From a virus: 64,000 nt of DNA. The stretch is taken from positions 32,001 to 96,000 of IMG/VR virus record IMGVR_UViG_3300035698_016797. One strand, given 5' to 3'. Positions 1-64,000 of the stretch are shown here, in pieces (within the stretch, counting starts at the first letter, position 1; every line of letters starts with the position of its first letter). A program made the translations under genes and the position numbers. Under the pieces are notes generated by a model. That model did no database searches. It was not told where the DNA came from and saw only the letters and a list, made by a program, of their open reading frames with translations.

Positions 1-5
1 TGGCC

Positions 6-254
6 ATGCTCAAGCACCATGAGCACTGGTTTAACTACTTCACTACAAACGAAAATCCACACTTACATGTGGCAACTGGGCCAGAATATTTAGAGAGATG
101 GAAAGATTTAACAGTTGCAAAAGTACAAGAAGACTGGAGGGTTCCGGTATGGAATGGTTCCAATATTGATGAGGCAGTTCAATACCTCAGAGATAAGCAG
201 TTGAAAGAAAACATCACATTTCTAAGAGAAACCGTGGAAAGATTAAGAGTGTAA
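6..254 (+). CDS. hypothetical protein (may be 5'-truncated by window)
   Basis: 82 aa ORF; stop overlaps next start (TAATG). Confidence 0.55.
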   Translation: MLKHHEHWFNYFTTNENPHLHVATGPEYLERWKDLTVAKVQEDWRVPVWNGSNIDEAVQYLRDKQLKENITFLRETVERLRV

Positions 255-715
255 TGAAACCTTACCGCAAATTCGGTAAATGGTTCCAAATACGATGGAA
301 AGAAGCGTTGGGCAAGCCAGAATGTCCCTACCTCTATCGTTGGACACTGATTATCTGTGGATTTTCAATACGTCTTCACCATTGGTTGAGAAGTGATGAT
401 AACCGCTACTTCCACGACCATTCCTGTAATCTCATCTCAATCATCCTAAAGGGACGCTATACAAACGTTATTCCTCTCAATGATACAAGCCCAGATGTTA
501 CCAACGCTCGCTTTATACAGGCTGGAGCATGGCGTCCTTGGTTTGCTAAGGCAACTGCCAAACACTACCTTTCTATTCCTTCTGAGGGAGCGTGGACGTT
601 ACTGTTCCAAGGAAGACCTTTCCATAAATGGGGTTTTTACGTGAACGGTAAAAAAGTCCGTCCATTAAAGTACTTTCATCGTTTCGGGATAATTCAAAAT
701 GAAGACTACCAATAA
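254..715 (+). CDS. cupin-like phage protein
   Basis: LHH..SDD.RYFHDH and KHYL..P..GAWTL pattern typical of phage cupin-fold proteins. Confidence 0.55.
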   Translation: MKPYRKFGKWFQIRWKEALGKPECPYLYRWTLIICGFSIRLHHWLRSDDNRYFHDHSCNLISIILKGRYTNVIPLNDTSPDVTNARFIQAGAWRPWFAKATAKHYLSIPSEGAWTLLFQGRPFHKWGFYVNGKKVRPLKYFHRFGIIQNEDYQ

Positions 716-1034
716 GGTGACAAACATGAGACTCAAAAGAACACGCAAAAACTTCGGTGGTGGCAGTGGAAGGTGCACCCATGAAGGCGTCAAGTTTAGA
801 GTCGTAGTTTGGGAGTTGACCAAAGGCACTCAAACGGTCATTGAGAGTAGACTTTTTGGTAGCAGTATGGAACTTCGTTTCGACGGAGAGCACATATTCA
901 AATCTGATATTGAATGCGCAGGACAACTTACAGGTGGAGAAATCATAAGACTCATCGACGTGGAGAGAAAAGCTGCGTATGAAAGTGGAAGAGATTCCAA
1001 GCTGAAACAGATCAAAACGGCATTGGGATTATAG
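699..1034 (+). CDS. hypothetical protein
   Basis: 111 aa ORF in tightly packed + strand run. Confidence 0.55.
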   Translation: MKTTNKVTNMRLKRTRKNFGGGSGRCTHEGVKFRVVVWELTKGTQTVIESRLFGSSMELRFDGEHIFKSDIECAGQLTGGEIIRLIDVERKAAYESGRDSKLKQIKTALGL

Positions 1035-1038
1035 TTTA

Positions 1039-1287
1039 ATGATCAATCATCGCACAATAAAAGGTGCATGTCCACGTTGTTATAAAAATCCATGCACCTG
1101 TGGACACATGGCAGAACAGGAAGCGTGGGAAGCAGCATTCAAGGCGTGCCTACAGAGACCAACGTGGACAGCACGAGAGCGTGAAATACGTGCAAAATCT
1201 TCAGCAAAACTGACAGGAATAGAGCCAATTGAAGGGGCTGATTCGTTAGACGTTTTTGGAGTCCTAATAGAATCATTGAAAGGGTAG
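1039..1287 (+). CDS. hypothetical protein with small Cys motif
   Basis: CPRC..NPCTC motif, 82 aa. Confidence 0.5.
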   Translation: MINHRTIKGACPRCYKNPCTCGHMAEQEAWEAAFKACLQRPTWTAREREIRAKSSAKLTGIEPIEGADSLDVFGVLIESLKG

Positions 1288-1291
1288 AAAG

Positions 1292-1783
1292 ATGAGAAAA
1301 AGAAACTTTACATTGCTGGAACTCGTGGTTTGCTTCTGTTTCCTTGTGATCCTTGGAGCTATTGCCTGCAAAATCCTTTTTGGATGCCAGAAGAAAAACC
1401 ATCCAATCACCGTGAGCGAGCAAACCGTTGAAGTTACTATTAAGCTCGATAGTGACGTAATTGCAGGCTTAACAAACGGCTTAATGGAGTCTTTTAAGAA
1501 AGAAATGACTGCAAGGATTGAATCCGAGGCAAAGGCTGCGTTTATTAAAGCCAAGAAGGACATTAAAGAAGAACGTTGGGACAACACAGTACATCCTAGT
1601 GGTGAGACGGTAAAGGAAGAGGAACCGGAAAAACCGAAACCTCCTCCAACTCCAGAAGGTCCGAAACCTCCTACAGCGCCAGAGGTTAAACCTGAACCTC
1701 AACCAGAATCGGTAGAAAAGTCTACTCTCGTGGAAGTTCCAGCTAAAAAGATCAGAAAATGGGATAATTCTATACATCATTAA
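1292..1783 (+). CDS. prepilin-type N-terminal cleavage/methylation motif protein with Pro-rich tail
   Basis: MRKRN-FTLLELVV followed by hydrophobic helix; PEKPKPPPTPEGPKPP linker. Confidence 0.7.
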   Translation: MRKRNFTLLELVVCFCFLVILGAIACKILFGCQKKNHPITVSEQTVEVTIKLDSDVIAGLTNGLMESFKKEMTARIESEAKAAFIKAKKDIKEERWDNTVHPSGETVKEEEPEKPKPPPTPEGPKPPTAPEVKPEPQPESVEKSTLVEVPAKKIRKWDNSIHH

Positions 1784-1784
1784 T

Positions 1785-2228
1785 GTGTATTTGAGCATTC
1801 CACGGATGAAGAGCCTCCACAAGCTACGGCTGACAGATAAGGGAAATAAGATGATCACAGATTGGGAAGGTAGAATACGTGATATAATCGCGACCTGTGC
1901 GGGAGACTCTCACATTCGATTCAACATCACAACTCACGAATTCTCTTGTCGCATCACCTCTTCTGACAGCGTCGTTCTGTATTATGTAAACTGTGGATCT
2001 GACATACTCCATTGTAATGGCATCCCTGGAGTGTTTAATGGAGAACACATTTTGACCGATGCCAAGAGTGGAAAGTACAATTTAAAAAATGGCGTTAAGA
2101 GATTGATGGATACTGACATCTTTTTTAAGAGCAGTATTCAAGCACGTTCTGCTGCTTTTGCATGGATTCTCAACCATTATAGCAAAAATGCTCAAATACA
2201 CATTAATGAGGCATTTCAATGTATTTAG
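1785..2228 (+). CDS. hypothetical protein
   Basis: 147 aa ORF; C-terminal AAFAWILN loosely resembles the three downstream paralogs. Confidence 0.55.
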   Translation: MYLSIPRMKSLHKLRLTDKGNKMITDWEGRIRDIIATCAGDSHIRFNITTHEFSCRITSSDSVVLYYVNCGSDILHCNGIPGVFNGEHILTDAKSGKYNLKNGVKRLMDTDIFFKSSIQARSAAFAWILNHYSKNAQIHINEAFQCI

Positions 2229-2536
2229 ACGTGTTTTACAAAACAAATCTGTCTGAGCAGGCATTTTTGGCTATTGACGAAGTTGCCCAAAGAATGCATA
2301 TTAGAATAGCCGGAAGTAGACGCAACGATGCATATATGTGTTATGGGAATTTTGGTGGGATCAAAAAATATCTGCGCCATCAAGGTGTTTGGAAAGAATA
2401 CTCTGTGGAAGATGGAGATATTGTAACCGGAGAAAATGCCGGTAATGTTTGGGACGCATACTATCCACACAGCAGAGCTGCGTTTTCCGCATTTCTCACA
2501 TGGTGTATGAACAATAAACAGATTCCAAGTCTTTAG
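2219..2536 (+). CDS. hypothetical protein, tandem paralog 1 of 3
   Basis: shares LRxxGxW, ED, W..Y/F and AF..WC.N..I..L with the next two ORFs. Confidence 0.75.
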   Translation: MYLDVFYKTNLSEQAFLAIDEVAQRMHIRIAGSRRNDAYMCYGNFGGIKKYLRHQGVWKEYSVEDGDIVTGENAGNVWDAYYPHSRAAFSAFLTWCMNNKQIPSL

Positions 2537-2546
2537 GAGTGTTTCA

Positions 2547-2867
2547 ATGAGTAGATATCTGTCACTAAATTTTGAAACAGGCTTTGCTCCTGAAGCACTA
2601 GTCATGATTGATGAACTTGCCAGAGTTATGGATGTAGACATCAATCAAAGCAAAAGAATCAGCGCAAGTATGTGCGGTGGACGTATTGATGGACGCAGAA
2701 AGTCTCTGCGTAATGACGGCACATGGCAAGAATTTACTGATGAGGATCGGAAAATAGTAGTCTCAGAACATAGAGCAATTTGGAATGGCTACTTCCCATC
2801 TTATCGGGCTGTAATGGTTGCGTTTATTATGTGGTGCGTCAACCACAATAAGGTTTCAATCCTTTAA
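2547..2867 (+). CDS. hypothetical protein, tandem paralog 2 of 3
   Basis: same motifs as 2219..2536; GGAG RBS. Confidence 0.75.
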   Translation: MSRYLSLNFETGFAPEALVMIDELARVMDVDINQSKRISASMCGGRIDGRRKSLRNDGTWQEFTDEDRKIVVSEHRAIWNGYFPSYRAVMVAFIMWCVNHNKVSIL

Positions 2868-2878
2868 AGGTCAATATT

Positions 2879-3202
2879 ATGTCAGCATATTTGAGATTAG
2901 ACTTTGACCCTGGAATTTCAGTTGCTGCTGTTCATGCTGCAAGTGAATTTGGAAGATCTATTGATCTGAGAATTCAAGGTTCCGAAGGCTGTCTGTCATG
3001 TTCCAGCTATATCCGTAATGGTAGTAATGGACAGCAATATCTTAGAAAAGATGGGATTTGGAAAGTCTTTACCCCAGAAGACCGCAGAATATGCGATTCA
3101 GGACAAAGGGAAACTTGGGATGGATTTTATGGAAACAATCAAAAAGCTGTTACTGCATTCCTGATATGGTGCATTAACAACAAGAAGATAGGCGCATTAT
3201 GA
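2879..3202 (+). CDS. hypothetical protein, tandem paralog 3 of 3
   Basis: same motifs (LRKDGIW, ED, WDGFY, AFLIWCINN). Confidence 0.75.
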   Translation: MSAYLRLDFDPGISVAAVHAASEFGRSIDLRIQGSEGCLSCSSYIRNGSNGQQYLRKDGIWKVFTPEDRRICDSGQRETWDGFYGNNQKAVTAFLIWCINNKKIGAL

Positions 3203-3597
3203 ATTTCTTTCCGATAGGATTTCAACCAGAGGGAGAAGATCCATTACATCCTGACGACTATCATTTCCACACGATTAATAGGATGTTCGCATACGCTTTT
3301 TCTTGTCAACTTTGTAGACACTTCCAACCGGTCCCGGAAGATGCACTCTTTATCACGAAAGCTACATTTTACAGTATGCCCGTACTTGAGGCATGTCTCG
3401 TATGTACGGACATCGAAAACGAGGAAACAATGCAATGGGCTTACATAGTTGAGACCATTTTACCAACAACTTGGGATGAAGAGGCAAAGATATGGATACA
3501 AAACGAAGCGGAACAACATGACATTGTCTTCAATTTTAATCATACTAACTCCAATGGGTGTGCTAACGATAGTGTGCATCGCATTGGTTTTAATTGA
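3199..3597 (+). CDS. hypothetical protein
   Basis: 132 aa, CxxC motifs, ATGA overlap with upstream gene. Confidence 0.55.
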   Translation: MNFFPIGFQPEGEDPLHPDDYHFHTINRMFAYAFSCQLCRHFQPVPEDALFITKATFYSMPVLEACLVCTDIENEETMQWAYIVETILPTTWDEEAKIWIQNEAEQHDIVFNFNHTNSNGCANDSVHRIGFN

Positions 3598-3601
3598 CAA
3601 A

Positions 3602-5194
3602 ATGGTTGAAAGCATAGAAGAAGAAGGAAATAGATGGTTGAACCATGACATCTATTTGGTCCAATTTGCAGAACTAAAGAGAGGATGTATTTCAATGTCA
3701 GATGGCAAGCAGAACTACAGAGAAACAGACACGCTATTACGCTTTAATGGTGACAAAGACAATTCTGTAAAGACAAAGTTGTGTCGCGTAGCCTTAAGGC
3801 CGGTTAAAAGTTGGAGATCAACCAATCAGGACAAGGACTGTTGGTATTCCATCTTTGCGTGTATTCAAGATGGAAAACAAAAGTGGTTGTTAAAAAGGCA
3901 ATCCATCCATCAAGACACTATAAAATCGTCTGTGAGCGAAACTATCATTCCACACGCGAACGGAATGAACATTCTCAAAAGCCAAAATGAATCAAAAGTC
4001 ACCACCTTCAGACAAGAAGGTTTCAGTGGTTCAAACATTATGGCTGGCTTTTTCAACAACACTCTTACTATGGGGCAGAGTTCGAAGAGAATATTCGACA
4101 TCCTCACCGAATCGTTGGCTACCGAAGCTGATGACTCACCTCTTGTCAACACCCCGGAATATGACCCTGAAGACGATCTTACTACAAGGTATCGCTGCAA
4201 GGGAACAACCACCGGCAGAACAAATGGATTTATGTTGCGCCAAATAGACAGTGAACTCGAATGTATCTATTGCAACACCATGAGATGTGATGTCTTGTTT
4301 GTTACTTCCACAGATAGAGAAGTACCGTGTCATGGAGACTGTCTTGAGGCGGAAGTAGAGATGAATCCAGATGTCGGGATTGCTCTGGTAATACATGAAA
4401 CAGTGTTCGGAGGCATTCCAGAAGGCAGGCTTCCTGCTGGAGTAAATGTGCTTGAAACACCACTATCTAACTCCTCTGTTCCAGAAGACGACAAGTGTTG
4501 TTTCTGTGACAAGAAAAAGTGCACCGCTGACGGATATGTAAAAGGTAAACTAACATCCTTTCACAGACTCTGTGCCCTCAAACAGCTCACCCTTACACCT
4601 TGGGATGCTGAACTTGAATCTTTGATAGGTGACACCGTACTTATTCCAAGTGGAAGAGTTCCTCAAAGTATGGTTCCACACAAGGCTGTATGTTTTATGT
4701 GTGGAGTTTCTGGGGCAGACAGGGTCGCAACAGACTTCGTTAATGGCCAACCACGATTTCTGCATATCAAATGCCTAGAGGATGAGATCAACAAGGATGG
4801 GATGACAGAGGATGACCTCCTTGATCTTGCCACAGAACTTATGAAAGACAGACAGATAGAAGAGTGCTGGTATTGTGGAAACAAAGAAGGCAAACTTATC
4901 TGGTCAGAGGAATATTGTGTATGGGTTCACAAAGAATGCGTTATCAGAGACGTAATGGAAGACTCTGCCGACGCAATCAACCTCAACATTGCCGCAGAAC
5001 TTCTCACCCAAGAAGAATTGAACATCCCGCAAATAATACAAGAAACTGGTAAATGTAAAGAGCTGAACGGTTGTGTCAAGATGGCTCACATTTTCCTGAG
5101 AAGGGTAAATGATATGCTCGAAGGAGAAGAGAATGTCTTCGAACCTGCTCCCAACTGGATTACGAAGTTGGAAGAGGCATTAGACAATGAATGA
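3602..5194 (+). CDS. large protein with repeated CxxC...HxxC zinc-binding modules
   Basis: CFC..FHRLC, CFMC..LHIKC, CWYC..VHKEC; start uncertain (3602, or 3695 which has an AGAGGA RBS). Confidence 0.65.
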   Translation: MVESIEEEGNRWLNHDIYLVQFAELKRGCISMSDGKQNYRETDTLLRFNGDKDNSVKTKLCRVALRPVKSWRSTNQDKDCWYSIFACIQDGKQKWLLKRQSIHQDTIKSSVSETIIPHANGMNILKSQNESKVTTFRQEGFSGSNIMAGFFNNTLTMGQSSKRIFDILTESLATEADDSPLVNTPEYDPEDDLTTRYRCKGTTTGRTNGFMLRQIDSELECIYCNTMRCDVLFVTSTDREVPCHGDCLEAEVEMNPDVGIALVIHETVFGGIPEGRLPAGVNVLETPLSNSSVPEDDKCCFCDKKKCTADGYVKGKLTSFHRLCALKQLTLTPWDAELESLIGDTVLIPSGRVPQSMVPHKAVCFMCGVSGADRVATDFVNGQPRFLHIKCLEDEINKDGMTEDDLLDLATELMKDRQIEECWYCGNKEGKLIWSEEYCVWVHKECVIRDVMEDSADAINLNIAAELLTQEELNIPQIIQETGKCKELNGCVKMAHIFLRRVNDMLEGEENVFEPAPNWITKLEEALDNE

Positions 5195-6248
5195 TGAGTT
5201 TGTCATCAATTGTTCAAGTGCATGGAATCTATGTCCCACGTTTCCGACCATGATTCCTGAGGGATGTGGCTCTTTACATCCAAGAATGATGAGATCTACT
5301 TGGAAGACTGCAATACATCTGTATGTTGCATGTCATTTTAGAACGCACAAAACACAAGAAATGGTGCGTTCGATTGAACTCCCCTCTGATGCGATTACAT
5401 TTCTACACAACAACGAAGGTTCAATCAGAAGCAAGTGGGAGACTCACAGACTGGAAGCTATTAAGTTTGCGGCAAAAGCGTTTGCAGAACCAAACCAACT
5501 TTCATTGTTACAACTGATGGCAAAATATGAAAGAGTTGTATTTCGTTCAAGAGATACGTTTCTTGGGGTTAACGATTCTGGAGAAGGTGCCAATCAATGG
5601 CTCACATCAATGTGTGACAGCGTGCAGAATTATCACTTCCACAAAATGTTTATCATTGCCAAAGGTTCTGTTTATAACGGGAAAACAACTGGAACTTTAC
5701 TGTATCCTGAATGTAAGTGTGGTGCCAATTTGGGAAGATGCTATTCAATCCCAATGAGCAGAACCTCTTTTACTGTCGCAAAAAGAATGTTGGCAAACTA
5801 TGGATTTTCATTCATCTTAGATCCAAATCATCAAGCGTTGATGGAGGTGGACCAAGAAGAAGATGGTAGAATTGTCATAATTGATGGCACACTTGCAACC
5901 AAGGATGACGACAAGGTAAAATTTCAAACCGTATTGAGGAAGATATACACTTATCTTTTGTCAGCAGATTGTGAATCCCATGAACAGGAAAGACGTAAAA
6001 GTCATCAGCATAGAAGACGAACTGCAAGACGTCCTCATGTGGCAAAACATCGAATGGCATCGACGTTTACAATGTTCGGAACTCCTTTTGTATCTACTTC
6101 TTTTGCAGATGCATTTGATATTAACATTCCGATTGCAGAAGAGGAACCTCCGACTCTTCGAAACCTTGAACATCTAAGACCATCACAAAGAACAACTATG
6201 CAACAAAGAACAGCCTCATTCATTGACAGAAGAAGGAATACACGATGA
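5187..6248 (+). CDS. hypothetical protein
   Basis: 353 aa ORF overlapping both neighbours. Confidence 0.65.
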   Translation: MNDEFVINCSSAWNLCPTFPTMIPEGCGSLHPRMMRSTWKTAIHLYVACHFRTHKTQEMVRSIELPSDAITFLHNNEGSIRSKWETHRLEAIKFAAKAFAEPNQLSLLQLMAKYERVVFRSRDTFLGVNDSGEGANQWLTSMCDSVQNYHFHKMFIIAKGSVYNGKTTGTLLYPECKCGANLGRCYSIPMSRTSFTVAKRMLANYGFSFILDPNHQALMEVDQEEDGRIVIIDGTLATKDDDKVKFQTVLRKIYTYLLSADCESHEQERRKSHQHRRRTARRPHVAKHRMASTFTMFGTPFVSTSFADAFDINIPIAEEEPPTLRNLEHLRPSQRTTMQQRTASFIDRRRNTR

Positions 6249-6478
6249 GTAAAAGAAAAAAGAAAGCTGAATGTTTTTTCTGCAACAAAAAGGCAGACCG
6301 TGGAGACTTGGTCTCAATCTGTTACTCTGGAAAAAAGGATGACGGTACACCGTTCAGGACCGTAGTTAAAGCCTGTCTTGCACATCATGGAGTGCCAGAA
6401 TTGGCTAAAGAATACGAAGACCACGTCAACAGACAACAGGAGGAAACCCCGGATGAAGAAACTACACCGTCGTCATGA
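6245..6478 (+). CDS. small zinc-finger-like protein
   Basis: CFFC...ACLAH motif, ATGA overlap. Confidence 0.55.
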   Translation: MSKRKKKAECFFCNKKADRGDLVSICYSGKKDDGTPFRTVVKACLAHHGVPELAKEYEDHVNRQQEETPDEETTPSS

Positions 6479-6678
6479 GCAGAAGAAACGCCCTCTTGGG
6501 GTTGGAGCAATGAACTCCACACTTTTCACTCAAGTGAAGGGTAAGTGCGAGATAGCTGCCGCAGGCAGCTGTAAAGCTTCAAGTCTTGCCAACTGTCTGT
6601 CATGCAGTGTTGGAAAAAGCGTTCTCAACATCAAGCCTGAGTAAACACAGAATTCACAGTCGAAGGAGAAAGGACATC

Positions 6679-7206
6679 ATGATTAACGTACTGAAAGATG
6701 GAGCAGAAAGTACCATTGCAGGTGGTACTCTTCAGGATCTCATCAAGATCTTGAGCATCGGAGATGACTGGCAAATCAAGGTTGGAGGGATGGTTATTCC
6801 AAGCAACTCCGAAATCGAATTTTCAGATGGACACGAAGTCGTCTTCTCTTCGCCAGCATATCTACGCCTCTCTGAGAGCGACGAGAGTGTGGACGATACC
6901 GCTGAGGGTTCCAACGCAACGTCACCGGCAATGGAAGCGGTTGCCGCAGCGGGAATTCTCACAGCCGATACGGAAGCAGCACTTGCCGAACAGTTGGCAT
7001 CGACACCTTCAATTCGCATCATAGTCAGGAGTAAATCAATTGTCCTGCTTAATGATGGAAAGCCAACCCTGCATGACAAACTGCCAACTCCGTCGAAACT
7101 CAAGACGGCGCTTCACGTCATGGATGTTTTCCCTCTGTTGGGAACCTCCATTATTGTATGGAAGAAGAAAATAGAAGATGAGAATTCAGAAACACCTACC
7201 CCGTGA
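6679..7206 (+). CDS. protein with N-terminal ThiS/MoaD-like beta-grasp (Ubl) domain
   Basis: TLQDLIKIL.I..W.IKVGG..IP....FSDGHEVVF matches ThiS/MoaD pattern; strong RBS before ATG 6679. Confidence 0.55.
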   Translation: MINVLKDGAESTIAGGTLQDLIKILSIGDDWQIKVGGMVIPSNSEIEFSDGHEVVFSSPAYLRLSESDESVDDTAEGSNATSPAMEAVAAAGILTADTEAALAEQLASTPSIRIIVRSKSIVLLNDGKPTLHDKLPTPSKLKTALHVMDVFPLLGTSIIVWKKKIEDENSETPTP

Positions 7207-7407
7207 TCGTGGCAACTGTGATGGTTGTCTTGAAAGATGTAGATACTCCCTCTCTTCGCCGGAAAGCAAAGGGTGTATGAAAGCAGAAGGAGTAGCACGA
7301 ACAGGGGTAAAAGAACAATCGAACATTCGCAGTGAAGTTGGCAAACTAAATGCCAACCTCGCTTTAACCCTAGGTGTAGAGGAGGATAAAACATGCGCTG
7401 ACGGAAA

Positions 7408-7761
7408 ATGAACATTCTTCATATCAGCAACTCTAACATCAAGTCGTCACTCTTGTTTTGGAAGCAGATCCATTCTGCGATCCAAACAACTGTCCAATGG
7501 TCACCAGCTTTCAACCTGGAGGAGATTTTAGACCTTGATCTAAGTATGTATGACCTTGTCATCTACGAAGAAAAGGTAGGGCTTACTTCTCTGGCAGTAC
7601 AAATGTCTGAAAACCAACACTTGGCAGAAATCATTAACCATATCAACCATAAGCTCTATGTGGTAACGCGTAGGAGATCTACGCATTCCAATACTGGGGT
7701 AGCAGTTTTTACAAGTCGGAAAGATATTCTTTCTGCACTGCAAGCCCAAAATGCGCGATAA
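7408..7761 (+). CDS. hypothetical protein
   Basis: 117 aa ORF directly upstream of the Ubl gene. Confidence 0.55.
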   Translation: MNILHISNSNIKSSLLFWKQIHSAIQTTVQWSPAFNLEEILDLDLSMYDLVIYEEKVGLTSLAVQMSENQHLAEIINHINHKLYVVTRRRSTHSNTGVAVFTSRKDILSALQAQNAR

Positions 7762-7784
7762 GCGCAAAATTGTGGAGGTGACTC

Positions 7785-8417
7785 ATGTCACAGAACGTAG
7801 CAGTATCATTCGGCGTCAACAAGATGAACCTGGAAATCGCAGGCCAGAGCCTCGCCACCGTCGCGCATCAGCTGAAGAGCCTCTTGGGGCTTGCCGGTGG
7901 CGAAACCCAGAAAGTCAATGGTCGCGAAGCTGCCAATGACTACATCCTCAAGGCTGGCGACAGGCTTGAGTTTGTGAAGGTCAGTGGTCGCAAGGGTGCA
8001 AACGTCTCCGTGACGTTCGGCGTCAACAAGATGAACCTGGAAATCTCAGGCCAGAGTCTGGCAACGGTTGCTCACCAGCTCAAGTCCCTCCTGGGACTTG
8101 CCGGTGGTGAGACCCAGAAGGTCAATGGTCGTACAGTGGCCAATGACTACATCCTCAAGGCTGGTGACAGGCTTGAGTTTGTGAAGGTCAGTGGTCGCAA
8201 GGGTTCGATCGCCGTCAGTGCCGGTGTGAACCGTATGGACCTGGAGCTGGCTGGTAAGACTGTCAGCCAGGTTCGTAAAGAGCTGGCAAGCCTGCTCCAC
8301 ATCGACAATACGTGGAAAGCGGAAGTCAATGGTGCCACCTGTGGTGCCACCAAACGCCTCCGCAACGGTGACAGTCTGGAATTCATCAAGGATTCCGGCA
8401 CCAAGGGTGATGGCTGA
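7785..8417 (+). CDS. tandem triple ubiquitin-like (beta-grasp) protein, poly-Ubl precursor
   Basis: three ~69 aa units ending SGRKG, SGRKG, SGTKG(+DG); KVNG and L..GD.LEF.K Ubl signature; GGAGG RBS. Confidence 0.9.
   Translation: MSQNVAVSFGVNKMNLEIAGQSLATVAHQLKSLLGLAGGETQKVNGREAANDYILKAGDRLEFVKVSGRKGANVSVTFGVNKMNLEISGQSLATVAHQLKSLLGLAGGETQKVNGRTVANDYILKAGDRLEFVKVSGRKGSIAVSAGVNRMDLELAGKTVSQVRKELASLLHIDNTWKAEVNGATCGATKRLRNGDSLEFIKDSGTKGDG
7807..8204 (+). repeat. 207-bp-period direct repeat (Ubl units 1 and 2)
   Basis: near-identical DNA, e.g. ttcggcgtcaacaagatgaacctggaaatc and gacaggcttgagtttgtgaaggtcagtggtcgcaagggt occur twice. Confidence 0.9.
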
Positions 8418-8447
8418 AACCATCAAATGCTATTGATGTAGCATTAG

Positions 8448-8481
8448 AGTCGGAGGGGGAATGTTCCCCTTCCGACTTTTT
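8448..8481 (+). terminator. Rho-independent terminator after the Ubl gene
   Basis: agtcgga..ggggaa-tg-ttcccc..tccgact followed by T-run. Confidence 0.75.
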
Positions 8482-8519
8482 CTTTCCAAACTGCACTAAA
8501 ACATGGAGGAATAACCAAC

Positions 8520-9251
8520 ATGGCGGCTCCAACCACAGTTCGAACCTACATTCGTATGGAAGGTGAGAGCACTGAACTAGTAGAGGAACGAGTCAAAAAG
8601 AGCTTTGAGACTGAATCTTTTCTTGAAGCACTGAGGCTCGAAGCTGGACTATCGTCCGGTCTCATTCCTCAAGATTGCATCTTCTTCTTCCGTAAACCAC
8701 CAACATCGGCAGAATCCGGTGATGATGCAGTTTACGTGATGGAAAAAGAACCTCGTACGGTCACTATGCACTTTCGCAATTCCGGTGCCAGCGGTAGCGG
8801 AACCGTTCATCCACTCAAAGTGTCTCTTCCGTACTGTCTTTTCTTCATACCCGTTAGAGGTGGAAACATACAGGACATTTGGCCAGTATGTTCAAAGCAG
8901 CGCATCAAAACCATAGATGATCCCATCTTTGTGTTGCCGATACCAAACGTGTACGATTCGGGCCATGGAAGAATTTGTGTTGGAAATCTTCGCATCGACA
9001 ATGAGAGTCCCATCCATGTGAGACTTAACAAGTTGGTGTCGATGGTTTTCACGTCTGAGTTCAACTTGGATTTGACCACGATCTATCCTTCTGTGATGGT
9101 GAAGAAGTCTGGTGAAGATCCATCCATTTTTGGATGGGCACACAAGTCGGAAGGCAATTCGTTGTTTGGATGCTCCGATGAGGTAGAGTACCTGCCTCAT
9201 AATTACGGAACATTCAAAGGTCTAATGGGGAATATAGGATGTCAACTGTAA
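8520..9251 (+). CDS. prokaryotic E2-like conjugating protein (E2 family D / PRTRC protein B-like)
   Basis: SLPY.LF and LPIPNVYDSGHGRICVG motif with candidate catalytic Cys; sits between Ubl and JAB. Confidence 0.7.
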   Translation: MAAPTTVRTYIRMEGESTELVEERVKKSFETESFLEALRLEAGLSSGLIPQDCIFFFRKPPTSAESGDDAVYVMEKEPRTVTMHFRNSGASGSGTVHPLKVSLPYCLFFIPVRGGNIQDIWPVCSKQRIKTIDDPIFVLPIPNVYDSGHGRICVGNLRIDNESPIHVRLNKLVSMVFTSEFNLDLTTIYPSVMVKKSGEDPSIFGWAHKSEGNSLFGCSDEVEYLPHNYGTFKGLMGNIGCQL

Positions 9252-9595
9252 AGCAGTTTGACAGAATATTGAGTGCAACTGAAAACATTCCAACCGTCAA
9301 TGCTCAACCAATCAGTTCCGTGTTTGGGGTTTTGACAAAAAACAGTGTTCCTCGGTTGCTGACAATTACCGGAAATGCGACAACTATCATGTTGGCGCAG
9401 TTTTTACTGTTCTTGCGCAGACAGTTGAAGCATGTAAAATGTTTGATGGTCCTTGACAACAAAAACAAGGGTCAAGTAGATCGCGCATTCGTTAAGGCTG
9501 AAGTGATTCAGAGAGACAGAGATGCTGCAAAAGCCATTGCGGCCAAGAAAAAAACCAAGGGTAAGACGGTCAAAAAGACCAAGGAGTTGTTCTGA
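9239..9595 (+). CDS. hypothetical protein within the Ubl operon, Lys-rich tail
   Basis: 118 aa, overlaps E2 stop and JAB start. Confidence 0.6.
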   Translation: MSTVKQFDRILSATENIPTVNAQPISSVFGVLTKNSVPRLLTITGNATTIMLAQFLLFLRRQLKHVKCLMVLDNKNKGQVDRAFVKAEVIQRDRDAAKAIAAKKKTKGKTVKKTKELF

Positions 9596-10680
9596 TGAAC
9601 AGATTCGTGACGTCCCAAGGCATCCCAATCATTACAATGGAAGATGGAGATGATGTGGAGTCCATTACGGACCCCATCTGTTTCATCGTTTCATCCAAAG
9701 GTTGCTTCGTAAAGAAGACCAATCGGTTCTACACTTCCGTAACCGCAACAGGAAAAGACGGAATCAGCGTGCTTGGAGAAGTCAAGCCGTTCGTATCTTT
9801 CGCAGTAACAAAGCTGCCGCTTCCGACATTCCGTGCCATTCGCCAGTTCTTCACTGATGTCTACAAGAAGATGCAATCTGAAGTGGCCATCATGTTGTAC
9901 TACGATTTCGATGCGAAGTTGTGGTTGTGGGTGGTTCCTGAGCAGAAGGTAACTGCCGCCAGTGTTGACTATGAGGAGACCGACAAATCCATCATCATCA
10001 ACCAGGACAACGAACGTATTGAAGGTCCGGTTCCAGACAGCTTTACGAAGCTCGGAAGTATCCATTCTCATGCAGGAATGGGAGCCTTCCATTCTGGTAC
10101 TGACAACGCTGACGAATTCCACTTCGACGGCCTACACATCACCATCGGCTCGTTCAACAAGGCAAGCAGTGGAGATTGTTCGTACTCTGCACGCTGGATC
10201 ATCGCCGGAGAAGAAGTGAAGACTGAAATCACGGAAGTGGTTGCAGATCTCGATCCTCCTGGAGAATACCCCGAAGATGCTCATGAAGCAGTAAAGAAGG
10301 GTACATCTGCCAGTCGCACTTATGGATCAGGACGTTCCATTGGTGCCGGTACAGGAAAAGGAGGTGCGGGTCAATCGGGAATAACAAACCCTACCCAGGC
10401 GGCGAAAGGCCGCCAGACGACGCAGACGACTCAGAGTGGCAAGCCTGGTACGAAACCTGGGGAAGGTGCGACGGTGGATACAACTGGTAAAGCTCCAGCG
10501 ACTGGTAAAGCTCCAGCGACTGGTAAAGCTCCAGCGACTGGTAAAGCTCCGACAACTGGGAAAGGTCCAGTGAAGGGTTTGACGGCAGGTGACACTCAAG
10601 CAGTGACTCCTCTCGTTCCGGCGAAAGGTTCAGAAGAAAAACCGGGCCAGGAAAAAAAAACCAAGACAGAGTCATCGTAG
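9595..10680 (+). CDS. JAB/MPN+ metallo-isopeptidase (PRTRC protein A-like) with low-complexity tail
   Basis: GSIHSHAGMGAFHSGTDNADE = HxH-x7-S-x2-D JAMM motif. Confidence 0.85.
   Translation: MNRFVTSQGIPIITMEDGDDVESITDPICFIVSSKGCFVKKTNRFYTSVTATGKDGISVLGEVKPFVSFAVTKLPLPTFRAIRQFFTDVYKKMQSEVAIMLYYDFDAKLWLWVVPEQKVTAASVDYEETDKSIIINQDNERIEGPVPDSFTKLGSIHSHAGMGAFHSGTDNADEFHFDGLHITIGSFNKASSGDCSYSARWIIAGEEVKTEITEVVADLDPPGEYPEDAHEAVKKGTSASRTYGSGRSIGAGTGKGGAGQSGITNPTQAAKGRQTTQTTQSGKPGTKPGEGATVDTTGKAPATGKAPATGKAPATGKAPTTGKGPVKGLTAGDTQAVTPLVPAKGSEEKPGQEKKTKTESS
10483..10572 (+). repeat. 18-bp tandem repeat x5 encoding TGKAPA
   Basis: actggtaaagctccagcg x3 exact plus two degenerate copies. Confidence 0.9.
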
Positions 10681-10840
10681 AGAATCCGGCGAGTGCGGGA
10701 ATACAATTCCTGAAAACGACTCCAGATCAGAGCAGTTCATAGAAAGAATGGTCGAAAGGTTCGGCTCTGAAGTTGGAGACAATCTTCAAGAGGCTGTTGA
10801 GTTGGCACGAGCCAGCCAACAGTCAGAAGGATAGAACGAT

Positions 10841-11551
10841 ATGTACAAGAATGTCATAGTTATTGGCTGTGGAGGAATTGGATCACATCTTCTTCCTCCG
10901 CTGACACGATTCTTCGCTTCAATGGAGAAAGAGAAGCGTCCCAAGGAAATGAGAATCGTTGATGGAGACAAGTATGAGCAAGGCAATGCCGATCGGCAAG
11001 AGTTTGTTGCTCGTCAAGTCAACCAGAATAAAGCAGAGGCGCAGAAGGAACGCTGTTCAGTCATTCACGAAGGAATGATGGACTACTATGCGTTCCCGGA
11101 ATACCTCGGTAGCGGCAATATTGACAGCATTATTGAAGAGGATTCAATTATCTTCATGTGTGTTGACAATCATGTTTGTCGCAGTATTGTGTCGAAACAC
11201 TGTCAAACGTTGAACAACGTTGCTCTCATCACGGGAGCAAACGAACTCACCGACGGCAACGTACAGATTTACGTCAGAAAAGATGGAAAGGATATGTCTC
11301 CTCCAATAGAAAAGAGACATCCTGAAATCAGCACGGCGAAAGATGGTGACAGATCAATGATGAGCTGTGAGGAGATTGAGAAGTTGCCCGGTGGTGGACA
11401 AATCATTCTGGTGAATGCTACCGCCGCGAATCTTCAATTTCAACTCGCTTGGGAATGGCTCTCTATCGGAAAGCTTCCTTTCGAGGAGGTATATTTCGAC
11501 GTTGAGTCAATCGGAATGCGTGGGGTGCCAAATGACTACTCCAAAAAGTAG
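10841..11551 (+). CDS. ThiF/E1-like activating enzyme
   Basis: VIGCGGIGSHL, VDGDKYE..N..RQ, NKAE, CVDNHVCR, candidate catalytic Cys in MSCEE. Confidence 0.9.
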   Translation: MYKNVIVIGCGGIGSHLLPPLTRFFASMEKEKRPKEMRIVDGDKYEQGNADRQEFVARQVNQNKAEAQKERCSVIHEGMMDYYAFPEYLGSGNIDSIIEEDSIIFMCVDNHVCRSIVSKHCQTLNNVALITGANELTDGNVQIYVRKDGKDMSPPIEKRHPEISTAKDGDRSMMSCEEIEKLPGGGQIILVNATAANLQFQLAWEWLSIGKLPFEEVYFDVESIGMRGVPNDYSKK

Positions 11552-12341
11552 CACAGCTCCTCCGGTAAAAAAGTCGGAAGCAAAAGCCAAAACAACCGCC
11601 AAGAAGGACGAGAAAAAAGCCGTAGTAAAGAAGGCTGACAAAGCTTCTGCGGCACCTATTCTGATTCCTGAAGAAATGAGGATTAGGTGTTTGTTTGTTG
11701 ATGGACTGGCTCCAAATCACGTAATAGTTGCCTACGGAGACGACAATGCGTCTTTGCTGAGCACTGGAGTGTGTGTTCGTGATCCAGAAAACAATAAACG
11801 GTTTTATCATATCACACAAATGTTGGTTGGTTTCACCCCAGAAACGGCCGGTCCTTACTTTCAGCCGTTGACTGGTCAAATGTTGCTGGCATCATTGAAG
11901 CATCACAAGGCTAAACTGACATTTCCTTTGACTGTATTTAGAGTTGTTCATCTGTGGGAAGATGGGAACATCATTGGATGGTCAAAAAGAAGTCAAGAGA
12001 AAGCCTTGGAGCGCAGTACTTCGATGTATCTCTGTGCACAGTGTAAAATTTCTGTGACAAATGGAGTTTACGCTCCTGGATGCTCTCCGTATTCAGAGGT
12101 TATAGCTAAAGCTGTAACCATGGCAGAGAGTAAAGTTGCGTTTCACAATCTGTTGGCAACTCGTGTGATTGAAGGCAACCACGATTTATGGTCGTTCTTG
12201 TCGGCCAACGCCTACCTTGATAGTCTGTGTACAAGGTGTCGTCTCTTGGCAATAAAAAGCCTAACTGGAGAAATAGTTACTCAGATTGCGACAACAGGAA
12301 GAATGAAACCGGTGTTTCAAAACGAAAAGGAGGTTGAGTAA
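11532..12341 (+). CDS. hypothetical protein (Lys/Ala-rich N-terminus, two CxxC)
   Basis: likely start MTTPK at 11532 overlapping the E1 end. Confidence 0.6.
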   Translation: MTTPKSSTAPPVKKSEAKAKTTAKKDEKKAVVKKADKASAAPILIPEEMRIRCLFVDGLAPNHVIVAYGDDNASLLSTGVCVRDPENNKRFYHITQMLVGFTPETAGPYFQPLTGQMLLASLKHHKAKLTFPLTVFRVVHLWEDGNIIGWSKRSQEKALERSTSMYLCAQCKISVTNGVYAPGCSPYSEVIAKAVTMAESKVAFHNLLATRVIEGNHDLWSFLSANAYLDSLCTRCRLLAIKSLTGEIVTQIATTGRMKPVFQNEKEVE

Positions 12342-13270
12342 TGGCTCAACAAGTAGTCTCTCATACCGTTTATATGACGGCAGAGACGGATGTAACTTTA
12401 CCACAGCTGGAAGGAGCAAACGAAGCTCTCGTTGAAGAGCTTAGAGTACTTCTTCTTGGCAATAAGAAGGTTGAAGCGGTTCAGAAGTTTCGTCTGGCAA
12501 CAGGCTGTTCTCTGAAGGATGCTGTAGACCGACTGATTATCGGCTGGTGGATGGAGTTTGCACAAAGTCTCATTGATCCGTCAAAATACCCAGAAAAGTG
12601 CTGTTTCAATTGTGTTGGAACGTGCGGCAAACTTGCCAATCTTCAATCTACAAATGGAGCAAAACTTTGGGACATTGACAATCAGATTCCATGTGGAACC
12701 AATTGCAGTGTGTTTATGACCCTTGAAGCCCTCAAGAAGAGTTTGGTGATCAAGGATAGCGCAGTACAGGTAAAACTTACCAACTCTGCCAACAGCAGTG
12801 TGACGAACATCATCGTTGACACTCCTATTGTGAAGACAGAAAGAAGCAATCGTGATGGCAAGGTTCTTGAAACGAAGTTTGTGATCCACTCAAAATCACA
12901 AGTTGTAACAAAAGTTTCAGGTGCAATCTGCAAACTGTTTCTTGCCGGTTTCCAATGGTCCTCAACCAATGGTTTCGAAGGAACTCTGACTGTTGGGACA
13001 TGTGAACCAAAAAGCAAGGAAACGTGGGAAAAATATCTTGAAAGAGCTTCTGAGGAAGTAAGAAAAGCTCGTGAGTGCGTCACCGAAACGTACCAGGCAA
13101 TGGATGAAAAGACTTTGTTCGCGGCTATGGAAAAATTCCTGACAAAGCGTGGACTGAAGAATGTTATTGCCAACTATAACGGTGATATTGAGTCTCTGTG
13201 TGACGACATGTTCCCAGATCAGGAACTGGTGTATGTTGCCATTGAATTCGCAAGGGAAGATTTGTCATGA
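12341..13270 (+). CDS. hypothetical protein with ribosomal bL12 C-terminal-like motif
   Basis: GNKKVEAVQKFRLATGCSLKDAVD resembles bL12-CTD KIEAIK.YRE.TG.GLKEAK. Confidence 0.55.
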   Translation: MAQQVVSHTVYMTAETDVTLPQLEGANEALVEELRVLLLGNKKVEAVQKFRLATGCSLKDAVDRLIIGWWMEFAQSLIDPSKYPEKCCFNCVGTCGKLANLQSTNGAKLWDIDNQIPCGTNCSVFMTLEALKKSLVIKDSAVQVKLTNSANSSVTNIIVDTPIVKTERSNRDGKVLETKFVIHSKSQVVTKVSGAICKLFLAGFQWSSTNGFEGTLTVGTCEPKSKETWEKYLERASEEVRKARECVTETYQAMDEKTLFAAMEKFLTKRGLKNVIANYNGDIESLCDDMFPDQELVYVAIEFAREDLS

Positions 13271-14169
13271 TTGTTATGATTGACCAATACGTTAAATTGC
13301 CAGACACTTCCGATTTCAAACCCATTGTTCCGAAGAATGCCAATGAAGGAAAAATCATTCTTCAATTCAAAACGACCTTTCGGAATCCTGAGACGCTCAG
13401 TATTATGAAAGATTGTCTGTTGTCCGCCGGTCATGAATGTGAAAGTTCTCGCATTGACCAGAAATGGTTAAATGAAGCCTTCACGCCAATCATGCACGAA
13501 ATGATCAAAGGGTTTGTTATATGGGGACTGCCGACCTTCATGAAGAAGGCAAGAGAGCATTCTCCAAGAGGGTTCGGAAGTGGTAGTAAAAGACGAGTTT
13601 TTATGAGAAGCCTCTTTGATCAGTTTTTGGAAGAGGGTTTTGCCTTAAAGTCGGCAGAAAACTTTGCACTCTCATCATTCTCTTCTATTGGATGGAGAAT
13701 GCCTGAAAGTATTCGTGTTAGAGGACAAGGTTGGACTACTCAAATTGCTCGCTCTTTCGGAAACTTTATTAACAATGTAAACCGTGGCAGAACGTCACAT
13801 TCAATCCTCAACGTGCTAAGAAGTTGTACTCCATACCCGTATGTGACAGAAGAGGGAGATCAGTTCGTACTTCCAAACAGTGACAATAAAAATGTGGTTG
13901 ATGCATGTCATCAGTTCACTAACATTATGAACGGCGTCATGGATAACACGAACGCAATATTCAACGAGATTGAATGGGTCTCTGACACCATGTCAGACAT
14001 GAATCCTTGCGGTAGAGCAGGATGTAACGAAGGAAACATGTGTTCAAGCTGTTACGATAGGCTGTACGATCTTGTTGATGGATGTGCCGGAAAGACTGAC
14101 GCTAACAGGTATTTTGTGACAGCTGTTGAAAATCGAGAAACCTTTGATAGCATAACGCCGTCAGAATAA
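13267..14169 (+). CDS. hypothetical protein
   Basis: 300 aa, C-terminal Cys cluster. Confidence 0.65.
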   Translation: MIVMIDQYVKLPDTSDFKPIVPKNANEGKIILQFKTTFRNPETLSIMKDCLLSAGHECESSRIDQKWLNEAFTPIMHEMIKGFVIWGLPTFMKKAREHSPRGFGSGSKRRVFMRSLFDQFLEEGFALKSAENFALSSFSSIGWRMPESIRVRGQGWTTQIARSFGNFINNVNRGRTSHSILNVLRSCTPYPYVTEEGDQFVLPNSDNKNVVDACHQFTNIMNGVMDNTNAIFNEIEWVSDTMSDMNPCGRAGCNEGNMCSSCYDRLYDLVDGCAGKTDANRYFVTAVENRETFDSITPSE

Positions 14170-14200
14170 CAACATTTAGTATTCAAGAAGGAACAGGAAA

Positions 14201-14962
14201 ATGGAAGAAACACCATCGTTCGTAGCAGAGGCACAGCGCCAACTTGAAGCGCAGAATGCAACACTTCAAGCAGAAGCGGAGGCTATGCTACAACAAACCG
14301 CGCAAAACGAAGAAAACATATCGGAACGTGTTACGGCTCAAGTCCCAGAAATGATGACGGCAGACAATGTTCTGTCTGAAGAACGTGAAAAAATGGCAAT
14401 TCTATATGCCGTAAACACGTATCTTGTCATCACCAATCGTGGATTTGGAGTTATTGACCTACTTAATTCGTGGGTAAGCAGCACTGGGTCAACGATTCCG
14501 GTTATGGATTTCTCGTGGTGTTCCGACAACTTGATCAACACCAACATCTTGAATGGGACAGTAAAACTTGATGACATTGTTGATTGGTTGAAGTCAATTG
14601 ACCCAACTCTCAGCGAAATGTTTCTTTGCTTCCATGGCAAGGTTGACGACACATTTGTCCAATTGGTTGCCAACATGGGCAGAGCAGAAGGTCTTCTGCC
14701 TTTCGCAGTTAAACTTTCACGTTCTTTCGACAAGATACCCGAGGGTACAAGAGGCTTTATCTGGCCACTTCCAAAAGGGGCAGGAAAACTCGAAGGCATG
14801 GAAGGTTTTGTACCTATCTTGCTGGAAAAAGAATTCCCCTTCTGTCACTCGTTTGAGATGGTGACTGGTGAGCCGATAGAAGGAGTCAATAAAAGAGGTT
14901 TCTTCATCTCACTTTCTTGCTTAGAACAGGATAATGGGGTGATGGTTGCCAAAAAGTGTTAA
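14201..14962 (+). CDS. hypothetical protein immediately upstream of the RT (candidate partner)
   Basis: 253 aa, Q/E-rich coiled N-terminus; stop 9 nt before RT start. Confidence 0.7.
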   Translation: MEETPSFVAEAQRQLEAQNATLQAEAEAMLQQTAQNEENISERVTAQVPEMMTADNVLSEEREKMAILYAVNTYLVITNRGFGVIDLLNSWVSSTGSTIPVMDFSWCSDNLINTNILNGTVKLDDIVDWLKSIDPTLSEMFLCFHGKVDDTFVQLVANMGRAEGLLPFAVKLSRSFDKIPEGTRGFIWPLPKGAGKLEGMEGFVPILLEKEFPFCHSFEMVTGEPIEGVNKRGFFISLSCLEQDNGVMVAKKC

Positions 14963-14971
14963 GGAGTACGT

Positions 14972-16249
14972 ATGCTGAATCAATTGTCACGACAGTTTGG
15001 AGAGCTGCCAGTAGAACTTGTTGCTAAAGATCAAAGCGACATTCCGATAGTGTCGTTTATTCAAGCTAGGCATGGGCCGGTATTGCCTGGTCGAAATATA
15101 AACGAGAAGGCATTTGGCCAACTACTTGAACTTCTGCTCGAAGGCAAGATTGTCAGAGTTAGATGTAATATAGATGCTTTTGCTCAAGAGATGGAGCATC
15201 TGAGAAAACTTGCATCTAAAAATGTTCTCATGGTATCTGCTACGGATATTTGGGAACATAATAGAGGTGAAGTTTACAAATTCAGGTTTAACGCATCAAG
15301 CGAATACTATATGGGACTTGATGAATTAGTAAATCCTGTTGATATAATTGCTTCTGTTCTTGGAGTGGAGGGAGAACTCCTTACAAGTCTTATGGCAGAT
15401 ATTTCGTCTCACTACAATCGCTTTCCATTGACAAAAAGGGATGGTTCGCAAAGATGGATTAACGCTCCAGACGATGATCTGAAAGGGGTTCAGAGACGCA
15501 TAATGAACAGAATGCTTTATCGTGGATGGGCAACTCCATGTGCTCACGGATTCATTCATGGAAAAAGTATTAAGACAAACGCAGAACGTCATGTTGGAGC
15601 CAAGGTTGTCGTCAAAATGGACATATCCAAATTCTTTGACAACATAGGAATTGACAAACTTAATACAGCCTTTGTTCCTCTGCTGAAAGCAGAAGAGCTT
15701 TTCACAATCAATTTTATCTCATCGTTGTGTACTCTCAACGGGGTCACCCCACAAGGAGCACCAACGAGTCCCGCACTATCAAATCTCGTGGTAAGAAACA
15801 TGGACTTTGCCCTCATGGGTTTAGCCAGAAAACATCACGCAGTCTACACGAGATATGCTGATGATTTGGTATTTTCCTCGAAAGATAATCGTGCATTACC
15901 ATCAATCATCCCTTTGGTAATGAACGTTGTCAACTCGAATGGGTTCCGAATCAACATGAGAAAAACCGGAGTCTTTCGCGACGGTGGAAGAATGCCGGTA
16001 ACCGGACTGGTAATCAATAAACATACAAACGTTCCTCGTAAGGAGCGTTATAAAGTACGTGCGGAGCTTCATAACATTGCAACTGGAAGAAAACCTGCAA
16101 GCGAAGAGGATCTTCAGCGTCTCGCCGGAAAGGTGGCGTTCATCAATATGGCGAATCCGCAACAGGGAGCACGTTTTGATAGTTTGATGACAGCAGCAAA
16201 GGCTGGTGCCGTACAATCAACGGAAGGTGCGGAAAACAATGACAGTTGA
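14972..16249 (+). CDS. retron-type reverse transcriptase with ~130 aa N-terminal extension
   Basis: KRDG..R.I..P, AHGF..GKSI..NAERH (region X), KMDISKFF, PQGAPTSP.LSN, YTRYADDLVFS, VTGL (region Y). Confidence 0.92.
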   Translation: MLNQLSRQFGELPVELVAKDQSDIPIVSFIQARHGPVLPGRNINEKAFGQLLELLLEGKIVRVRCNIDAFAQEMEHLRKLASKNVLMVSATDIWEHNRGEVYKFRFNASSEYYMGLDELVNPVDIIASVLGVEGELLTSLMADISSHYNRFPLTKRDGSQRWINAPDDDLKGVQRRIMNRMLYRGWATPCAHGFIHGKSIKTNAERHVGAKVVVKMDISKFFDNIGIDKLNTAFVPLLKAEELFTINFISSLCTLNGVTPQGAPTSPALSNLVVRNMDFALMGLARKHHAVYTRYADDLVFSSKDNRALPSIIPLVMNVVNSNGFRINMRKTGVFRDGGRMPVTGLVINKHTNVPRKERYKVRAELHNIATGRKPASEEDLQRLAGKVAFINMANPQQGARFDSLMTAAKAGAVQSTEGAENNDS

Positions 16250-16436
16250 CAACATTACAGTAGACAAAATCCCAGACGAAATTGAAGAATGCTTCAACCA
16301 AGCAGGAATCACACTGGAACAATTAGACGAAGCTTCTCTGCTTCTGGAAGAAAAATATGGAATCACGCTAGCACTCACAACCCACTTCGACAGTAAAGAA
16401 GAGGAACATATTGTTCTAGCCAGACCAATTCCGTAA
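16239..16436 (+). CDS. small acidic protein overlapping the RT stop
   Basis: 65 aa, GAAGG RBS before ATG 16239. Confidence 0.6.
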   Translation: MTVDNITVDKIPDEIEECFNQAGITLEQLDEASLLLEEKYGITLALTTHFDSKEEEHIVLARPIP

Positions 16437-16439
16437 ATA

Positions 16440-16670
16440 TAGACTTTCGTTGACTTTGACTGCATAGACGTGCTCTTGACGGTGGGAATGAGGTAAAAAC
16501 CGTCACGGACGAGATCAAAAAGGAGTCTTATTTAAAAGACTTTTTCTCGTTCTTTTATATTAATTCCTCTCATGCATATGCTATCAGCTCTGATGTTTCA
16601 TCTGAGTGTAGTTTACATTCACAGCGTAGAGCGACACGGGGTCGCCTCCTGCTGTTAGAACGACCGTCTA
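16440..16670 (+). ncRNA. retron-like ncRNA candidate A
   Basis: arms tagac-tt-tcgtt|G / AG|aacga-cc-gtcta; ctc-t-GATG-ttt-CATC-t-gag 16588-16606; long stems ~16509-16550 and 16621-16655. Confidence 0.55.
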
Positions 16671-16697
16671 CTGTTGAAAACACGAAAAGGAAAGCAA

Positions 16698-16892
16698 ATG
16701 TCAGATAAAGAACACAAAACGACAGAAAAGGTATTTTTAATACCCGAAGAAGAAGTGGTTATAATGACGTCAGACTCAAGCTCTGAGGTTGTACAAAAAC
16801 CAGAAGGTGTTTCTGTAAAATTGATTTCTCCAGAAGGAGTTACGGTTACAGAGGCAGACGCCAAAGATACGATCCTTCAGATAGAGGGATAA
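16698..16892 (+). CDS. small acidic protein between ncRNA candidates A and B
   Basis: 64 aa, AAGGAAAG RBS, internal PEGV duplication. Confidence 0.6.
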   Translation: MSDKEHKTTEKVFLIPEEEVVIMTSDSSSEVVQKPEGVSVKLISPEGVTVTEADAKDTILQIEG

Positions 16893-16900
16893 CATAACGC

Positions 16901-17071
16901 TGTAGATTGGTTTTAGCCAGATGTTTCATCTGGGAGATTATTACGTGGGCATCATAGTGAATACTACAAGTATTCACATTAAAGCCCCAGAGAGAGCCTA
17001 TCACGACTCGGCAGTCGTCCAAAGACGACTTTAGTCGTACCGGCTCACTCTCGGGGCTTAAAGAATCTACA
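16901..17071 (+). ncRNA. retron msr-msd-like ncRNA candidate B
   Basis: perfect 8-bp IR tgtagatt|GG ... AAG|aatctaca; hairpins ccaGATG-ttt-CATCtgg and gtgaatact-aca-agtattcac; branched long stem 16982-17059. Confidence 0.75.
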
Positions 17072-17096
17072 AAACAAATAAAAGTGATATATACAT

Positions 17097-17750
17097 ATGG
17101 AACAACAAGAAGGTAACTTGGTGCCAATCTTCTTCTGTGAAAAACTTTCCAAAGCAGAAGTAATAGCTTGGCGAAGAGTTATCAACGTAGCATATTCCTC
17201 TCTATCCAAAGAGGAAAAGAGTGTAATTCCCCCGTTTTATGTGTACTGTACAATGGTGAGTTCTCTGTATCACACCTTTAATGCACATTTACATATGATG
17301 GAAAAGATGATGGATCAGTTCGCACAGGACAAAGTGTGGTCATATGCGTTCTTACAAGATCCTGAAATACGCAATGAGAACATTCCAGAAGAAGAGTTCC
17401 AAAGAATAGTAATAGCCAATCATCGTACACACTTGACTCCAGATCTTTCTCCAGAAATGGTAGTGTTTCACGAAATGTGGCACTTCATACTGTTCAGTCT
17501 TCATAAAATTCCGTACGTAGTAGAGAACAGGAAACAAGTCGAAGGAATGTGTGACAAGAATGCAATTATGTCATACGTTAGAATGTTGATTCGCAATCCT
17601 CAATACTCCTCCAACACAGAAGATGGAGAAGTGAGGTTGCTTGAGAAAAGAGTTAGACTGTGGCGCTCCCAAATGGAAGAAAAAGACATGCCATTAGCGC
17701 AAATCGAAAACAATATGCTCAAAGGAGTAGGAGAACTTCTCAATGACTGA
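17097..17750 (+). CDS. HExxH zinc-metallopeptidase-like protein
   Basis: VVFHEMWHFIL followed by a downstream E..CD..A segment. Confidence 0.6.
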   Translation: MEQQEGNLVPIFFCEKLSKAEVIAWRRVINVAYSSLSKEEKSVIPPFYVYCTMVSSLYHTFNAHLHMMEKMMDQFAQDKVWSYAFLQDPEIRNENIPEEEFQRIVIANHRTHLTPDLSPEMVVFHEMWHFILFSLHKIPYVVENRKQVEGMCDKNAIMSYVRMLIRNPQYSSNTEDGEVRLLEKRVRLWRSQMEEKDMPLAQIENNMLKGVGELLND

Positions 17751-18822
17751 ATCAGTGACAATTAGTGAAGAGGGAGCACTTAGACCAACAACTCTCGAAT
17801 CTTTTGTTGGGCAAGAGAGCATTCTCGAACAAATACAAGTGTCATTGATTTCAGCACTTCGAAGAAAGGCTCCATTTCCACACCTATTGCTTGCAGGTCC
17901 ACCTGGACTTGGCAAGACAACGTTGGCAGAAATTGTGGCTCGTGAACGCGGAGTTCCATTTATTTCTGCGATGGCATCATCAATATCATCAGACGAAGAG
18001 TTAGACGCCATTTTTGGCAAGCTTCCAATTGATGGATACGACGTCCGAACTGGAAAGGTGGTAGACGAGGATTCTGTAATACAGGCAGTAGTGTTCGTTG
18101 ACGAAGTTCACAGACTCAAGAGATCTGTAACAGAAACTCTGCACACCGCACTAGAAGACTTTAGAGTTACTCTTAAAAAGAAAAATCCAGTAACCGGACA
18201 AAACAATGCGGAACTTTACTGGCTTCCTCGCTTCACATTTATTGGCGCAACAAACTATCTTGGTACGTTACCAAGACCTTTCGTAGACAGATTCCCTCTA
18301 CAGTTCATTTTCGAAACATACTCCGATGAAGATTTATCATCTGTGATCTCTTTTTCAAGCAAACAACTAGGTTTTAACATTGATTCAGACAGTATCGCTG
18401 TTATTGCAAATAAAAGTAGAGGAACTCCACGAATTGCAAACAGGTTCTTGCTACTTTGCAGAGATGTTGCGATTGCGATGCTCGACGGAAGTGTAGAGTT
18501 TGACAACAGCATTACAATACAACACGTTGAAGAAATGCTTCGCATTCAAGAGATTGATGATCTTGGATTGTCAAGATTAGACAGGAGAGTTCTTCAATAT
18601 CTTGCGACCATGAAACGTCCTGTTGGACTGAAGTCGGTAGCTCAGGGCGTTGACGAAGATGTCAAAACAATTGAATTCTTTGTTGAACCATGGCTTGTGA
18701 AACAGAAGTTGATAGCCAAAACCAGCCGTGGTCGCATCGTTACAACACTTGGTCAAAGACATATTGGAGATCAAGTAGAAGATTTGGATACGTTTGGACT
18801 CAGAAGATTAGTACAATCATAA
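17743..18822 (+). CDS. ruvB: Holliday junction branch migration helicase RuvB
   Basis: LRP.TL..FVGQ, GPPGLGKTT, DEVHRL, FTFIGATN, RGTPRIANR, DDLGL..LDRR. Confidence 0.93.
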   Translation: MTESVTISEEGALRPTTLESFVGQESILEQIQVSLISALRRKAPFPHLLLAGPPGLGKTTLAEIVARERGVPFISAMASSISSDEELDAIFGKLPIDGYDVRTGKVVDEDSVIQAVVFVDEVHRLKRSVTETLHTALEDFRVTLKKKNPVTGQNNAELYWLPRFTFIGATNYLGTLPRPFVDRFPLQFIFETYSDEDLSSVISFSSKQLGFNIDSDSIAVIANKSRGTPRIANRFLLLCRDVAIAMLDGSVEFDNSITIQHVEEMLRIQEIDDLGLSRLDRRVLQYLATMKRPVGLKSVAQGVDEDVKTIEFFVEPWLVKQKLIAKTSRGRIVTTLGQRHIGDQVEDLDTFGLRRLVQS

Positions 18823-18838
18823 ACAGGAGACTGGAAAA

Positions 18839-19267
18839 ATGACAAGTGAAGAAGCGACTGTGCTTATTGATTCTGTCAAAGTGATGACAGGAGTTATGAT
18901 AGAAGCACTGGAAGAAATCAAACAAATCAAAACTCGTATGGAATTCCAGACTGCACTACAGTCTACAATTGCATCCTCATTAAGAGATGAAAATACAACC
19001 GTAGCCGAATTTCTCGCCGACATCAGTGCCAGCTCAGGTCTGACAGCCGAATGTGAAACAGAAATGCGAGATTTTTTCGCAATCTCAGATCCAGAGACTG
19101 CTTTTTCAGGACCAATAGGAACGGATGAAACTCCTCCAGAGAGAGAGGTTGACGAAGAAGTTGAAGTACGTCATTATGGAGATTTGGAAGATCTGACCCA
19201 ATCCATGGACTCAGACGGTCTTCCTGTAGATCCAAAAGAACTCGAAGATGCAGCAGGTATTTACTAA
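18839..19267 (+). CDS. highly acidic hypothetical protein
   Basis: 142 aa, GGAG RBS, D/E-rich C-terminal half. Confidence 0.65.
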   Translation: MTSEEATVLIDSVKVMTGVMIEALEEIKQIKTRMEFQTALQSTIASSLRDENTTVAEFLADISASSGLTAECETEMRDFFAISDPETAFSGPIGTDETPPEREVDEEVEVRHYGDLEDLTQSMDSDGLPVDPKELEDAAGIY

Positions 19268-19274
19268 TTTTTAA

Positions 19275-19523
19275 TTGATCAATTGGCTTGATTCATCAAG
19301 TGTCACGTTAGTTTTCTAGTTCCATGTGCCGGTTGTTTGCAGGATTCGTAAACAGAATGGCTTTGGTTAGATTACTTGAGTGGTATATTGTGAATCGTTT
19401 GTGATGTATCATCACAATGTGACAATGTGCAAGAGTATATTTTATGTTGACTCACTCTGGCGGCCTGGTAACTTATTGTATAACTTACCAGGCAGCCTAA
19501 GATGGTCAAAAAGAATTGATCAA
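19275..19523 (+). ncRNA. retron-like ncRNA candidate C
   Basis: 10-bp IR ttgatcaatt|GG ... AAG|aattgatcaa; ttgtGATG-tat-CATCacaa 19399-19417; long stem gcctggtaa/ttaccaggc within 19447-19510. Confidence 0.65.
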
Positions 19524-19550
19524 CAAGTTTATATTTAGAAGAGGAATAAA

Positions 19551-19895
19551 ATGGACATAATCATAAACTATGTACCAAACGGAATTTGCATTGACGAATT
19601 CAACTTTGAACAGGAGTATGAAAAGTCAATACGTAGGTATGCACGCGCAGTTAAGGATGGGGTTCGAACTCACACCTATAGAATAAGAACGTGTCTTGGA
19701 ATCGAAATGATAAGACTCCTTATTTTTCGTAAAGAATTTCCAGCTGAAGACGTTCAAGTAATCTGGAATAATAACCTAATTACGTTTGACGATACTGCGA
19801 GAACTGATTGGTGGCCAAACGGATTTTGTGACAGAAAAGACAGAATTCTCGAAGAATTTCTAGGATGGAACAAACCATTAGTAACGGAGGAATGA
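19551..19895 (+). CDS. hypothetical protein
   Basis: 114 aa, GAGGA RBS. Confidence 0.6.
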   Translation: MDIIINYVPNGICIDEFNFEQEYEKSIRRYARAVKDGVRTHTYRIRTCLGIEMIRLLIFRKEFPAEDVQVIWNNNLITFDDTARTDWWPNGFCDRKDRILEEFLGWNKPLVTEE

Positions 19896-19898
19896 AGG

Positions 19899-20204
19899 AT
19901 GAGCAAGGGTAAGAATAGCAAACAGGCAAACGCGAAACGTGAACGTCAAAAAAGACGCAGAGACGAAAAACGTAATCGCACCAAAGCAGAGCGCAAAGCA
20001 CGCAGAGCAGACATTAAACGAACCTCAAAGGTTGGAGTAAGACGCAACACCTCGAAAGAAGAAGATACCGAGCAATTGCACGCAATCGTTAAAGAAACGC
20101 TGAATCAAGCCGTAGGACATAAGCCTTCGGTAAATGCCGCTCAACTTTTTGACCAACATATGGCACTACAACAGTCAAAAACTGCGGAAGGAAGAGGAAG
20201 ATGA
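19899..20204 (+). CDS. basic (Arg/Lys-rich) hypothetical protein
   Basis: 101 aa, strongly basic N-terminal half. Confidence 0.6.
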   Translation: MSKGKNSKQANAKRERQKRRRDEKRNRTKAERKARRADIKRTSKVGVRRNTSKEEDTEQLHAIVKETLNQAVGHKPSVNAAQLFDQHMALQQSKTAEGRGR

Positions 20205-21274
20205 GTTCAGTTATAGCACCAGTGGCAACAATCGACAAAATCGAGCCACACCCAAACGCCGACAGACTCAAGCTTGCAACCGTACTAGGTTGGCAGACCG
20301 TCATTCCAATTGACAGTTCATGGAAAGAGGGAGACATCTGCGTCTTCGTTCCTCCAGACTGTCTACTTCCATCCAAGTGGGCAGAGCACTGGGGAGTGAC
20401 AAAATTCTTGGCCAAGAACAACAGAGTACGACGTATCAACCTTAGAGGAGAAGCGTCTTACGGATTTATCCAGCAGATTCCAGACGACATGTCTGTTACC
20501 ATTGGAGACAATCTCTCTGACGAGCTTGGTCTTGGCAAGTACTACCCTCCTCCTCCGAAGTGTAATGGTGGACCGAATCAAGGCAAGGGTGTGAGAACAC
20601 ATCCGTTGGTGCAGAAATACACCAACATCGAGTCCATCAGAAACTTCCCGTTCATTCTGGAGGTTGGAGAAGAGGTGGTAATCACAGAGAAAATTCACGG
20701 CTCCAATGTTAAAATTGGTCTCGTCAATGGTGAAGAGGTTGCATCCTCCATGAAGGTTCAAAGGGCAAAACCTGAGCACGAGGGTGAGTCTCCCGACGAA
20801 CTTGTCAAGGCCAATCGCTACTGGGGACCATGGTTTGCCCCTGGAATCAAGGATCTCATCTACTCCATTTACGAATCCTGCAAACAACCGGCACAGATTC
20901 TCTTGTATGGAGAGGTGTACGGATCTGGCATTCAGAAGGGATTCATGTATGGCCTAGACCAAGACAAGCAAGGGTTCCTGTCATTCGACATTTTGGTACA
21001 AGGACACTACCTTGGCTGGGAAGAGTTCCACGAACTGTGCACAACCTTCGGGGTTGGTACTCCAACCATCCTTTACAGAGGTCCGTTCATAGACCTTGCC
21101 CACATCAAAACCATTTGCGATGGCAACACATCTCTTGGTGGAGATCATGTGAGAGAGGGTGGAGTAATCAGACCCGTTGTGGAACGTCGCGCAGAAAAGG
21201 GTAACAGAGTTTGCTTCAAGTACAGAACCGACAGGTATCTTACTGGTAAGTTTGCAGACTCTCAAGACATATAG
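20201..21274 (+). CDS. ATP-dependent RNA ligase, DRB0094/Rnl5-like
   Basis: N-terminal OB-like IEPHPNADRL..ATV.GWQ; motif I TEKIHGSN; YGEVYG, FDI, REG.VI, FKY. Confidence 0.88.
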   Translation: MSSVIAPVATIDKIEPHPNADRLKLATVLGWQTVIPIDSSWKEGDICVFVPPDCLLPSKWAEHWGVTKFLAKNNRVRRINLRGEASYGFIQQIPDDMSVTIGDNLSDELGLGKYYPPPPKCNGGPNQGKGVRTHPLVQKYTNIESIRNFPFILEVGEEVVITEKIHGSNVKIGLVNGEEVASSMKVQRAKPEHEGESPDELVKANRYWGPWFAPGIKDLIYSIYESCKQPAQILLYGEVYGSGIQKGFMYGLDQDKQGFLSFDILVQGHYLGWEEFHELCTTFGVGTPTILYRGPFIDLAHIKTICDGNTSLGGDHVREGGVIRPVVERRAEKGNRVCFKYRTDRYLTGKFADSQDI

Positions 21275-21284
21275 GGTAAACACT

Positions 21285-21485
21285 ATGGCAAAAGCAGACG
21301 TTGAAAACATAGAGTTGTGTGAGTCTGGCTGTTGTGACGGATGGTCCTCTATGCTCAAAGAGGTGAATGGGGAGTGTCCAGAGTGTGAAACGCCAACAGT
21401 CGATGGAGAAGCTGCATATGGATGCAACTGGTCTCCATTTACCTGTACAACCTGTGGGTATAGAGGATGTGATGATTCTTGTTGA
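21285..21485 (+). CDS. small Cys-rich protein
   Basis: 66 aa, CPEC, CTTC and further Cys. Confidence 0.55.
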   Translation: MAKADVENIELCESGCCDGWSSMLKEVNGECPECETPTVDGEAAYGCNWSPFTCTTCGYRGCDDSC

Positions 21486-21543
21486 GCCGAATGATGACTG
21501 TAAAATTCTCAAACGAGACTACTCTTAAATATAAAGGAACACT

Positions 21544-22104
21544 ATGAAAGAAATACTTGTCGTAGATATAGAAACCACAGGATTCCTGAAACAAGGTGGA
21601 CTGATTGTCGAAATTGGAATTGTCAGTCTTGATCTGGACACAGGTGGAATTTCCGTACTGTTTGACTCCGTCGTTAAGGAAGGTGGATTTGGCCGTCAAC
21701 ACGCACAATCACCATTCGGATGGATCTTCCAAAATTCAAACTTAACATATGAAGACGTTGTAGCCTCAGAAAACCTCAAATGTCATATGTATCAACTTCA
21801 GACGATCTTTGACAATCATCCACTCGGTGCAACGGCATTCAATAAACAGTTTGACTTCGGGTTCTTGAAAGCACGGGGGTTGCACTTCAGAGAGCTTCCG
21901 TGCATTATGCTTGAAGCCTGTCCTGTTGTTAACCTTCCTCCAAATCGTGGTCGTTCAACACCTAAATGGCCTAAGGTAGAAGAGGCGTGGGAATATCTCT
22001 TTCCAAACAATGATTATGTTGAACAACATCGTGCCATTGATGATGTTGAACATGAGGCGATGATTCTTCACGAACTTTACATGCTTGGAAGGTATACGAT
22101 ATGA
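21544..22104 (+). CDS. DEDDh 3'-5' exonuclease (DnaQ-like)
   Basis: VDIETTG, AFN..FD..FL, HRAIDD. Confidence 0.88.
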   Translation: MKEILVVDIETTGFLKQGGLIVEIGIVSLDLDTGGISVLFDSVVKEGGFGRQHAQSPFGWIFQNSNLTYEDVVASENLKCHMYQLQTIFDNHPLGATAFNKQFDFGFLKARGLHFRELPCIMLEACPVVNLPPNRGRSTPKWPKVEEAWEYLFPNNDYVEQHRAIDDVEHEAMILHELYMLGRYTI

Positions 22105-22361
22105 CCATTGACACAAAAGCAAATGTTGGAGATGAAATCTTTGTCATTTTTGACAACGATATACAGAAGTGTAAAATTTTAGATATCAAAATCATTACTG
22201 CTGAAACCTATACCGTTGAGAAGTATTCAGTAATGGTGGAGACAGGTAGTCGTGGAGAGCGAAAATCCTTAACTGTACAAGATACAGACTTAGTCTTCAA
22301 GGTAGAAGGATTGATAAAGCATCCACACTGGTCACGAATTGCCAGAGCTAAGGCTAAATGA
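22101..22361 (+). CDS. small phage protein, paralog of 22682..22966
   Basis: K.N(V/I)(G/D)DE.F...N.I.K..ILDIK shared between the two. Confidence 0.6.
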   Translation: MTIDTKANVGDEIFVIFDNDIQKCKILDIKIITAETYTVEKYSVMVETGSRGERKSLTVQDTDLVFKVEGLIKHPHWSRIARAKAK

Positions 22362-22370
22362 GGTGACTCC

Positions 22371-22667
22371 ATGTCTATGAATCTTAATGTCACATTTGAT
22401 GGCCTGCCTGGAAGCCTAAGACAAACCTCAAGCCAAATCTCATACATGTGTATTGTTCAACCAGACGGTGCTATTCCCGGTATTCTCACTGGTAAAAAGG
22501 CAAAACATGCTCTTGAAATTTACTTACAGTGGATAAGATACTCTCTTAATGGAGTGTGGGAATCAGAAGAGGAATTACGAAGTGCTAACGCAGGCGTAAA
22601 AGAACACATTGAAAGCGTTAGGGGGATGATTCATTCATCCAAGAAAATTGAAGTATGGGTAATGTAA
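22371..22667 (+). CDS. hypothetical protein
   Basis: 98 aa, GAGGT RBS. Confidence 0.55.
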   Translation: MSMNLNVTFDGLPGSLRQTSSQISYMCIVQPDGAIPGILTGKKAKHALEIYLQWIRYSLNGVWESEEELRSANAGVKEHIESVRGMIHSSKKIEVWVM

Positions 22668-22681
22668 AATGAGGTGTTACA

Positions 22682-22966
22682 ATGCACTTTAGCTCAAAAT
22701 ACAACATTGATGATGAAGTCTTCCTTGTCCATCAAAACAGAATCATTAAAGGAAGTATTTTAGACATCAAAGTTGCCGTCAACAGAAAAAGAGGGCTTCC
22801 AACAAGTGCCCCTCCTGCTGCTAAGAGAATCTGTCTCATCTCTTACAATATTACATTCAAACTTCCTGGATCAAGAAAAGTCCACACAATGTGGCTAGAA
22901 GAAGAAGATGTTGTTTTCTACGTAGAAGGTTTGTTTTTCCACAAACGTTGGGGAAGTTCTAAATAA
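22682..22966 (+). CDS. small phage protein, paralog of 22101..22361
   Basis: shared N-terminal motif, GAGGT RBS. Confidence 0.6.
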   Translation: MHFSSKYNIDDEVFLVHQNRIIKGSILDIKVAVNRKRGLPTSAPPAAKRICLISYNITFKLPGSRKVHTMWLEEEDVVFYVEGLFFHKRWGSSK

Positions 22967-22994
22967 CTTTCTAATGGAGTGAACGAAGAGTCTA

Positions 22995-23130
22995 CGCTGA
23001 GAGAAGTGTGATGTGCCCTCTTGAAAGGGTATGGTAAAACTTCGCTACGGACGGAGGAATATCTCTTCGGAAGAACATCCTTGGTGGGATGCATACCACT
23101 AAGGAACCGAGTGAAAGTCTCGGCCACCTA
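22995..23130 (+). ncRNA. structured non-coding RNA candidate
   Basis: stacked hairpins incl. c(UUCG)g tetraloop 23065-23070, ccttggtgg/ccactaagg, ccgag-tgaaagt-ctcgg. Confidence 0.45.
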
Positions 23131-23137
23131 TTTTGAT

Positions 23138-23211
23138 GTACAGCGTTAGCTCATGATGGCGAGAGCGTCCTGTAATTGGGTATGGCGGAGGTTCGAGTCC
23201 TCTCCTGTACA
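23138..23211 (+). tRNA. tRNA-like pseudogene (intact D and T arms, shortened anticodon arm, no CCA)
   Basis: GTACAG/CTGTAC acceptor, TA-GCTC-loop-GAGC D arm, GGAGG-TTCGAGT-CCTCT T arm; only 20 nt between D and T stems. Confidence 0.6.
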
Positions 23212-23505
23212 TCTTTATGTTGTCCAAAAGTCCCACTGCTCATGGTGGAGTAAAGGGAACGTGCTTGGTCTTACTAGCTGTGGGACGCCTGTTTATAGGT
23301 AGCGGAAGCTAGGAGGCTGTTTCTCCGGTCTGTTTTGGCAGGTGCAGTCGTCAGATACGTTTGCACTGAGGTGTACTTTAATGTGAAAAATGGGTCACAT
23401 TAATGCCCAACCTGCCCCCTACATTTTTTTTCCAATCCAAACAAGAAAGGTATATCATGACAACCAGAGTATGGAATATGCGGTAATGCTTGGGGATACG
23501 AACCC

Positions 23506-23715
23506 TTGACTACAGCAAATGTGCACGAAATAACATGCAGGTCGTGTAAAAAGAATATGGGTTCATACTTAGAGAAGGAGCGCAAGCGAGAAGAGCGTGT
23601 ACTGCGTAACCTACAAAGACAAATACGCAAAATAGCCGCTACTATTCTCGAACTTGAGAATGAAAAGCGGGCCGTGAGCAAAAAGATCAGCGACATGTTA
23701 AACAAAATTCAATAA
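23506..23715 (+). CDS. hypothetical coiled-coil protein, start uncertain
   Basis: frame is open from 23461; RBS-linked ATG at 23457 is out of frame by 1 nt. Confidence 0.45.
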   Translation: MTTANVHEITCRSCKKNMGSYLEKERKREERVLRNLQRQIRKIAATILELENEKRAVSKKISDMLNKIQ

Positions 23716-23731
23716 AGTCAGGAGAAGTATT

Positions 23732-23932
23732 ATGGGACTGAAAGAATTTAGAGATCCAAACGGCGAAGCACGTCGTCCAGAGTGGAATCGTCCAAACAAA
23801 AAAGCAGCAGCAAATCTCAAGAGACGCGTAAAGGGACACAACTCCGTCATTGGTGGTGTACCCTCCAACGTTGTATCTTCTCATACCGGCAACTGTCCCG
23901 GAAGCATGAAAATTCCCGGACGCGGAGCATAA
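23732..23932 (+). CDS. small basic protein
   Basis: 66 aa, AGGAG RBS. Confidence 0.55.
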   Translation: MGLKEFRDPNGEARRPEWNRPNKKAAANLKRRVKGHNSVIGGVPSNVVSSHTGNCPGSMKIPGRGA

Positions 23933-23947
23933 TCAGACAGACCTGAC

Positions 23948-24381
23948 AATTTCTCATTGGCTTGGTCCTCGGACAGCTTGATGAATCATCAAGCCGCTAA
24001 CATATTGAGGTCTCAATTCTCATCAAAGCGAGAATTGATTCCATGAAATATACTTTATTATACTAATTCCGCATTTGAATTCACAGGATGATAACTACTG
24101 AGAACCTGGAATCCGGCGTACATCTCATCTGTTAATGAGATGCTGTGCCGCCACAAGGCGGCACTCTGCCGGACACCTGGACTCAGAGTTCTAATCACAC
24201 CAGGTTCCTCCTCGAAGACTTACTGGGAAACCCAGTAAGAGCCAGCAGTTCCCTGGGGGACGCCCAGGGAAAGGCAGGCTGGACCAGGCTACACCTGGTC
24301 TGGGAATATCTTCGAGCCACCTGGTTCTGCAAATTCACAGGCTCATTAGTATATTAATGATATATTTCAAGAATGGGAATT
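23948..24381 (+). ncRNA. retron-like ncRNA candidate D (multi-arm, CCWGG-rich)
   Basis: arms aatttctcatt|GG ... AAG|aatgggaatt; gcttGATG-aat-CATCaagc 23976-23994; many perfect stems 24101-24328. Confidence 0.65.
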
Positions 24382-24382
24382 C

Positions 24383-24636
24383 TATGATTCATTGGATTGC
24401 ATACTAGTTGCATGTGTGATGTTTCATCACACTTTAACATTAACATAGAAAATAAGTATCCTTTCTCAGCAAAGAACCCACAGGGTTTTTGCTGCGAGGA
24501 TGCTTATGGCTCCTGGATGGTACTGAATTAAAATGAATTGGCAATTGATTTTAATACAGCACAATCACGCGCTGCACTTTCTGCTGCTCTACGCTCAGCA
24601 GAGTTCAGCTCTCAGGAACCTTAAGAATGAATCGTA
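24383..24636 (+). ncRNA. retron-like ncRNA candidate E
   Basis: 11-bp arms tatgattcatt|GG ... AAG|aatgaatcgta; gtgtGATG-ttt-CATCacac 24414-24432; stems 24452-24507 and 24511-24617. Confidence 0.7.
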
Positions 24637-24740
24637 TTTTAGGAGTATCGTCTAACGAAATAGGATACTGTGGTAGCAATACCCAGAGATGCAGGACTAT
24701 CCCTGTTACTCCAACTTTAGAGTTTGTTGATTTTAGCTCC

Positions 24741-24768
24741 TTGAACCCATGACAAAGTGTGGTATATT
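24741..24768 (+). promoter_or_regulatory. sigma70-like promoter upstream of nrdJ
   Basis: TTGAAC-N16-TATATT with TGn extended -10. Confidence 0.45.
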
Positions 24769-24849
24769 CTAGTACTATATAGGAGTCCCGGCCAAAAATG
24801 CTGTCGGGTAGAATTTCTTATCCAGTACAAAGACTCAAGGAGATTTATA

Positions 24850-26724
24850 ATGGTTGATTTTGCAAACGAATTGTCTAAGTTTGTCTTCGTGCGTTCATAT
24901 GCACGTTGGCAACCCGAACTTGGACGCAGAGAGACGTGGGAAGAGGTTGTGGATCGTGTTCTAACTTTCTTGTTGGAGGAGAGAGGTGAACACATTCCAG
25001 AGAAAACTGTACGCAAAATTAGAGAATACATGTTGACTTTCAACGTGATGCCATCCATGAGGTTGGTTTGGACAGCAGGTGCTCCGGCAAGAAAAGACAA
25101 TACGTGCATTTACAACTGTGCGTTTTCCAACATAGATAGTATCGAATCTTTTGCAGAAAACCTATACATCTTAATGTGTGGATCTGGGTTTGGATTCTCC
25201 GTTAGCAGAGAAGCTATCTCTAAACTTCCTATCGTTCCAAACATTGATGTTATGAACGTTGTATATCATACCGTTGACGATTCTCGTGAAGGATGGTCCA
25301 ACTCACTAAAAGTTTTACTTACCGAACTGTACGAAGGGCGATTTGTTCATTTTGATTACAGTGAAGTGAGACCCGAAGGTGCACGTCTTCAAACTATGGG
25401 TGGAAAAGCTTCTGGTCCAGCACCACTTATCAATCTTCATACCTTTGTTACGGAAACACTTTTGGAAGCACAAGGTAGACAACTCACCTCTGTTGAATGT
25501 CACGACATCTGTACTCAAATAGCAGAAGCAGTGGTTGTTGGTGGAGTAAGACGCTCTTCTGAAATCTCATTGTCCGACTTAGACGATATGGATATGAGAC
25601 ATGCTAAAGATTGGCCATTTCCTGCAAAAAGAATGATGGCAAACAACTCTGCAATCTACAGAGAAAAACCGTCTGCAACAGAGTTTCTGGCAGAATGGTC
25701 TGCACTGGCATCTTCTGGCACTGGAGAAAGAGGAATATTCAATCTTGAGGGTGTACGTAATACCGCTCCATCCAGACGTGATGAAAAACTAATCGAAGGG
25801 TGCAATCCTTGTGGAGAAATCTCTCTTCGTAATAAACAGTTTTGCAATCTTACAGAGGTTGTGGTAAAACCAGATGACGATCTCGATACATTGCTTGATA
25901 AAGTTGAAACTGCAACCTGGCTAGGTACAATACAGTCTACATTCACACATTTCCCATTCATCAGTCCAGAGTGGAAGAAGAATTGTGAAGAGGAAAGATT
26001 GCTTGGAGTTTCTCTCACAGGACTATGTGACAACCCGAAGATAATCGAACCGATGGTTCTTAAGGCACTGAAAAATAGAGTGAGGAAAGTTGCCAGACGT
26101 GCCGCCAAATCACTCAACGTTTCATATCCTAAAGCATTAACGTGTATAAAGCCATCAGGTACTGTTTCTCAACTGGTAAACGCTTCATCAGGGTTGCATT
26201 CCAGATATTCACAATTCTATATGAGACGCTTTCGCATCTCTAAAATGGACTCTCTGTTTCACATGATGAGGGATCAAGGTTTTGACTTCGTTCCAGAAGT
26301 AAACCAAGAACCGGAAACTGCATCAACATGGGTTTGTAGCTTCCCCGTAAAGGCTCCATCCGAATCGTTGAAAAGATCAGACTTAGATGCAATAGACCAA
26401 CTGGAAATATACCAAACCATCAAAGAAAACTGGTGCGAACACAACGCTTCATGTACGGTGTACATCAAAGATGATGAGTGGTTTGAAGTTGGTAATTGGG
26501 TTTACAAACATTGGGATATAGTGAATGGATTGAGTTTTCTGCCGTATGATAATGGTAGATACCAATTAGCTCCATTTGAAGAGATTTCAGAAGAACAGTT
26601 TGTGGAGCAAAATGAACAGCAAATACCAATTGACTATTCGCAATTAGGAACTTACGAAAATGATGACAACACCGATGGTGCAAAAACATATGCTTGCTCT
26701 GGTGACAAGTGCGAACTCAAGTAA
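24850..26724 (+). CDS. nrdJ: class II (adenosylcobalamin-dependent) ribonucleotide reductase
   Basis: RETWEE, MPSMR, YNC, GGVRRS, NPCGEI, FCNLTEV, KPSGTVS, WCEHN.S.TV, C-terminal CSGDKCE; AAGGAG RBS at 24850. Confidence 0.93.
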   Translation: MVDFANELSKFVFVRSYARWQPELGRRETWEEVVDRVLTFLLEERGEHIPEKTVRKIREYMLTFNVMPSMRLVWTAGAPARKDNTCIYNCAFSNIDSIESFAENLYILMCGSGFGFSVSREAISKLPIVPNIDVMNVVYHTVDDSREGWSNSLKVLLTELYEGRFVHFDYSEVRPEGARLQTMGGKASGPAPLINLHTFVTETLLEAQGRQLTSVECHDICTQIAEAVVVGGVRRSSEISLSDLDDMDMRHAKDWPFPAKRMMANNSAIYREKPSATEFLAEWSALASSGTGERGIFNLEGVRNTAPSRRDEKLIEGCNPCGEISLRNKQFCNLTEVVVKPDDDLDTLLDKVETATWLGTIQSTFTHFPFISPEWKKNCEEERLLGVSLTGLCDNPKIIEPMVLKALKNRVRKVARRAAKSLNVSYPKALTCIKPSGTVSQLVNASSGLHSRYSQFYMRRFRISKMDSLFHMMRDQGFDFVPEVNQEPETASTWVCSFPVKAPSESLKRSDLDAIDQLEIYQTIKENWCEHNASCTVYIKDDEWFEVGNWVYKHWDIVNGLSFLPYDNGRYQLAPFEEISEEQFVEQNEQQIPIDYSQLGTYENDDNTDGAKTYACSGDKCELK

Positions 26725-26865
26725 GATTGAAGAGCACAGGATTGAAAACCCCATGTTTCCATATGTGATACAGCAAAGAGATCCAATTCTGCATGGAATA
26801 AGGGCTGGATTAAGCCCCACTCGTGATGCAGAAAATGCTCAAATCGCAAAAGGTTGGGCTGGACT

Positions 26866-27321
26866 ATGAAGAAACAACGAACACTCTTTATAGCTCTTCT
26901 TCTGTCCTTGATCATTACATCGTGTAATGTTTTGGGACAGGAAAAGAAGGGACTGTTAGACGGTTTTGGATTGGATTCTCCAACCTCTAAAGAGGAGAAA
27001 AACTTTACATGTGATCCTAAGCCCGCACCAAAACCTCCTGCACAGCACTCTTCGGCAGAGGGGATTCCTCCACTACCTCTTCCGGTGGTCCCTCTAAGAA
27101 GAACGGAAAAGAAGAATCCTCCAAAGCCACCCGTTCTAGTTGTAAAGATAGACACCGGTAAAGATGGTGACTGGAATACGAACCCACAGGATATTGAGAA
27201 TCTTCTCAAATGGATGGCAAAGGATCTAGGTGTACATTTCAGTTCTCAAAATCGCAGATTAGAAGATATTTTAGGAATCAGACAAGAAAGAAGACTGGTA
27301 AAAAAAGAAAGGTCAAGGTAA
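26866..27321 (+). CDS. secreted/lipoprotein with partial DUF4159-like domain
   Basis: signal peptide with LIITSC; Pro-rich linker; GDWNTNPQDIENLLKWMAKDLG resembles the start of DUF4159. Confidence 0.5.
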   Translation: MKKQRTLFIALLLSLIITSCNVLGQEKKGLLDGFGLDSPTSKEEKNFTCDPKPAPKPPAQHSSAEGIPPLPLPVVPLRRTEKKNPPKPPVLVVKIDTGKDGDWNTNPQDIENLLKWMAKDLGVHFSSQNRRLEDILGIRQERRLVKKERSR

Positions 27322-27803
27322 TGCAAATTACTCTCAACACGGCGCTGAAACGAAAAAAGCGTGTACTTGGTTGGATGACAAAGGTGTCAACAAAAATCAA
27401 GATACACAATTCAAGACAAATTGTTGAAGGTGACGAAAGTCCAAAAGTAAACATTGACGATTTACTGAAAGAGCACGAAGCTCTCACTGCACACCTTATA
27501 GAGTTGAAGACGGCAATTGCGATTGCCAACGCTCCAATTCAGTCAAGTATTTTCAAACTTTCCGAGTTAAAAAGCGGAGCTACAATGTTAGCTCAAATGG
27601 CAACCAGAGAAGGAAAGTTCCCTTCGCGGTACGGTATGGGAGAGGTGCAAATGTTTGACATCTTCGAAGCTCAAATTAAAGAAGAAGAGGTTGAAGGAAT
27701 GCAGGAGTCTATTGCAGACGCAATCGAATGCACGCAAGAAGCTCTGGAAAAGCATAACGCGACCACAATCATCGAAATCGAAGATTATAAGTATAATCCC
27801 TAA
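27321..27803 (+). CDS. DIP1984/DUF6847-like coiled-coil protein
   Basis: ITL..ALK.K.R, L..LK.AI..AN, I..L.ELK, Q..L...NATT.I pattern. Confidence 0.6.
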   Translation: MQITLNTALKRKKRVLGWMTKVSTKIKIHNSRQIVEGDESPKVNIDDLLKEHEALTAHLIELKTAIAIANAPIQSSIFKLSELKSGATMLAQMATREGKFPSRYGMGEVQMFDIFEAQIKEEEVEGMQESIADAIECTQEALEKHNATTIIEIEDYKYNP

Positions 27804-28075
27804 CCAATTTGGGTGGTGTGTAGTGTTGAAAGAAAAGTTGGCCGACAGACACTCTTCGGAATGTTTGAAAGCACAAATTCTGCTTAGGCAGATGCAAATG
27901 GACTGAAAATCCATACTCCTTAATGGGGAATAGAATTGTATTGATAGAGATGAATGAAAACCTTAAACATAGAGCCTAGTGCTTGTCAAGACTCAAATCT
28001 CATGACTTCAATGTTCAAGATTCTTTCGTCATATATCAAAACTTATCAAGACGACTTTCCTCTTAATGCTCACAC
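27804..28075 (+). ncRNA. putative non-coding element with TCAA-rich periodic tract
   Basis: no credible ORF; short hairpins then TCA(A) repeats at roughly 7-10 nt spacing 27986-28050. Confidence 0.35.
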
Positions 28076-28121
28076 CACCCTCCTTTTATTATGATAAAAA
28101 TACGACATACACACGAAATCA

Positions 28122-28448
28122 TTGAAGACGTGTTTTCCTTGTGTTCGGAAAAAAACAAGGATAGACTTAAAAAACTGGGCAGATAACAATAGCCTAAGAA
28201 TCAATCAGGAGCATCCAAAAGGTACAACTCACTACTTTCTTGTTTTTCGTTGTTCGCGCAATACTAACAAGTGGTTGATGGCCGACCACACCTGGACAGC
28301 TCTTACCTCAAAAGACCGTACAATTATAGACAAGTGGATCTATAGTGACGGAGAGCGTTGGGATGCATACTGCACCACGTACGAAGAAGCGGAAGGCAGA
28401 CTTATTGCCTTTCTGGCAAACCACAAACTAACAGCAGGTAGAAAATGA
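28122..28448 (+). CDS. hypothetical protein
   Basis: 108 aa ORF. Confidence 0.5.
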   Translation: MKTCFPCVRKKTRIDLKNWADNNSLRINQEHPKGTTHYFLVFRCSRNTNKWLMADHTWTALTSKDRTIIDKWIYSDGERWDAYCTTYEEAEGRLIAFLANHKLTAGRK

Positions 28449-28603
28449 AGAAGAGAAATACAAAAAAGACTTCGAGCAGAGAAGCTGAAAAGCGTAGCGA
28501 CCGTTACGACAGAAGGCAAAAGGAAAAAGATCGAAGCATTACACGACGCAATGCACGCAAGGAAAAGACAAAATACAGCGTGGATGAAGATAATGATGAA
28601 TAA
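28445..28603 (+). CDS. small basic protein (52 aa, below ORF-track cutoff)
   Basis: MKKRNTKK...DEDNDE, fills the gap between neighbours. Confidence 0.45.
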   Translation: MKKRNTKKTSSREAEKRSDRYDRRQKEKDRSITRRNARKEKTKYSVDEDNDE

Positions 28604-29240
28604 CTCAGCAAGAATATATGAAGATGCAAAAAAGTGTGAATACAAAGAAGGTCATATTTGCGACCATCCGGCAGAAGCGGCCAAATGGTGCTATGACTGC
28701 GAGATAAGAGATGCGGTAGATGGAGAAAAAGTTCAATATCGCAAACTTTATGCAGATTTTCCAAATCTGTTCAGACAGAATTCTTTACCTTCAACTGAAA
28801 GTTGCATGTCATATAAGGCTGCAATTTCAGAAGGTTGGTTGCCACTTTTGCGAAAAACGTGCGAAAAGCTAAAAGCACAAAACGAAGCAAATGGCACAAA
28901 TATCGAATTTTCACAAATCAAGGAAAAATTCGGCTGTTTGAGAATTTACCTTGACAATTCAGACGAAGAGGCTTATAAAATCACAAGCGAAGCAGAAACC
29001 GAATCTGCAACAATTTGTGAGTCATGTGGGAAACCTGGAAAAAGACGTAAAGGTGGATGGATTCTCACAATGTGTGATTCTTGCAATACGGAAAGAGAAG
29101 AAACAAAGCGTAAGGAGAGAGAATGGCTCGAATCTCGAAAACGCAAATGTTCCAAATGTGAAAATATGACATATGTCAAAGAAGGCGTTCCAGACGAAGA
29201 GTTGGTGTGTTTTCGTTGTACGAGAGATGAAAGCAAATGA
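28551..29240 (+). CDS. conserved phage protein (QIKEKFG.LR.Y family) with zinc ribbons
   Basis: GWLPLL, QIKEKFGCLRIY, ICESCGKPG...W..TMCDSC; true start probably later than 28551. Confidence 0.7.
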   Translation: MHARKRQNTAWMKIMMNNSARIYEDAKKCEYKEGHICDHPAEAAKWCYDCEIRDAVDGEKVQYRKLYADFPNLFRQNSLPSTESCMSYKAAISEGWLPLLRKTCEKLKAQNEANGTNIEFSQIKEKFGCLRIYLDNSDEEAYKITSEAETESATICESCGKPGKRRKGGWILTMCDSCNTEREETKRKEREWLESRKRKCSKCENMTYVKEGVPDEELVCFRCTRDESK

Positions 29241-29365
29241 AATACATCAAAACAATTGCAATAGTTGCTCTGCTTTCAACATTTGTTTCGTGTGCACGGT
29301 CCAGATGCAAAACAGAACCTCCTCTCTACTACGATACAACCATAGATTATCACAATGTCTGCTGA
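29237..29365 (+). CDS. small lipoprotein (42 aa)
   Basis: MKYIKTIAIVALLSTFVSC lipobox-like signal, ATGA overlap. Confidence 0.5.
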   Translation: MKYIKTIAIVALLSTFVSCARSRCKTEPPLYYDTTIDYHNVC

Positions 29366-29575
29366 TCTTCCGAGGTAAAGACTTTTTACAGACGAATTCT
29401 GTAAAGGAGAAGATGTCTTCGTAATAAGAACAAGACACGGATGGTTTGACGGAAAACTTAAAGCTAGAATTGTAGAAATAAACAAACATTGCTGTACTGT
29501 AAAATGTCTGCAAGGTGAATTCAAAGACTTTATGTTCGAAATTGAGCATCCACGAGACATAAGGAAAAAAATGTA

Positions 29576-29974
29576 ATGCTAAATAAAACACAGCTGAATA
29601 GAGTAAATTCGAGACTGAATAGTATTGTTGATGCAAAAGTGAAAGCTTTTAAAGCACAACAGGGAATTCAGTCTGCCGAAGATGTAATCAGAGCATATTT
29701 CGAAAATCACAAGGAAGAGTTGGCAGATGCCATTCTTGAGACTAAAGGAGCCTTGATGAGTTCTTACACTCACAGAAATGCTGTTAGTGCCCATCCAATT
29801 GCCATGCAGGCAACCCTTGCCGAACAAACGGCTAGAGATGCTTGTGAAGTTCAGGCAAAGGATTACTCGAAAGCCTTAGAAGAAGAAGTGGCAACCATAA
29901 TGGACGAACTTTACCTTGGTGAAGGCGACGCAAAGAATAGGATTTCAACATTCAGAGCGTTTGAGCCTGAATAA
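29576..29974 (+). CDS. hypothetical helical protein
   Basis: 132 aa ORF. Confidence 0.6.
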   Translation: MLNKTQLNRVNSRLNSIVDAKVKAFKAQQGIQSAEDVIRAYFENHKEELADAILETKGALMSSYTHRNAVSAHPIAMQATLAEQTARDACEVQAKDYSKALEEEVATIMDELYLGEGDAKNRISTFRAFEPE

Positions 29975-30033
29975 TACATTTCTGAAATGTGGAATGTTGG
30001 CTTAGAAGCAGCCAGAACGAAAGTTCCGCCAAA

Positions 30034-30429
30034 TCAGTCATTATTAGAGTGTTCAATACGATGACAATTAGCACATAGCAAATTACACTTGTCAAGCTCT
30101 CCTTTAATTCTCTCAAATGATCGAGTATTGCTTCCAATTGCAAGTTCTTTAACATTTGAGTCTACATGGTGAAAGTCAAATACTTCAAGATGGTTTATGT
30201 TATTATATCCACATGATGCACATTTTCCACCTTTGTATAATACGGCCATCCTCTTAATATTACGTCTTCTGACTAAACTGTAAGCTTTGCGACAATCAAT
30301 ACACAGCTGATCGTAATATTTCCAAATTTGACCATTCTTACCATGTTGTTGTTGCTTGTAGAATTCTGAAATTTGTTTTGTGCGCTTGCAAGCTTTGCAA
30401 GTCTTTTCTAAGGCTTCAATTGCTTTCAT
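30034..30429 (-). CDS. HNH endonuclease with N-terminal zinc finger
   Basis: CKACK..K...EFY, CASCG, FDFHHVD, CNLLCANCHRIEH. Confidence 0.8.
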   Translation of the reverse strand: MKAIEALEKTCKACKRTKQISEFYKQQQHGKNGQIWKYYDQLCIDCRKAYSLVRRRNIKRMAVLYKGGKCASCGYNNINHLEVFDFHHVDSNVKELAIGSNTRSFERIKGELDKCNLLCANCHRIEHSNND

Positions 30430-30731
30430 GATATCCTCCTATTGCAATATGACTACTCATTACTATATTACAACTAATAAGTGTAATTTGTCACTTGAAA
30501 ATTCTAATAATGGCTGATTTGGTGCATCTAAGGAGTGGGACAAGTACCCAGCCAAGTGAGACTCGGCTTGGTCACAGAGCCAGAGATGACTTCTGGGACA
30601 AATACAGCTAGTGGAAAAGCACCCCGTAACTGGTAAGGCAAATCCTTCTCTTTGGCGTAATAGCACACCACATTTCCTTTCGTCTGTTCAAGTTAACGAC
30701 AATTCTCAAAATAAAAAACGGAGTAACAGTC

Positions 30732-31058
30732 ATGATGGATAGCAAAGAAATTATACTCAGAATGCTCGACGTCATTCTTGCCGAAGCATTGATTGAAAGA
30801 GCATCACAAATAAGATTCATCGACATCAGTGATGTCAAATTGTCGGTAGAATTTCTAATTGACGATGAGTGGGAAATTTGTGAAGAGATTCCTATTTATC
30901 TAGCGGACTCTATTCTTGAAGGAATCGTTTCCGTGGACAACACAATCAGAAATACCACCTTGCCTTTTGGAGATCAAAAAGAAACTGCCGTTAAAATCAT
31001 AGTCTCTCAACGTGACAATGTTACAACGGTTAAGCTAGAACCATGTCAACCACAATAG
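30732..31058 (+). CDS. stand-alone PilB/GspE N2D-like domain protein
   Basis: LDVILAEALIERASQIRF...VEFLIDDEW aligns by eye with PilB/GspE N.IL..AI..RASDIHI...VR.RIDG.L. Confidence 0.5.
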   Translation: MMDSKEIILRMLDVILAEALIERASQIRFIDISDVKLSVEFLIDDEWEICEEIPIYLADSILEGIVSVDNTIRNTTLPFGDQKETAVKIIVSQRDNVTTVKLEPCQPQ

Positions 31059-31270
31059 AATGTGAGTTCCCATTCAAATCTTGCGTCCTGATAACAGAAC
31101 TTGGCTTAAGTGGAATAGTAGTAGCCGTCCTTTGGGACAGAGATGGAGTATTATACAAAGTAAGATATTTCCATGAAAAATCTGCAAAGGAAGTCTATTT
31201 CTTCTTTGAGGAATTGACAGCTGTTACCAGCGAGGATGGCACACCGAAAATGATAGGATTTGTGAAGTAA
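31043..31270 (+). CDS. small phage protein
   Basis: 75 aa SH3-like pattern (G.VVAV...DG..YKVRY...FEEL). Confidence 0.55.
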   Translation: MSTTIECEFPFKSCVLITELGLSGIVVAVLWDRDGVLYKVRYFHEKSAKEVYFFFEELTAVTSEDGTPKMIGFVK

Positions 31271-31635
31271 TGGCAATCTTTATAATTTTAATAGGAATAC
31301 TAACACTAAGGTTTGTGTACTGCAAAACCAGGATGCCACACTACTCTGAGCCTCCTCCAAGAATTGTCTCAAAAGCTACCTCTTATGGATATGGAAATCA
31401 CACCTTTCATGCTAATTCAACCAAAGAGGCTGAACAAATCATGGCTTCCTTCGATAGGGCTGACAAAAGGGATAAAATAGAAGAAGCTTTGAAAAAATTT
31501 AATTGGTGTCACATTTTGGACGCACGCAGGAAGTGTTCATTATGTGGCATTGATAGATATAGTCCAGAGTGGGAAACAAGATGTCCACAATCAAGCTACG
31601 AAATATGTGTAGAACACTACGGATTGAACCCGTGA
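31270..31635 (+). CDS. membrane-anchored hypothetical protein
   Basis: hydrophobic N-terminus, C-terminal Cys cluster. Confidence 0.5.
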   Translation: MAIFIILIGILTLRFVYCKTRMPHYSEPPPRIVSKATSYGYGNHTFHANSTKEAEQIMASFDRADKRDKIEEALKKFNWCHILDARRKCSLCGIDRYSPEWETRCPQSSYEICVEHYGLNP

Positions 31636-31684
31636 GTTCATTTTAGAGGAACAAATTCAAATAAAAAATTGGACGAGAACAATC

Positions 31685-32350
31685 ATGAGTAAACAAAAAC
31701 ATAGAAGACAAACCGTGTGGGTTGGTGGAGACTTCCACTTTGATCACTGGCCAATCAATTTCCATTGCAACAGAGGATTCGACAACGTTGACGATATGAA
31801 TGATGCTCTCGTTCACAATTGGAACAGCAGAGTAAATAAAGGTGACCTGATGATTGTAGTTGGTGACCTTGCGTGGAAGCGACACAGAAAGTGGTGCAAC
31901 GTCCTGAACGGGAGTAAGATTCTCGTGCGAGGAAACCACGACAAGATGCCATTGCTGTCACTAGAACAATTCTCAGAGGTACACGACACGTTGTGCCGTA
32001 GATACTCTGGAACCTCGTGCTACTTTCATCACTATGCACAAAGAGTGTGGCCAGGAATGTACGGAAGAGTAACAGGCAGTGGTGTTGTCATACCTCCAGC
32101 CGTACACTTATATGCCCACAGCCACGGAACACTGGAAGATTGGACTCATACCCACTCTATTGATGTCGGAGTCGATGTATGGGGCTTAGCACCCATCAGG
32201 CTTGACGCTGTAGTAAGTATGGTACAAGAGAGAACCTTAAACAGTCCAGTGATTGATGATTCTGAAACAAAAAGAGAAGTTATGCGCAAGAAAAGACTTG
32301 TTCTGAGCGAACGCAACCTCAAATTTCTCAAAAGATGGAGAAACCAATAA
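31685..32350 (+). CDS. calcineurin-like metallophosphoesterase
   Basis: GDFHFDH, VGD, GNHD, HY...W, HSHG, DVGVD. Confidence 0.88.
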   Translation: MSKQKHRRQTVWVGGDFHFDHWPINFHCNRGFDNVDDMNDALVHNWNSRVNKGDLMIVVGDLAWKRHRKWCNVLNGSKILVRGNHDKMPLLSLEQFSEVHDTLCRRYSGTSCYFHHYAQRVWPGMYGRVTGSGVVIPPAVHLYAHSHGTLEDWTHTHSIDVGVDVWGLAPIRLDAVVSMVQERTLNSPVIDDSETKREVMRKKRLVLSERNLKFLKRWRNQ

Positions 32351-32351
32351 G

Positions 32352-32624
32352 ATGTTACAATTTTTAGCAGAACTAATAGGATTACTATCTATGGCACTAT
32401 GTATAGTAGGAACCCTGCTCCGTGGAGTGTGGCTTGCAGAACCTATGGCCAAATTCTATTGTGGCAAAATTACCATGAGAGGAGGAAGGATACACTCCCT
32501 CTCGTCCAAAATGAAGGAACGTTTAACTAAAGACTTTAAGAGGGGTTCTCTTCTAGTGGCGGCAGCATTAACCGCATTCTTCTTTCTTATAGTTCTCCTT
32601 CTTGAGAGGATTCCATCATGGTAG
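32352..32624 (+). CDS. two-TM membrane protein
   Basis: two hydrophobic segments in 90 aa. Confidence 0.55.
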   Translation: MLQFLAELIGLLSMALCIVGTLLRGVWLAEPMAKFYCGKITMRGGRIHSLSSKMKERLTKDFKRGSLLVAAALTAFFFLIVLLLERIPSW

Positions 32625-32989
32625 AAGTGTTAAATAGAAAAGATATTCCAGAACCATTCCACTGGCCCTTGTGGTACGTATACATTGGAAGACCATCACC
32701 TCTCGGGAACCCATTTGTTATAGGAAAAGATGGGACGAGAGAGGAAGTCGTTACCAAGTATGCTGAATGGTTGAGTGTAAACCTGGAGAGTGATGAAGCA
32801 ATGACTTTAGAACTCTGTAAGCTACTTGAAACATTCCAAAAACATGGAAAGCTGGGATTGGTATGCTGGTGTGCTCCTGAACTATGCCACGGAGACGTTA
32901 TAAAACGTATACTCTTGAGCGTAGCTAGAGGATTGTCTACACCAGGAGACTATATCACTGAGAGAAACGATGAACACTCCAAACTATAG
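32618..32989 (+). CDS. DUF4326 family protein
   Basis: YIGRPS.LGNPF.IG.DG.REEV..KY, L.CWCAP..CHGDVI. Confidence 0.85.
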   Translation: MVEVLNRKDIPEPFHWPLWYVYIGRPSPLGNPFVIGKDGTREEVVTKYAEWLSVNLESDEAMTLELCKLLETFQKHGKLGLVCWCAPELCHGDVIKRILLSVARGLSTPGDYITERNDEHSKL

Positions 32990-33269
32990 ATCTGGAGACA
33001 AACCTTGTACATATTGTATGTACTGTACCTATTGGAGGCGCTTTATAGAACACTGTCGCTTTGACAGATACAATAACGACAAAAGGAGAACGTGTAACAA
33101 CTTTGCACGAAGAAAACAATTGGACCATCCCGTTGTAAGATTCAGAGTAGTTGCCTTGTTTTTATCTCCTATTGTTGCCACTCTTGCAGTTATAGTTTCC
33201 ATTCCATGCATTTTCTTATACACAACAGTCCGTTGGTCAACATGGGAAATACAACCAGATGAAACATAA
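32970..33269 (+). CDS. hypothetical protein
   Basis: Cys cluster plus TM segment. Confidence 0.45.
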   Translation: MNTPNYRSGDKPCTYCMYCTYWRRFIEHCRFDRYNNDKRRTCNNFARRKQLDHPVVRFRVVALFLSPIVATLAVIVSIPCIFLYTTVRWSTWEIQPDET

Positions 33270-33636
33270 AAACACTGATATTTATGATTACAAAGAAGCT
33301 TCTGTTCCAACCACAGAAAGAAGATGTTTCCAATGTGCAAACATGTTCGGTTTGGATCACGAAGGCAAGCTTGGAGCATACTGTCACCTGGAAAGCAGAT
33401 ATGTATGTGCCGCATTGGGAACGTGTGGTTGCTTTGTAGAAATGCAACCGTTCATTCCATACAATGGGGAGTATGAAAAGACCAGTTACTTCGTTAGACT
33501 CAAGACTGGAGTAGTTTGGGGACCGTGCTGGCCTAACGCTGGTAAGTTCAACCTCCTCAACGGTACTGGTGATGTGATAGAAGAAGAGGATATAGACTCA
33601 ATAAGAAGAACATGTCTCTATCCTAACGAGGTGTAG
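33259..33636 (+). CDS. hypothetical Cys-rich protein
   Basis: CFQC...YCH..C..CGCF. Confidence 0.55.
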   Translation: MKHKNTDIYDYKEASVPTTERRCFQCANMFGLDHEGKLGAYCHLESRYVCAALGTCGCFVEMQPFIPYNGEYEKTSYFVRLKTGVVWGPCWPNAGKFNLLNGTGDVIEEEDIDSIRRTCLYPNEV

Positions 33637-33637
33637 A

Positions 33638-33928
33638 ATGAAACACACCATAATGAACGAAGAGCAGAAAATAAGACTGGAACAGTTAAAGTCTAGGCTT
33701 AAAAGCGTAATTAAACATTTTGACATGGCCGGAAAGGGAGACTTAATACATCGTGTTATAGGTCTCAAGTGTGGATGTTATGGATGGATCAATTGTATTC
33801 ATAGATATGAAACCACGGAACCACAACCATGGTCAAAACGTAAATCAATAGATGAAATTCTTGATGCATTTGAAATAATGCTAGTCAAACTGGAAACCAT
33901 GAAGAAGACGGGGATAATAGTAAAATGA
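33638..33928 (+). CDS. hypothetical protein
   Basis: 96 aa ORF, GAGGT RBS. Confidence 0.5.
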   Translation: MKHTIMNEEQKIRLEQLKSRLKSVIKHFDMAGKGDLIHRVIGLKCGCYGWINCIHRYETTEPQPWSKRKSIDEILDAFEIMLVKLETMKKTGIIVK

Positions 33929-34233
33929 GTAACGAACAAGACAAAACCAAAGAACAAGAAGAACTGCCAAAGGCAGACTATTACCTCTTACTGATTTGTG
34001 TAGATGGTAAGCTGGACTGGTTTCAATCTAATAATCTTGGAAAGATTCAAGAACAAATAGATATGGCACAAGAGTTCGCAGCTCTGGACGAACTTTCACA
34101 CGAAATCAAGACTGCCATACATGCCTGTATGTTTACACAGGTTAATGGATTGCCGTTCCCATTTAGACAGTTCGCACCTAGTCATACAGCTCTTGATCTT
34201 GACAACAAGCCTCCAGAAGATGAATGTGTGTGA
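33925..34233 (+). CDS. hypothetical protein
   Basis: 102 aa, ATGA overlap. Confidence 0.55.
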   Translation: MSNEQDKTKEQEELPKADYYLLLICVDGKLDWFQSNNLGKIQEQIDMAQEFAALDELSHEIKTAIHACMFTQVNGLPFPFRQFAPSHTALDLDNKPPEDECV

Positions 34234-34234
34234 C

Positions 34235-34459
34235 ATGGAAAAAGATAGAAGGTATAGAATCGTCTCTGACTATGGTTTTGGAGACAAGTGTTGGATAGAA
34301 AGAGATCTTACTGAAGAAGAGGCATTAAAAGCCATCAATGATCAAGGCGGATATGACTTCGAAACCCTTGAAGCAGCTCTTGACTACGACTATGGGATCT
34401 ACTCCGTAGAAGATGATAACCTAAACGACGAAGAAGATTGGGACTGGATGGACTCATGA
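34235..34459 (+). CDS. small acidic protein
   Basis: start MEKDRRY directly after the previous stop. Confidence 0.5.
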   Translation: MEKDRRYRIVSDYGFGDKCWIERDLTEEEALKAINDQGGYDFETLEAALDYDYGIYSVEDDNLNDEEDWDWMDS

Positions 34460-34773
34460 AATCAAACGAAACAATGATAATGCAAAAAGGTATGGCAATA
34501 ATAACGGTAGTGTTTGTCCAAATATTAGTTATGGCTTCAGATATAGTTCTGATTGCCGCAGGATGTTGTCTGGGATACATCTCTGGATATGCAACTCCCG
34601 ACTTTAAAACCTACTTCACAATCTTTGGACTCGTTACCGCCATAGCTCTCATGTGGATTCCAACCAGAGACAGCGGGGGATTATTTTATTCATGGAAGCC
34701 TAGTAACATTCGTTTATTCTACAAATCCATGCTATCAATACTAAATGAAGAGGTGGAAAATGAGAATGAATAG
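34456..34773 (+). CDS. membrane protein
   Basis: two or three hydrophobic segments. Confidence 0.5.
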   Translation: MKSNETMIMQKGMAIITVVFVQILVMASDIVLIAAGCCLGYISGYATPDFKTYFTIFGLVTAIALMWIPTRDSGGLFYSWKPSNIRLFYKSMLSILNEEVENENE

Positions 34774-35068
34774 GGAAGAATTGAAAGAGTGGCTCGGAAG
34801 AGCTACCCTGAAGCACTCTCATAAGAAACAGGGAAGAGGATACAATATCATAGACACACGAATCTATGAAGTAGATGGAGAACTATTCTCTCTCCAGTTT
34901 TGTAACGGACACACTTCTCCTGTATTTACGGTAGGGCGTGGTTACATTCACGGGACATACGAACCGACGCCGGTAACTGAGACAGTGACTCAACAAATGT
35001 TTACTGTTACAGAGTTCACAGACGAAGGTGGTAATGAAGTGAGCAGACATGAATTGGAAAATTCCTAA
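34745..35068 (+). CDS. hypothetical protein
   Basis: 107 aa ORF. Confidence 0.5.
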   Translation: MKRWKMRMNREELKEWLGRATLKHSHKKQGRGYNIIDTRIYEVDGELFSLQFCNGHTSPVFTVGRGYIHGTYEPTPVTETVTQQMFTVTEFTDEGGNEVSRHELENS

Positions 35069-35382
35069 TGAAATCAGAAAACCGTGGGAATGAAATATTT
35101 TTCAGCATACTCAAGCAAGAATGGCTGTACGTTGATAACAACAGTAGTGTAGGAGACAATTGTAAAACACGAGCATGTGGACGTTGTGGCAAACATCGAA
35201 CGCCAGAAGGACATGATGCATGTCTTGGTACATTGCCCGGTGTTAAGAATGCTTGTTGTGGATATGGCGTAGAAGATGATGCATACGTGCAATTCTTAGA
35301 CGGCAGTACTGTTACAGGAGAGTTGGCTCGTGCTATACACACACAGATGAAGACCAAAAGAGATATGAATACATGTGCTTAG
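35068..35382 (+). CDS. conserved phage protein
   Basis: CGRCG...GHDACLGTLPGV.NACCG motif. Confidence 0.7.
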   Translation: MKSENRGNEIFFSILKQEWLYVDNNSSVGDNCKTRACGRCGKHRTPEGHDACLGTLPGVKNACCGYGVEDDAYVQFLDGSTVTGELARAIHTQMKTKRDMNTCA

Positions 35383-35475
35383 GCGCGTGTGTTTATATCT
35401 TTTTTTTTATTTGTCTATATCCATTATCGCGTTAAATATATACACCGCGTGCTAGTTTTCCCCAAGAATCTTTCC

Positions 35476-35508
35476 CAAAAAGAAGGGGCCACTTAAATGT
35501 GACCCCTC
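35476..35508 (-). terminator. terminator at the convergence of the + and - gene blocks
   Basis: agggg-c-cac/gtg-a-cccct hairpin followed by TCTTTTT on the - strand. Confidence 0.55.
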
Positions 35509-35537
35509 CATAGACAACGAATAACATGAAAACTCTA

Positions 35538-36269
35538 CTACATCTTAGTCCTCCAGAATAGATGCTCACCGTTGATAATCCTCTGAGCATCAGAAAATGG
35601 TACTTCAGACCATTTCTCCACCTCTAGGAATTTGATCAAGTCTTTTTGAGTTCTTCCTTTAGACTTAAGGGTGTTTTTTATTGTGTTGACCTGTGCCAAT
35701 GTCGCAACCTTCTGTACGTTGGCAGCAAGTCTGTCCTTTTCCTCCTGTGTTAGTTCCACAGGCTCATCTACAAACGTAGTCTCAGGAGAATCGTCACTGT
35801 CGTAGAGATCCAGTGCGACGCCAAAAAGTGTGGCGCACTTCTTCATAGCGTCTGTGGATGCCTTCTTCAGATCATCTCCAAGTGAGATTATGTTGCTCGT
35901 AGACCTTTTCCTCATGATCTGAGAACCTCCCCACTGCTCCTTGATAATTTCTACCTCATGAGTCGTGGATATGGTTCTCGTTGTGACTACATCGCCTACC
36001 TTTTCCTCTATAACCTGGACCGAAGTCTCAGGAACCTTGATCGTCAGCTGTCCGAGAACAGCAATATGATCAGCGGTGTAGTCAATTTCCCGGTCCTTCA
36101 CGACATACGTCCATTCGTGACCGAAAACTTCATTAAGACGGCGAATCACATTACTTCCTGCAACGTAACTCACCTTCCTTGCATACTCTCCACTGCCTCC
36201 AACATCTCTGTGTTTGATTAGAGGTTCTGGAAACGGAGCATTCAATGCTTTCATCAATGTACTATTCAT
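35538..36269 (-). CDS. Rad52/22-family (Sak-like) single-strand annealing protein
   Basis: L.APF...IK.R, SYV....VIRRLNEVFG..W, DLKKASTDAMKKCA..FGVALDLY. Confidence 0.85.
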   Translation of the reverse strand: MNSTLMKALNAPFPEPLIKHRDVGGSGEYARKVSYVAGSNVIRRLNEVFGHEWTYVVKDREIDYTADHIAVLGQLTIKVPETSVQVIEEKVGDVVTTRTISTTHEVEIIKEQWGGSQIMRKRSTSNIISLGDDLKKASTDAMKKCATLFGVALDLYDSDDSPETTFVDEPVELTQEEKDRLAANVQKVATLAQVNTIKNTLKSKGRTQKDLIKFLEVEKWSEVPFSDAQRIINGEHLFWRTKM

Positions 36270-36996
36270 TCGTTCTAACTCCTATTACTATTTGACTCCG
36301 CTCTTTGGCGGATTCTATCTTACTCATAATATAGTTGTACATTTCAAAATTCCAAGTCGTTTCGCACATTTTATTTTCCAACCAGTAAGTTAAAGGAGAT
36401 GAGGGCAGTCGGATAGTGGGATAGTAGGAATAAAATCGCACTTCAGAAAACTTGTTCCTGACAGATGCCACTATGTTCTCCGCAAAGAGGGACGGATACA
36501 CTTTCCCGATTGAGTATCCATAGGTCTCCTCAGGAAGGGTCACGTACAAATGGGCCTGCTGTTTTACAACTTCAGGTATAGGATACAAGTCATTCCCGTG
36601 CAACCAATCCACTATCACGACTGCCCCCAAAAGCTTTTTGATCTCAGGGTCTTCCCACTCTATCTTCTCCAAATGATTAACAATGGATTCTCTATCAGCC
36701 AAAGCGTTGGAGAAAAGATAAAAGACAGATGCTCTTCTGCGGGATTTTATAGGGGTCAATAGTCCCGCAGTATGGTGTGTTATCTCTTCCTTTATGACTT
36801 CGTCCTCAGCCAACCAGGAATATACTGTGTCTACATCTTCTGCAAACGATTCGATACGAGAGTTACAACGAATACAACGCTTGGTTAAAAAATACAAAGA
36901 CTCCTTGTCAGGGAGAAGAGGGTATCTCACACCCTCATACTCCTTGAAAGGAATCTCGTAATGAGCCTTGCATTTTGGACATCTAACTGTCGTCAT
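36262..36996 (-). CDS. hypothetical protein with N-terminal zinc ribbon
   Basis: CPKC...CIRC. Confidence 0.6.
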   Translation of the reverse strand: MTTVRCPKCKAHYEIPFKEYEGVRYPLLPDKESLYFLTKRCIRCNSRIESFAEDVDTVYSWLAEDEVIKEEITHHTAGLLTPIKSRRRASVFYLFSNALADRESIVNHLEKIEWEDPEIKKLLGAVVIVDWLHGNDLYPIPEVVKQQAHLYVTLPEETYGYSIGKVYPSLFAENIVASVRNKFSEVRFYSYYPTIRLPSSPLTYWLENKMCETTWNFEMYNYIMSKIESAKERSQIVIGVRTNE

Positions 36997-37234
36997 CGCA
37001 ACTCCTTCTCATACTCACAATCTTCTTTCTGCCTTTAGACTTTCCTTCCTCTTCAAGTTCTTCAAGACGTGCGAGCTGAGCACGAGTCAATGTAATTTCA
37101 CGAAGCCATCCAGAAAGACTTCCTCGCGATATTTTGATACCCATCGCACGCATCTTCTGAATAATCTCCGAATAGCTATTACCCTTCCTTCGAAGAGCTA
37201 TGGCAATACGTTTTGACTCGTCTTTCCTGTTCAT
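36983..37234 (-). CDS. short HTH protein
   Basis: AIALRRKG.SYSEI...ISRGSLS.WL HTH pattern. Confidence 0.6.
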   Translation of the reverse strand: MNRKDESKRIAIALRRKGNSYSEIIQKMRAMGIKISRGSLSGWLREITLTRAQLARLEELEEEGKSKGRKKIVSMRRSCDDDS

Positions 37235-37235
37235 A

Positions 37236-37685
37236 TTATCCACCATGTCCTGTTGGAGGTTTTCGCCCATCAGGACTGTCTTCTATCTCAACGGCACATT
37301 GAGCATCAATGGCTTCAATATCGTTAAGATCAATGGTTGGATTTGCATTCTGTTGCTGTTGAGGCTTCCCCTCTTCAGCACTACCTTCCTCTTGCTCTTT
37401 TGCAGACGTATTATATTGAACCTGTACCTCTTTGAGAGCATCCTGCAATTCCTGCAACGTAACAATGTTACGACGCAAAAGTACAGTACTAAGCGCGGCG
37501 AGTTGCAGATGTGTCTGGGTCAGCATGTAATGGGTCTGACTAATGAACTGGTCAACGTTGGCCTTCCAGAACTCTTCTCCAAACTTCTGCTCTCCACCTG
37601 CGATACGCTCTTCTGCACTCCTCTCTCTGTCTTCAACCTCAATGGTTTCAATTGGCTGAGCCGATTGTGTGTCATTACTTTCCAT
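37236..37685 (-). CDS. acidic hypothetical protein
   Basis: 149 aa, AAGGA RBS. Confidence 0.6.
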   Translation of the reverse strand: MESNDTQSAQPIETIEVEDRERSAEERIAGGEQKFGEEFWKANVDQFISQTHYMLTQTHLQLAALSTVLLRRNIVTLQELQDALKEVQVQYNTSAKEQEEGSAEEGKPQQQQNANPTIDLNDIEAIDAQCAVEIEDSPDGRKPPTGHGG

Positions 37686-37686
37686 G

Positions 37687-38133
37687 TTACTTTCCTTTTT
37701 GTCCAGGCATCCTAACCTTTTGGTTTACATTTATCTGACTTGTTTCTGTTTGACCCTTTTTGTGTAGTCCAAGCGGATCAGGCTTGTCCGATACGACATC
37801 TACAACAGGTTTCCCTGTCTTTTCGTCCATACGTGCACCGCGAATACCTGCGGCAGCTGCAACGCCTTCCAGACCTGAACGATCTCCATGGTCAACGAAG
37901 TTAACCTTTACAGGTCGTCCATCAACATCTACCAATGTCTGATGTGGATGTAAACTATTGAGAACATCACCAATTCCAGACTTTACAATGGCAGAAGGCT
38001 TAGTCCAAAGACGCCTTGTCTTACCTCCACATTCCGGGCACGCAAAATCATTACGTCCCTTAATGTCATCCATCTTCAAGAATGCACCGCTTACTTTGCC
38101 GCAATCTTTACATTTGAAATCATACAATGGCAT
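37687..38133 (-). CDS. FmdB-family zinc-ribbon protein
   Basis: MPLYDFKCKDCG...CPECGG.T.RL. Confidence 0.8.
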   Translation of the reverse strand: MPLYDFKCKDCGKVSGAFLKMDDIKGRNDFACPECGGKTRRLWTKPSAIVKSGIGDVLNSLHPHQTLVDVDGRPVKVNFVDHGDRSGLEGVAAAAGIRGARMDEKTGKPVVDVVSDKPDPLGLHKKGQTETSQINVNQKVRMPGQKGK

Positions 38134-38143
38134 TTCTTTTCTC

Positions 38144-40504
38144 CTATATTGTGCTCAACAGTTGCAGATCATTTACTATGAACGACGACCCGCGTCCTAT
38201 TGAACCGTACAGCAGGTAAACCTTACCGATCTCAATCTGTTCTTTCAACGTCGGGTATTTTGATGGAAATATTATTGCATCCATGTCTCTTTGATCTTTC
38301 GATATGGAAAGGAATGCCATTTCCTGACCTTGGGTCTTACCTTTCTTTACTATATGCTCTCTAAAGTCATTTACAATGCCCGCGAGACATAAATCTTCAC
38401 TTTTTCTATTGAACCCCAGACCATCAACTACATCTGCAATATCAGTAGTGGTCTCACTGCGAATGATTTTCTCGAACGGCGTCATAGGAGAGGCGGTAAG
38501 ATATGCATCCGTCATAGTCTTCTCGTCGTCAAGCATCTCTTCGAAAGTCTGATGCTCTTCACTCTCTATCTCATCCAGGTCACACTGTGTAACCTCTTCT
38601 CTCGTGAGTTCTTTACGTAGCTTTGTGCCTTCAGCCTTACGCTTCTGCTGTTTCTTCATCTTGTCTACGATGGGTCTGAGGTAATGATGCTTGGCAATCA
38701 ACACCTCTCTGTCACTGCCGAAGCAATCCAGGGCACCGGCACGAATCATTGAGTCAACAGCTTGACTGTTCAACGTGTTGAAGTCAGTTTCTATGAGGAA
38801 CTCAGCCATGTTGGTATACTTACCTCTGGCCTTGACAACTTCACGAGCCGCGTACGGACTGACGTTCTTAATGAATGCCAAACCGAACTCAATCTTCTCG
38901 CCATCACGAATCTCGAAGAACGCTTCACTCGTCATGATGGAAGGTCTTATCACATCAATCCCGAAGAACCTTGCCTCTTCCACATACATGCCGACCTTAG
39001 AAACCTGTGAACCACCATACTCTCCGTTGAGAAGTTCACACAGGAACTCGATTTTGTAATGAGCTTTCAGATAAGCGGCCTGGAAAGTGATCTTACCATA
39101 AGAAGCGGCATGACTTTTGTTAAAGCTGTACCTCTGTCCCTTCTCAATGTATCCAAACACCATCTCCGCATCTTCTCTTGTTCTTCCCTTACGTTCCATT
39201 GCACGCTCGATGAACGGTTCTTTGATCTCTGCCATCTTCGATGCAATCTTCTTACCGATAGCTTTCCTCAAGTTGTCCGCCTCTGCGAGTGTGAACCCTG
39301 CAAAGTCCTGAGCCGCTCTCATTGCCTGCTCCTGATACACCATGATGCCATAGGTTTCCTTAAGCGCACCCTCAAGAGACTCGTGCATATATTCGACCGG
39401 TTCATCACCTCTTCTTCTGGCAATGAAGGTCTGGGTGGTGCCTGCATCCATGGTTCCGGGACGAATGATTGCATTCATCACAACCACATCCATGAAGTCT
39501 TCCATGCCCATGGTCCTGCAAAAGTCCTGCACATACTTACGCTCAAGCTGAAAGATGCCTGTGGTATGTCCATCGGCAAACAGCTTTAGAGTGAGAGGAT
39601 CGTTGAGATTGATCTTCTCTATATCTATCTTGGGTTTACCATCGAAAGCAAGGTCTCTGTTGATCCTCTGCACTGCCTTATCAATTACAGTCAAGGTGTT
39701 CAAGCCGAGGAAATCCATCTTGAGGAACCCTGTGTCCTCAATGTCATACATGTCCCATTGGGTTATGTATACGTCTTCCTTCTTTGTTCCAGCTTTGAAG
39801 AACAGAGGCATGTATTCAACCACATCCTTTGGTGTAATCAGAACTCCAGCCGGATGTTTGCCCGGTTGACGAACCTTTCCAGAGAGGAAGCCTGCCATCT
39901 GAAAGAGTTCAGGATACAAGGCTTGCTGTTTCTGAAGGAATTCAGAGCCTTCCACCGCATCTTCAAGTGTCCTACAGGACGCAGGGATAGCCTTAGAGAT
40001 GGTGTCACCAACCTGAACGTAGTTGTCTATCTGTTGTGCCCTTGAGACGTCTCTGATGGACGCTTTCGGCCCCATGGAGCCAAATGTGATGATGTGTGCG
40101 ACTCTATCAGCACCGTAGCGGTCGCGAACGTATTCGATAACGCGTTTTCTTTGCTCTTTACAGAAATCCATATCTAAATCTGGCATAGATATACGCTCTG
40201 GATTGAGGAACCTCTCGAACAGTAGGCCGAAGTAGATTGGATCAAGTGTCGTAATGTCCAGTGCATAGCACAAAATACAGCCAGCACCACTACCACGACC
40301 AGGACCAACTGGGATACCTCTCTGCTTAGCCCACGAAATGATGTCTTCAACGATCAAAAAGTAATCACAGAAGTTCATCGACTCTACAACCCCAAGCTCA
40401 TATTCTTTACGCTTTAAGTACTCTTCTGTTGTAGGGATGCCCTTGGCAATCCATCCCTCTTCAACCCTGAATCTTAGATAGTCAAAATTTAGATTGTTAG
40501 ACAT
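38144..40504 (-). CDS. dnaE: DNA polymerase III alpha, catalytic (palm/fingers/OB) part of a split gene
   Basis: GPGRGSGAG, FERFLNPER.SMPDLDMDF, G.HPAG, K.DFLGL, FNKSHA.SY, GL..IK.V; GGAG RBS. Confidence 0.93.
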   Translation of the reverse strand: MSNNLNFDYLRFRVEEGWIAKGIPTTEEYLKRKEYELGVVESMNFCDYFLIVEDIISWAKQRGIPVGPGRGSGAGCILCYALDITTLDPIYFGLLFERFLNPERISMPDLDMDFCKEQRKRVIEYVRDRYGADRVAHIITFGSMGPKASIRDVSRAQQIDNYVQVGDTISKAIPASCRTLEDAVEGSEFLQKQQALYPELFQMAGFLSGKVRQPGKHPAGVLITPKDVVEYMPLFFKAGTKKEDVYITQWDMYDIEDTGFLKMDFLGLNTLTVIDKAVQRINRDLAFDGKPKIDIEKINLNDPLTLKLFADGHTTGIFQLERKYVQDFCRTMGMEDFMDVVVMNAIIRPGTMDAGTTQTFIARRRGDEPVEYMHESLEGALKETYGIMVYQEQAMRAAQDFAGFTLAEADNLRKAIGKKIASKMAEIKEPFIERAMERKGRTREDAEMVFGYIEKGQRYSFNKSHAASYGKITFQAAYLKAHYKIEFLCELLNGEYGGSQVSKVGMYVEEARFFGIDVIRPSIMTSEAFFEIRDGEKIEFGLAFIKNVSPYAAREVVKARGKYTNMAEFLIETDFNTLNSQAVDSMIRAGALDCFGSDREVLIAKHHYLRPIVDKMKKQQKRKAEGTKLRKELTREEVTQCDLDEIESEEHQTFEEMLDDEKTMTDAYLTASPMTPFEKIIRSETTTDIADVVDGLGFNRKSEDLCLAGIVNDFREHIVKKGKTQGQEMAFLSISKDQRDMDAIIFPSKYPTLKEQIEIGKVYLLYGSIGRGSSFIVNDLQLLSTI

Positions 40505-40724
40505 TGCCAACTCCACATATAGAAAATTCTCTAGTTAATCTGTAACACACCTCTATCATCAGTGCTTTATTCTGAGACGGAACATCATCCCACGGCACAG
40601 AAGATTCGTCTCTTGTTGAATAACCAAACGATGGGGCAAGAGACTCGTACAAATAGTGAAAGCGTTCAGCCAAATATTCCGGGTAAACGTTTCCAGCCTT
40701 ATTTTTGAATCTTTTTTTGGTCAT
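40497..40724 (-). CDS. small hypothetical protein between the two dnaE halves
   Basis: 75 aa, overlaps both neighbours. Confidence 0.55.
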   Translation of the reverse strand: MTKKRFKNKAGNVYPEYLAERFHYLYESLAPSFGYSTRDESSVPWDDVPSQNKALMIEVCYRLTREFSICGVGNV

Positions 40725-42351
40725 TTTTCCACCCTATAAATTTGTCATAGTCAGAGGATTGTGTTATGTCAAAACTGGGAAACTTGTACCCTTGAAAGTC
40801 GAGTGCAAAGTCAACCCTATCTGTTATCTCTAATGTAGCGTCTGCCATTTCAGCGGTCAAGCTACCTGTTATCATTTGACCTCTATTCTTAAAGAAGAAG
40901 TCACTTGATGAGAACTCAAGCCCACCACTGTTGCCAGTAGCAACCTTCAGCAAAGTGTTTTGAATAGCGTGGTCTTCTTGCTTTAAGTAGTGACAGTCAT
41001 TAGTCATCACACTCTTAACGCCTTCGTCTTCTGCCATGTTAAGTATCTCTGGGACTAAGTCGTCGTACAAGGGCCAATCAATATGCATTACTTCGTTGTA
41101 AAACCTGTCTCCAAACATTCCTTTCAACATCTGCATGTTAGCTCTGGCCTTATCAATATCACGAGCTTCTTCTGAAAAGTGATATGAAACTGGACTTTTG
41201 TAGCAACCAGACAGTACAATCACACCTTCAGAATGATCCGCAAGCATCTTCTTGTCAATCCTGGGACGATAGTAGAACCCATCTCTCCCGGCAATAGAAC
41301 AGAGCTTCACCAAATTCTGCCAACCCTTCTCTGTCTGAGCAAGCAATACAAGGTGGTAATTACCACGGTTCTCCCGACTTGATGCGTCATCAACGTAGTA
41401 AGCCTCGAACCCATGTATTGGCTTCACTCCTACATCCTTACATGCCTGCTGTTGTTTATAGCATCCAAACATATATCCGTGGTCAGTCAACGCAAATGCT
41501 GGCTGTCCTATGTCGTGAACGTGTTGAGCAATAGCCTCTGGTGACGGAACCCCGTCAAGAAACGAGTATTGTGAGTGAACATGAAGATGAACAAACTCTC
41601 CGTTATCTTCTGGCTTTTCAGGACTATCCTCTTCTATCCACACATGTTTTACCTCGCCCCCATCATCTACGACCTTAAAAGCTTCTGGGTCTGGTCTGGA
41701 AAGTTCTTGTGCCACTACCTTGGCGGCTTCTACTAGCGAAACCTCAGCCTGTTTGTCTTCTTCTTCGAGCTTTTTAGAAAACTCATCAAATGAAACGTGA
41801 TCATAGTCTTCTATTACAATCGGTCGCGTTGCAACATCGTCTTCGAACATTGAGGATGGAACGTATACTGTTTCTGTATCTGTGGATTTATTAAATTCAT
41901 AAACGAGTTCCGTTTTTTTGATTAACTCAACAAAGTTATTAGGAAGATGTGTTGAATGCTTACTCTGAGAATACTTAGCTCCCAACGTGCGAGCCACAGT
42001 TCTTCCGAACTGTTCGGCAGAAACCAATTGTATTACAGAGTTCTTGGGATTAAAAAACACAAACGTCTTCGGCATTAAACCTTCTACGGCAATCCGATCG
42101 GCCAAATAAAAAAAGTATCCCTTCTTACCACCCCTCTTAAGTACAACGGGAATCCTTCTGTGTTCATCCTCGTCTCCAAGATTATAATCTACGATAACCT
42201 CAAAGTGAATACTTTTACCAACCGAAATAAGTCTGTTACCTATCAATCCCATACGGCCAGTAGGTTTGAACGATCCAATATCTGAACCGAAAACGAGGGG
42301 AAGAGTGTGTGACACATACGCATCAATTGTATTTAGATTGAGATCTGCCAT
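40699..42351 (-). CDS. dnaE: DNA polymerase III alpha PHP part with ~240 aa unknown N-terminal extension
   Basis: FVHLHVHSQYSFLDG, ALTDHG, HLVLLA, YYRPRID, TNDCHY; AAGGAG RBS. Confidence 0.88.
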   Translation of the reverse strand: MADLNLNTIDAYVSHTLPLVFGSDIGSFKPTGRMGLIGNRLISVGKSIHFEVIVDYNLGDEDEHRRIPVVLKRGGKKGYFFYLADRIAVEGLMPKTFVFFNPKNSVIQLVSAEQFGRTVARTLGAKYSQSKHSTHLPNNFVELIKKTELVYEFNKSTDTETVYVPSSMFEDDVATRPIVIEDYDHVSFDEFSKKLEEEDKQAEVSLVEAAKVVAQELSRPDPEAFKVVDDGGEVKHVWIEEDSPEKPEDNGEFVHLHVHSQYSFLDGVPSPEAIAQHVHDIGQPAFALTDHGYMFGCYKQQQACKDVGVKPIHGFEAYYVDDASSRENRGNYHLVLLAQTEKGWQNLVKLCSIAGRDGFYYRPRIDKKMLADHSEGVIVLSGCYKSPVSYHFSEEARDIDKARANMQMLKGMFGDRFYNEVMHIDWPLYDDLVPEILNMAEDEGVKSVMTNDCHYLKQEDHAIQNTLLKVATGNSGGLEFSSSDFFFKNRGQMITGSLTAEMADATLEITDRVDFALDFQGYKFPSFDITQSSDYDKFIGWKNDQKKIQK

Positions 42352-42377
42352 GCTTAGTACTCCTTTTGTATGCAAGT

Positions 42378-42406
42378 AATGTACGTCGTGTGTTCAAGTA
42401 TATCAA
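42378..42406 (-). promoter_or_regulatory. sigma70-like promoter for dnaE-PHP; contains 14-bp motif shared with the initiator promoter
   Basis: TTGATA-N17-TACATT on the - strand; tcgtgtgttcaagt at 42386-42399. Confidence 0.5.
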
Positions 42407-42428
42407 GTCAGTGTGAAAAAAAAATGCA

Positions 42429-42983
42429 CTACGCAGAGACAGAGGTGGCTTCCCATATAGAAAAAATACGCAAAGCTTCTGGTTTGGTTGGTTGCGGAAG
42501 CAGAAAAGTTTCAAACCCGTAGTTTCCAAACGTATCCTTGTATACCCCTGAGAGTTGTTGCTCTAATATTGGGACGTCAGTTCTGTGTCCACGTATACCT
42601 TCTGGGGCTTCCATGATAACGAACTTACGAGCAACCCTCGTTAGTTGAGGAATGGTAGAATCAAAATCTGACTCTGGGATATGCTCTGGTCCATCTTCCC
42701 ATATGATTACGTCATATGATTTTTGACCACACAACTCCTCTATGTTCCTAACGTCACCCTCTACAACATCTATCTCCAAATGTCTAAGGTCTTGTGCATT
42801 CTTAGGATCAAGCTCCAGCACCGTAGGTTTCCACCTTGCCATTGCAAACAAGTCTAGGAATTCAGTCCACTTAGAAGGAACTGCTCCGATATATAACAGT
42901 GTATCAGAATCAAAAACTTCAGGATAATCTTCTTGTAGTTTATCTAAACATGTCATTACTTTGTATTCCTTATCATGAGCCAA
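42429..42983 (-). CDS. class I SAM-dependent methyltransferase
   Basis: LYIGA, VLELD, GDVR, YDVIIW..GPEHI. Confidence 0.75.
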   Translation of the reverse strand: MAHDKEYKVMTCLDKLQEDYPEVFDSDTLLYIGAVPSKWTEFLDLFAMARWKPTVLELDPKNAQDLRHLEIDVVEGDVRNIEELCGQKSYDVIIWEDGPEHIPESDFDSTIPQLTRVARKFVIMEAPEGIRGHRTDVPILEQQLSGVYKDTFGNYGFETFLLPQPTKPEALRIFSIWEATSVSA

Positions 42984-43531
42984 CCATTTTCACAAGTCTC
43001 TTCTGGTCTTGTCTTGTTGTTAAAAAATACGTATGGTTTGTTAAGACGATGAGCCTCCTCAATATATCTTTTTGGAGAGTCATAATATCCAAGGTCGTGT
43101 ACAAAAATCAAACCATCAGGTTTAGTTATCCTAAAGATCTCATCTGTCCACTCTCCAGAATGGTGGTGGTCTGCGTCTGAAACGACGACGTCGTACGCAT
43201 TCTCTATTGCAGCATAAACGAATTCTTTCTCGGTAACAGGAGCAATAACTCTTGCTCCAAGAAGGGAGACCTCGTCAATAATCTTAGACATTGCAGGATT
43301 ATTATCATGAAAGTTATCAACAGTAGTAAGAGTTCCACTCACGTTATACTTTAGTGCATACAAAATACACTTTGTAAGATACCCATTCCCAATGCCTAAC
43401 TCTAAAACACTCTCTGGTTTTGCAGACAGGATGGTTCCAAAAAGGAAGACACTGTGACACAGGTCAACAGAAACTTCGTTGTCAGAATCAAATGTCGTTA
43501 TGTATTTCATGTACTCAGTTATATTATTCAT
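42956..43531 (-). CDS. class I SAM methyltransferase (Methyltransf_24-like)
   Basis: VLELGIGNG, TVDN, DADH, GLIFVHD. Confidence 0.8.
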   Translation of the reverse strand: MNNITEYMKYITTFDSDNEVSVDLCHSVFLFGTILSAKPESVLELGIGNGYLTKCILYALKYNVSGTLTTVDNFHDNNPAMSKIIDEVSLLGARVIAPVTEKEFVYAAIENAYDVVVSDADHHHSGEWTDEIFRITKPDGLIFVHDLGYYDSPKRYIEEAHRLNKPYVFFNNKTRPEETCENGWLMIRNTK

Positions 43532-44228
43532 GTAACCTCTCCAAATGTTTAGCGTCAGAAATTATCTGTGCTACTCTATTTCTATGTCCACTATTAAACA
43601 GTCCCGCTCCGGCGTAGTGGATTATGTAAGAATCAAACCTGTCTGCACAACCATTCCACTCTTCTGAAAACATGGTCATGTGATTCCATTTAAAGTCTAA
43701 TTCGTGTACGGTAAAACCCTTACTGTGTATTTGATACCCAAAATGAATATCGTCGTAACCAAAATCCATCCAGTAAGTCCCATCAATTGGCGTAAATATA
43801 TCACGATGACACTTGGATGTCAAGAAAACACCGCTGTTTATATACCCTTGTTTCCATCCAACGTCAGTATATCTGCGCTGAACCTTGTGAATTACATCTC
43901 TACGATGAGAAGCTCTTGATCCAACATCCTCAAAGATGGAACCTATAGTATCTTCTGGAACCTCTTTGAAAATATCTGGACATGCAGGACTGACCAATAG
44001 ATCACAATCTAGTGATAGAATTCTATCATAGTCATCATACAGTTTGTACAGGTCCATTATTCTGTAGTGTGCCCGTGGAGGTCTCTCATTAGTCCACACA
44101 GGAGGAGGGCTATCAAGACAACACAAGTCTGCACCACACTTGTAAGCATAAGCCTTCAGGGTAGGCATGGTGACGGAAGACATCTCTTCTATATTAGAAT
44201 CACAACGAGTGGCTATTAAAAGTTTCAC
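43524..44228 (-). CDS. GT-A glycosyltransferase (GT8-like)
   Basis: YDRILSLDCD DxD motif, INSGV, WNH, IIHYAG. Confidence 0.8.
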   Translation of the reverse strand: MKLLIATRCDSNIEEMSSVTMPTLKAYAYKCGADLCCLDSPPPVWTNERPPRAHYRIMDLYKLYDDYDRILSLDCDLLVSPACPDIFKEVPEDTIGSIFEDVGSRASHRRDVIHKVQRRYTDVGWKQGYINSGVFLTSKCHRDIFTPIDGTYWMDFGYDDIHFGYQIHSKGFTVHELDFKWNHMTMFSEEWNGCADRFDSYIIHYAGAGLFNSGHRNRVAQIISDAKHLERLHE

Positions 44229-45460
44229 TTTGTTTGCCTTTCACAAAGCAACTCGTCAAACTTGTCAGTCAATCGTTTCTGAGTTGCCTTCAATTGTTCG
44301 TTAGTAAAATGCTCTGTACTCCAAAAGTCATTTGAATACTCGTCGGTGTTTGCCCAGTCAGTGTCAGAAAGACTACTATTATATAACTTACATCCTGGAT
44401 AGGGACATAAGATTGTAAATCCAACAACGTCTGGATCAATTCGTTCAACAAAGGCTTCTGTCATGTCTACATCTTCCTGTGTCTCATTTGGCATACCAAG
44501 AAGAAAGAAGGCTCTACGTTTAACACCCTCCTCTTTTGCCCATTCAAATACCTGGGCTATCTTGTCTGTGGACACACCCTTTCCTATATCTTTCAATATC
44601 TTATCGCTACCACTTTCACATCCTATGTTTACCTGATTACAATTAGCCTTTCTTAGCCATTCAAACATTTCTTTGGTTGCAAAATTAGCATGAATCATAG
44701 CCTCCCACTCAGTATCTATGCCCATATTAATCTTGTATTTACAAAGGTCTATTACATACTGTGCGGAAGAATCAAATGTTGCATCGACAAACTTGAAGTA
44801 TGTTAAATCATACTTTTCAATAGCGATTCTGATTTCATTACACAAATCGTGGATTCCGACCCTTCTAATGGGATTTGATTTAGAGTTGTATCTACCAGAC
44901 ATCTTGCACTCTGAACAAAATGCACACTGTATTGGACACCCTCTATTAGCCTGAAAGCTTGCGGTGCGTTGACCATTCATTGACTCACACAAAGAAATAG
45001 TTCTATCATTTTGAATTAAATCTCTATCTGGAGCATACAGGTCTTCCATAGGAAGCTTGCTTCCATACATTACCTTGCTGCGATTTCCATATAATATATG
45101 CAGAAACGCATCCTCTCCCTCTCCTATTACAATCTGGTCAACCCCATCCTGTAAACACTTCTTTCCCATGGCAGTTGTGTGCCAACCTCCAAATACGCAG
45201 TGAACCTTAGGATTGATAGCCTTTATCCTTAGAGACATTGCAACTGCGCGATCAAACGTAGGAGAAGTTGTACTGAACCCTACTATGTCAGACTTTGCCG
45301 CTTCTTGCACTATATAGTCTGCATCATCGAACGTCTCTTGAAAGAAGTTCATTGTAAAAGGCTTGCTATAGTAACTCATCTTGCAATATGAGGCTATGTA
45401 TCCTATGCCGAGAGCTTCCCAAACATTATGATAATATGGTTGTATAAATGTTACTTTCAT
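44225..45460 (-). CDS. B12-binding radical SAM protein
   Basis: N-terminal cobalamin-binding domain (LGIGYIAS, GGWH.T); RGCPIQCAFC; GCESG. Confidence 0.88.
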   Translation of the reverse strand: MKVTFIQPYYHNVWEALGIGYIASYCKMSYYSKPFTMNFFQETFDDADYIVQEAAKSDIVGFSTTSPTFDRAVAMSLRIKAINPKVHCVFGGWHTTAMGKKCLQDGVDQIVIGEGEDAFLHILYGNRSKVMYGSKLPMEDLYAPDRDLIQNDRTISLCESMNGQRTASFQANRGCPIQCAFCSECKMSGRYNSKSNPIRRVGIHDLCNEIRIAIEKYDLTYFKFVDATFDSSAQYVIDLCKYKINMGIDTEWEAMIHANFATKEMFEWLRKANCNQVNIGCESGSDKILKDIGKGVSTDKIAQVFEWAKEEGVKRRAFFLLGMPNETQEDVDMTEAFVERIDPDVVGFTILCPYPGCKLYNSSLSDTDWANTDEYSNDFWSTEHFTNEQLKATQKRLTDKFDELLCERQTK

Positions 45461-46479
45461 CTGACGTATCCAGACCTTTCCATGTACCCCTTGCCAGGAG
45501 TATCTTTGACGGAGTGTGCAGCTCTGTTTATTAACTCAATCACCTTGTCTTGATCTTCAACAATATTCTTCCTTATTGGCAATGCTACGATTCTTGAGAA
45601 AACATAGTCTGTATTTGGAAGACCCCATACAATTGGATCATAGTATACTTTAACCTCTACTCCATTAGATTCAAGGGTATTTACGATAGAATCTCTTACA
45701 GCTGGAGACTTAAGCATGATAGCAAACACGCTGTTGTTTCTTGCAATAGGAGCATGTTGTATCTTAAACGGGAATGTGAATCCATTCATATACTTGTCCA
45801 CTACCTGTTGAGTTTCCTCTCTGTACCTGTCGTAGTTTTTCATTGATTTGAGTGCAACCAGTGCATTAATCTCTCCCATCCTGCCAGACAGCCTTCTCAA
45901 CTCAACGGCAGTTTCTGCTATAGAATCATGGTTTGTTAATATCATTCCACCTTCCATTGCCGTTACCAATTTAGTAAATGAGAATGAAACAACCTCTGCC
46001 AACCCTCTGTGTCCAAGATTTGGGAGATCAAAACCATGTGCGGCATCGTAGATGACTGGTACATCAGTAATCTCATGACATTCACTGCCAAATGTATCTA
46101 CAGCTATAGCCGCGTCTATTCCTCTTGTTTTAATATCGTCAACAATAGGCTCCATCAGCCAGGTGTCCTTATTTATATCACAAAAAACAGGAACGTTATC
46201 CTGGGTGGATTCAATAGCATATATTGTGCTAGGCCATGTAAACGAGGGTACAGCTATTCTCTTTCCCTTCCATCCAGCAGAGTTGATTGCAATAGTTAGT
46301 CCGGTAGTTGCACTTGAACATGCGATAGCATGTTTGACACCATACATAAGACAAAACGTTGATTCCAACTCTTCCATCCTCTCCCCTATGCTAACCCATC
46401 CACTCTCTATGATGGCACGAATCTTGTCATAATCTTCGTCTACTAAGTCAATGTGAGGGACGCTGTATTGATGTTCCAT
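45457..46479 (-). CDS. DegT/DnrJ-family PLP aminotransferase
   Basis: S..TTGL, VPSFTW, YDAAH, SFSFTK..T..EGG. Confidence 0.88.
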   Translation of the reverse strand: MEHQYSVPHIDLVDEDYDKIRAIIESGWVSIGERMEELESTFCLMYGVKHAIACSSATTGLTIAINSAGWKGKRIAVPSFTWPSTIYAIESTQDNVPVFCDINKDTWLMEPIVDDIKTRGIDAAIAVDTFGSECHEITDVPVIYDAAHGFDLPNLGHRGLAEVVSFSFTKLVTAMEGGMILTNHDSIAETAVELRRLSGRMGEINALVALKSMKNYDRYREETQQVVDKYMNGFTFPFKIQHAPIARNNSVFAIMLKSPAVRDSIVNTLESNGVEVKVYYDPIVWGLPNTDYVFSRIVALPIRKNIVEDQDKVIELINRAAHSVKDTPGKGYMERSGYVR

Positions 46480-46481
46480 AT

Positions 46482-47771
46482 CTATTTCTCCAATTTTATG
46501 AGCGGCCTGCCAGTATCAGACTTGCCTATAATTTCCCAGCTGCTAAACCTTCCAACGTCTGCAATAAATTCTGCCAGTCCATCAAACCCAACAACGTCAA
46601 GCTTTGAAAAAATTGTTGGAGAAGTTTCTACAAAAAACATCTTATTAACCTTACTCCCCAACACTCTCAACGTTTCTTCTACTTCATCTTTACTTCTGGT
46701 GTCTGAAATTTGAACAGAACCTGGAGGAGGAGAGCTAACGAGCCAGTGTAACATACTCAGGGCAGAAACTACATCATAAGACTCCATTGATTTAACATAT
46801 TCCATATTAAAATTTGAAGCATCAAAACTAACAGGCACTTCATGAATTTCTGCCAATGTGTTTGCAAAATTGATCATAGGGACAGATGCATCCATTCCTG
46901 TGGTGTCCATTCCCCACTCCCTATTAAAGTAGAATGGAAACCATCCAACATTACATCCAATGTCAAGATAGGTTGCACCGTTCAAATCAAACTTCATGTG
47001 TTGAAGCATGAGATTTGCTCTGTCTGAACATTTTCTACTAGTTGAAACAAGTTTACCAAAGTCTGGATCATTTTTCTCAGTCTCTGTTCTTAATGTATTT
47101 TGTAGTGGATCAAAAAAGATGGGCTGATGTACGTTCTCTAGGGATTGATACTCTTCGGTTATCATTTTTGCTATTGATTCATCCATTATTTTTCTCCAGT
47201 TATAACCTCTTTGATTGCAGATTTCCATCATTGTGTGTGAAAATCCAGTGTACCATTTGAGATCGTGCTCTGTAAAACTTTTACAATTGAAAAATCCATT
47301 GTTTACAACGGCCATCTTTTCTCCAATAAACGGAAGCCATCCATCAACTCTGTCATCGTTGAAGTCTATTATCTTTGGGTGTCCATTCGTATCTATCATG
47401 CAATGTTTTGACAATGCTGGCCAAAGAACACCGTTCACATACAACTCTCTAACTGTACAGAGATATGTGTAAACTACATGTTTCAATTGATCAAGGGATA
47501 TTTTTTCTGGCAATGGATCGAGCTTTTCAATTACCAAAAACGGATGGCCCTGGATATCTGAACCGTAAGCAATCAAACCTACGACACCGTCAAGTTGAAG
47601 CTCTAAAACCTCCTTCTCTTGGGGAAAGCGCAATCCTTCATTCATTACTTGAACCTTAACAAGGACGTCTTCTCCATCGAGAACTGCCTCAAACATTCTA
47701 CTTGAACCTGAACCCTGTCGTATAAACGGGCGAAGATTAACCAAGTCTGAATATTTTACTTCGTAACTCAT
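46482..47771 (-). CDS. kinase-like / methyltransferase fusion
   Basis: N-terminal LVK...LVIEKL...KIIDF; C-terminal YLDIGCNVGWF, G.D, YDVV..LS.LHW. Confidence 0.7.
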   Translation of the reverse strand: MSYEVKYSDLVNLRPFIRQGSGSSRMFEAVLDGEDVLVKVQVMNEGLRFPQEKEVLELQLDGVVGLIAYGSDIQGHPFLVIEKLDPLPEKISLDQLKHVVYTYLCTVRELYVNGVLWPALSKHCMIDTNGHPKIIDFNDDRVDGWLPFIGEKMAVVNNGFFNCKSFTEHDLKWYTGFSHTMMEICNQRGYNWRKIMDESIAKMITEEYQSLENVHQPIFFDPLQNTLRTETEKNDPDFGKLVSTSRKCSDRANLMLQHMKFDLNGATYLDIGCNVGWFPFYFNREWGMDTTGMDASVPMINFANTLAEIHEVPVSFDASNFNMEYVKSMESYDVVSALSMLHWLVSSPPPGSVQISDTRSKDEVEETLRVLGSKVNKMFFVETSPTIFSKLDVVGFDGLAEFIADVGRFSSWEIIGKSDTGRPLIKLEK

Positions 47772-47773
47772 TC

Positions 47774-48667
47774 TTACGCTCCAAGCATTGTTGTCTCAAC
47801 AATAACCTTTGCCCAATTCTGCCTGTTAAACTTCTGAACAGTATCATACCCATGTGCCCTGATGATGTTTCTTTCTCTCTCATTACACAGGTAATAATCA
47901 ACCTTAGAAGACAACTCTTTAGGACTATCAAACACTTCAAAGTCTTTCCCAGGGGTAAAATCTCTCTCCATATTTGCCCACGGTTGAGTCAACAGAAAAC
48001 CCTTGCTTGCCAAAATTTTGTAAGTTCTATCTGACGTACCAGCATTGTGAAGTACAAAGTTAAGATTGATTATGCTTTTTGCAACTGCAATGGAATGGTC
48101 AATCCCATAGGCGTTATCAATCACACGGAACGGAACCTGTGCAAGATAGGATCTTCTTTGAGAGTCCCTTACGTTTCCAATGAAAGAAACGTCGTGCTCA
48201 TAACCCACATTTGAAAGCCAAAGGTTCGAATCTTCATCATACCCTTCTTGCAAAAAAGACACCTTGCTCGAAATGTGTTGTGCTCTCTGGTATGGTTCTT
48301 CCAATGCAAAGAAGGAGTGGTCTGCAAGAGCAATCTTGGTGATAAGACCACTGTCATAGTTATCCATTGGGTCCATGTACCACAATACAACCTTGGAAAA
48401 CTCTTTACACTTCTCAAAGGTTGCTGAATTTATATGTGCAACATGACTCTTGTCATGATGAGTGCACTTGCTGAACAGAACAATGTCTGGTTTGTACAAT
48501 CTACACTGTTCAATAAGATCCAAGTCTCTTGTATTATTCCCAAACTTAGCTCCTACTGCTCGATAGTCGTACTCAATAACATCATGGCCAAGCCTTCTAA
48601 ATGCAGAAACTTGAGAAACATTTGTGGATTGAGAAGAAAATACTCCAACGAACATTATGTTAGCCAT
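47774..48667 (-). CDS. CgeB-like glycosyltransferase
   Basis: VSFIGN, SDRTYKILA..GFLLT, F.PG..F..FD...EL..K..YYL. Confidence 0.8.
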   Translation of the reverse strand: MANIMFVGVFSSQSTNVSQVSAFRRLGHDVIEYDYRAVGAKFGNNTRDLDLIEQCRLYKPDIVLFSKCTHHDKSHVAHINSATFEKCKEFSKVVLWYMDPMDNYDSGLITKIALADHSFFALEEPYQRAQHISSKVSFLQEGYDEDSNLWLSNVGYEHDVSFIGNVRDSQRRSYLAQVPFRVIDNAYGIDHSIAVAKSIINLNFVLHNAGTSDRTYKILASKGFLLTQPWANMERDFTPGKDFEVFDSPKELSSKVDYYLCNERERNIIRAHGYDTVQKFNRQNWAKVIVETTMLGA

Positions 48668-49571
48668 ATCCAGCCCTTTCTAGGAATTCATTTAGACCTA
48701 TCCATTCAACAGTACAATCAAAAACATAAAGCGGATCAATTACTCTACAATCCCATTGACACACCTCTCTATTGTACAGCCAAAACTTGGATGGTTTAGT
48801 ATGTTGACATGGGCTACAATCTAACTCTTTATAGACTACATTACAACTCTTATGGAACCTTTTGTCATAATTCTTTTTTCTATCAGTGAACGTAAACAAA
48901 ACAACTTGATGAATTCCAAGCAGACTTGCCAAATGGTAAGTGCCAGTGTCTGTAGACACAAACATCTTGCAACCCTTTAAGAGTGCTATTGTATTGGTTA
49001 ATGACATTTCGGTAAGGTCTATTGTACCTTTAACATATTCATCTTTAGAACCTATGCTTGCTACTGACAGGCCAGCCTTGTCAAAACATGAGGCAAGCTC
49101 TTCAAAATATGGATAACTTTTTGCCTCCCACATGTCTCCTGAAGCTTTGTTGTATCCGTTATGAATTACAATTTTAGCATCAGTCCTGGGATCTATATCA
49201 TCAAACAGACCTGGCAATACAAAGTCATCTTCTGAAATCTCGTCTGTTACTATCTGCATGTTGAATGACACCTCAGAAAAGTCTCCTCTTTTAACATCAC
49301 GATTAAGAAGTGTCAATCCATTGATTTGTTTTTCCGCAGCGTCACAACAGTAAGACCTATAGTACCCATCATATTCAGCCGGGTCAATACTGTGGACAAC
49401 AGTAGCAATGCGCTTAAACAAAAAGTTGGTATAATCATAACGCGTCCTAATTACATTCATGACACACACTTCTTTGTCTGGGTTGAGTTTTTTTAACAGT
49501 GCAACTCCAGGCATTGCCTCTACCTGATTCCCAACCCCTTCTCCAACCAAATATAATAGTTTACGAGCCAT
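48660..49571 (-). CDS. GT9 (heptosyltransferase-like) glycosyltransferase
   Basis: G.GN.V.A.P, K.YPY, DLT..SL..T.ALL, FVSTDTG..HLA. Confidence 0.82.
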   Translation of the reverse strand: MARKLLYLVGEGVGNQVEAMPGVALLKKLNPDKEVCVMNVIRTRYDYTNFLFKRIATVVHSIDPAEYDGYYRSYCCDAAEKQINGLTLLNRDVKRGDFSEVSFNMQIVTDEISEDDFVLPGLFDDIDPRTDAKIVIHNGYNKASGDMWEAKSYPYFEELASCFDKAGLSVASIGSKDEYVKGTIDLTEMSLTNTIALLKGCKMFVSTDTGTYHLASLLGIHQVVLFTFTDRKKNYDKRFHKSCNVVYKELDCSPCQHTKPSKFWLYNREVCQWDCRVIDPLYVFDCTVEWIGLNEFLERAGYG

Positions 49572-50487
49572 TGCGTAAATCCTTATCGTCTAACGACCCT
49601 TGAATTTGATCCTTGATTTTGTCTAGGTCTGGATCATTAAACTTTTCACGAACTTCGTCCTCTGGAAAGTCTGTAAGTACCATCTTATCAAACTGTGCAT
49701 TTTTAAACGTTGCGGGTGTTGAATGCAGCCCACGTTCACCTATATAGATTGCCCTGTTAACAGTGGTAAACAAGCGCGTCATACCAGCCATTACACAAGC
49801 CCACTCTTTGGCTCTATCCTGAGAGGTTGTACCCTCTGGAAGATTCCAAGTATCCTTGTACCATTTACGAATGGCATTGTGATCTCTTTTTTGATAGTTG
49901 AACTGTTGGATCATCTCATAATATTCCTGATAGACGTCCCAAATTCTTTCCCACTTATCCTTCCACATTGCAAAACCATACCAATGAGGTCTGCCAATAC
50001 GAACACTATCTAGTGCTCCAATCTTGTCATCCTCTTCAATAAACCATCCTCCCGCAACGCTTGATTGAACAGTTGCTATTTGTGGATGATCCTTAAATTG
50101 TCTCAACAAAATTTTGGTAAGGTAAATCCAATTCTTTGACACTACAACATCGTCTTCTACAACCGCACACGCATCATAACCTCCGTGCAAAAGAATATCA
50201 TTATGAGCCTTACATTGGTTCATAGCTATCCCATAATTCCCATCACGAATCATATCATTTTTGTTTGGGAGAGTACATTCTCTCCACAAGTTAATACAAA
50301 GATCTATGGACTCTTGATTTCCAGAAACGGAACCATCAACAACGTTCTTAGAACCATCTTGTACAAAGAAAAAATCGACATCTTCAAGGTCTGTCTGTCC
50401 CTCAAGAGATTTTAACACCTGCCTTAGATATTTTGGCCTGTCGAATGATATGATTGCAACAGCAAGTCTTGTGTTAAGAATGTTCAT
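49561..50487 (-). CDS. GT2-like glycosyltransferase
   Basis: AIISFDRP.YL..VL.SL, FVQDG, VVEDD. Confidence 0.8.
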   Translation of the reverse strand: MNILNTRLAVAIISFDRPKYLRQVLKSLEGQTDLEDVDFFFVQDGSKNVVDGSVSGNQESIDLCINLWRECTLPNKNDMIRDGNYGIAMNQCKAHNDILLHGGYDACAVVEDDVVVSKNWIYLTKILLRQFKDHPQIATVQSSVAGGWFIEEDDKIGALDSVRIGRPHWYGFAMWKDKWERIWDVYQEYYEMIQQFNYQKRDHNAIRKWYKDTWNLPEGTTSQDRAKEWACVMAGMTRLFTTVNRAIYIGERGLHSTPATFKNAQFDKMVLTDFPEDEVREKFNDPDLDKIKDQIQGSLDDKDLRNGS

Positions 50488-50488
50488 A

Positions 50489-51649
50489 CTACACACCTCT
50501 TACTTCCTTTATTACGTCTGCCATTTTCCGACAGGCGTGTGTCCACGTCCACTTGTTACACATATCCTGTCTGGCATTCCTGCCAATACGACAACCGTTC
50601 TGAGGATCGCTATACAACCCTCTCATTGTAGCGACAAGATGATCCTCATCAACCTCTGCCCATTTGTGTCCAACATAAGCCTTGTTGTGAGGCATGTCTT
50701 CATGGTTGATTCCTTTTAATTCATAATCAATAAGAAGACTGTTTTCGTCAGTCATGTACTCTGTATTACCGCTCCAGTTTACACCTATGGTTGGCAGTCC
50801 AGAAGACATAGCTTCAGAATGCGTAAGAGACCATCCTTCTCCACGGCTTGGAAGCACATAAGCGTCCAGTGCGGTATAGAACGATGACATATCTTCTTCT
50901 TTTAGCATGTCTGTGAACAAAATTATTGGAGGAAGGTCTGCGCCTTGTCCAAACGAAGCTTTGATTTCTGCAATTTCATTCTTAACCTTGCTCACGCTCT
51001 CATTGATTGGATGCTGATAATATACTTTGAGAACTAGAACTACATCCTTCTTTCCTTGAAACGCACTATAGTATGCCTTAATAAGGGCACGAGGATTCTT
51101 ACGTTCTGTCCATTCAAAATTAGAACCAAACGCATACCTTCCTGCAATTGCCTCAACAGCCTCTTCAAGGGGCAAAACATCTGGATTGTATCTGTCAACA
51201 TCCACTCCGTGAGGAACAACATAGATTGGCCTATCAATACCAGACTCTTGGAAGGTTCTCTTGTTAAACTGAGAATACGTTACAACTGCATTCATTGCCC
51301 TCATTGGAAGAACCCACAAAATAGGCAAACGATCAGTCTCAAACGTTGTAACACCAATAAAGTTGTCCACATTGCGCTGAATCATATAGTTTTCTGGAGT
51401 AAGATTGTACGCAACAGTAATATCTTTTTGGTCAATAGGAATGGGGTTGTGCGCCATACCTTCAAGCCTTGAAATAACTCTACGCAAATCGAGCTTTTCT
51501 CCATGCCAAAAACTCTTGTTCATCAGCTTAATGTTGAACTCATTTAGATCGTCAAGTCCAAGGACGTAGTTTCTGGTGGCCTCTCCATACCCGCTTGGGT
51601 CTGTTGCCGCACCCATCCAAATTAGAAATGGTTTCTTTTCTTCTGACAT
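50489..51649 (-). CDS. GT4 glycosyltransferase
   Basis: SGY, TTFETD, VPHGVD, RKN, PSRGEGW.L..SEAM..GLP.I. Confidence 0.88.
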   Translation of the reverse strand: MSEEKKPFLIWMGAATDPSGYGEATRNYVLGLDDLNEFNIKLMNKSFWHGEKLDLRRVISRLEGMAHNPIPIDQKDITVAYNLTPENYMIQRNVDNFIGVTTFETDRLPILWVLPMRAMNAVVTYSQFNKRTFQESGIDRPIYVVPHGVDVDRYNPDVLPLEEAVEAIAGRYAFGSNFEWTERKNPRALIKAYYSAFQGKKDVVLVLKVYYQHPINESVSKVKNEIAEIKASFGQGADLPPIILFTDMLKEEDMSSFYTALDAYVLPSRGEGWSLTHSEAMSSGLPTIGVNWSGNTEYMTDENSLLIDYELKGINHEDMPHNKAYVGHKWAEVDEDHLVATMRGLYSDPQNGCRIGRNARQDMCNKWTWTHACRKMADVIKEVRGV

Positions 51650-53073
51650 TAGAGTTCCTCCGTTCCATAAGAACTTGGACCAGATACATCCTCGGATATT
51701 CCTGTTTTGGGAGTGTAGTCCAGTGTTAGATTGATTAGATCCTGCCATTCTGAGTTAACTCTCTCCCAAGAATAACCCTTTGCTCTCGCCCTTGAGAGGC
51801 CAGACAGGACTTCACGATACTCATCTCCTACAATCACAGACTCTTTTGGCCAACCATAGTTTTCATTGATATATTTTCCCCACTTGGTCCAAAATACATC
51901 GCTGTCGTTATAATATAACCTGTCAAGACGCATACAGTAGTCAAAAAGATCAACAACCGCACGCTCAATATTGGTTAATGGTTCAGTCATAAACTCAGAA
52001 ACCTTAATCAGCTCTCCAGCACCCTTTACAAAATCTACATGTGCAGAATAGTCCGTGACAACTACCGGAGTTCCACAAGCCATAGCTTCTAGGATTGGAA
52101 GACCCCATCCTTCTCCAGAGGTTGGCAGTGTAAACACGTCAAACGACGCCATAATCTCTGCCAGTCTATGAATTTCAACACCATGCCCAACCTGTAATCC
52201 TCTTGGGTATGCAATCTTACCTGATAATCCGAAACGTTGAATCAATTCATAAATATTCCATCCACAATCGTTGAGTGCCATGTGCATGTAAAAACGAACA
52301 TCTTCTTTTGGTTCTCCATTAACTACATTTACACTCTCACATGCTTGACATTGTTTTGAAATCTCAAACCTAAGCTCTCCACAGTCAGAGCATACTGTAT
52401 ACCCATTAAGGAATAGACGTGCCGTCTTAAACAACCTTGGAAGATACTTCCTTGGCTGATTACGAGCTACACACCCTACAATGAACTTGTTTTCACCTCC
52501 AAATTGCTTCTTCATTTCCTTTCTTGCATCTTCCTCTATGGGTTTGAAGATATCCAGGTCAACTGCATGATTAATGGTTGTTAAGTTTGTTAATCCTGGG
52601 TTTCGTTGTGTAACAACTTTCTTGCCAAAATCACCATACAAAACCGTTACGTCTGCTTTTGCAAAAGTATCAGTCCACTTCTTAGGAATTGGCATTCCAT
52701 CAATAGGAACATACAAGATGAGCTTATACTTGAATTCATTCCTAGCTGGACCAATAGCTGTGTGCTCTACCATCCAAGAATCTCCAACACAAAGAACCAA
52801 GTCAGGCTTGTATTTCTCTACCACCTTGGGGAAGGTGTGAGCTGCATATTTGTCCATCTCCATCCTCATTCTGTCAGTCTGGTCGGTGGTAAAGATTTCG
52901 TACGGAACAATCTCCTCCGTCTCCTTGTGAAACCATCCTATTGTCTTGACTTCATACTCTCCAGTGTTGTACAAATGAAGAGCTACATTCTTGATAATTC
53001 TGGCAAACCCAGTGTGAATACAGCTACTATCTCCAACGAGTAATATTCTTGGTTTTCTTTTCCATTGTTTCAT
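51649..53073 (-). CDS. GT4 glycosyltransferase with zinc-ribbon insertion
   Basis: TGF.R, HAVD, ARNQPRK, CSDC..CQAC insert, GEGWGLPILEAMACG.P. Confidence 0.88.
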   Translation of the reverse strand: MKQWKRKPRILLVGDSSCIHTGFARIIKNVALHLYNTGEYEVKTIGWFHKETEEIVPYEIFTTDQTDRMRMEMDKYAAHTFPKVVEKYKPDLVLCVGDSWMVEHTAIGPARNEFKYKLILYVPIDGMPIPKKWTDTFAKADVTVLYGDFGKKVVTQRNPGLTNLTTINHAVDLDIFKPIEEDARKEMKKQFGGENKFIVGCVARNQPRKYLPRLFKTARLFLNGYTVCSDCGELRFEISKQCQACESVNVVNGEPKEDVRFYMHMALNDCGWNIYELIQRFGLSGKIAYPRGLQVGHGVEIHRLAEIMASFDVFTLPTSGEGWGLPILEAMACGTPVVVTDYSAHVDFVKGAGELIKVSEFMTEPLTNIERAVVDLFDYCMRLDRLYYNDSDVFWTKWGKYINENYGWPKESVIVGDEYREVLSGLSRARAKGYSWERVNSEWQDLINLTLDYTPKTGISEDVSGPSSYGTEEL

Positions 53074-53083
53074 TGTATGTTTC

Positions 53084-54193
53084 CTACTTTATTGTTAGAT
53101 ATGGAGTGCCTTCTTCTCTAATAGCACTGCTTTCCAGAATGTCTAATGCGTGTTTGTCACCTTTAAATGCATTTCTTACAGCACCACTGCTAACATTAAT
53201 CAGGTGTTCTGAAACACCTCTCTCGTCAGCAAGCTTCTGTACAAGGTTTGCATCATACTTAATAGATTTTTTTGAAGATAAATGAGCGGTCTTTCCTCCA
53301 GCCTTAATGGATTTGATACCACGATCCTTTAGAATTCCTGCAACCCAATCATCAATTCTCTTTTTCTCTCTCTTTAGAGACGTTAAAGCATATGAGATTT
53401 TTAACGAAGCTTCTATGATTGCCTCAAGAGATACGGACCCGTCTTCATTTTCAAATGAGTAAAATTCTTCTCCATTTTGAACCCTCTGAAACTCTGGACA
53501 CTCTTTGCGAAACGGACAGTTCCAACAAAAAGTATTCAGTGTTGCACTAGGAGTGTCGTTACGCAAAATCTGTTCAACTAAAAACTCAAGGTAAACCCTA
53601 TACTCCTGGACCCTGTTGTATGGAACTTCAATACTCTTCCTCAATCCAGTACGTATGTAATAATAAGAGAATACAATTCTCTCTATCTCTGGAAACTTGC
53701 CAGACTCATACACCCACAACGGATACATATTGGTCTGATGACTGGCACGCATCTCTCCAATTGTAGGAACAAATCTTCCGCTCTTATAGTCGATGACCTC
53801 CATTGTGGTTGCATCTTTGAGTCTTAACATGTCTATCTTTCCCAAAATGGTTATACCAGAATCAAACGTGTGCTCCATTTCAACCTCTGTGTCTATAACA
53901 AGAGCATCATCTCTTGGAAATGAAGAAATAGTATCAACAACCATCCTCATTGCCTCTTCAAATTCATCAAAGTCTGCACAATTTTCCTCTCTTTTTGCCA
54001 TGTCAAAAGACTCTTCTACATCAAAATCAAACGGAGGGCGATAGTAAAGCTCAAGCACTTTGTGTGCAAAATTTCCTGCATCCATAGCTACACTTCCAGG
54101 CTGTCTAATTCCGTCTTCGTATTTTACTTTGTACCTCAAGGCACACTGTTCGTATAGAGAAGCCCTTGATGGGCTAATTTTTTCACATTTCAT
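53084..54193 (-). CDS. PD-(D/E)xK nuclease (RecB/Cas4-like)
   Basis: ISPS...Y.QC, G...H..LE, GKID, IDYKSG, Q..MY, C-terminal CWNCPF..EC. Confidence 0.85.
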   Translation of the reverse strand: MKCEKISPSRASLYEQCALRYKVKYEDGIRQPGSVAMDAGNFAHKVLELYYRPPFDFDVEESFDMAKREENCADFDEFEEAMRMVVDTISSFPRDDALVIDTEVEMEHTFDSGITILGKIDMLRLKDATTMEVIDYKSGRFVPTIGEMRASHQTNMYPLWVYESGKFPEIERIVFSYYYIRTGLRKSIEVPYNRVQEYRVYLEFLVEQILRNDTPSATLNTFCWNCPFRKECPEFQRVQNGEEFYSFENEDGSVSLEAIIEASLKISYALTSLKREKKRIDDWVAGILKDRGIKSIKAGGKTAHLSSKKSIKYDANLVQKLADERGVSEHLINVSSGAVRNAFKGDKHALDILESSAIREEGTPYLTIK

Positions 54194-54195
54194 AG

Positions 54196-54852
54196 TTAAT
54201 GCCTTTTATAAAATTTAAGCATAGCATCTTCAAGTAGGGAAGCATATCCCTCATCAGCTAAGCTTTGTAAACCCTTGTCTGTGATTCCAGCTTTTTTTCT
54301 GATACTCTTTGGGATCAGAGCTTCTCTCTGTGGATTTGAAAGTGAAGATGCACTCTTCTCTCCGTTTACAATCGCAATAATAGTTTGCATTGTCTCGGTC
54401 AAGATATATGAATCCGCTTCATTGTCATCCTTAAAAGCTATTCCACACTGTTGATATACCATACTGAGGTACAACTTCTTATCCTTCTTATTTACGGCAC
54501 CATTGCCAAAAAAGAACTTCTTATGATTTGCAGGAGGGATAACATACAACGGCAAAGATCTTCGATGAAAAAGCAGGTCAAGACAGCCAACCAGTTCACC
54601 ATTTTCGCACATCGAAGAACTTCTTCCTTTTGAGTTGTATGAATACCCCTCCCTAACTCCTACAATACCTTTCATGTCTTCAGCGGTTAAGCAGCTGTCA
54701 AACAGTTGTTCAAAAGCTTTGACAATCCAATCAACCCTACCTATACCTCGCATCTTTTTCGTTTCGAGGACAAGAACCTCGTAAGAAAATTCACCCTTGC
54801 GAATGCAGACACCAGTTGCTGTCAATGATTGATCTATGCCAACTATAATCAT
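54196..54852 (-). CDS. RuvC-like Holliday junction resolvase
   Basis: VGIDQSLTATG, EGYSY, KK...GNG...K, DNEADS. Confidence 0.8.
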   Translation of the reverse strand: MIIVGIDQSLTATGVCIRKGEFSYEVLVLETKKMRGIGRVDWIVKAFEQLFDSCLTAEDMKGIVGVREGYSYNSKGRSSSMCENGELVGCLDLLFHRRSLPLYVIPPANHKKFFFGNGAVNKKDKKLYLSMVYQQCGIAFKDDNEADSYILTETMQTIIAIVNGEKSASSLSNPQREALIPKSIRKKAGITDKGLQSLADEGYASLLEDAMLKFYKRH

Positions 54853-55535
54853 TATGCATTAGCTCCTACTTGACTAACGGAGCCATCTTCCTCTACCTTT
54901 GTTACTCCACTTCCGTACATATCTATCACTCCAGTGTCTCCAGTAGTCACCATTGTTTCATAGTATGTAGAGATGCCACGCGAAGAAACATCTTTCATTG
55001 ACTTTGTACCTTTGCGTGTAGCTGTAAAGCTAAGCATGTTTCCAACAGCAATCCCAAGATTTTTTTGAACCTTTGTTAGATCCTGGTTTGCACCAACATA
55101 TGCAAAGGTCCAACGGCCAGTAGCCTGTTTTGCCTTGATAAGTTCAGATAGTTGTTCACTATTGAACCTTTTAGAAGCATTTTCCATTCCATCACTGACT
55201 ATCACAACCAGCACTGACACTCCTTCGTCATTGATGTCAGGAATATTTGCTGACATTCTTGTGATAGTTTCTCCAACCGCATCGTACATGGCGGTGGTTG
55301 TATCTGGAATATATGTTCCCTTATCAAGAGGCTTAACGGTCTTTGGATCAACATTAAAATGCACAACGTTAACCTTCTCACTAAACATTGTCATAACAAG
55401 CCTAGTATCAAGATTCAACGATGCAACCTTGGCCTTTTGCAAGTGCTCATTGAAGCCACTAAGTGCCTCTTCGAGAATACTCGCCATTGAACCACTACTA
55501 TCAAGAACTAATGCTGTATAATTTTTCTTAGCCAT
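54852..55535 (-). CDS. von Willebrand factor A domain protein
   Basis: LVLDSSGSM, TAMYDAVG, SDGMENAS, W.F.YVGAN. Confidence 0.88.
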   Translation of the reverse strand: MAKKNYTALVLDSSGSMASILEEALSGFNEHLQKAKVASLNLDTRLVMTMFSEKVNVVHFNVDPKTVKPLDKGTYIPDTTTAMYDAVGETITRMSANIPDINDEGVSVLVVIVSDGMENASKRFNSEQLSELIKAKQATGRWTFAYVGANQDLTKVQKNLGIAVGNMLSFTATRKGTKSMKDVSSRGISTYYETMVTTGDTGVIDMYGSGVTKVEEDGSVSQVGANA

Positions 55536-55546
55536 TACTCATCTCC

Positions 55547-56005
55547 TTAAAACGGGATGTCATCTGCAAGGTCATCTTCATCGCTCTCTGGAGCAGGCTT
55601 AGCGGGTGCCTTTGCCTCTTCTTTTTCTGGAGGAACATCCATATTAGGATCTGCCTCTCCAAGAATCTTGTAGTCTATTACAAAGAACTCGTGTTCATAC
55701 CTACGATTGCCATCCTTGTCTTCCCACGAACGCGTACGATAAGACGACACTATTCCGATAGGAACATTCGGAGTAAGCTCTTCGGCCATCCTTTCTGCAA
55801 TTTCTCCCCATGCAATTATAGGGACATAAGTACTTCTAAACTTCTTCTCTCCAGAAGTCTGTTCGAGCCAGCTCTCTGTAATCTTTAAATTAACCTTGGT
55901 TAAAATGTTACCACTATCAAAAGTCTTCGTTTCAACTCCCGTTTCATACCTTTTGCTAGGACAAACGGTGCCTTCAAATCTACAAATGTTCTTTTCATCA
56001 GCCAT
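55547..56005 (-). CDS. ssb: single-stranded DNA-binding protein
   Basis: OB-fold pattern, TRSWEDKDG..RY, acidic C-terminus DDIPF. Confidence 0.9.
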   Translation of the reverse strand: MADEKNICRFEGTVCPSKRYETGVETKTFDSGNILTKVNLKITESWLEQTSGEKKFRSTYVPIIAWGEIAERMAEELTPNVPIGIVSSYRTRSWEDKDGNRRYEHEFFVIDYKILGEADPNMDVPPEKEEAKAPAKPAPESDEDDLADDIPF

Positions 56006-56046
56006 TTTTTAGTCTCCTTATGTATTCCAGGCTTTGTATCTATACT

Positions 56047-57111
56047 TTACTCGCTTGTGATCATATTGCAAGTGATTTTGTTAGAAAAAGACATTAAATT
56101 TTGCAACGTACCACGATCCAAATCTCCCAAATCCTTATCTTCCGGCGGAAGATATTGATACACTGTACAAAAATTCACAATCTGTTTTACATTATTGTGA
56201 GATGCCATAATTCCTTCAGAGTCTCCGTCTAGTGCCATCAAAACACTATGAGAGTGTTCAAGCAACAGTCTTCGCTGTTCAAGCGTGATTACCTTTCCCA
56301 TTAATGCCACAACATTATAGACTCCCATCATCCAACACTTCCACACGTCGGAAAAACCTTCTGCCACAACAACAAACCCTTGTTCTTCTATGTAGGGCAA
56401 AGCGTTGGAAAGATTATATAAGTTATCTCTTTTTTGACTTCCGCTCAATATTTTATACTTGTCTCCAACATAGTATGGATCAAGCACCCTTCCAGACACG
56501 CCAACAATTTCTCTGTCTACATTTCTAAACGGAACAGTTACCCTATCCTCTTTCCATTCGCTCCTATATCTTGGACAAAACCCAACCTGATATGAGGACA
56601 ATACGTCCTTAGAAAAACCTCTTTCAAGGAAGTAGGCGCACTTTCTCCTAGTACACTCTTCTATAAAAGCCTCATTAATATCAGGACACACGTAGTCTCC
56701 TATTCTTTTTCTGTCCCTTAGCATTTCTTTTCGAAATGCCGCAACATCTTCCATGTCTCTATTCCTAGAGACGTAGACCTCTTCGTAGTCATCAAGGCTC
56801 ACCCCTACAAAAGAGGCAACCCAGGCTATCGACTTTGGAAATGACACATCATACAGCTTCATTACCAGAGAGTATACATCTCCGGCATCACTGCACTTAG
56901 TTCTACACATCCATCTCAGAGGTCTTTGTCCTGTCACATCATAGTCTATAGAGAAAGCTGTTGTATTATCTCCTTTATGAATAGGACATGTTCCTCTAAT
57001 CTGGCCATATCTATCCTTTGCAATCATCAATCCAACCTTATCTGCAAGTTTGTATGCGTCTACACGCTTCGCAAGGTCATCAAGCTGGTCTTTTGTTAGT
57101 CTAGTGCTCAT
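56047..57111 (-). CDS. dnaG: DNA primase (CHC2 zinc finger + TOPRIM)
   Basis: CPIH...C..C..GD, PF.....VG..GR, EGF.D, LDGD..G. Confidence 0.88.
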   Translation of the reverse strand: MSTRLTKDQLDDLAKRVDAYKLADKVGLMIAKDRYGQIRGTCPIHKGDNTTAFSIDYDVTGQRPLRWMCRTKCSDAGDVYSLVMKLYDVSFPKSIAWVASFVGVSLDDYEEVYVSRNRDMEDVAAFRKEMLRDRKRIGDYVCPDINEAFIEECTRRKCAYFLERGFSKDVLSSYQVGFCPRYRSEWKEDRVTVPFRNVDREIVGVSGRVLDPYYVGDKYKILSGSQKRDNLYNLSNALPYIEEQGFVVVAEGFSDVWKCWMMGVYNVVALMGKVITLEQRRLLLEHSHSVLMALDGDSEGIMASHNNVKQIVNFCTVYQYLPPEDKDLGDLDRGTLQNLMSFSNKITCNMITSE

Positions 57112-57115
57112 TTTA

Positions 57116-58702
57116 TCACTCCAATGACCCTTTTTCTGACTGCGCAATAACATTAGTGCTAGTGTCTTCTACTCCATATTTTCTTTCCCTTTTACTGTCT
57201 GCACCGTTTGCGCTCCTAACTTCCTTTAGAATGTCTTCTGGGACATTGCATTCTTGATAGGATATTTTTGGACCACTATACATTAGGGGTATTCCCTCAA
57301 AACATGTTGGACCCTGTCTTTGATCTACAACATGTAACATCTGATTAAAGTAAAATTCTGGATCATAACGGTTAACAACAGCAAGTTCTGATTCCGTAAG
57401 CTTCCTAAGCCAAATCAAACATGTGCAAAAACGAAGTAGTCTGTCTGAGTCTGCGAGAAACTTGTCAGCATATTCGGCAGACGTACCATCAACATCCTTT
57501 CCTTTGCCAGACCTGTTAGCCTGTGCCCCTGCAACCACAGGAACATCAAGTTCACGGGCTATGTTTTTAATTGCAGTAGCTATGTATCCAAGTTCTTGGT
57601 ATTCTTTGACATTATTTCCAAACCCACCACCATCTACAACCTTGAGCCAATCATAAACAATGAGACAAGGTTTAGTTTTCATCTCTCCGTTAATCTCTTC
57701 CTCTCCAACGTGCTGAGTCTTAAACTGGCGACACCTACTGATTAACTCCTCTTTCGATAAGCCTTTAACTGCGGAATAAAAGAACGGTGCATTATTAAAC
57801 AGACTAACAACGTCATTAACTTTCTTGGTTTTATCGACGTCGTCTGCAAACTTTCCGTCAAGAATATCCCACTCCTCTACGTCTGCCCACCTTGCAATTG
57901 CCCTTGACAACTGCTCCTCTTCTGACATTTCTGTATCCAAATAAAGAACTGGTATGTTTTGATGACAAGCTACATCTATAGCCATGTTGAGAAAGAATGC
58001 AGACTTCCCTGTCTTCGGACGTGCAAAAACAATGATCAACTGCTTCCTTCTAACTCTGTTTAATACCTCCATCAACTGAGGAAAAAGTCCAACATCAATA
58101 CCTGCACTGTTTGTTCCTCGCGCAAGAATACATCCCTCAACAAACTTTTCAGCCATCTCTCCCAGCTTAACAATATCCTGGTTCCCTCTGTCTGAGGAGA
58201 TGTTTAGAATCATTTTTTCTACGTCTGCTAAAAACTCTCTCCTTGGTACGCGAGATGCGTCGAGAGCTTCTCTCTGAATTTCGCGAGCCTTACGATATGT
58301 GTGTACCCTATCACTTCTTTGTCTTAGGGTTTCGACATACTGATCAAACGATTCTGTTTTTGCAGGAGACTTCTCTATCAACTCAAGATGCTCCATATCT
58401 CCAACCTTCTTTAGGAATGCATCTCCTCTTCCAAGTTCCTTTGCCGCCGACAACATAGACATCGAGTCGTAGAAGGCGTCTTTTCCATCTCTGAGTTGTC
58501 TGTTGTGTAAGTATACCATCGTTTGATAAATGGTTCTGTTGTACAGATTAAAGATATCTTCGGGCTTAATAGACAGTCTCGCCTGTGCCATAAGTACAGG
58601 ATCTTTCATAATTGCCGACAAGAGTGCCCTTTCTGCTCCGGTATCATACATTGATGATTCTTCATCGAAGAATTGTTCTTCTTGTATTATCGTTTTAGCC
58701 AT
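57116..58702 (-). CDS. dnaB: replicative DNA helicase
   Basis: AERALLS, ARPKTGKS, LDTEMS, IVYDW, Q.NR, DQRQGP. Confidence 0.88.
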   Translation of the reverse strand: MAKTIIQEEQFFDEESSMYDTGAERALLSAIMKDPVLMAQARLSIKPEDIFNLYNRTIYQTMVYLHNRQLRDGKDAFYDSMSMLSAAKELGRGDAFLKKVGDMEHLELIEKSPAKTESFDQYVETLRQRSDRVHTYRKAREIQREALDASRVPRREFLADVEKMILNISSDRGNQDIVKLGEMAEKFVEGCILARGTNSAGIDVGLFPQLMEVLNRVRRKQLIIVFARPKTGKSAFFLNMAIDVACHQNIPVLYLDTEMSEEEQLSRAIARWADVEEWDILDGKFADDVDKTKKVNDVVSLFNNAPFFYSAVKGLSKEELISRCRQFKTQHVGEEEINGEMKTKPCLIVYDWLKVVDGGGFGNNVKEYQELGYIATAIKNIARELDVPVVAGAQANRSGKGKDVDGTSAEYADKFLADSDRLLRFCTCLIWLRKLTESELAVVNRYDPEFYFNQMLHVVDQRQGPTCFEGIPLMYSGPKISYQECNVPEDILKEVRSANGADSKRERKYGVEDTSTNVIAQSEKGSLE

Positions 58703-58713
58703 GTGTTGTTACC

Positions 58714-59346
58714 TTATTTGTTATCGTTTGTATGCTTTGGTGCCAAACTTCCATACTGTACTTCATGTTGACGCATTTGCAAAGTCTTTTTAAGACTGTT
58801 ATCTAATTGTTCTAACACGCTAGCCATCCCATCACACTTAGCACGAAATACCTGAAATGCGTTATGTCGCATCTCTCTTTCTCTCAACTTGGGATATGTA
58901 GCCACAGCCTCAGCTTCTCTTTCTCCAACTGTTTTACCACTACATCTAGTAGAATACAGCTTTAACATTCTCTTAAACTCCACCTTTGACATATCACACA
59001 TCACTCCCCAGTGATTCTCCTTTCCCTTTACAAATACGATATGAGCAGCCAAACACATTTCGTATTCGTGTAGTTTAATCAGTGGGCAATCAAATAGATA
59101 TGCTTGATTCCACCTCATATAATGAATAATTTCTTCGAGAGCATTTCCCTCTTCATAGGAGTCTGGACTTTCCAGAGCAGCTGTTCCAAGTTTCTTAGTT
59201 GCAACATTTGCCAACCTCTTTACTCTGAGCCTGTGTTCCTCTCCGGCAACAGCATGTCTCAAAAGTTCCTCGATCTCTATCTCTTCATGTGCCTCCACAT
59301 CAGATTCTGGAGTCTCAGCTTCGATGTTTTTGATTTTTTCTACCAT
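58714..59346 (-). CDS. hypothetical helical protein
   Basis: likely start MVEKIK at 59346 (GGAGG RBS). Confidence 0.6.
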   Translation of the reverse strand: MVEKIKNIEAETPESDVEAHEEIEIEELLRHAVAGEEHRLRVKRLANVATKKLGTAALESPDSYEEGNALEEIIHYMRWNQAYLFDCPLIKLHEYEMCLAAHIVFVKGKENHWGVMCDMSKVEFKRMLKLYSTRCSGKTVGEREAEAVATYPKLREREMRHNAFQVFRAKCDGMASVLEQLDNSLKKTLQMRQHEVQYGSLAPKHTNDNK

Positions 59347-59347
59347 T

Positions 59348-59731
59348 TTAGATAGCCTCCATAATTCGCTTGTAAACCAATTTTTCTGTAATCTCTTCGT
59401 TGTAGGCAAAGGTTATCAGCCTCGCGTGGTTTTCTTTACACCACTCTCTCTTCATAACATCATAGCCTTGTTGTTTTTGAAAGGCAAGTATGTCTTGGTG
59501 AAAATGTCCAACGCGCTCAAAGTGCTGAATTCCATGACACTCAATGGCTATATCCAGTTGCGGAAGAAAAAAGTCTAAGAAAAATGAGTGCTTATTGTTG
59601 AAGTCGTCTACTACTTCAATTTTATGCTCCTGCCACACCTTCTGTAGGGGTAGAATCTTTTTCAGCATTATCAGTAGGATTTTCTGCATCCTGGATGCAT
59701 TCTTTGTCAGTAATGTTCTGTGCTTCGCCAT
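59348..59731 (-). CDS. DUF559/Vsr-like endonuclease
   Basis: LDFFLP..DIAIECHG.QH, D..K..WC. Confidence 0.75.
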   Translation of the reverse strand: MAKHRTLLTKNASRMQKILLIMLKKILPLQKVWQEHKIEVVDDFNNKHSFFLDFFLPQLDIAIECHGIQHFERVGHFHQDILAFQKQQGYDVMKREWCKENHARLITFAYNEEITEKLVYKRIMEAI

Positions 59732-60821
59732 ATTCTCTACCTTTGCGTTTCATTATATAATGTTCTATGACCTGTGTGCGCAAATTATCAAATAAATCCA
59801 TCTCTTCCATAAAGAGATTCTTTAGCTGTCTTAATCCCTGAACCTTATGATCTCCGATAGTAATCCAACTACTATCCTTTTGTACAAGGCTGTACTCTGT
59901 GGCGAGTTTCATACAGTCTGCTACGGAATCAATTCCAAGACCATACTCGATGTTAAACTCTGCTGTTCTAAATGGGTTGTCAATCTTGCTTTTGGCAACC
60001 TTACCTTTAACAGTATGTCCAGTAACATCCCCTGTTGGAGTTTTAATTGACCCCGTTCTACGCAAGTCAAGACGCACAGAAAGTGCATGTTTCAAAGCCC
60101 TGCCTCCTGGAGTAGTCTCTGGACTTCCAAACGTAACTCCAATTTTCTCTCGAATCTGATTGGTCACAACACATGCGGTGTTTGATCTCTCTAGCTGTAG
60201 GGGCAGCTTGTTTACCATATCAGTAACAAGCCTTGCCAGTGTGGCAACATGTCTATCTCCAATTTCTCCCTTCATCACAGCCTCTGGAATCAATGCCGCA
60301 ATAGAGTCTAATATCAGAAGACCTATCTCTCCGGTGCTAATGAGATTTAAAACTGCCTTAACAGCATTCTCTCCTGTATCAGGCCGAACAACCAACAGGT
60401 CATTAGTTGAAACCCCTTGTGCACTTGCATACTTAAAGTCGTACGCATGTTCGGCGTCAATAAATGCACACTTCAAACCCTGCATCTGTGCAGATGCTAT
60501 AAGGTGACTACATAATGTAGTTTTACCACAACTCTCAGGACCGAACACTTCAGTAAGACGTCCACGAGGAACTCCCATTGAATATGTTCCATCGGCTCTT
60601 TTTGAAACAGGACCGATAGCGAAGTCCAAAGCTAAAGAACCTGTTGAGATCTGGTCGTAAACTCCCATGGCTCCATCTTCTATACCTATTTGATAGGTTG
60701 TATCAGAATCTTTACAGATAGTATTGAGAGTATTTGTAATAAGTGGAGAAAAAGTTTTCTGCTTAAGCTTTAACTCTTTACCTACGTCTTCAACTGTGGC
60801 AACTTTCTTTCGTCTACCCAT
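59622..60821 (-). CDS. recA: recombinase RecA
   Basis: ISTGSLALD, E.FGPESCGKTTL, FIDAEH, DSIAAL, NQIREKIG..FG.PETTPGGRALK. Confidence 0.95.
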   Translation of the reverse strand: MGRRKKVATVEDVGKELKLKQKTFSPLITNTLNTICKDSDTTYQIGIEDGAMGVYDQISTGSLALDFAIGPVSKRADGTYSMGVPRGRLTEVFGPESCGKTTLCSHLIASAQMQGLKCAFIDAEHAYDFKYASAQGVSTNDLLVVRPDTGENAVKAVLNLISTGEIGLLILDSIAALIPEAVMKGEIGDRHVATLARLVTDMVNKLPLQLERSNTACVVTNQIREKIGVTFGSPETTPGGRALKHALSVRLDLRRTGSIKTPTGDVTGHTVKGKVAKSKIDNPFRTAEFNIEYGLGIDSVADCMKLATEYSLVQKDSSWITIGDHKVQGLRQLKNLFMEEMDLFDNLRTQVIEHYIMKRKGREYGEAQNITDKECIQDAENPTDNAEKDSTPTEGVAGA

Positions 60822-60878
60822 AATTTATCTCCTATATAATATTTGATACAATGTACTACTACTGTATAAAAATTCAAG

Positions 60879-61946
60879 TTAGTTATTTTTATTTCTTACT
60901 TTTTTCCTATACTCTTCTGTTCTTTTGGACATCAATTCGTGAGCCTTCTTTGCTGTGTCAGAATTACGCAAGTTGTGCAGCCTTTCCTGCTCTGTAATAT
61001 CTTCAAAGATTTGCTCTACTATGTCCATTATCCATTGTGTACCTATGACGGCCATACTAGGCTTGATAGGTCTGTTAATCTTCTCCGAAATCTTGTCAGT
61101 ATGAAGGAATATTGTTTTTAGTAGCCTATAGAGGATTTTGTTCCCATACTTTTTCATATACCGACCCATCAATTTACAATCTTTACCCCATACAGGAAAA
61201 CTGAGGACACTTGTTGTGTCTTGACTGTGTGCAATACCACAGAAATAGAATATCACAAAATCTCTACTGGTCCAGTCTGAGATGTTCTTTTCAAGAGTCT
61301 CTTCTAGTAACATGTATTCTCGATACACAGGGTAAGACTTAAGAGCTTCGTCTGGATCAACCTTAACTCTCTTATCCTTTCCATTAGAAGAAGATTTTTT
61401 AGATTCTAAAGGAGAAGCGACAACGCTCGCTTCCTTCTCTTCAATATGAGTCTCTTCAATATGAGTCTCTTTAAGGGAGGTTAACCCCTGTTTACTTCCC
61501 GAGGTTAACACGGGTTTACTTCCCGAGGTTAATATGGGTTTACTTCCCGAAGTTAACACGGGTTTACTTCCTGATTCCAACTCTTCGTCTGCAAGAGCAG
61601 ATGCGTCTATATTATCCAGTTCAGAATCTCCTTCGTGGAAGAGAGGATGGTCTAAAAAGAAGTATACACAAGACCTGTTATTTCTTCTGTCAACACCTTT
61701 TGGTTTTGTAACTTCTACTAGTGCCACGTTTTCTAGCTCTACTAAATATTTGAGAATAGTAGGTTTTGAAACTCCTAGTGCTTCTGCAAGAGTATTTTGT
61801 TTGGGGAAACAAAATCCATCTCTTCCTGCATATTGGGCGAGTCTACCATATGTAATCTTAGCACCGGCAGATATGATTTTGCTTTCAACAAGACAGTTCG
61901 GAATAAAGATTCCAACAAACTTCCTGTGTGGATTTATCCTATTCAT
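60879..61946 (-). CDS. HTH replication initiator-like protein
   Basis: GAK..YG.L...G..G.CFP...TLA..LGVS..TI...L.EL winged-HTH; internal SGSKPVLT repeats. Confidence 0.75.
   Translation of the reverse strand: MNRINPHRKFVGIFIPNCLVESKIISAGAKITYGRLAQYAGRDGFCFPKQNTLAEALGVSKPTILKYLVELENVALVEVTKPKGVDRRNNRSCVYFFLDHPLFHEGDSELDNIDASALADEELESGSKPVLTSGSKPILTSGSKPVLTSGSKQGLTSLKETHIEETHIEEKEASVVASPLESKKSSSNGKDKRVKVDPDEALKSYPVYREYMLLEETLEKNISDWTSRDFVIFYFCGIAHSQDTTSVLSFPVWGKDCKLMGRYMKKYGNKILYRLLKTIFLHTDKISEKINRPIKPSMAVIGTQWIMDIVEQIFEDITEQERLHNLRNSDTAKKAHELMSKRTEEYRKKVRNKNN
61477..61572. repeat. four 24-bp direct repeats (iteron-like) inside the initiator gene
   Basis: gaggttaacacgggtttacttccc consensus x4, mostly containing the palindrome GTTAAC; adjacent 15-bp duplication 61436-61470. 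Confidence 0.9.
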
Positions 61947-62002
61947 TTTTTTTTATCTCCTTATGAATACAGGTTGAGTTGGTGGCAAGATATCATATTT
62001 TA

Positions 62003-62016
62003 TCGTGTGTTCAAGT
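62003..62016 (-). promoter_or_regulatory. 14-bp motif upstream of the initiator gene, identical to 42386-42399
   Basis: tcgtgtgttcaagt; on - strand TTGAAC-N16-TATCTT. Confidence 0.45.
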
Positions 62017-62071
62017 GATGCGATCATGTTTTAAGTGAAAAAATCCCCATGCCAAAGGCATAATATATAAC

Positions 62072-62707
62072 ATGGAGGACTCAATAATGAACAATGCTAT
62101 TGTAAAAAACCTGTTTTATGTCTATCTTCTGTCTTTTACCTTGGGATTTTCTGGATGCATCAGCTCACCATTTGCACAACGTAGAATCACAAAAACTGAA
62201 CTTTCTAGCTCAAGAGAAGCTGCTGCCGTAAAAGAACGGTCAGCGTCGGTCGTTCATCATTCCCAAACTATACAGTCAACCTCAAAAAAAACAAGAAAAG
62301 ACTTGAAAATTGATGAAAGTATAGGTAAAGTAGCTCCAGAAACCTATGAAAGAACTGCCAGTAGATTACAATTCATAGAGGGGGAAGCAAAACAAATCGA
62401 AAATAAAGGTCTTGACAACATTAAGTCAAGCAGGCATATTATCTCCATAAATGACGGACAAGTGCAGTTAACATGGTGGGGCAAGCTGATTATAGTAGGA
62501 ATAGTCTCCTTTTTTGTACTTGGATTATTGTCTTGGTTAACCCTAACCCTAAAACAATGGGGGCTACTCAAAGGTATAAGGATGGCTACAGAAGGTACGG
62601 CTGAACTTGTTGGAAAAAAATGGTTAATAGATGACCGAACAGAAAATTCCCATATGTCTCCGTACATGTTTGAGAAGGCAGTGGATAGACAACAGAAAAA
62701 AGCTTAA
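62072..62707 (+). CDS. putative lipoprotein with coiled coil and TM segment
   Basis: LGFSGC lipobox, helical middle, hydrophobic WWGKLIIVGIVSFFVLGLL. Confidence 0.55.
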   Translation: MEDSIMNNAIVKNLFYVYLLSFTLGFSGCISSPFAQRRITKTELSSSREAAAVKERSASVVHHSQTIQSTSKKTRKDLKIDESIGKVAPETYERTASRLQFIEGEAKQIENKGLDNIKSSRHIISINDGQVQLTWWGKLIIVGIVSFFVLGLLSWLTLTLKQWGLLKGIRMATEGTAELVGKKWLIDDRTENSHMSPYMFEKAVDRQQKKA

Positions 62708-62732
62708 TAATGTAAACAGAGGAGTGTTCAAT

Positions 62733-63992
62733 ATGCAAACTGATGAAAAAAGGTTTGAAGACTACATCGAAGAGGTTGAATTCCTTATGAGACCGGTCGA
62801 AGAAGGAGGCAAGGGTTTGGGACGTATCCTCTTAGCTCGCGAACTGGGTATACATCCAAGCAGAGCACAGAGATGGATGATTAAGGTTGCAAGTCTACAA
62901 AACGGTAGCGACACAGAAGTTATGCTGGAAGTCGTACAGCTTGCACAAAGTAAACAAAAACTACAAGATAAAAATCGCATTCAAGGTAAGGTTTTTAGGG
63001 AAAGTGCAAGAATAGGAAACTCTATAGAGGCTTATACTAAACAGTTGATTGATGTGATTACCGCAAATCAGATTCATACAACCACAGAATTCCAGAGTGA
63101 AAACTCTTCGGCAGTAGGGATTGTTCATGTGTCTGATGCTCATTTTAATGAACTTGTGGATATGTGTAGCAATAAATACAACTTTAGAGTTGCGTCGGCA
63201 CGTTTTAAGAAACTTGCAACAAAGGTTCTTCAGTGTGCTGAAGCGTTTGGGATTACAAACCTTCTGTTGGCAATGACTGGTGATATGATGAATTCAGACC
63301 GAAGGCTTGATGAACTCCTGTCCATGACTACCAACAGAACTAATGCAACGTTTCTTGCTGTAGATATTCTTCAACAGTTTATCGTTCACCTAAACTCTAA
63401 GTGTAATGTTACAGTTGCCTATGTTACAGGTAACGAGTCACGTATACAAAAAGATATAGGGTGGAGCAAAATGGTTGCTACGGACAATTACGACACAACC
63501 ATTTTTAACATCCTCAAGTATTATTTCAACAACTCAGATGGAATTGACTTTATAGACGGAGATCCAAGGGAACTCGTAGTGAATGTTGCTGGCAAAAATA
63601 TCCTCATGATACATGGCCATGGCAATGTAATAAAGGGTGATGTTGAAAAAAGCGTTGAACAAATTAAGGGAAGATATGCTTCTCATGGCACTAATATCGA
63701 CTATGTTATCTTTGGACATAAACACTCTGCGTGTATAGGAGACGTGTTTGCAAGAGCAGGTTCGGTTGTAGGAGGAAATGCCTATAGCGAAATGGGTCTT
63801 AACCTTAGCAGCAGGGCGAGTCAAAATCTCTACGTTGTTAATGAGGACGGATCTCTTGATGGGATGAAAATTGACCTTCAAACGTATGACGAAAACGATC
63901 GTTATGACATAGAAGAAAGTCTTGAATCATATAACCCCAAAAGCGAAAACAAGATTGTTGATCACAACACAGTCTTTCAAGTAGTAGTATAG
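62733..63992 (+). CDS. metallophosphoesterase with N-terminal HTH
   Basis: SDAH, GDMM, GNE, HGH, FGHKH; N-terminal GR..LARELGI. Confidence 0.85.
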   Translation: MQTDEKRFEDYIEEVEFLMRPVEEGGKGLGRILLARELGIHPSRAQRWMIKVASLQNGSDTEVMLEVVQLAQSKQKLQDKNRIQGKVFRESARIGNSIEAYTKQLIDVITANQIHTTTEFQSENSSAVGIVHVSDAHFNELVDMCSNKYNFRVASARFKKLATKVLQCAEAFGITNLLLAMTGDMMNSDRRLDELLSMTTNRTNATFLAVDILQQFIVHLNSKCNVTVAYVTGNESRIQKDIGWSKMVATDNYDTTIFNILKYYFNNSDGIDFIDGDPRELVVNVAGKNILMIHGHGNVIKGDVEKSVEQIKGRYASHGTNIDYVIFGHKHSACIGDVFARAGSVVGGNAYSEMGLNLSSRASQNLYVVNEDGSLDGMKIDLQTYDENDRYDIEESLESYNPKSENKIVDHNTVFQVVV

Positions 63993-64000
63993 GAAGTTAA

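Follow-up and report, generated by a model that had tools for sequence, protein, structure and literature searches.

A phage operon for probable ubiquitin-like protein conjugation, with a tandemly repeated modifier gene

The bacterial anti-phage systems termed Bil (BilABCD; Hor et al.) are among the described systems closest to the operon considered here. In Bil operons the genes for a ubiquitin-like protein (Ubl), an E2, a JAB peptidase and an E1 occur in that order, and their E1–E2–lysine chemistry has been demonstrated experimentally (PMC11601603, PMC10557695). Type II Bil Ubls have a conserved glycine followed by a short, variable tail (Chambers et al., PMC10557695). Ubls with three beta-grasp domains make up 21% of those of Type II Bil and 53% of those of Bub (Gong et al., PMC11601603), and these persist as uncleaved units that form Ca2+-dependent filaments (PMC11601603). 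Another close relative is the ‘PRTRC’ (ParB-Related, ThiF-Related Cassette; NCBIfam TIGR03734-03742); it appears to be equivalent to operon type 6d in the scheme of Iyer, Burroughs and Aravind 2006 (PMC1779556). In the E2s of type 6d, a downstream histidine is described as absolutely conserved (Iyer et al., PMC1779556). Our search of the accessible literature found no experiment on canonical PRTRC or on the cassette family described below, and no paper on such cassettes in phages.

The window, as we call the whole stretch analysed (64,000 nucleotides), contains five co-oriented genes on the + strand at 7785–11551, which encode a triple Ubl, an E2, a small helical protein, a JAB/JAMM peptidase and a ThiF-type E1. 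The features are as follows.

7785–8417, + strand: poly-Ubl precursor gene, 210 aa (ThiS PF02597, E 8e-10; TRF repeat)
7785–7997, + strand: Ubl unit 1, ending SGRKG
7998–8204, + strand: Ubl unit 2, ending SGRKG
8205–8408, + strand: Ubl unit 3, ending SGTKG
8446–8488, + strand: intrinsic-terminator-like hairpin (8446–8479) and T-run (pattern scan; fold z = -6.0)
8520–9251, + strand: E2-like Ubl-conjugating enzyme of the Prok-E2_D branch, 243 aa (Prok-E2_D, 24.8 bits)
9239–9595, + strand: small fifth component, 118 aa (position common to all type A loci)
9595–10680, + strand: JAB/JAMM metallopeptidase, 361 aa (PRTRC_A 1.5e-6, Prok-JAB 1.6e-3)
10681–10840, + strand: structured JAB–E1 intergenic region (fold z = -3.5)
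10841–11551, + strand: ThiF-type E1 (Ubl-activating adenylyltransferase), 236 aa (ThiF PF00899 3.9e-18, PRTRC_ThiF 3e-19)
11532–12341, + strand: candidate sixth gene, overlapping the 3' end of the E1 gene (overlap; L013 counterpart)

The original prediction was of a single co-oriented, overlapping operon of four genes, Ubl-E2-JAB-E1. All four are present, in place and on the + strand, but the prediction overlooked the fifth gene and the tandem arrangement of the Ubl, and the overlap is partial, limited to E2/small protein (13 nt) and small protein/JAB (1 nt). Gaps of 102 nt and 160 nt separate Ubl from E2 and JAB from E1. The operon was also held to be phage-owned, and it is: the carrier record is a virus genome of 181,030 bp with direct terminal repeats, a CheckV completeness of 100% and a phage replication module. 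It is a complete, uncultured phage genome, neither a chromosome nor an ICE. The cassette lies in an accessory or replication-side block, outside the structural genes.

The Ubl gene comprises three ThiS-like beta-grasp units joined head to tail (TRF period 207 nt, 88% match), with inter-unit linkers of 0–2 residues. It scores 39.6 bits with ThiS PF02597, where the cut-off is 22.5, and its units match MoaD models as well. Each unit, the internal ones included, ends in the motif EF[VI][KR]x[STA]GxKG, here and in nine related loci. A two-residue cap, DG, separates the third unit from the stop codon; among nine loci, 0–16 non-conserved residues follow the last glycine, the hallmark of a precursor that has to be trimmed. 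Relatives have one, two or three units, and the pattern A-A-B in this phage versus A-B-B in locus L013 shows that the duplications were independent. Between units 1 and 2 there are 20 synonymous and 8 non-synonymous changes (dN/dS 0.09); purifying selection on the individual units is strong.

The E2 scores just under the Pfam cut-off for Prok-E2_D (24.8 versus 25 bits). Its landmarks are a putative catalytic Cys153 in GRICVG, Asn143, and a family motif, F-N-x-D-L, at 181–185. Its AF2 model has a pLDDT of 95.5, and with few exceptions the best VIA-align matches of this model have UBC, UEV or RWD folds, at modest Z-scores of 4–5; bacterial BubB and CdnG-E2 are among the best structural matches. 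A Foldseek search with the model returned none. The E1 has a Gly loop (G9–G14), Arg52, Asp109 and a putative catalytic Cys176 in MSCEE, all kept in 50/50 viral loci; its PDB profile matches are MoeB, ThiF, UBA5 and SAE2, and it lacks a rhodanese domain. Conservation of the catalytic cysteines, whose lack was to have refuted the original reading, extends for E2 to Cys153 in 147 of 150 relatives (Asn143 in 149 of 150). The JAB protein was predicted to have an intact JAMM motif and has one (E96...H157-x-H159-x7-S167-xx-D170), with these residues retained in 51–52 of 52 viral loci. An N-terminal JAB-N-like domain precedes its catalytic core, and a disordered Lys/Thr/Gly/Pro-rich tail follows, with five TGKAPA repeats (18-nt DNA repeat, 10483–10570).

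In every type A locus, meaning one with the gene order of this phage, E2 and JAB flank a gene for a protein of about 105–125 aa. Its product here is helical in the AF2 model (pLDDT 74), with a basic C-terminal helix and a weak motif, G-N-A-x-x-I-L-x-A-Q-F; profile searches gave it no family match, and we can only guess that it is an adaptor or regulator. The candidate sixth gene (11532–12341) is translationally coupled to the 3' end of E1 and may belong to the system. Its product has a Lys/Ala-rich disordered N-terminus and a globular part bearing two CxxC motifs, and the protein in the same position in L013 has a like layout with weak similarity (E 5e-5).

The terminator that had been placed right after the Ubl gene is borne out, as a terminator-like structure: a 15-bp stem with a 4-nt loop, followed by TTTTTCTTT, in an intergenic region whose fold has a z of -6.0. 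Of 11 type A loci, 10 have such a hairpin and T-run, of unrelated sequence, 3' of the Ubl gene; the figure for random windows is 2.4%, those windows being mostly coding rather than intergenic and the 11 loci sharing kinship. We propose that it is a partial terminator that would make the Ubl transcript more abundant than the enzyme transcript. The earlier idea of a Ubl excess gains support from this recurrence and from the tandem units. The JAB–E1 intergenic region also contains a hairpin, just upstream of the E1 ribosome-binding site, with no T-run terminator found at 10681–10840.

We consider this to be a working, phage-encoded Ubl protein-conjugation system, a viral branch of its own within the 6d/PRTRC type, with a probability of roughly 70%. 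The gene set, conservation of the catalytic residues, the folds, the recurrent terminator position and selection on every Ubl unit are observed; that the operon conjugates a Ubl to proteins we infer strongly, and the individual chemical steps, with cleavage between the Ubl units, are inferred too. Transcription would begin upstream of the Ubl gene, and most transcripts would end at the hairpin (8446–8488), leaving the tag in excess over the enzymes. The 210-aa product would be a polyubiquitin-like precursor, cut by the JAB/JAMM enzyme after each G-x-K-G into three monomers of about 70 aa, with removal of the C-terminal Asp-Gly cap. The E1 would adenylate the exposed C-terminal glycine and form a thioester with it on Cys176, and the Ubl would pass to Cys153 of E2 and then to lysines of target proteins. 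JAB may also take the Ubl back off its targets, and the small helical protein may be a conserved accessory, perhaps an adaptor. As for targets, our best guess, with chances about evenly balanced, is that host proteins, or those of rival mobile elements, are tagged during takeover, because the phages, plasmids and ICEs of the family share no virion and the cassette lies among accessory genes. The original reading named host or phage proteins as possible substrates and, as another option, a jamming of host Ubl defence; none of our observations speaks for jamming in particular.

Cleavage between the units is not certain, because the three-domain Ubls of Bil and Bub stay uncleaved. By analogy with these Type II Bil and Bub proteins, which act as units (PMC11601603), the triple Ubl could be one modifier, conjugated whole through its last glycine. 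We regard this as less likely than not: every internal unit has the complete terminal motif EFVKxSGxKG, sister phages have gained units independently, one unit suffices in relatives, and the linkers span 0–2 residues. This alternative concerns one step of the conjugation pathway and is not to be added to those that follow. A sulfur-carrier pathway of the ThiS-ThiF, MoaD-MoeB or TtuB type, for thiolation of a cofactor, tRNA or DNA and with no conjugation, would account for the matches of the Ubl units to ThiS and MoaD and of the E1 to ThiF and MoeB. It is very improbable, given an ever-present E2 with near-invariant Cys and Asn, an E1 without rhodanese, and capped tandem units that fit a consumable tag rather than a recycled carrier; nor were sulfurtransferase, thiazole, molybdopterin or thiouridylase genes found nearby.

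The same conjugation chemistry might instead let the phage defend its host against rival phages (superinfection exclusion), spoiling their assembly through tail proteins as Bil does. Bil, with the same gene order, tags a phage's central tail fibre; mobile elements, phages included, often carry defence systems; and the cassette adjoins a retron-type reverse transcriptase (PADLOC RT_XIII 1.7e-78), a synteny repeated in L013, L001 and L007. That synteny is absent from L018, however, and may be the inherited genome order of one phage lineage. PADLOC gave no Bil or ISG15-like match, just weak Cap2-type matches to E1, and the nearest families are PRTRC and Prok-E2_D rather than Bil. Moreover, lysogeny genes were not found within the 64-kb window, and a lytic phage profits less from protecting its host; defence thus seems unlikely. 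We think it somewhat less likely still that the phage modifies its own proteins, regulating or cross-linking those of the virion or of replication. Lys-rich disordered segments, in the JAB tail (10483–10570 repeats) and in the E1-coupled 11532–12341 product and its L013 counterpart, could then be built-in acceptors, and lambda-like phages pair Ubl-like and JAB domains in tail assembly (PMC1779556). But the lambda pair, TAPI/TAPK, lacks both E1 and E2, related cassettes occur on plasmids and ICEs, which have no virion, and this one lies away from the structural genes.

The operon is one member of a large family across uncultured phages. A survey of phage genomes, suggested at the outset, found relatives in about 50 IMG/VR contigs and in some cultured elements; GenBank already has annotated relatives in Ralstonia phage Dina and on plasmid pHSJD-312 of C. 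difficile. The five-gene order is kept down to 20–30% E2 identity. In the E1 tree the phage cassette falls in a separate viral clade, with ‘type B’ cassettes (about 40 IMG/VR contigs) as its sister group. Type B has homologous E1, JAB, E2 domain and Ubl unit, identical in catalytic residues and in the G-x-K-G end, but in the order E2 fusion-JAB-E1-Rho_N/SAP-Ubl. Its E2 is the N-terminal domain of a protein of 800–1220 aa, its Ubl is single and in 19 of 38 cases preceded by an N-terminal Rho_N/SAP-like nucleic-acid-binding motif, and downstream there is often another ThiF-like gene. It has neither the small helical protein nor a terminator between Ubl and enzyme genes.

The resemblance to PRTRC proposed originally stands, in that PRTRC_ThiF, PRTRC_A and PRTRC_B are the best NCBIfam matches, but the cassette is not a curated member: every score falls well short of its curated cut-off, at 69/145 (ThiF), 28/102 (A) and 12/131 bits (B). 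Both have separate JAB and E1 genes, a Prok-E2_D-kind E2 with a conserved Cys, a small beta-grasp Ubl ending G-R-K-G (as in PRTRC_C of the Ralstonia phage Dina cassette, gp02-gp07), the relative order C(Ubl)...B(E2)-A(JAB)-ThiF, and mobile-element carriers, among them a cultured phage. They differ in that the phage Ubl is tandemly repeated, that ParB, PRTRC_E and PRTRC_F were not found in the whole phage genome, and that the downstream His of 6d E2s appears to be replaced in the phage E2 by the Asp of F-N-x-D-L. 

With Bil (types I and II) the cassette shares the gene order, the conserved Ubl glycine with a short variable tail (JAB-trimmed in Bil) and, with some Bil Ubls, the presence of two or three beta-grasp domains. 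Bil component models had no match in it (PADLOC). Bil is bacterial and anti-phage, whereas this cassette is phage-encoded; Bil lacks the small fifth gene; and a multi-domain Bil Ubl is a single modifier, whereas the phage units each have their own terminal motif. The eukaryotic polyubiquitin genes UBB, UBC and yeast UBI4 consist of head-to-tail units without spacers and a short, removable cap. As in the phage gene, each unit ends in the conjugation glycine, copy number varies and purifying selection is strong. The resemblance is one of layout only: phage units end in K-G and polyubiquitin units in G-G, the phage units are ThiS/PRTRC_C-like, and the predicted cutter is the JAMM enzyme of the phage's own operon.

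The cassette consists of five plus-strand genes within window positions 7785-11551, each with a good Shine–Dalgarno sequence, and of a hairpin between the first two:

7785-8417, plus strand: tri-Ubl gene (Ubl, ubiquitin-like tag), 210 aa; Pfam ThiS, E 8e-10, exceeding the cut-off
8446-8488, between the Ubl and E2 genes: hairpin with a 15-bp stem, followed by TTTTTCTTT (pattern scan)
8520-9251, plus strand: E2-like gene; Pfam Prok-E2_D (PF14460), 24.8 bits, E 2e-5, against a gathering cut-off of 25 bits
9239-9595, plus strand: small gene, 118 aa, without a family match
9595-10680, plus strand: JAB/JAMM peptidase gene; PRTRC_A, 1.5e-6
10841-11551, plus strand: ThiF-type E1 gene, 236 aa; ThiF (PF00899), 3.9e-18, 65.9 bits against a cut-off of 28.1; top NCBIfam match PRTRC_ThiF, 3e-19

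The four genes, three catalytic motifs and terminator of the original prediction were all recovered. Its description of the operon as overlapping holds for the E2/small and small/JAB pairs only, and not for the remaining pairs, and it overlooked both the triple repeat within the Ubl gene and the fifth gene, between E2 and JAB. The carrier is a virus record of 181,030 bp (the window is its bases 32001-96000) with direct terminal repeats and an estimated completeness of 100%; the contig is a complete virus genome and not, as had been entertained, a stretch of host chromosome or an ICE. The minus-strand half of the window encodes a split DnaE-type polymerase, a DnaB helicase, a primase, a UvsX-like recombinase and an exonuclease. 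No close cultured phage was found, the carrier's polymerase being at most 37% identical to that of any. This DnaE-like DNA polymerase (phrog_405) occupies two adjacent minus-strand ORFs, 38144-40516 and 40699-42375, which align to the family profile in its C-terminal and N-terminal portions. The window also contains a tRNA-Ile with the unusual anticodon AAT (23138-23211; ARAGORN).

Residue conservation and models agree with the predicted enzyme identities. The cysteines on which the original prediction depended are conserved: Cys153 of the E2 in 147 of 150 relatives, and Cys176 of the E1 in all 50 loci. Asn143 of the E2 is kept in 149 of 150. The AF2 model of this protein has a pLDDT of 95.5; Foldseek against the PDB found no match to it below E 0.1, and the UBC fold was seen only by exhaustive VIA-align, in which the top rows (Z 4.0-5.2, residues 44-228) are nearly all UBC, UEV or RWD domains, including UbcH10, UBE2D2, the Tsg101 UEV, bacterial BubB and CdnG-E2. 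With this modelled fold, the catalytic Cys and the preceding Asn, the protein has the features of the UBC superfold, on structural scores that are modest but coherent. The JAB motif, E96...H157-x-H159-x7-S167-xx-D170, is complete, as in JAMM/MPN+ peptidases, and each of its residues is shared by 51 or 52 of the 52 viral loci. In the E1, the Gly loop (G9-G14), the Arg finger (R52) and the Mg-binding D109 are likewise kept in 50 of 50 loci, and profile matches in the PDB are to MoeB, ThiF, UBA5 and SAE2; by sequence this protein belongs to the ThiF/MoeB/E1 family of adenylating enzymes. The small protein is predicted to be helical, with an AF2 model (pTM 0.41) too weak for a fold search, and comparison with a protein atlas returned only noise (LRR-like feature matches; one model, pLDDT 0.46). 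No PHROGs match was found for the Ubl, E2, small protein or JAB.

The JAB also bears a disordered tail rich in Lys, Thr, Gly and Pro, within which an 18-nt repeat encoding TGKAPA occurs five times (window 10483-10570, residues about 297-326). The tail gives a weak Pfam match to the Cementoin transglutaminase-substrate repeat, and the JAB tails of relatives are likewise long and variable. It could bind nucleic acid, or could serve as a Lys-rich acceptor.

The tag gene resembles polyubiquitin in layout, by which we claim no homology. It encodes three head-to-tail, ThiS-like beta-grasp units with a DNA period of 207 nt. The first two units terminate in SGRKG and the third in SGTKG, after which come Asp-Gly and the stop codon. 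Units with their own conjugation terminus, capped at the C-terminus, are also found in related loci (L-numbers denote such loci on viral contigs and plasmids) L013, L001, L007, L016 and L015, and every unit in nine loci terminates ...EF[VI][KR]x[STA]GxKG. The tail past the last Gly varies: 0 residues in L001 and L011, 1 in L007, L017 and L015, 2 in the window, 4 in L016, 8 in L013 and 16 in L018. The Ubls of Type II Bil, a bacterial conjugation system, also have a conserved Gly and a variable tail, and are pre-processed by their JAB (Chambers et al., PMC10557695). Relatives have one, two or three units. By similarity the pattern is A-A-B in the window and A-B-B in L013, its nearest relative, which indicates that a different unit was duplicated, independently, in each lineage. 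Between units 1 and 2 of the window there are 20 synonymous and 8 non-synonymous differences (dS 0.58, dN/dS 0.09), values from which it follows that both copies have long been maintained by selection as functional. In locus L016 the di-Ubl gene is preceded, at a distance of about 100 nt, by an additional stand-alone single-Ubl ORF (L016:5823-6029), a further route to higher tag dosage.

Since every internal unit retains the complete terminal motif, cleavage of the precursor to monomers by the JAB is the favoured fate. The tri-Ubl might instead stay intact as a three-domain modifier, for which there is precedent in the Ubl3 proteins of Bil and Bub, uncleaved and filament-forming (PMC11601603); given those intact internal termini, we regard this as doubtful.

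Tag and enzyme genes are predicted to be transcribed unequally. The Ubl-E2 intergenic region folds with z = -6.0, and in 10 of 11 loci that share the window's gene order the Ubl stop codon is followed, within 160 nt, by a hairpin (-18.7 kcal/mol or stronger) with a T-run. The hairpin sequences themselves are unrelated. Of 660 windows drawn at random from these loci, 2.4% satisfy this criterion, a comparison to be read with two qualifications, that the random windows are mostly coding and that the loci are related to each other. The expectation of Ubl excess over the enzymes is supported to this extent, at the level of transcription. Together, the conserved putative attenuator and the tandem units suggest that much tag is needed. 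Each has a parallel in eukaryotic ubiquitin genes, and they make predictions about dosage (more tag than enzyme) and processing that can be tested.

The E2 once seemed near-unique, because a word-index protein search returned a single relative. This rarity was an artefact of method: an exhaustive profile search of 1.84 billion representative proteins returned 871 clusters at E <= 1e-3, of which 28 reach E <= 1e-30. Among the best 133 of the 871, 64 match Prok-E2_D at E <= 1e-3 (best 1e-14), 43 weakly match PRTRC_B (best 7e-10), and no other family is matched, from which the E2 appears to be an unmodelled branch of Prok-E2_D. The broad E2 alignment is too diverse for a pattern scan. No match was found among 50,697 phage records, either by blastn of the region or by tblastn of the E2. 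From genomic contexts, a scan of IMG/VR with an E1 alignment (68 loci) and our own HMM survey, the cassette takes two architectures and is present on about 50 viral contigs or more. Type A, that of the window, combines between one and three Ubl units with a roughly 240-aa E2, the small protein, JAB and E1, and occurs in about eleven distinct elements, several of them on contigs of 178-192 kb. Type B is commoner (about 40 IMG/VR contigs of 23-459 kb; L019-L065, e.g. L019:2095-7138). Here the E2 is the N-terminal domain of a protein of 800-1220 aa, whose extension of roughly 600 aa has no Pfam match, and is followed by JAB, E1 and a Ubl protein of 106-211 aa. The latter has a C-terminal Ubl unit ending G-x-K-G and, in 19 of 38 cases, a match to a Rho_N/SAP-like nucleic-acid-binding motif. 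A second ThiF-like gene is frequent 1-2 kb downstream of type B cassettes. In the E1 tree, type A forms one group (support 89/96) and type B another (91/30), and the two together are split (94/89) from canonical PRTRC of Ralstonia phage Dina and the clostridial plasmid versions; branches are long, and the deeper placement is unsure. The L001 contig (L012; JALNXG010000002.1, 177,804 bp), which bears a di-Ubl relative, entered the database as one scaffold of a Melioribacteraceae MAG; either the phage was binned wrongly, or the MAG hints at its host.

Genes of accessory or nucleic-acid function surround the cassette, among them those for a retron-type RT, an RNA ligase, a RuvB-like ATPase and, in L013, a Lar-like restriction-alleviation protein. 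The RT, 3.4 kb downstream (14972-16249), matches PADLOC RT_XIII at 1.7e-78 and has NAxxH, QGxxxSP, YADD and VTG motifs. Its synteny with the cassette is retained in L013, L001 and L007, i.e. only within the window's own phage lineage, and a functional link is for that reason unproven. The gene at 11532-12341 is translationally coupled to the end of E1; its product has some 45 N-terminal residues rich in Lys and Ala, and a domain that bears two CxxC motifs. The gene has a positional counterpart in L013, of the same layout and weakly similar (E 5e-5), and its product is a candidate substrate or adaptor. Further upstream, 3449-5194 encodes a Cys-rich protein of 581 aa with repeated C-x2-C...H-x2-C and a weak, sub-cut-off match to PHD-like zinc fingers (3.6e-5); CxxC-rich genes also lie upstream of the cassette in relatives such as L007. 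Treble-clef fingers serve as E3s in other Ubl systems, and by analogy one might speculate that this protein is an E3. The ORF at 6586-7206, considered as a beta-grasp N-terminus, was dropped, as neither Pfam nor the Ubl-unit HMM agrees.

In outline, the JAB would trim the Ubl precursor, the E1 would adenylate the Ubl and form a thioester with it on Cys176, and the Ubl would pass to Cys153 of the E2 and then to a lysine, a chemistry that we infer from homology and from experiments on Bil and Bub. As to targets, the reading we prefer, to which we assign a probability of about one half, is that the cassette tags proteins of the host, or of rival elements, during takeover. This is favoured by the fact that relatives on plasmids, ICEs and phages have no virion in common, by the setting amid accessory and nucleic-acid genes, and by the coupling of Ubl to a nucleic-acid-binding motif in the sister type B. 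Bil operons have a gene order like that of the cassette, and their chemistry has been demonstrated; PADLOC gave no Bil-type match, only weak Cap2-type E1-E2 models for the E1, from a library whose Bil content is uncertain. A Bil-like role in exclusion seems to us improbable, and modification of the virus's own proteins more improbable still. A role as sulfur carrier, to which the ThiS-like fold might point, is unlikely, given that every cassette includes an E2 whose Cys is invariant, that the E1 lacks a rhodanese domain, and that there is no sulfur-pathway gene nearby. The original prediction of a phage-owned pathway that modifies host or phage proteins, or jams host Ubl defence, is supported in part. 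More tentatively, a fuller version can be put together, in which phages tag host proteins (of defence, of the nucleoid or other) for takeover or counter-defence, the tag coming from a precursor gene of polyubiquitin style that carries its own transcriptional attenuator.

To our knowledge, bacterial Ubl conjugation is known experimentally only as host defence (CBASS Cap2 and Bil) or as a stress pathway (Bub). If the fuller version is correct, these phages possess a viral counterpart of eukaryotic ubiquitin biology, and a mirror image of bacterial Bil defence. If the targets are host proteins, the cassette would represent a new class of mechanism for takeover or counter-defence by phages and, besides, a compact, orthogonal kit for tagging proteins. 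Proteomics could exploit the K-G terminus of the Ubl, which after trypsin gives a single-Gly remnant on Lys. The 50 or so viral contigs, at least, and the 871 E2 clusters amount to a sizeable and unexplored area of phage biology. Full-text searches for papers on such a Ubl system in phages gave bacterial systems only, and jumbo-phage reviews are silent; for the 6d/PRTRC type, predicted in 2006, the searchable literature yielded no tested function.

The original prediction likened the cassette to PRTRC, a known bacterial Ubl cassette, and the closest curated models to E1, JAB and E2 are indeed PRTRC models. By curated criteria, however, it is not a member. Scores fall far below the NCBIfam cut-offs (TIGR03734-03742): 69.3 against 144.75 bits for PRTRC_ThiF, 28 against 101.8 for PRTRC_A and 12.2 against 131.45 for PRTRC_B. 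The complete 181-kb genome has no match to ParB_N (PF02195; the control was positive in 11 of 14 genomes), PRTRC_E or PRTRC_F (this last search validated on Dina, 352.8 bits). PRTRC_C (TIGR03738) has no match at E <= 0.1 to the Ubl, whose units nevertheless end as the annotated PRTRC_C of Dina does, in G-R-K-G. Those sub-cut-off scores, the missing ParB, PRTRC_E and PRTRC_F, and an Asp at the presumed His position place the cassette outside curated PRTRC.

Prok-E2_D fits operon type 6d as described by Iyer, Burroughs and Aravind: JAB and E1 encoded separately, a small Ubl with a Gly at its C-terminus, an E2-like protein in which a Cys is conserved, and a protein of alpha-helices (PMC1779556). 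The cassette has all of these, its small protein, predicted to be helical, being the candidate counterpart of the helical one. It appears to depart from 6d in one respect. The E2s of 6d have an absolutely conserved His downstream of the Cys (PMC1779556); in this family the motif is [FW]-N-x-D-L, with Asp at position 184 in 138 of 150 and His in 6 of 150, the 6d His being placed there by alignment. The JABs of 6d have a JAB-N domain in which an Arg and a Trp are strictly conserved (PMC1779556). Ahead of their catalytic Glu, the JABs of this family have some 90 aa of N-terminal domain that may correspond to JAB-N; no strictly conserved Arg or Trp was seen across 52 loci, where position 110 varies between Y, F and W.

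Nor is carriage of such cassettes by phages new in itself. The left end of the cultured, 39-kb phage Dina carries genes annotated as a PRTRC block, E-C-F-B-A-ThiF. Its PRTRC_C beta-grasp ends VGRKG plus a tail, matched by the ...G-R-K-G end of the window's units, and its PRTRC_B reads F-T-H-P-N-H where the family E2s have [FW]-N-x-D-L. Another relative, L088, is on the 145-kb Clostridioides difficile plasmid pHSJD-312 (NZ_MG973074.1:18603-21001), where a gene annotated 'prokaryotic E2 D family protein' lies two genes from ThiF. This plasmid and pNP144 of Butyrivibrio hungatei (L087) are non-mobilizable, 120-145 kb, with a related ThiF at 28-30% identity, and may be phage-plasmids, and so culturable entry points. 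What the window adds is a complete version of the 6d/PRTRC type, catalytically intact as judged by its residues, on a lytic-looking phage of 181 kb. The cassette is thus neither a first sighting nor categorically new, but a viral, ParB-less, poly-Ubl-bearing branch of the 6d/PRTRC-type Ubl systems.

Follow-up and report, generated by a model that had tools for sequence, protein, structure and literature searches.

We describe here a gene of a 181-kb salt-lake phage from which the phage most likely makes a protein tag as a cleavable multi-copy precursor, in the manner of eukaryotic polyubiquitin. Such a cleavable head-to-tail array of modifiers is regarded as a hallmark of eukaryotic ubiquitin. 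The gene encodes three ubiquitin-like (Ubl) units followed by a two-residue cap, and it heads a cassette that also encodes an E2-like protein, a JAB metalloprotease and a ThiF-type E1. Directly established in this work are the anatomy of the gene, the predicted fold of its product, the intact catalytic motifs of the neighbouring enzymes and a comparative signature in the internal tails of its relatives. On balance, and with moderate confidence, we favour reading the Ubl gene as a polyubiquitin-like precursor that would be cut by the JAB into two kinds of modifier, an A type and a B type. The comparative evidence that favours this reading comprises internal tails that are kept as well as terminal ones, the co-variation of tails within a protein, a copy number that ranges from one to four units and fusions of whole modules.

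Anatomy of the Ubl gene

The gene is a single open reading frame of 210 aa on the plus strand, at positions 7785-8417 of the window, by which we mean the whole 64,000-nucleotide stretch of phage DNA that was analysed. A Shine-Dalgarno-like GGAGG (7774..7778, plus strand), read from the sequence, stands 6 nt 5' of the ATG at 7785. The family profile described below aligns end to end along the product, with zero linker between the three units. Unit 1 (7785..7997; 71 aa, residues 1-71; 109 bits against the profile) and unit 2 (7998..8204; 69 aa, residues 72-140; 110 bits) are of the A type and both end in VSGRKG, while unit 3 (8205..8408; 68 aa, residues 141-208; 103 bits) is of the B type and ends in DSGTKG. 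The translation then closes with an Asp-Gly (DG) cap and the stop codon (8409..8417). Directly 3' of the gene, a hairpin (8446..8489, plus strand) that has a stem of 15 bp and a run of T was recognised as terminator-like by consensus match only. A preliminary description of this locus had proposed the same reading frame and unit boundaries, the tails SGRKG, SGRKG and SGTKG and the DG cap, and translation of 7785-8417 on the plus strand agrees with it exactly. Its broader picture, a head-to-tail Ubl array in which each unit carries the terminal G-x-K-G of its family and the last a short C-terminal cap, was likewise borne out. The protein thus has the organisation of a polyubiquitin-type precursor, namely head-to-tail units free of spacers, a conjugatable tail on each of them and a cap at the C-terminus.

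The repeat is old and the array is genuine

Units 1 and 2 had been described as nearly identical and unit 3 as divergent. Indeed, units 1 and 2 share 93% protein identity and 85% DNA identity, and unit 3 has 30 of its 68 residues in common with unit 1 (44% identity). The 31 of 207 bases that differ between units 1 and 2 fall in 18 synonymous and 6 non-synonymous codons, giving a dN/dS of ~0.11 at a dS of ~0.6. With a DNA divergence of 15% and these values, the duplication must therefore be old, with both copies under purifying selection. The last 39 nt of the two units are nevertheless identical (8166-8204 = 7959-7997), a run with a chance of ~3.5e-4 given the 18% divergence elsewhere in these units. 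Because this stretch takes in both tails, some of the matching between tails may reflect gene conversion and not selection by an enzyme.

The array is present in a complete IMG/VR virus record of 181,030 bp with direct terminal repeats. Logan contigs from separate salt-lake metagenome runs (X1-X4) gave an independent view of the junctions: the junction of units 1 and 2 is bridged by contigs of runs X3 and X2 and that of units 2 and 3 by a contig of run X4, in each case with no differing letter. One 952-bp contig of run X1 skips exactly 207 bases, corresponding to unit 2, and is joined within the 39 bases that units 1 and 2 share (window 7958-8166). It encodes a protein of 141 aa (P0002) made of unit 1 and unit 3; either the population includes a genuine two-unit variant, or the assembly took a shortcut. 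A 2.4-kb metagenome contig, 99.5% identical, breaks exactly where unit 3 starts, as is expected because of the repeat. The 15% DNA divergence of units 1 and 2, together with the contigs that bridge the junctions, rules out a chance array, an assembly stutter or a third unit produced by misassembly.

A widespread phage family with several multi-unit lineages

A search with an eight-unit profile against 1.84 billion cluster representatives returned 1,488 relatives at E<=0.001. Most of them are single Ubls placed at the C-terminus of a ~150-aa protein that starts with a Rho_N/SAP-like domain, and about 28 proteins of the family have two to four units. We examined 33 viral loci. An E2-like gene is found in 31 of them, the two loci without it being contig-end fragments; JAB and E2-like genes adjoin the Ubl gene in every viral locus with enough flank, and an E1 is present in all such loci except L031. 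Therefore, the Ubl gene belongs to a phage-borne system, separate from the defence operons of bacteria that have been studied to date. Two gene orders occur among the viral loci. The order seen in the window (Ubl, E2-like, JAB, E1) is shared by the di-Ubl loci L008 and L009, whose contigs measure 175-178 kb, and in part by L024 and L031. For P0003 (on a 148-kb contig) and the three- and four-unit proteins P0008-P0015, a phage context is presumed solely from the other loci fetched.

In most of the related phages (L002-L023; for example L004:8300-9202 and 9846-16190), the Ubl gene sits between two ThiF-like genes. The second of these encodes a protein of ~300 aa that ends TGAA or TGGA, the E2-like domain of these phages is part of proteins of ~850 aa, and the cluster lies directly upstream of genes resembling those for the beta-prime and beta subunits of multisubunit RNA polymerase.

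A maximum-likelihood tree of the units agrees with the earlier suggestion that there are two Ubl types, since the units form two clades that are kept across lineages (support 91/97 for A and 99/96 for B). The units are ordered A-A-B in the window and A-B-B in P0003 and P0009, and the tree places the expansions in P0008 (four units), P0011 (three units) and P0014 separately. Judged by this tree, copy number has evidently risen independently in several lineages. Whole modules are joined in other ways too. At L013:6734-7693, one open reading frame of 319 aa holds two complete Rho_N/SAP-linker-Ubl modules, joined directly after RKG, and at L029:1509-2356 two near-identical modules of this kind are separate, adjacent genes. 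Moreover, L057:1287-1724 and L059:2021-2458 encode a Ubl with the end GGKKG that continues in frame into an unrelated C-terminal domain of ~75 aa with a PPHFH motif, a fusion after KKG that recalls those between ubiquitin and ribosomal proteins.

Internal tails are held to the standard of true C-termini

Throughout the family the tail follows the pattern E-F-x-K-x-x-G-x-K-G and is used as a free C-terminus. Among the 28 multi-unit proteins, G-x-K-G ends 34 of 39 internal units, compared with 25 of 28 terminal units. In all 15 di-Ubl relatives, which are 30-59% identical to one another, the E, F, K, G, K and G of the internal tail are invariant, so that the internal tail is held at least as strictly as the true C-terminus. 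Four outliers (P0020, P0070, P0095 and P0108) have N-terminal beta-grasps that are tail-less, so the beta-grasp fold does without the tail.

A second signature comes from the one tail residue that varies. For pairs of units with less than 40% identity in their bodies, this residue is the same in 11 of 18 pairs within a protein versus 129 of 1,193 between proteins (Fisher 5e-7), and for pairs with 40-60% body identity in 13 of 15 versus 35 of 294 (Fisher 6e-10), counts that are not fully independent and to which gene conversion could contribute. Such co-variation within a protein would fit one cognate enzyme that reads every tail. E1 activation requires a free carboxylate. With an internal tail held to the terminal standard, cleavage after its glycine is therefore, in our view, the best explanation.

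The same data bear on the main rival explanation, in which the protein is an intact multi-domain modifier of the ISG15, FAT10 or Ubl3 kind: only its last tail would be exposed, once the DG cap is taken off, the whole three-domain protein would be conjugated or assembled, and the internal tails would be linkers only. We consider this unlikely, yet it deserves to be taken seriously. It is kept alive because the three-beta-grasp Ubls of Bil/Bub operons act intact, forming Ca-dependent filaments (PMC11601603). The N-terminal Rho_N/SAP domains of relatives and the tail-less beta-grasps of the four outliers also indicate that N-terminal cargo is tolerated. Indeed, most relatives keep an uncleaved Rho_N/SAP domain before the Ubl, and upstream units could ride along in the same way, which counts against a precursor. 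However, a linker has no need of an invariant G-x-K-G that matches the terminal tail across proteins only 30-59% identical, nor of a P3 residue that varies in step with that of its fellow units, and a copy number that goes from two to four in whole-unit steps is also at odds with an intact modifier.

The predicted fold resembles a linear ubiquitin chain

AlphaFold2 run from the single sequence reached a pLDDT of 37.8, and this model was replaced by a run with a 35-row alignment. The resulting model has three beta-beta-alpha-beta-beta grasp domains, one per unit, with a mean pLDDT of 89.7, a pTM of 0.51 and 137 residues at pLDDT>=90; its confidence dips at all three tails. Taken together, the high pLDDT, the low pTM and the dips would fit units arranged as beads on a string. 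The gap between pTM and pLDDT, that is, a model without confident packing between domains, speaks against an intact modifier.

In a Foldseek comparison with the PDB, the model is most like linear chains of four and three ubiquitins (E 1.6e-9), and further matches are ISG15, a Citrobacter multi-ubiquitin protein, FAT10 and a Naegleria polyubiquitin. The matches to ISG15 and to the Citrobacter protein would suit the intact-protein explanation; the Foldseek probability is 1.00 for the ubiquitin chains and for ISG15, and the Citrobacter protein stands at rank 10 with a TM of 0.28. In Pfam, the Ubl protein gave only matches in several stretches to ThiS, TGS and Ub-Mut7C; it matched neither the ubiquitin domain nor, at E<=0.01, Multiubiquitin (PF14452), and the latter result also counts against an intact modifier. 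A sequence search against solved structures returned nothing informative for the Ubl units, the E2-like protein or the JAB.

Tandem Ubls have been seen before. Two or three of them in some bacterial operons were called 'reminiscent of poly-ubiquitin' (Iyer et al. 2006, PMC1779556), and Ubl3/Multiubiquitin (the mlr6139 family) of Bil II/Bub operons shares with the phage protein three tandem beta-grasps and a neighbourhood of E1, E2 and peptidase genes. The domains of Ubl3 are non-equivalent, however, with domains 1 and 2 tightly packed and Ca-bridged dimers or filaments formed, whereas the phage units are near-equivalent repeats with tails of their own, zero PF14452 match and no confident packing in the predicted model. 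By its sequence and its model, then, the phage protein is evidently not a Ubl3/Multiubiquitin.

Enzymes of the cassette and their phage neighbourhood

The order of genes in the window is Ubl, E2-like, a 118-aa protein, JAB and ThiF/E1, all on the plus strand. The E2-like protein (8520..9251, 243 aa) has a PN motif at residues 142-143 (IPNVYD from 141) and Cys153, and matches Pfam Prok-E2_D at 24.8 bits, just below the 25-bit cut-off. Its Cys is kept in 11 of 11 aligned phage homologues and the PN motif in most of them; we call the protein E2-like on the strength of this sub-threshold match together with the conservation of its motifs. The open reading frame that follows (9239..9595) encodes 118 aa with a Lys-rich C-terminus and had zero matches in Pfam, NCBIfam, PHROGs and PADLOC. 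The preliminary description had inferred that a JAB releases two Ubl types with different targets, and an intact JAB/JAMM metalloprotease lies two genes downstream of the Ubl gene (9595..10680; domain at about residues 1-215; PRTRC_A 28 bits, Prok-JAB 18.7 bits), with E96, H157, H159, S167 and D170 present and invariant in 20 homologues. The C-terminal part of this protein (window 10483-10570) consists of low-complexity tandem TGKAPA repeats, where an independent metagenome contig breaks. The ThiF-type E1 (10841..11551, 236 aa) has GCGGIGS at residue 9 and a candidate Cys176, and matches Pfam ThiF at 65.9 bits. As read from the sequence, the catalytic residues of the JAB, the E2-like protein and the E1 are all intact.

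A complex of the JAB (residues 1-215) with the tri-Ubl protein was predicted alongside three controls. The runs agree in at least 89% of contacts, with a partner pLDDT of at least 75. The complex scored a weak 0.53 and the best of the three controls 0.00, on a scale whose mark was reached by 58 of 80 solved complexes and 2 of 110 mismatched pairs, those passing at a score of 0.60 or below being 7 of the 80 solved complexes and both passing mismatches. Since solved JAB-Ubl complexes exist, the pass may come from likeness to them.

The best Pfam matches of the units (ThiS, TGS and Ub-Mut7C) and the short, ThiF/MoeB-like E1 also bring to mind a sulfur carrier, in which ThiS/MoaD-like units would be trimmed by the JAB and then receive a thiocarboxylate from the ThiF enzyme for a thiolation pathway of the CysO/Mec or QbsE/QbsD kind. 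Pairs of a JAB and a capped sulfur carrier are indeed known (Iyer et al. 2006, PMC1779556). We think this very improbable: the cassette includes an E2-like protein with a Cys in all 11 aligned homologues and, in most of them, a PN motif, the neighbours scanned showed neither a rhodanese nor a desulfurase domain, and tandem carriers and fusions to SAP domains are unexpected for a cofactor pathway.

Elsewhere the window has the gene content usual for a large phage, with genes for RuvB, RNA ligase, ribonucleotide reductase, DnaB and RecA. Pol III alpha appears to be split into two genes on the minus strand (38144-42375), one for a PHP-domain protein (40699-42375) and one for the polymerase core (38144-40516). 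A few genes past the E1, and in the same orientation, comes a retron-type reverse transcriptase (14972-16249; PADLOC RT_XIII, 262.8 bits). On the upstream side of the Ubl cassette, a 581-aa protein (3449-5194) has three CxxC...H..C zinc-binding repeats and matches the PHD-like zf-HC5HC2H_2 at 24.3 bits, below its cut-off, and a 77-aa protein (6245-6478) has a CxxC motif akin to that of the larger one; these two zinc-motif proteins could be candidates for RING/PHD-like E3s. We also considered the open reading frame at 6586-7206, counted from an internal Met, as a further beta-grasp from its resemblance by eye, and rejected it when the family profile missed it even with filters off. A GenBank phage collection yielded zero DNA or protein matches, a plasmid collection gave Ubl matches at chance level only, and PHROGs and PADLOC held nothing for the Ubl protein, the E2-like protein or the JAB.

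Relation to PRTRC and Bil cassettes

The gene set is reminiscent of PRTRC, the ParB-related, ThiF-related cassette (TIGR03734-03742), which has the order Ubl (C), E2-like (B), JAB (A) and ThiF. The best or only NCBIfam matches of the phage E1, JAB and E2-like protein are PRTRC_ThiF, PRTRC_A and PRTRC_B, all of them far below the curated cut-offs (69.3 bits against 144.75, 28 against 101.8 and 12.2 against 131.45, respectively). An annotated protein C also has the GDxLxF strand of the phage units and ends KTKG. The earlier statement that PRTRC protein C ends in GTKG therefore holds for the terminal TKG and fails for the full GTKG, as judged from this one annotated protein of a Methylomonas plasmid; a Photobacterium plasmid cassette, tried as the PRTRC reference, proved too divergent, with no recognisable protein C, and the Methylomonas plasmid was used. 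In contrast to the phage protein, protein C is a single unit, and PRTRC is found on plasmids beside ParB. The PRTRC_C model (TIGR03738, cut-off 45.95 bits) matched nothing at E<=1 across the entire phage genome and none of the single units at E<=5, alignment of the unit profile by hhalign to the annotated PRTRC_C gave a probability of 1.9%, and no PRTRC ParB (TIGR03734) was found at E<=0.01 in the 181-kb genome.

Bil (bacterial ISG15-like) systems of types I and II share with the phage cassette the order Ubl, E2, JAB and E1. In Bil, the JAB pre-processes the modifier past a conserved glycine, and some Bil Ubls have two or three beta-grasps. The Bil E1 is large and multidomain, unlike the phage E1 of 236 aa, and Bil is a bacterial anti-phage defence, whereas the cassette in the window is a phage gene set. 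In PADLOC (2023 library, which may lack Bil models), the E1 matched weakly to CBASS E1-E2 only (best 27.8 bits) and the Ubl, E2-like protein and JAB had no match. We take the phage cassette, on these profile comparisons, to be a distant cousin of PRTRC and Bil cassettes and not a member of either.

Bil systems tag phage tail proteins (doi 10.1101/2023.09.04.556158), so a counter-measure by the phage is conceivable. The tandem beta-grasps might then be a decoy or scaffold that is not conjugated at all, binding or saturating a Bil-like defence of the host, or a structural protein, with vestigial tails. This seems very improbable to us, in that vestigial tails would not stay invariant and the phage has its own complete set of E1, E2-like protein and JAB with intact catalytic residues.

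A proposed polyubiquitin-like precursor in a phage

Under the precursor reading, the JAB would cut after the final glycine of each unit tail. Two A-type monomers and one B-type monomer would result, the last of them freed of its DG cap. Each glycine thus exposed would be adenylated by the ThiF-type E1, and the unit would be handed on to the E2-like protein, at Cys153, to be attached to lysines of its targets. The tandem copies and the hairpin right after the Ubl gene would supply the modifier, which is consumed, in excess over the enzymes. We infer cleavage at the internal junctions and conjugation of the units to targets. The JAB is the obvious cutting enzyme because JAB proteases of Bil systems trim the residues after a conserved glycine (doi 10.1101/2023.09.26.559546). 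Caps after the last glycine range from 0 to 9 residues across the family and over half of the family is without one; the main task of the conserved JAB may therefore be the removal of conjugates.

The likeness to eukaryotic polyubiquitin of the UBB/UBC/UBI4 type extends to spacer-free head-to-tail units, a Gly tail on each, a capped last unit, a copy number that varies by lineage and a dedicated protease at hand, and linear ubiquitin chains are the best structural matches of the phage protein. There are differences as well. The phage units are ThiS/MoaD-like and have no sequence kinship with ubiquitin, their tail is G-x-K-G where that of ubiquitin is R-G-G, and they are non-identical (93% and 44%) and of two conserved types. 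The role of protease would fall to a JAB metalloenzyme of the same operon, the setting is a phage, and processing is a prediction. Among tandem Ubls the phage cassette stands out by this phage setting and by comparative signatures of processing that are without parallel in those previously studied. Our literature search found no description of a phage poly-Ubl or of a phage-encoded Ubl/E1/E2/JAB system, which does not prove that there is none.

To conclude, if the precursor reading is true, this would be the first polyubiquitin-style gene organisation outside eukaryotes and their viruses. The enzyme set is compact and self-contained (a 236-aa E1, a 243-aa E2-like protein and a JAB), which should make it easy to reconstitute. 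We give about even odds to the fuller picture, in which large phages have a widespread Ubl conjugation system of their own, several lineages have convergently become polyubiquitin-style, and the JAB cuts their products into A and B modifiers with perhaps different targets. The findings raise the question of whether poly-Ubl processing has arisen independently outside eukaryotes, and of what a phage may gain from tagging with its own Ubl, using the same chemistry that bacteria turn on phages.

Follow-up and report, generated by a model that had tools for sequence, protein, structure and literature searches.

Gene content of the locus

The window analyzed herein, meaning the whole stretch of 64,000 nucleotides, comprises positions 32001-96000 of a virus record that is 181,030 bp long and has direct terminal repeats, and the same sequence is present in several salt-lake metagenome runs. 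The feature of interest, which we call element D, occupies a gap of ~820 nt without a convincing ORF, between a 66-aa ORF and the gene for a class II ribonucleotide reductase (RNR). The surrounding genes, which include those for an RNA ligase and an RNase T-like exonuclease, are phage genes that all lie on the plus strand (Table 1). Within the GC-rich core of element D, a 70-codon GTG frame (24145-24357) was considered as a coding sequence and rejected, because it has no Pfam match and crosses stems. No gene for a C5 or N4/N6 methylase was found when the phage genome was looked through. Two further features of the window were recorded in passing: a tRNA-Ile with the unusual anticodon AAT, called by ARAGORN at 23138-23211 (the Rfam tRNA model stayed below its gathering score window-wide), and four 24-nt tandem repeats (85-100% alike) at 61477-61572, in the gap before the strand switch at ~62 kb, which look like iterons.

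Table 1. Features of the locus, with positions given in the window
Feature	Position	Strand	Remarks
Protein of three tandem ubiquitin-like (ThiS-type) repeats	7785-8417		207-nt tandem repeat
Prok-E2_D	8520-9251		
ThiF-type E1	10841-11551		
Retron-type reverse transcriptase (RT)	14972-16249	+	425 aa; N-terminal extension of ~125 aa; candidate enzyme for D
Element A	16440-16670		
Element B	16901-17071	+	Family member nearest to the RT; architectural model for coreless D
Element C	19275-19523	+	Long stem with one CCTGG/CCAGG pair
RNA ligase	20201-21274	+	
RNase T-like exonuclease	21544-22104	+	
66-aa ORF	23732-23932	+	
Element D	23948-24381		Largest of the five elements
D, 5' closing arm, then GG	23951-23960	+	Arm of 8 nt ending in ATT; pairs with 24372-24379, with one G.U
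D, GATG-N3-CATC hairpin	23976-23994	+	4-bp covarying extension
D, second short hairpin	24013-24038	+	9-bp stem
D, AT-rich basal stem of the long template-like stem, 5' half	24044-24069	+	Pairs with 24345-24369
D, left 10-bp direct repeat	24078-24087	+	AATTCACAGG
D, GC-rich core	24088-24331	+	244 nt; 55% GC; all eight CCWGG
D, ACCWGGT, site 1 of 3 in the genome	24199-24205		Pairs with 24319-24325 in minimum-energy folds
D, ACCWGGT, site 2 of 3 in the genome	24293-24299		
D, ACCWGGT, site 3 of 3 in the genome	24319-24325		
D, right 10-bp direct repeat	24332-24341	+	Second copy of AATTCACAGG
D, AT-rich basal stem, 3' half	24345-24369	+	
D, AAG, then 3' closing arm	24369-24379	+	Arm of 8 nt starting with AAT
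Element E	24386-24633	+	Begins 7 nt past D; perfect 8-bp arms, same boundary; GATG hairpin at 24418
Class II ribonucleotide reductase (RNR)	24757-26724	+	

The candidate enzyme for element D is a retron-type RT, which matches Pfam RVT_1 at 7.7e-25 and, among PADLOC models, RT_XIII best (1.7e-78), with other retron RT models next. Its NAxxH, YADD, and VTG motifs are intact, with residues A204/H207, Y295-D298, and V343-G345 invariant in 21 relatives, and it thereby carries the NAxxH, YxDD, and VTG motifs of the retron clade. The RT is the last gene of an operon that opens with a triple ubiquitin-like protein, a Prok-E2, and a ThiF-type E1, and whose part upstream of the RT (7785-14962) also holds four unannotated ORFs. 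By Pfam, neither SWIM/winged-helix nor HEAT/ARM domains were found in the seven upstream ORFs (the four unannotated ones included) or in the downstream neighbors, and no NDT-like or other known retron effector was recognized among the phage genes near the RT and D. Element B lies 650 nt downstream of the RT. Between the RT stop codon and the start of element D further downstream lie 7.7 kb and at least 12 genes, and D is thus not contiguous with the RT in the manner of a retron.

A family of stem-closed elements

Element D is one of five elements, A to E, and the minimum-energy fold of each closes on its boundary arms. The boundary ATT/GG ... AAG/AAT (the slash marking the inner end of each arm) is common to B, C, D, and E. 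When perfect Watson-Crick 8-nt arms with the boundary ATT/GG ... AG/AAT were sought on both strands of the whole genome, only B, C, and E were returned, with perfect arms of 8-10 bp; D also presents, in silico, a1/a2-like inverted repeats and the conserved G 3' of a1. With one G.U pair allowed, as D needs, the pattern has 10 matches versus 5.2 expected genome-wide, such that the arms of D alone are not statistically special, and a relaxed 8-bp arm pattern is at chance level (17 matches versus 19.6 expected). Hence, the membership of D in the family rests on co-occurring features and on clustering. One of these features is a GATG-N3-CATC hairpin with an extended stem, which occurs in all five elements and in the intergenic gaps of four related phages. 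Across 12 copies from 5 phages, the extension of this hairpin covaries (0.54 versus 0.14 in shuffles, with 0 of 500 as high), and double changes number 24, versus 10 in shuffles.

The GATG hairpins lie at 16592, 16920, 19403, 23980, and 24418 in the window and, in relatives, at L084 9083 and 12781, L085 12933, L088 13792, and L089 13852 and 13984. They precede gene starts by 85-340 nt, have TTT as the loop in most cases, and are followed by an A/T-rich hexamer; they could be a promoter or processing signal, instead of or besides an RT handle. Of other shared words, the 8-mer ATTCACAG has six plus-strand copies genome-wide, three of which lie in A and D (16617, 24079, and 24333), and element B carries ATTCACAT at 16970. 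Rfam returned no family at gathering score in the window and none for A, B, C, D, or E; at E values of up to 10, the matches over 23900-24800 were at chance level. The idea that elements of this lineage serve as a "polylinker" was discarded, as six-bp palindromes show no enrichment in A-E, nor in the majority of the gaps of relatives. To judge from the predicted folds, the geometry of D and its family is that of a retron msr-msd unit, with closing arms, an unpaired G, short hairpins, and a long stem.

A GC-rich core in the apical loop of element D

Element D spans 429 nt, whereas the other members, here and in relatives, span 150-273 nt. The difference resides in the core, which has a GC content of 55%, versus 34% in the remainder of D, and which is flanked by the only two exact copies of a 10-bp repeat in the window, as a target-site duplication would be. 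Removing 24088-24341 (the core and one repeat) leaves 175 nt that adopt a B-like fold, consisting of the arms, GG, the GATG hairpin, the second hairpin, a 26-bp AT-rich stem, a 23-nt loop, AAG, and the 3' arm. Since removal of the repeat-bracketed core restores a B-like element, the CCWGG array appears to sit as cargo in the apical loop, and D looks like an ordinary family element with a 244-nt insert in the apical loop of its template-like stem. The core itself comprises two stem-closed domains of 106 nt (24102-24207 and 24211-24316), each folding at z ~ -5.5; an origin of the two by duplication was rejected, as they do not align. In word usage, the core ranks at the 2nd-3rd percentile genome-wide, ACCWGGT being the word that departs most from the norm. 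Terminal inverted repeats do not abut the duplication, the sole inverted match (AGAACCWGG) being weak and lying 13 nt and 3 nt inside the repeats, and no second copy of the core, as expected of a MITE or IS-derived insertion, was found in the phage genome. In four further salt-lake runs (2017-2019), the contigs that overlap parts of 23700-24800, with several stretches left uncovered, contain no differences, joints, or empty-site form.

The CCWGG cluster and its fold

A sequence-only reading of this DNA had proposed that D holds eight CCWGG sites that fold into duplex arms and serve as a decoy for a restriction enzyme or methylase. All eight sites are present (24105, 24176, 24200, 24252, 24264, 24284, 24294, and 24320), five as CCTGG and three as CCAGG, with irregular spacings of 71, 24, 52, 12, 20, 10, and 26 nt. 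The genome holds 186 CCWGG sites (1.03 per kb), 178 of them outside D, and no other 230-nt window across the 181 kb contains eight. The runner-up, with five sites in 230 nt (genome positions 177749-178121, outside the window), has an ordinary cause, given that its sites fall in tRNA D-loop and T-arm sequences. Because each stem that bears the word contributes two sites, the core was shuffled with its predicted base pairs and composition kept; 20,000 such shuffles gave a mean of 0.62 CCWGG and a maximum of 7. The earlier hand estimate of ~0.5 expected sites thus lies near both this null and the 0.24 expected from genome density. As none of the 20,000 shuffles reached eight, the enrichment goes beyond what GC content and paired arms produce.

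The multi-branched fold and the perfect stems that had been named are likewise there, and the region folds far below shuffle energies on both strands (z = -11.1 for plus and -11.6 for minus). All eight sites can be paired, as had been stated, yet no single set of partners follows, since each CCTGG is complementary to every CCAGG, and minimum-energy folds choose other partners for some sites. Specifically, both the RNA and the DNA minimum-energy folds contain three perfect CCWGG duplexes (24199-24205/24319-24325, 24283-88/24294-99, and 24251-57/24263-69) and a fourth, 24105/24176, with a central W.W mismatch, while the partners given earlier (24175/24205 and 24101/24328) represent an alternative pairing of similar quality. 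The minus-strand predicted DNA fold also forms three perfect duplex sites, and in that predicted fold, a CCWGG duplex stands in a DNA stem-loop, as it does in Ec86. Given that only 2 of 119 pairs on the plus strand are G.U and that the minus strand folds at least as well, nothing marks D as RNA-specific.

Purged restriction words and ACCWGGT

Genome-wide, 14 six-base palindromes are absent where 6-52 copies each were expected (CTGCAG, GAGCTC, GGATCC, TCCGGA, GCATGC, ATCGAT, GGTACC, CACGTG, AGGCCT, AGCGCT, GCCGGC, GTCGAC, CTCGAG, and GGCGCC), as are all four RGGWCCY words. This indicates strong restriction avoidance by the phage, and the set of purged words suggests a host range in which restriction systems abound. 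A further palindrome, TCTAGA, has one copy in the whole genome. CCWGG is merely mildly under-represented (observed/expected 0.78), comparable to GATC or CATG, and since so many other sites are fully purged, this leaves no sign of CCWGG restriction pressure on the phage. By contrast, ACCWGGT, the SexAI-type site, has 3 copies genome-wide versus 16.2 expected, and all three are inside D, spanning 127 nt; in structure-preserving shuffles, the chance of three or more was 5e-5. Thus, D is the sole place where the phage breaks its own avoidance of ACCWGGT, and the relevant restriction word is ACCWGGT rather than CCWGG, because the former belongs to the purged class and the latter does not.

Comparison with related phages

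Neither blastn against 50,697 phage records nor a look through the RNR-linked loci (L002-L081) and RT-linked loci (L084-L197) found a homolog of D. Scanning for exact patterns was equally fruitless in IMG/VR, in GTDB genomes, and, with two patterns, in JGI metagenome contigs, and the 30 matches to a generic GC-hairpin pattern were unrelated. The genes that flank D (the 66-aa ORF and RNR) do not occur within 10 kb of the RT in relatives, and phages with a similar RNR are without the RT. Relatives at 34-48% RT identity exhibit the gene order E2 - E1 - unknown ORFs - RT - (RNase H) - gap - RuvB, with E2-E1-RT retained in L084-L086, L088, and L089. Directly after the RT, they carry one to four tandem elements of the form arm-G ... 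AG-arm, 150-273 nt long: G006 has four of them in a stretch of ~600 nt, L086 has a pair, and L085 has a single one. In two of them, the gene directly after the RT encodes RNase H (L084 8415-8825 and L085 8486-8911), and tmRNAs were found in the same two (L084 13582-14016 and L085 14825-15241; Rfam 108-113 bits); the phage studied herein has no PF00075 match in its genome and no tmRNA in the window.

Two of these relatives, G006 (the record of L088) and G007 (the record of L089), are complete phage genomes, and both have purged restriction words of their own. G006 holds 1 CCWGG versus 208 expected, 0 GATC versus 686, and 0 CTAG versus 108, while G007 holds 1 GATC versus 402 expected and 9 GGCC versus 81. 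We looked in both for surviving purged sites clustered in the RT-linked elements, as ACCWGGT is in D, and saw no such clustering; the four RT-linked elements of G006 contain no CCWGG. In the present phage, elements A and B have none either.

Interpretation and alternatives

Taken together, the sequence-only reading stands in part. The site cluster, the fold, the intact RT, and the element architecture shared with relatives all bear it out, while CCWGG pressure and arrays in A, B, and G006 are missing. Its central proposal, a decoy against CCWGG host restriction, is not supported, given the observed/expected ratio of 0.78 and the lack of an array in the CCWGG-purged G006. The explanation that we prefer would keep the retron-like template and change its purpose. 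In it, D would be the largest of five stem-closed, retron-style ncRNA genes downstream of a phage retron-type RT, framed like B; the apical loop of its long stem, a position at which retron templates tolerate cargo, would hold a two-domain core of 244 nt organized around the word (A)CCWGG(T). The RT would prime from the G after the 5' arm and copy the long stem and its cargo. The single-stranded DNA would then refold into hairpins that display one mismatched site and three perfect CCWGG duplexes, including one complete ACCWGGT, and these hairpins would engage a CCWGG-family restriction endonuclease or cytosine methylase, from the host or from a rival phage. That reverse-transcribed D would indeed present three perfect CCWGG duplexes to a site-specific enzyme, as modeled from the predicted fold, is a tentative proposal, and one that we place on the unlikely side.

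Were such a DNA made, a bait or methylation sensor, in which cutting or methylation of the small DNA would be the signal, seems by analogy with Ec86 more likely than a stoichiometric sponge, and has a precedent, since methylation of the CCTGG of Ec86 triggers that system. The template gene does place three ACCWGGT sites in the duplex genome of the phage itself, which would come at a cost in the presence of a SexAI-type enzyme. Several findings count against this explanation, namely the 7.7 kb between D and the RT, a CCWGG word that is not purged, the lack of a methylase gene in the phage and of a D homolog among the records searched, and two complete relatives whose RT-linked elements do not cluster surviving purged sites. 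The joint reading, in which the template-loop cargo is an array of a word purged elsewhere and the multicopy hairpin DNA baits a SexAI- or EcoRII/Dcm-type enzyme, is accordingly ambitious, and we consider it quite improbable as a whole. If it were true, cutting or methylation of the bait could inform the phage of which defense or rival it faces, possibly via the Ubl-E2-E1 proteins, or could blunt the enzyme.

The main rival explanation regards the core as foreign or selfish DNA that recently entered the loop of an ordinary element, as a MITE-like insertion or through recombination, with sites inherited from its source, unpurged as yet and without a restriction role. The direct repeat that flanks exactly the GC-rich core, the excess length of D and its return to a B-like 175 nt once the core and one repeat are taken out, the divergent GC content and word usage of the core, and its possession of the sole copies of a purged word all favor an insertion. 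Yet neither this genome nor IMG/VR, the JGI metagenome contigs, or the GTDB genomes hold another copy, and the terminal inverted repeat is weak and offset from the direct repeats. Further, eight CCWGG sites would still need a cause in the source element, and selection should act strongly against three sites of a purged word, yet the contigs from four other runs, sampled in 2017-2019, are identical where they cover D. On balance, we regard the insertion as rather unlikely. Alternatively, D may act only as an RNA, be it a structured regulatory, stabilizing, or protein-binding RNA of the early region, with CCUGG and CCAGG as interchangeable pairing modules for alternative folds. The very stable fold would suit such an RNA, as would the several mutually exclusive pairings that five CCTGG and three CCAGG permit. 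The GATG hairpins, here and in relatives, precede gene starts as promoter or leader elements would, and these phages keep other RNA genes (tRNA and tmRNA) in the same gaps. However, an RNA role leaves the sole ACCWGGT copies in D unexplained, has no Rfam match behind it, and sits poorly with the near lack of G.U pairs and with a minus strand that folds at least as well as the plus strand; we consider it unlikely.

The two remaining explanations appear very unlikely to us. One is the strict form of the earlier proposal, in which unmethylated, multivalent CCWGG DNA would act as a sponge, titrating host enzymes of the EcoRII or Dcm type and thereby shielding the phage genome. Duplex sites do form in the predicted DNA fold, and against such an enzyme, the 178 CCWGG sites elsewhere in the genome would have to be protected, but this genome bears no sign of the pressure, and G006, a relative that faces it, uses avoidance and has no array. 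Multivalent CCWGG DNA would also be likelier to help EcoRII than to block it: it is established that short CCWGG duplexes activate the enzyme in trans on refractory DNA, as Krueger and co-workers reportedly found in 1988. Moreover, a turnover enzyme consumes a cleavable decoy, the elements of this phage lineage are not enriched in 6-bp restriction palindromes, and no C5 or N4/N6 methylase gene was found in the phage. The other, to which we would give just as little credence, places the function in duplex DNA, with (A)CCWGG(T) as a binding-site array for a phage or host protein (at a replication origin or in packaging or regulation) between AT-rich unwinding flanks, and with ACCWGGT kept from the rest of the genome so that a phage enzyme would not bind or cut at unintended places. 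The restriction of the three ACCWGGT sites to the D locus, the AT-rich flanks at 24040-24075 and 24343-24375, and the equal folding of both strands, as pure inverted repeats should give, agree with this proposal. The irregular site spacing does not, and the closing arms and hairpins of D are common to four other elements that lack the sites. In addition, the ACCWGGT purge sits among ~15 other purged palindromes, which restriction avoidance fits better.

Significance and relation to known systems

Retrons are known as bacterial defenses in which a small DNA senses phage enzymes. That one candidate template holds the single restriction word breaking the avoidance of its phage offers a concrete link between a phage RT and restriction-modification. 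Nature may likewise have placed cargo in a retron template loop here, a design used in retron genome editing. If the core proves to be only a stray insertion, purged-word statistics could serve to date insertions in phage genomes. New here are the purged-word set, the confinement of ACCWGGT to D, the element family to which D belongs, and its insert architecture. The observation is solid and the ACCWGGT anomaly striking; D itself is an orphan element, and its mechanism is a proposed one.

Among known systems, Retron-Eco1 (Ec86) provides the nearest parallel for the sites. A single CCTGG in the stem-loop of its msDNA is methylated by a phage Dcm, which triggers the retron (bioRxiv 10.1101/2023.08.16.553469). 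A retron-type RT is found in both cases, as is a CCWGG duplex in the RT-DNA stem (predicted, for D) that would contact a cytosine methylase or restriction-modification enzyme. Ec86, however, is bacterial and has one site, an adjacent ncRNA, an NDT effector, and a proven DNA product, whereas D is phage-borne, has eight sites, lies 7.7 kb from the RT, has no recognized effector nearby, and is known from sequence alone. The core also resembles a MITE or other small non-autonomous insertion, in being short, highly structured, compositionally distinct, and flanked by a 10-bp direct repeat, but it differs in having no convincing terminal inverted repeats at its junctions and no second copy anywhere searched. 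For the RT, the best profile match is to type XIII retrons (Mx162, Mx65, Sa163, and Ne144), which make long msDNAs (Mestre et al. 2020, PMC7736814) and whose RT, like the one described herein, is extended at its N terminus. Type XIII retrons have defining SWIM/winged-helix and HEAT/ARM partners and one contiguous ncRNA, whereas in this phage, the RT ends a Ubl-E2-E1 operon, the candidate templates are several and dispersed, and such partners are unseen by Pfam. On paper, D would thus work like a retron template, but we do not claim that it is a proven retron; its nearest known counterparts are nonetheless retrons, with Ec86 matching in the proposed CCWGG contact and type XIII in the RT profile.
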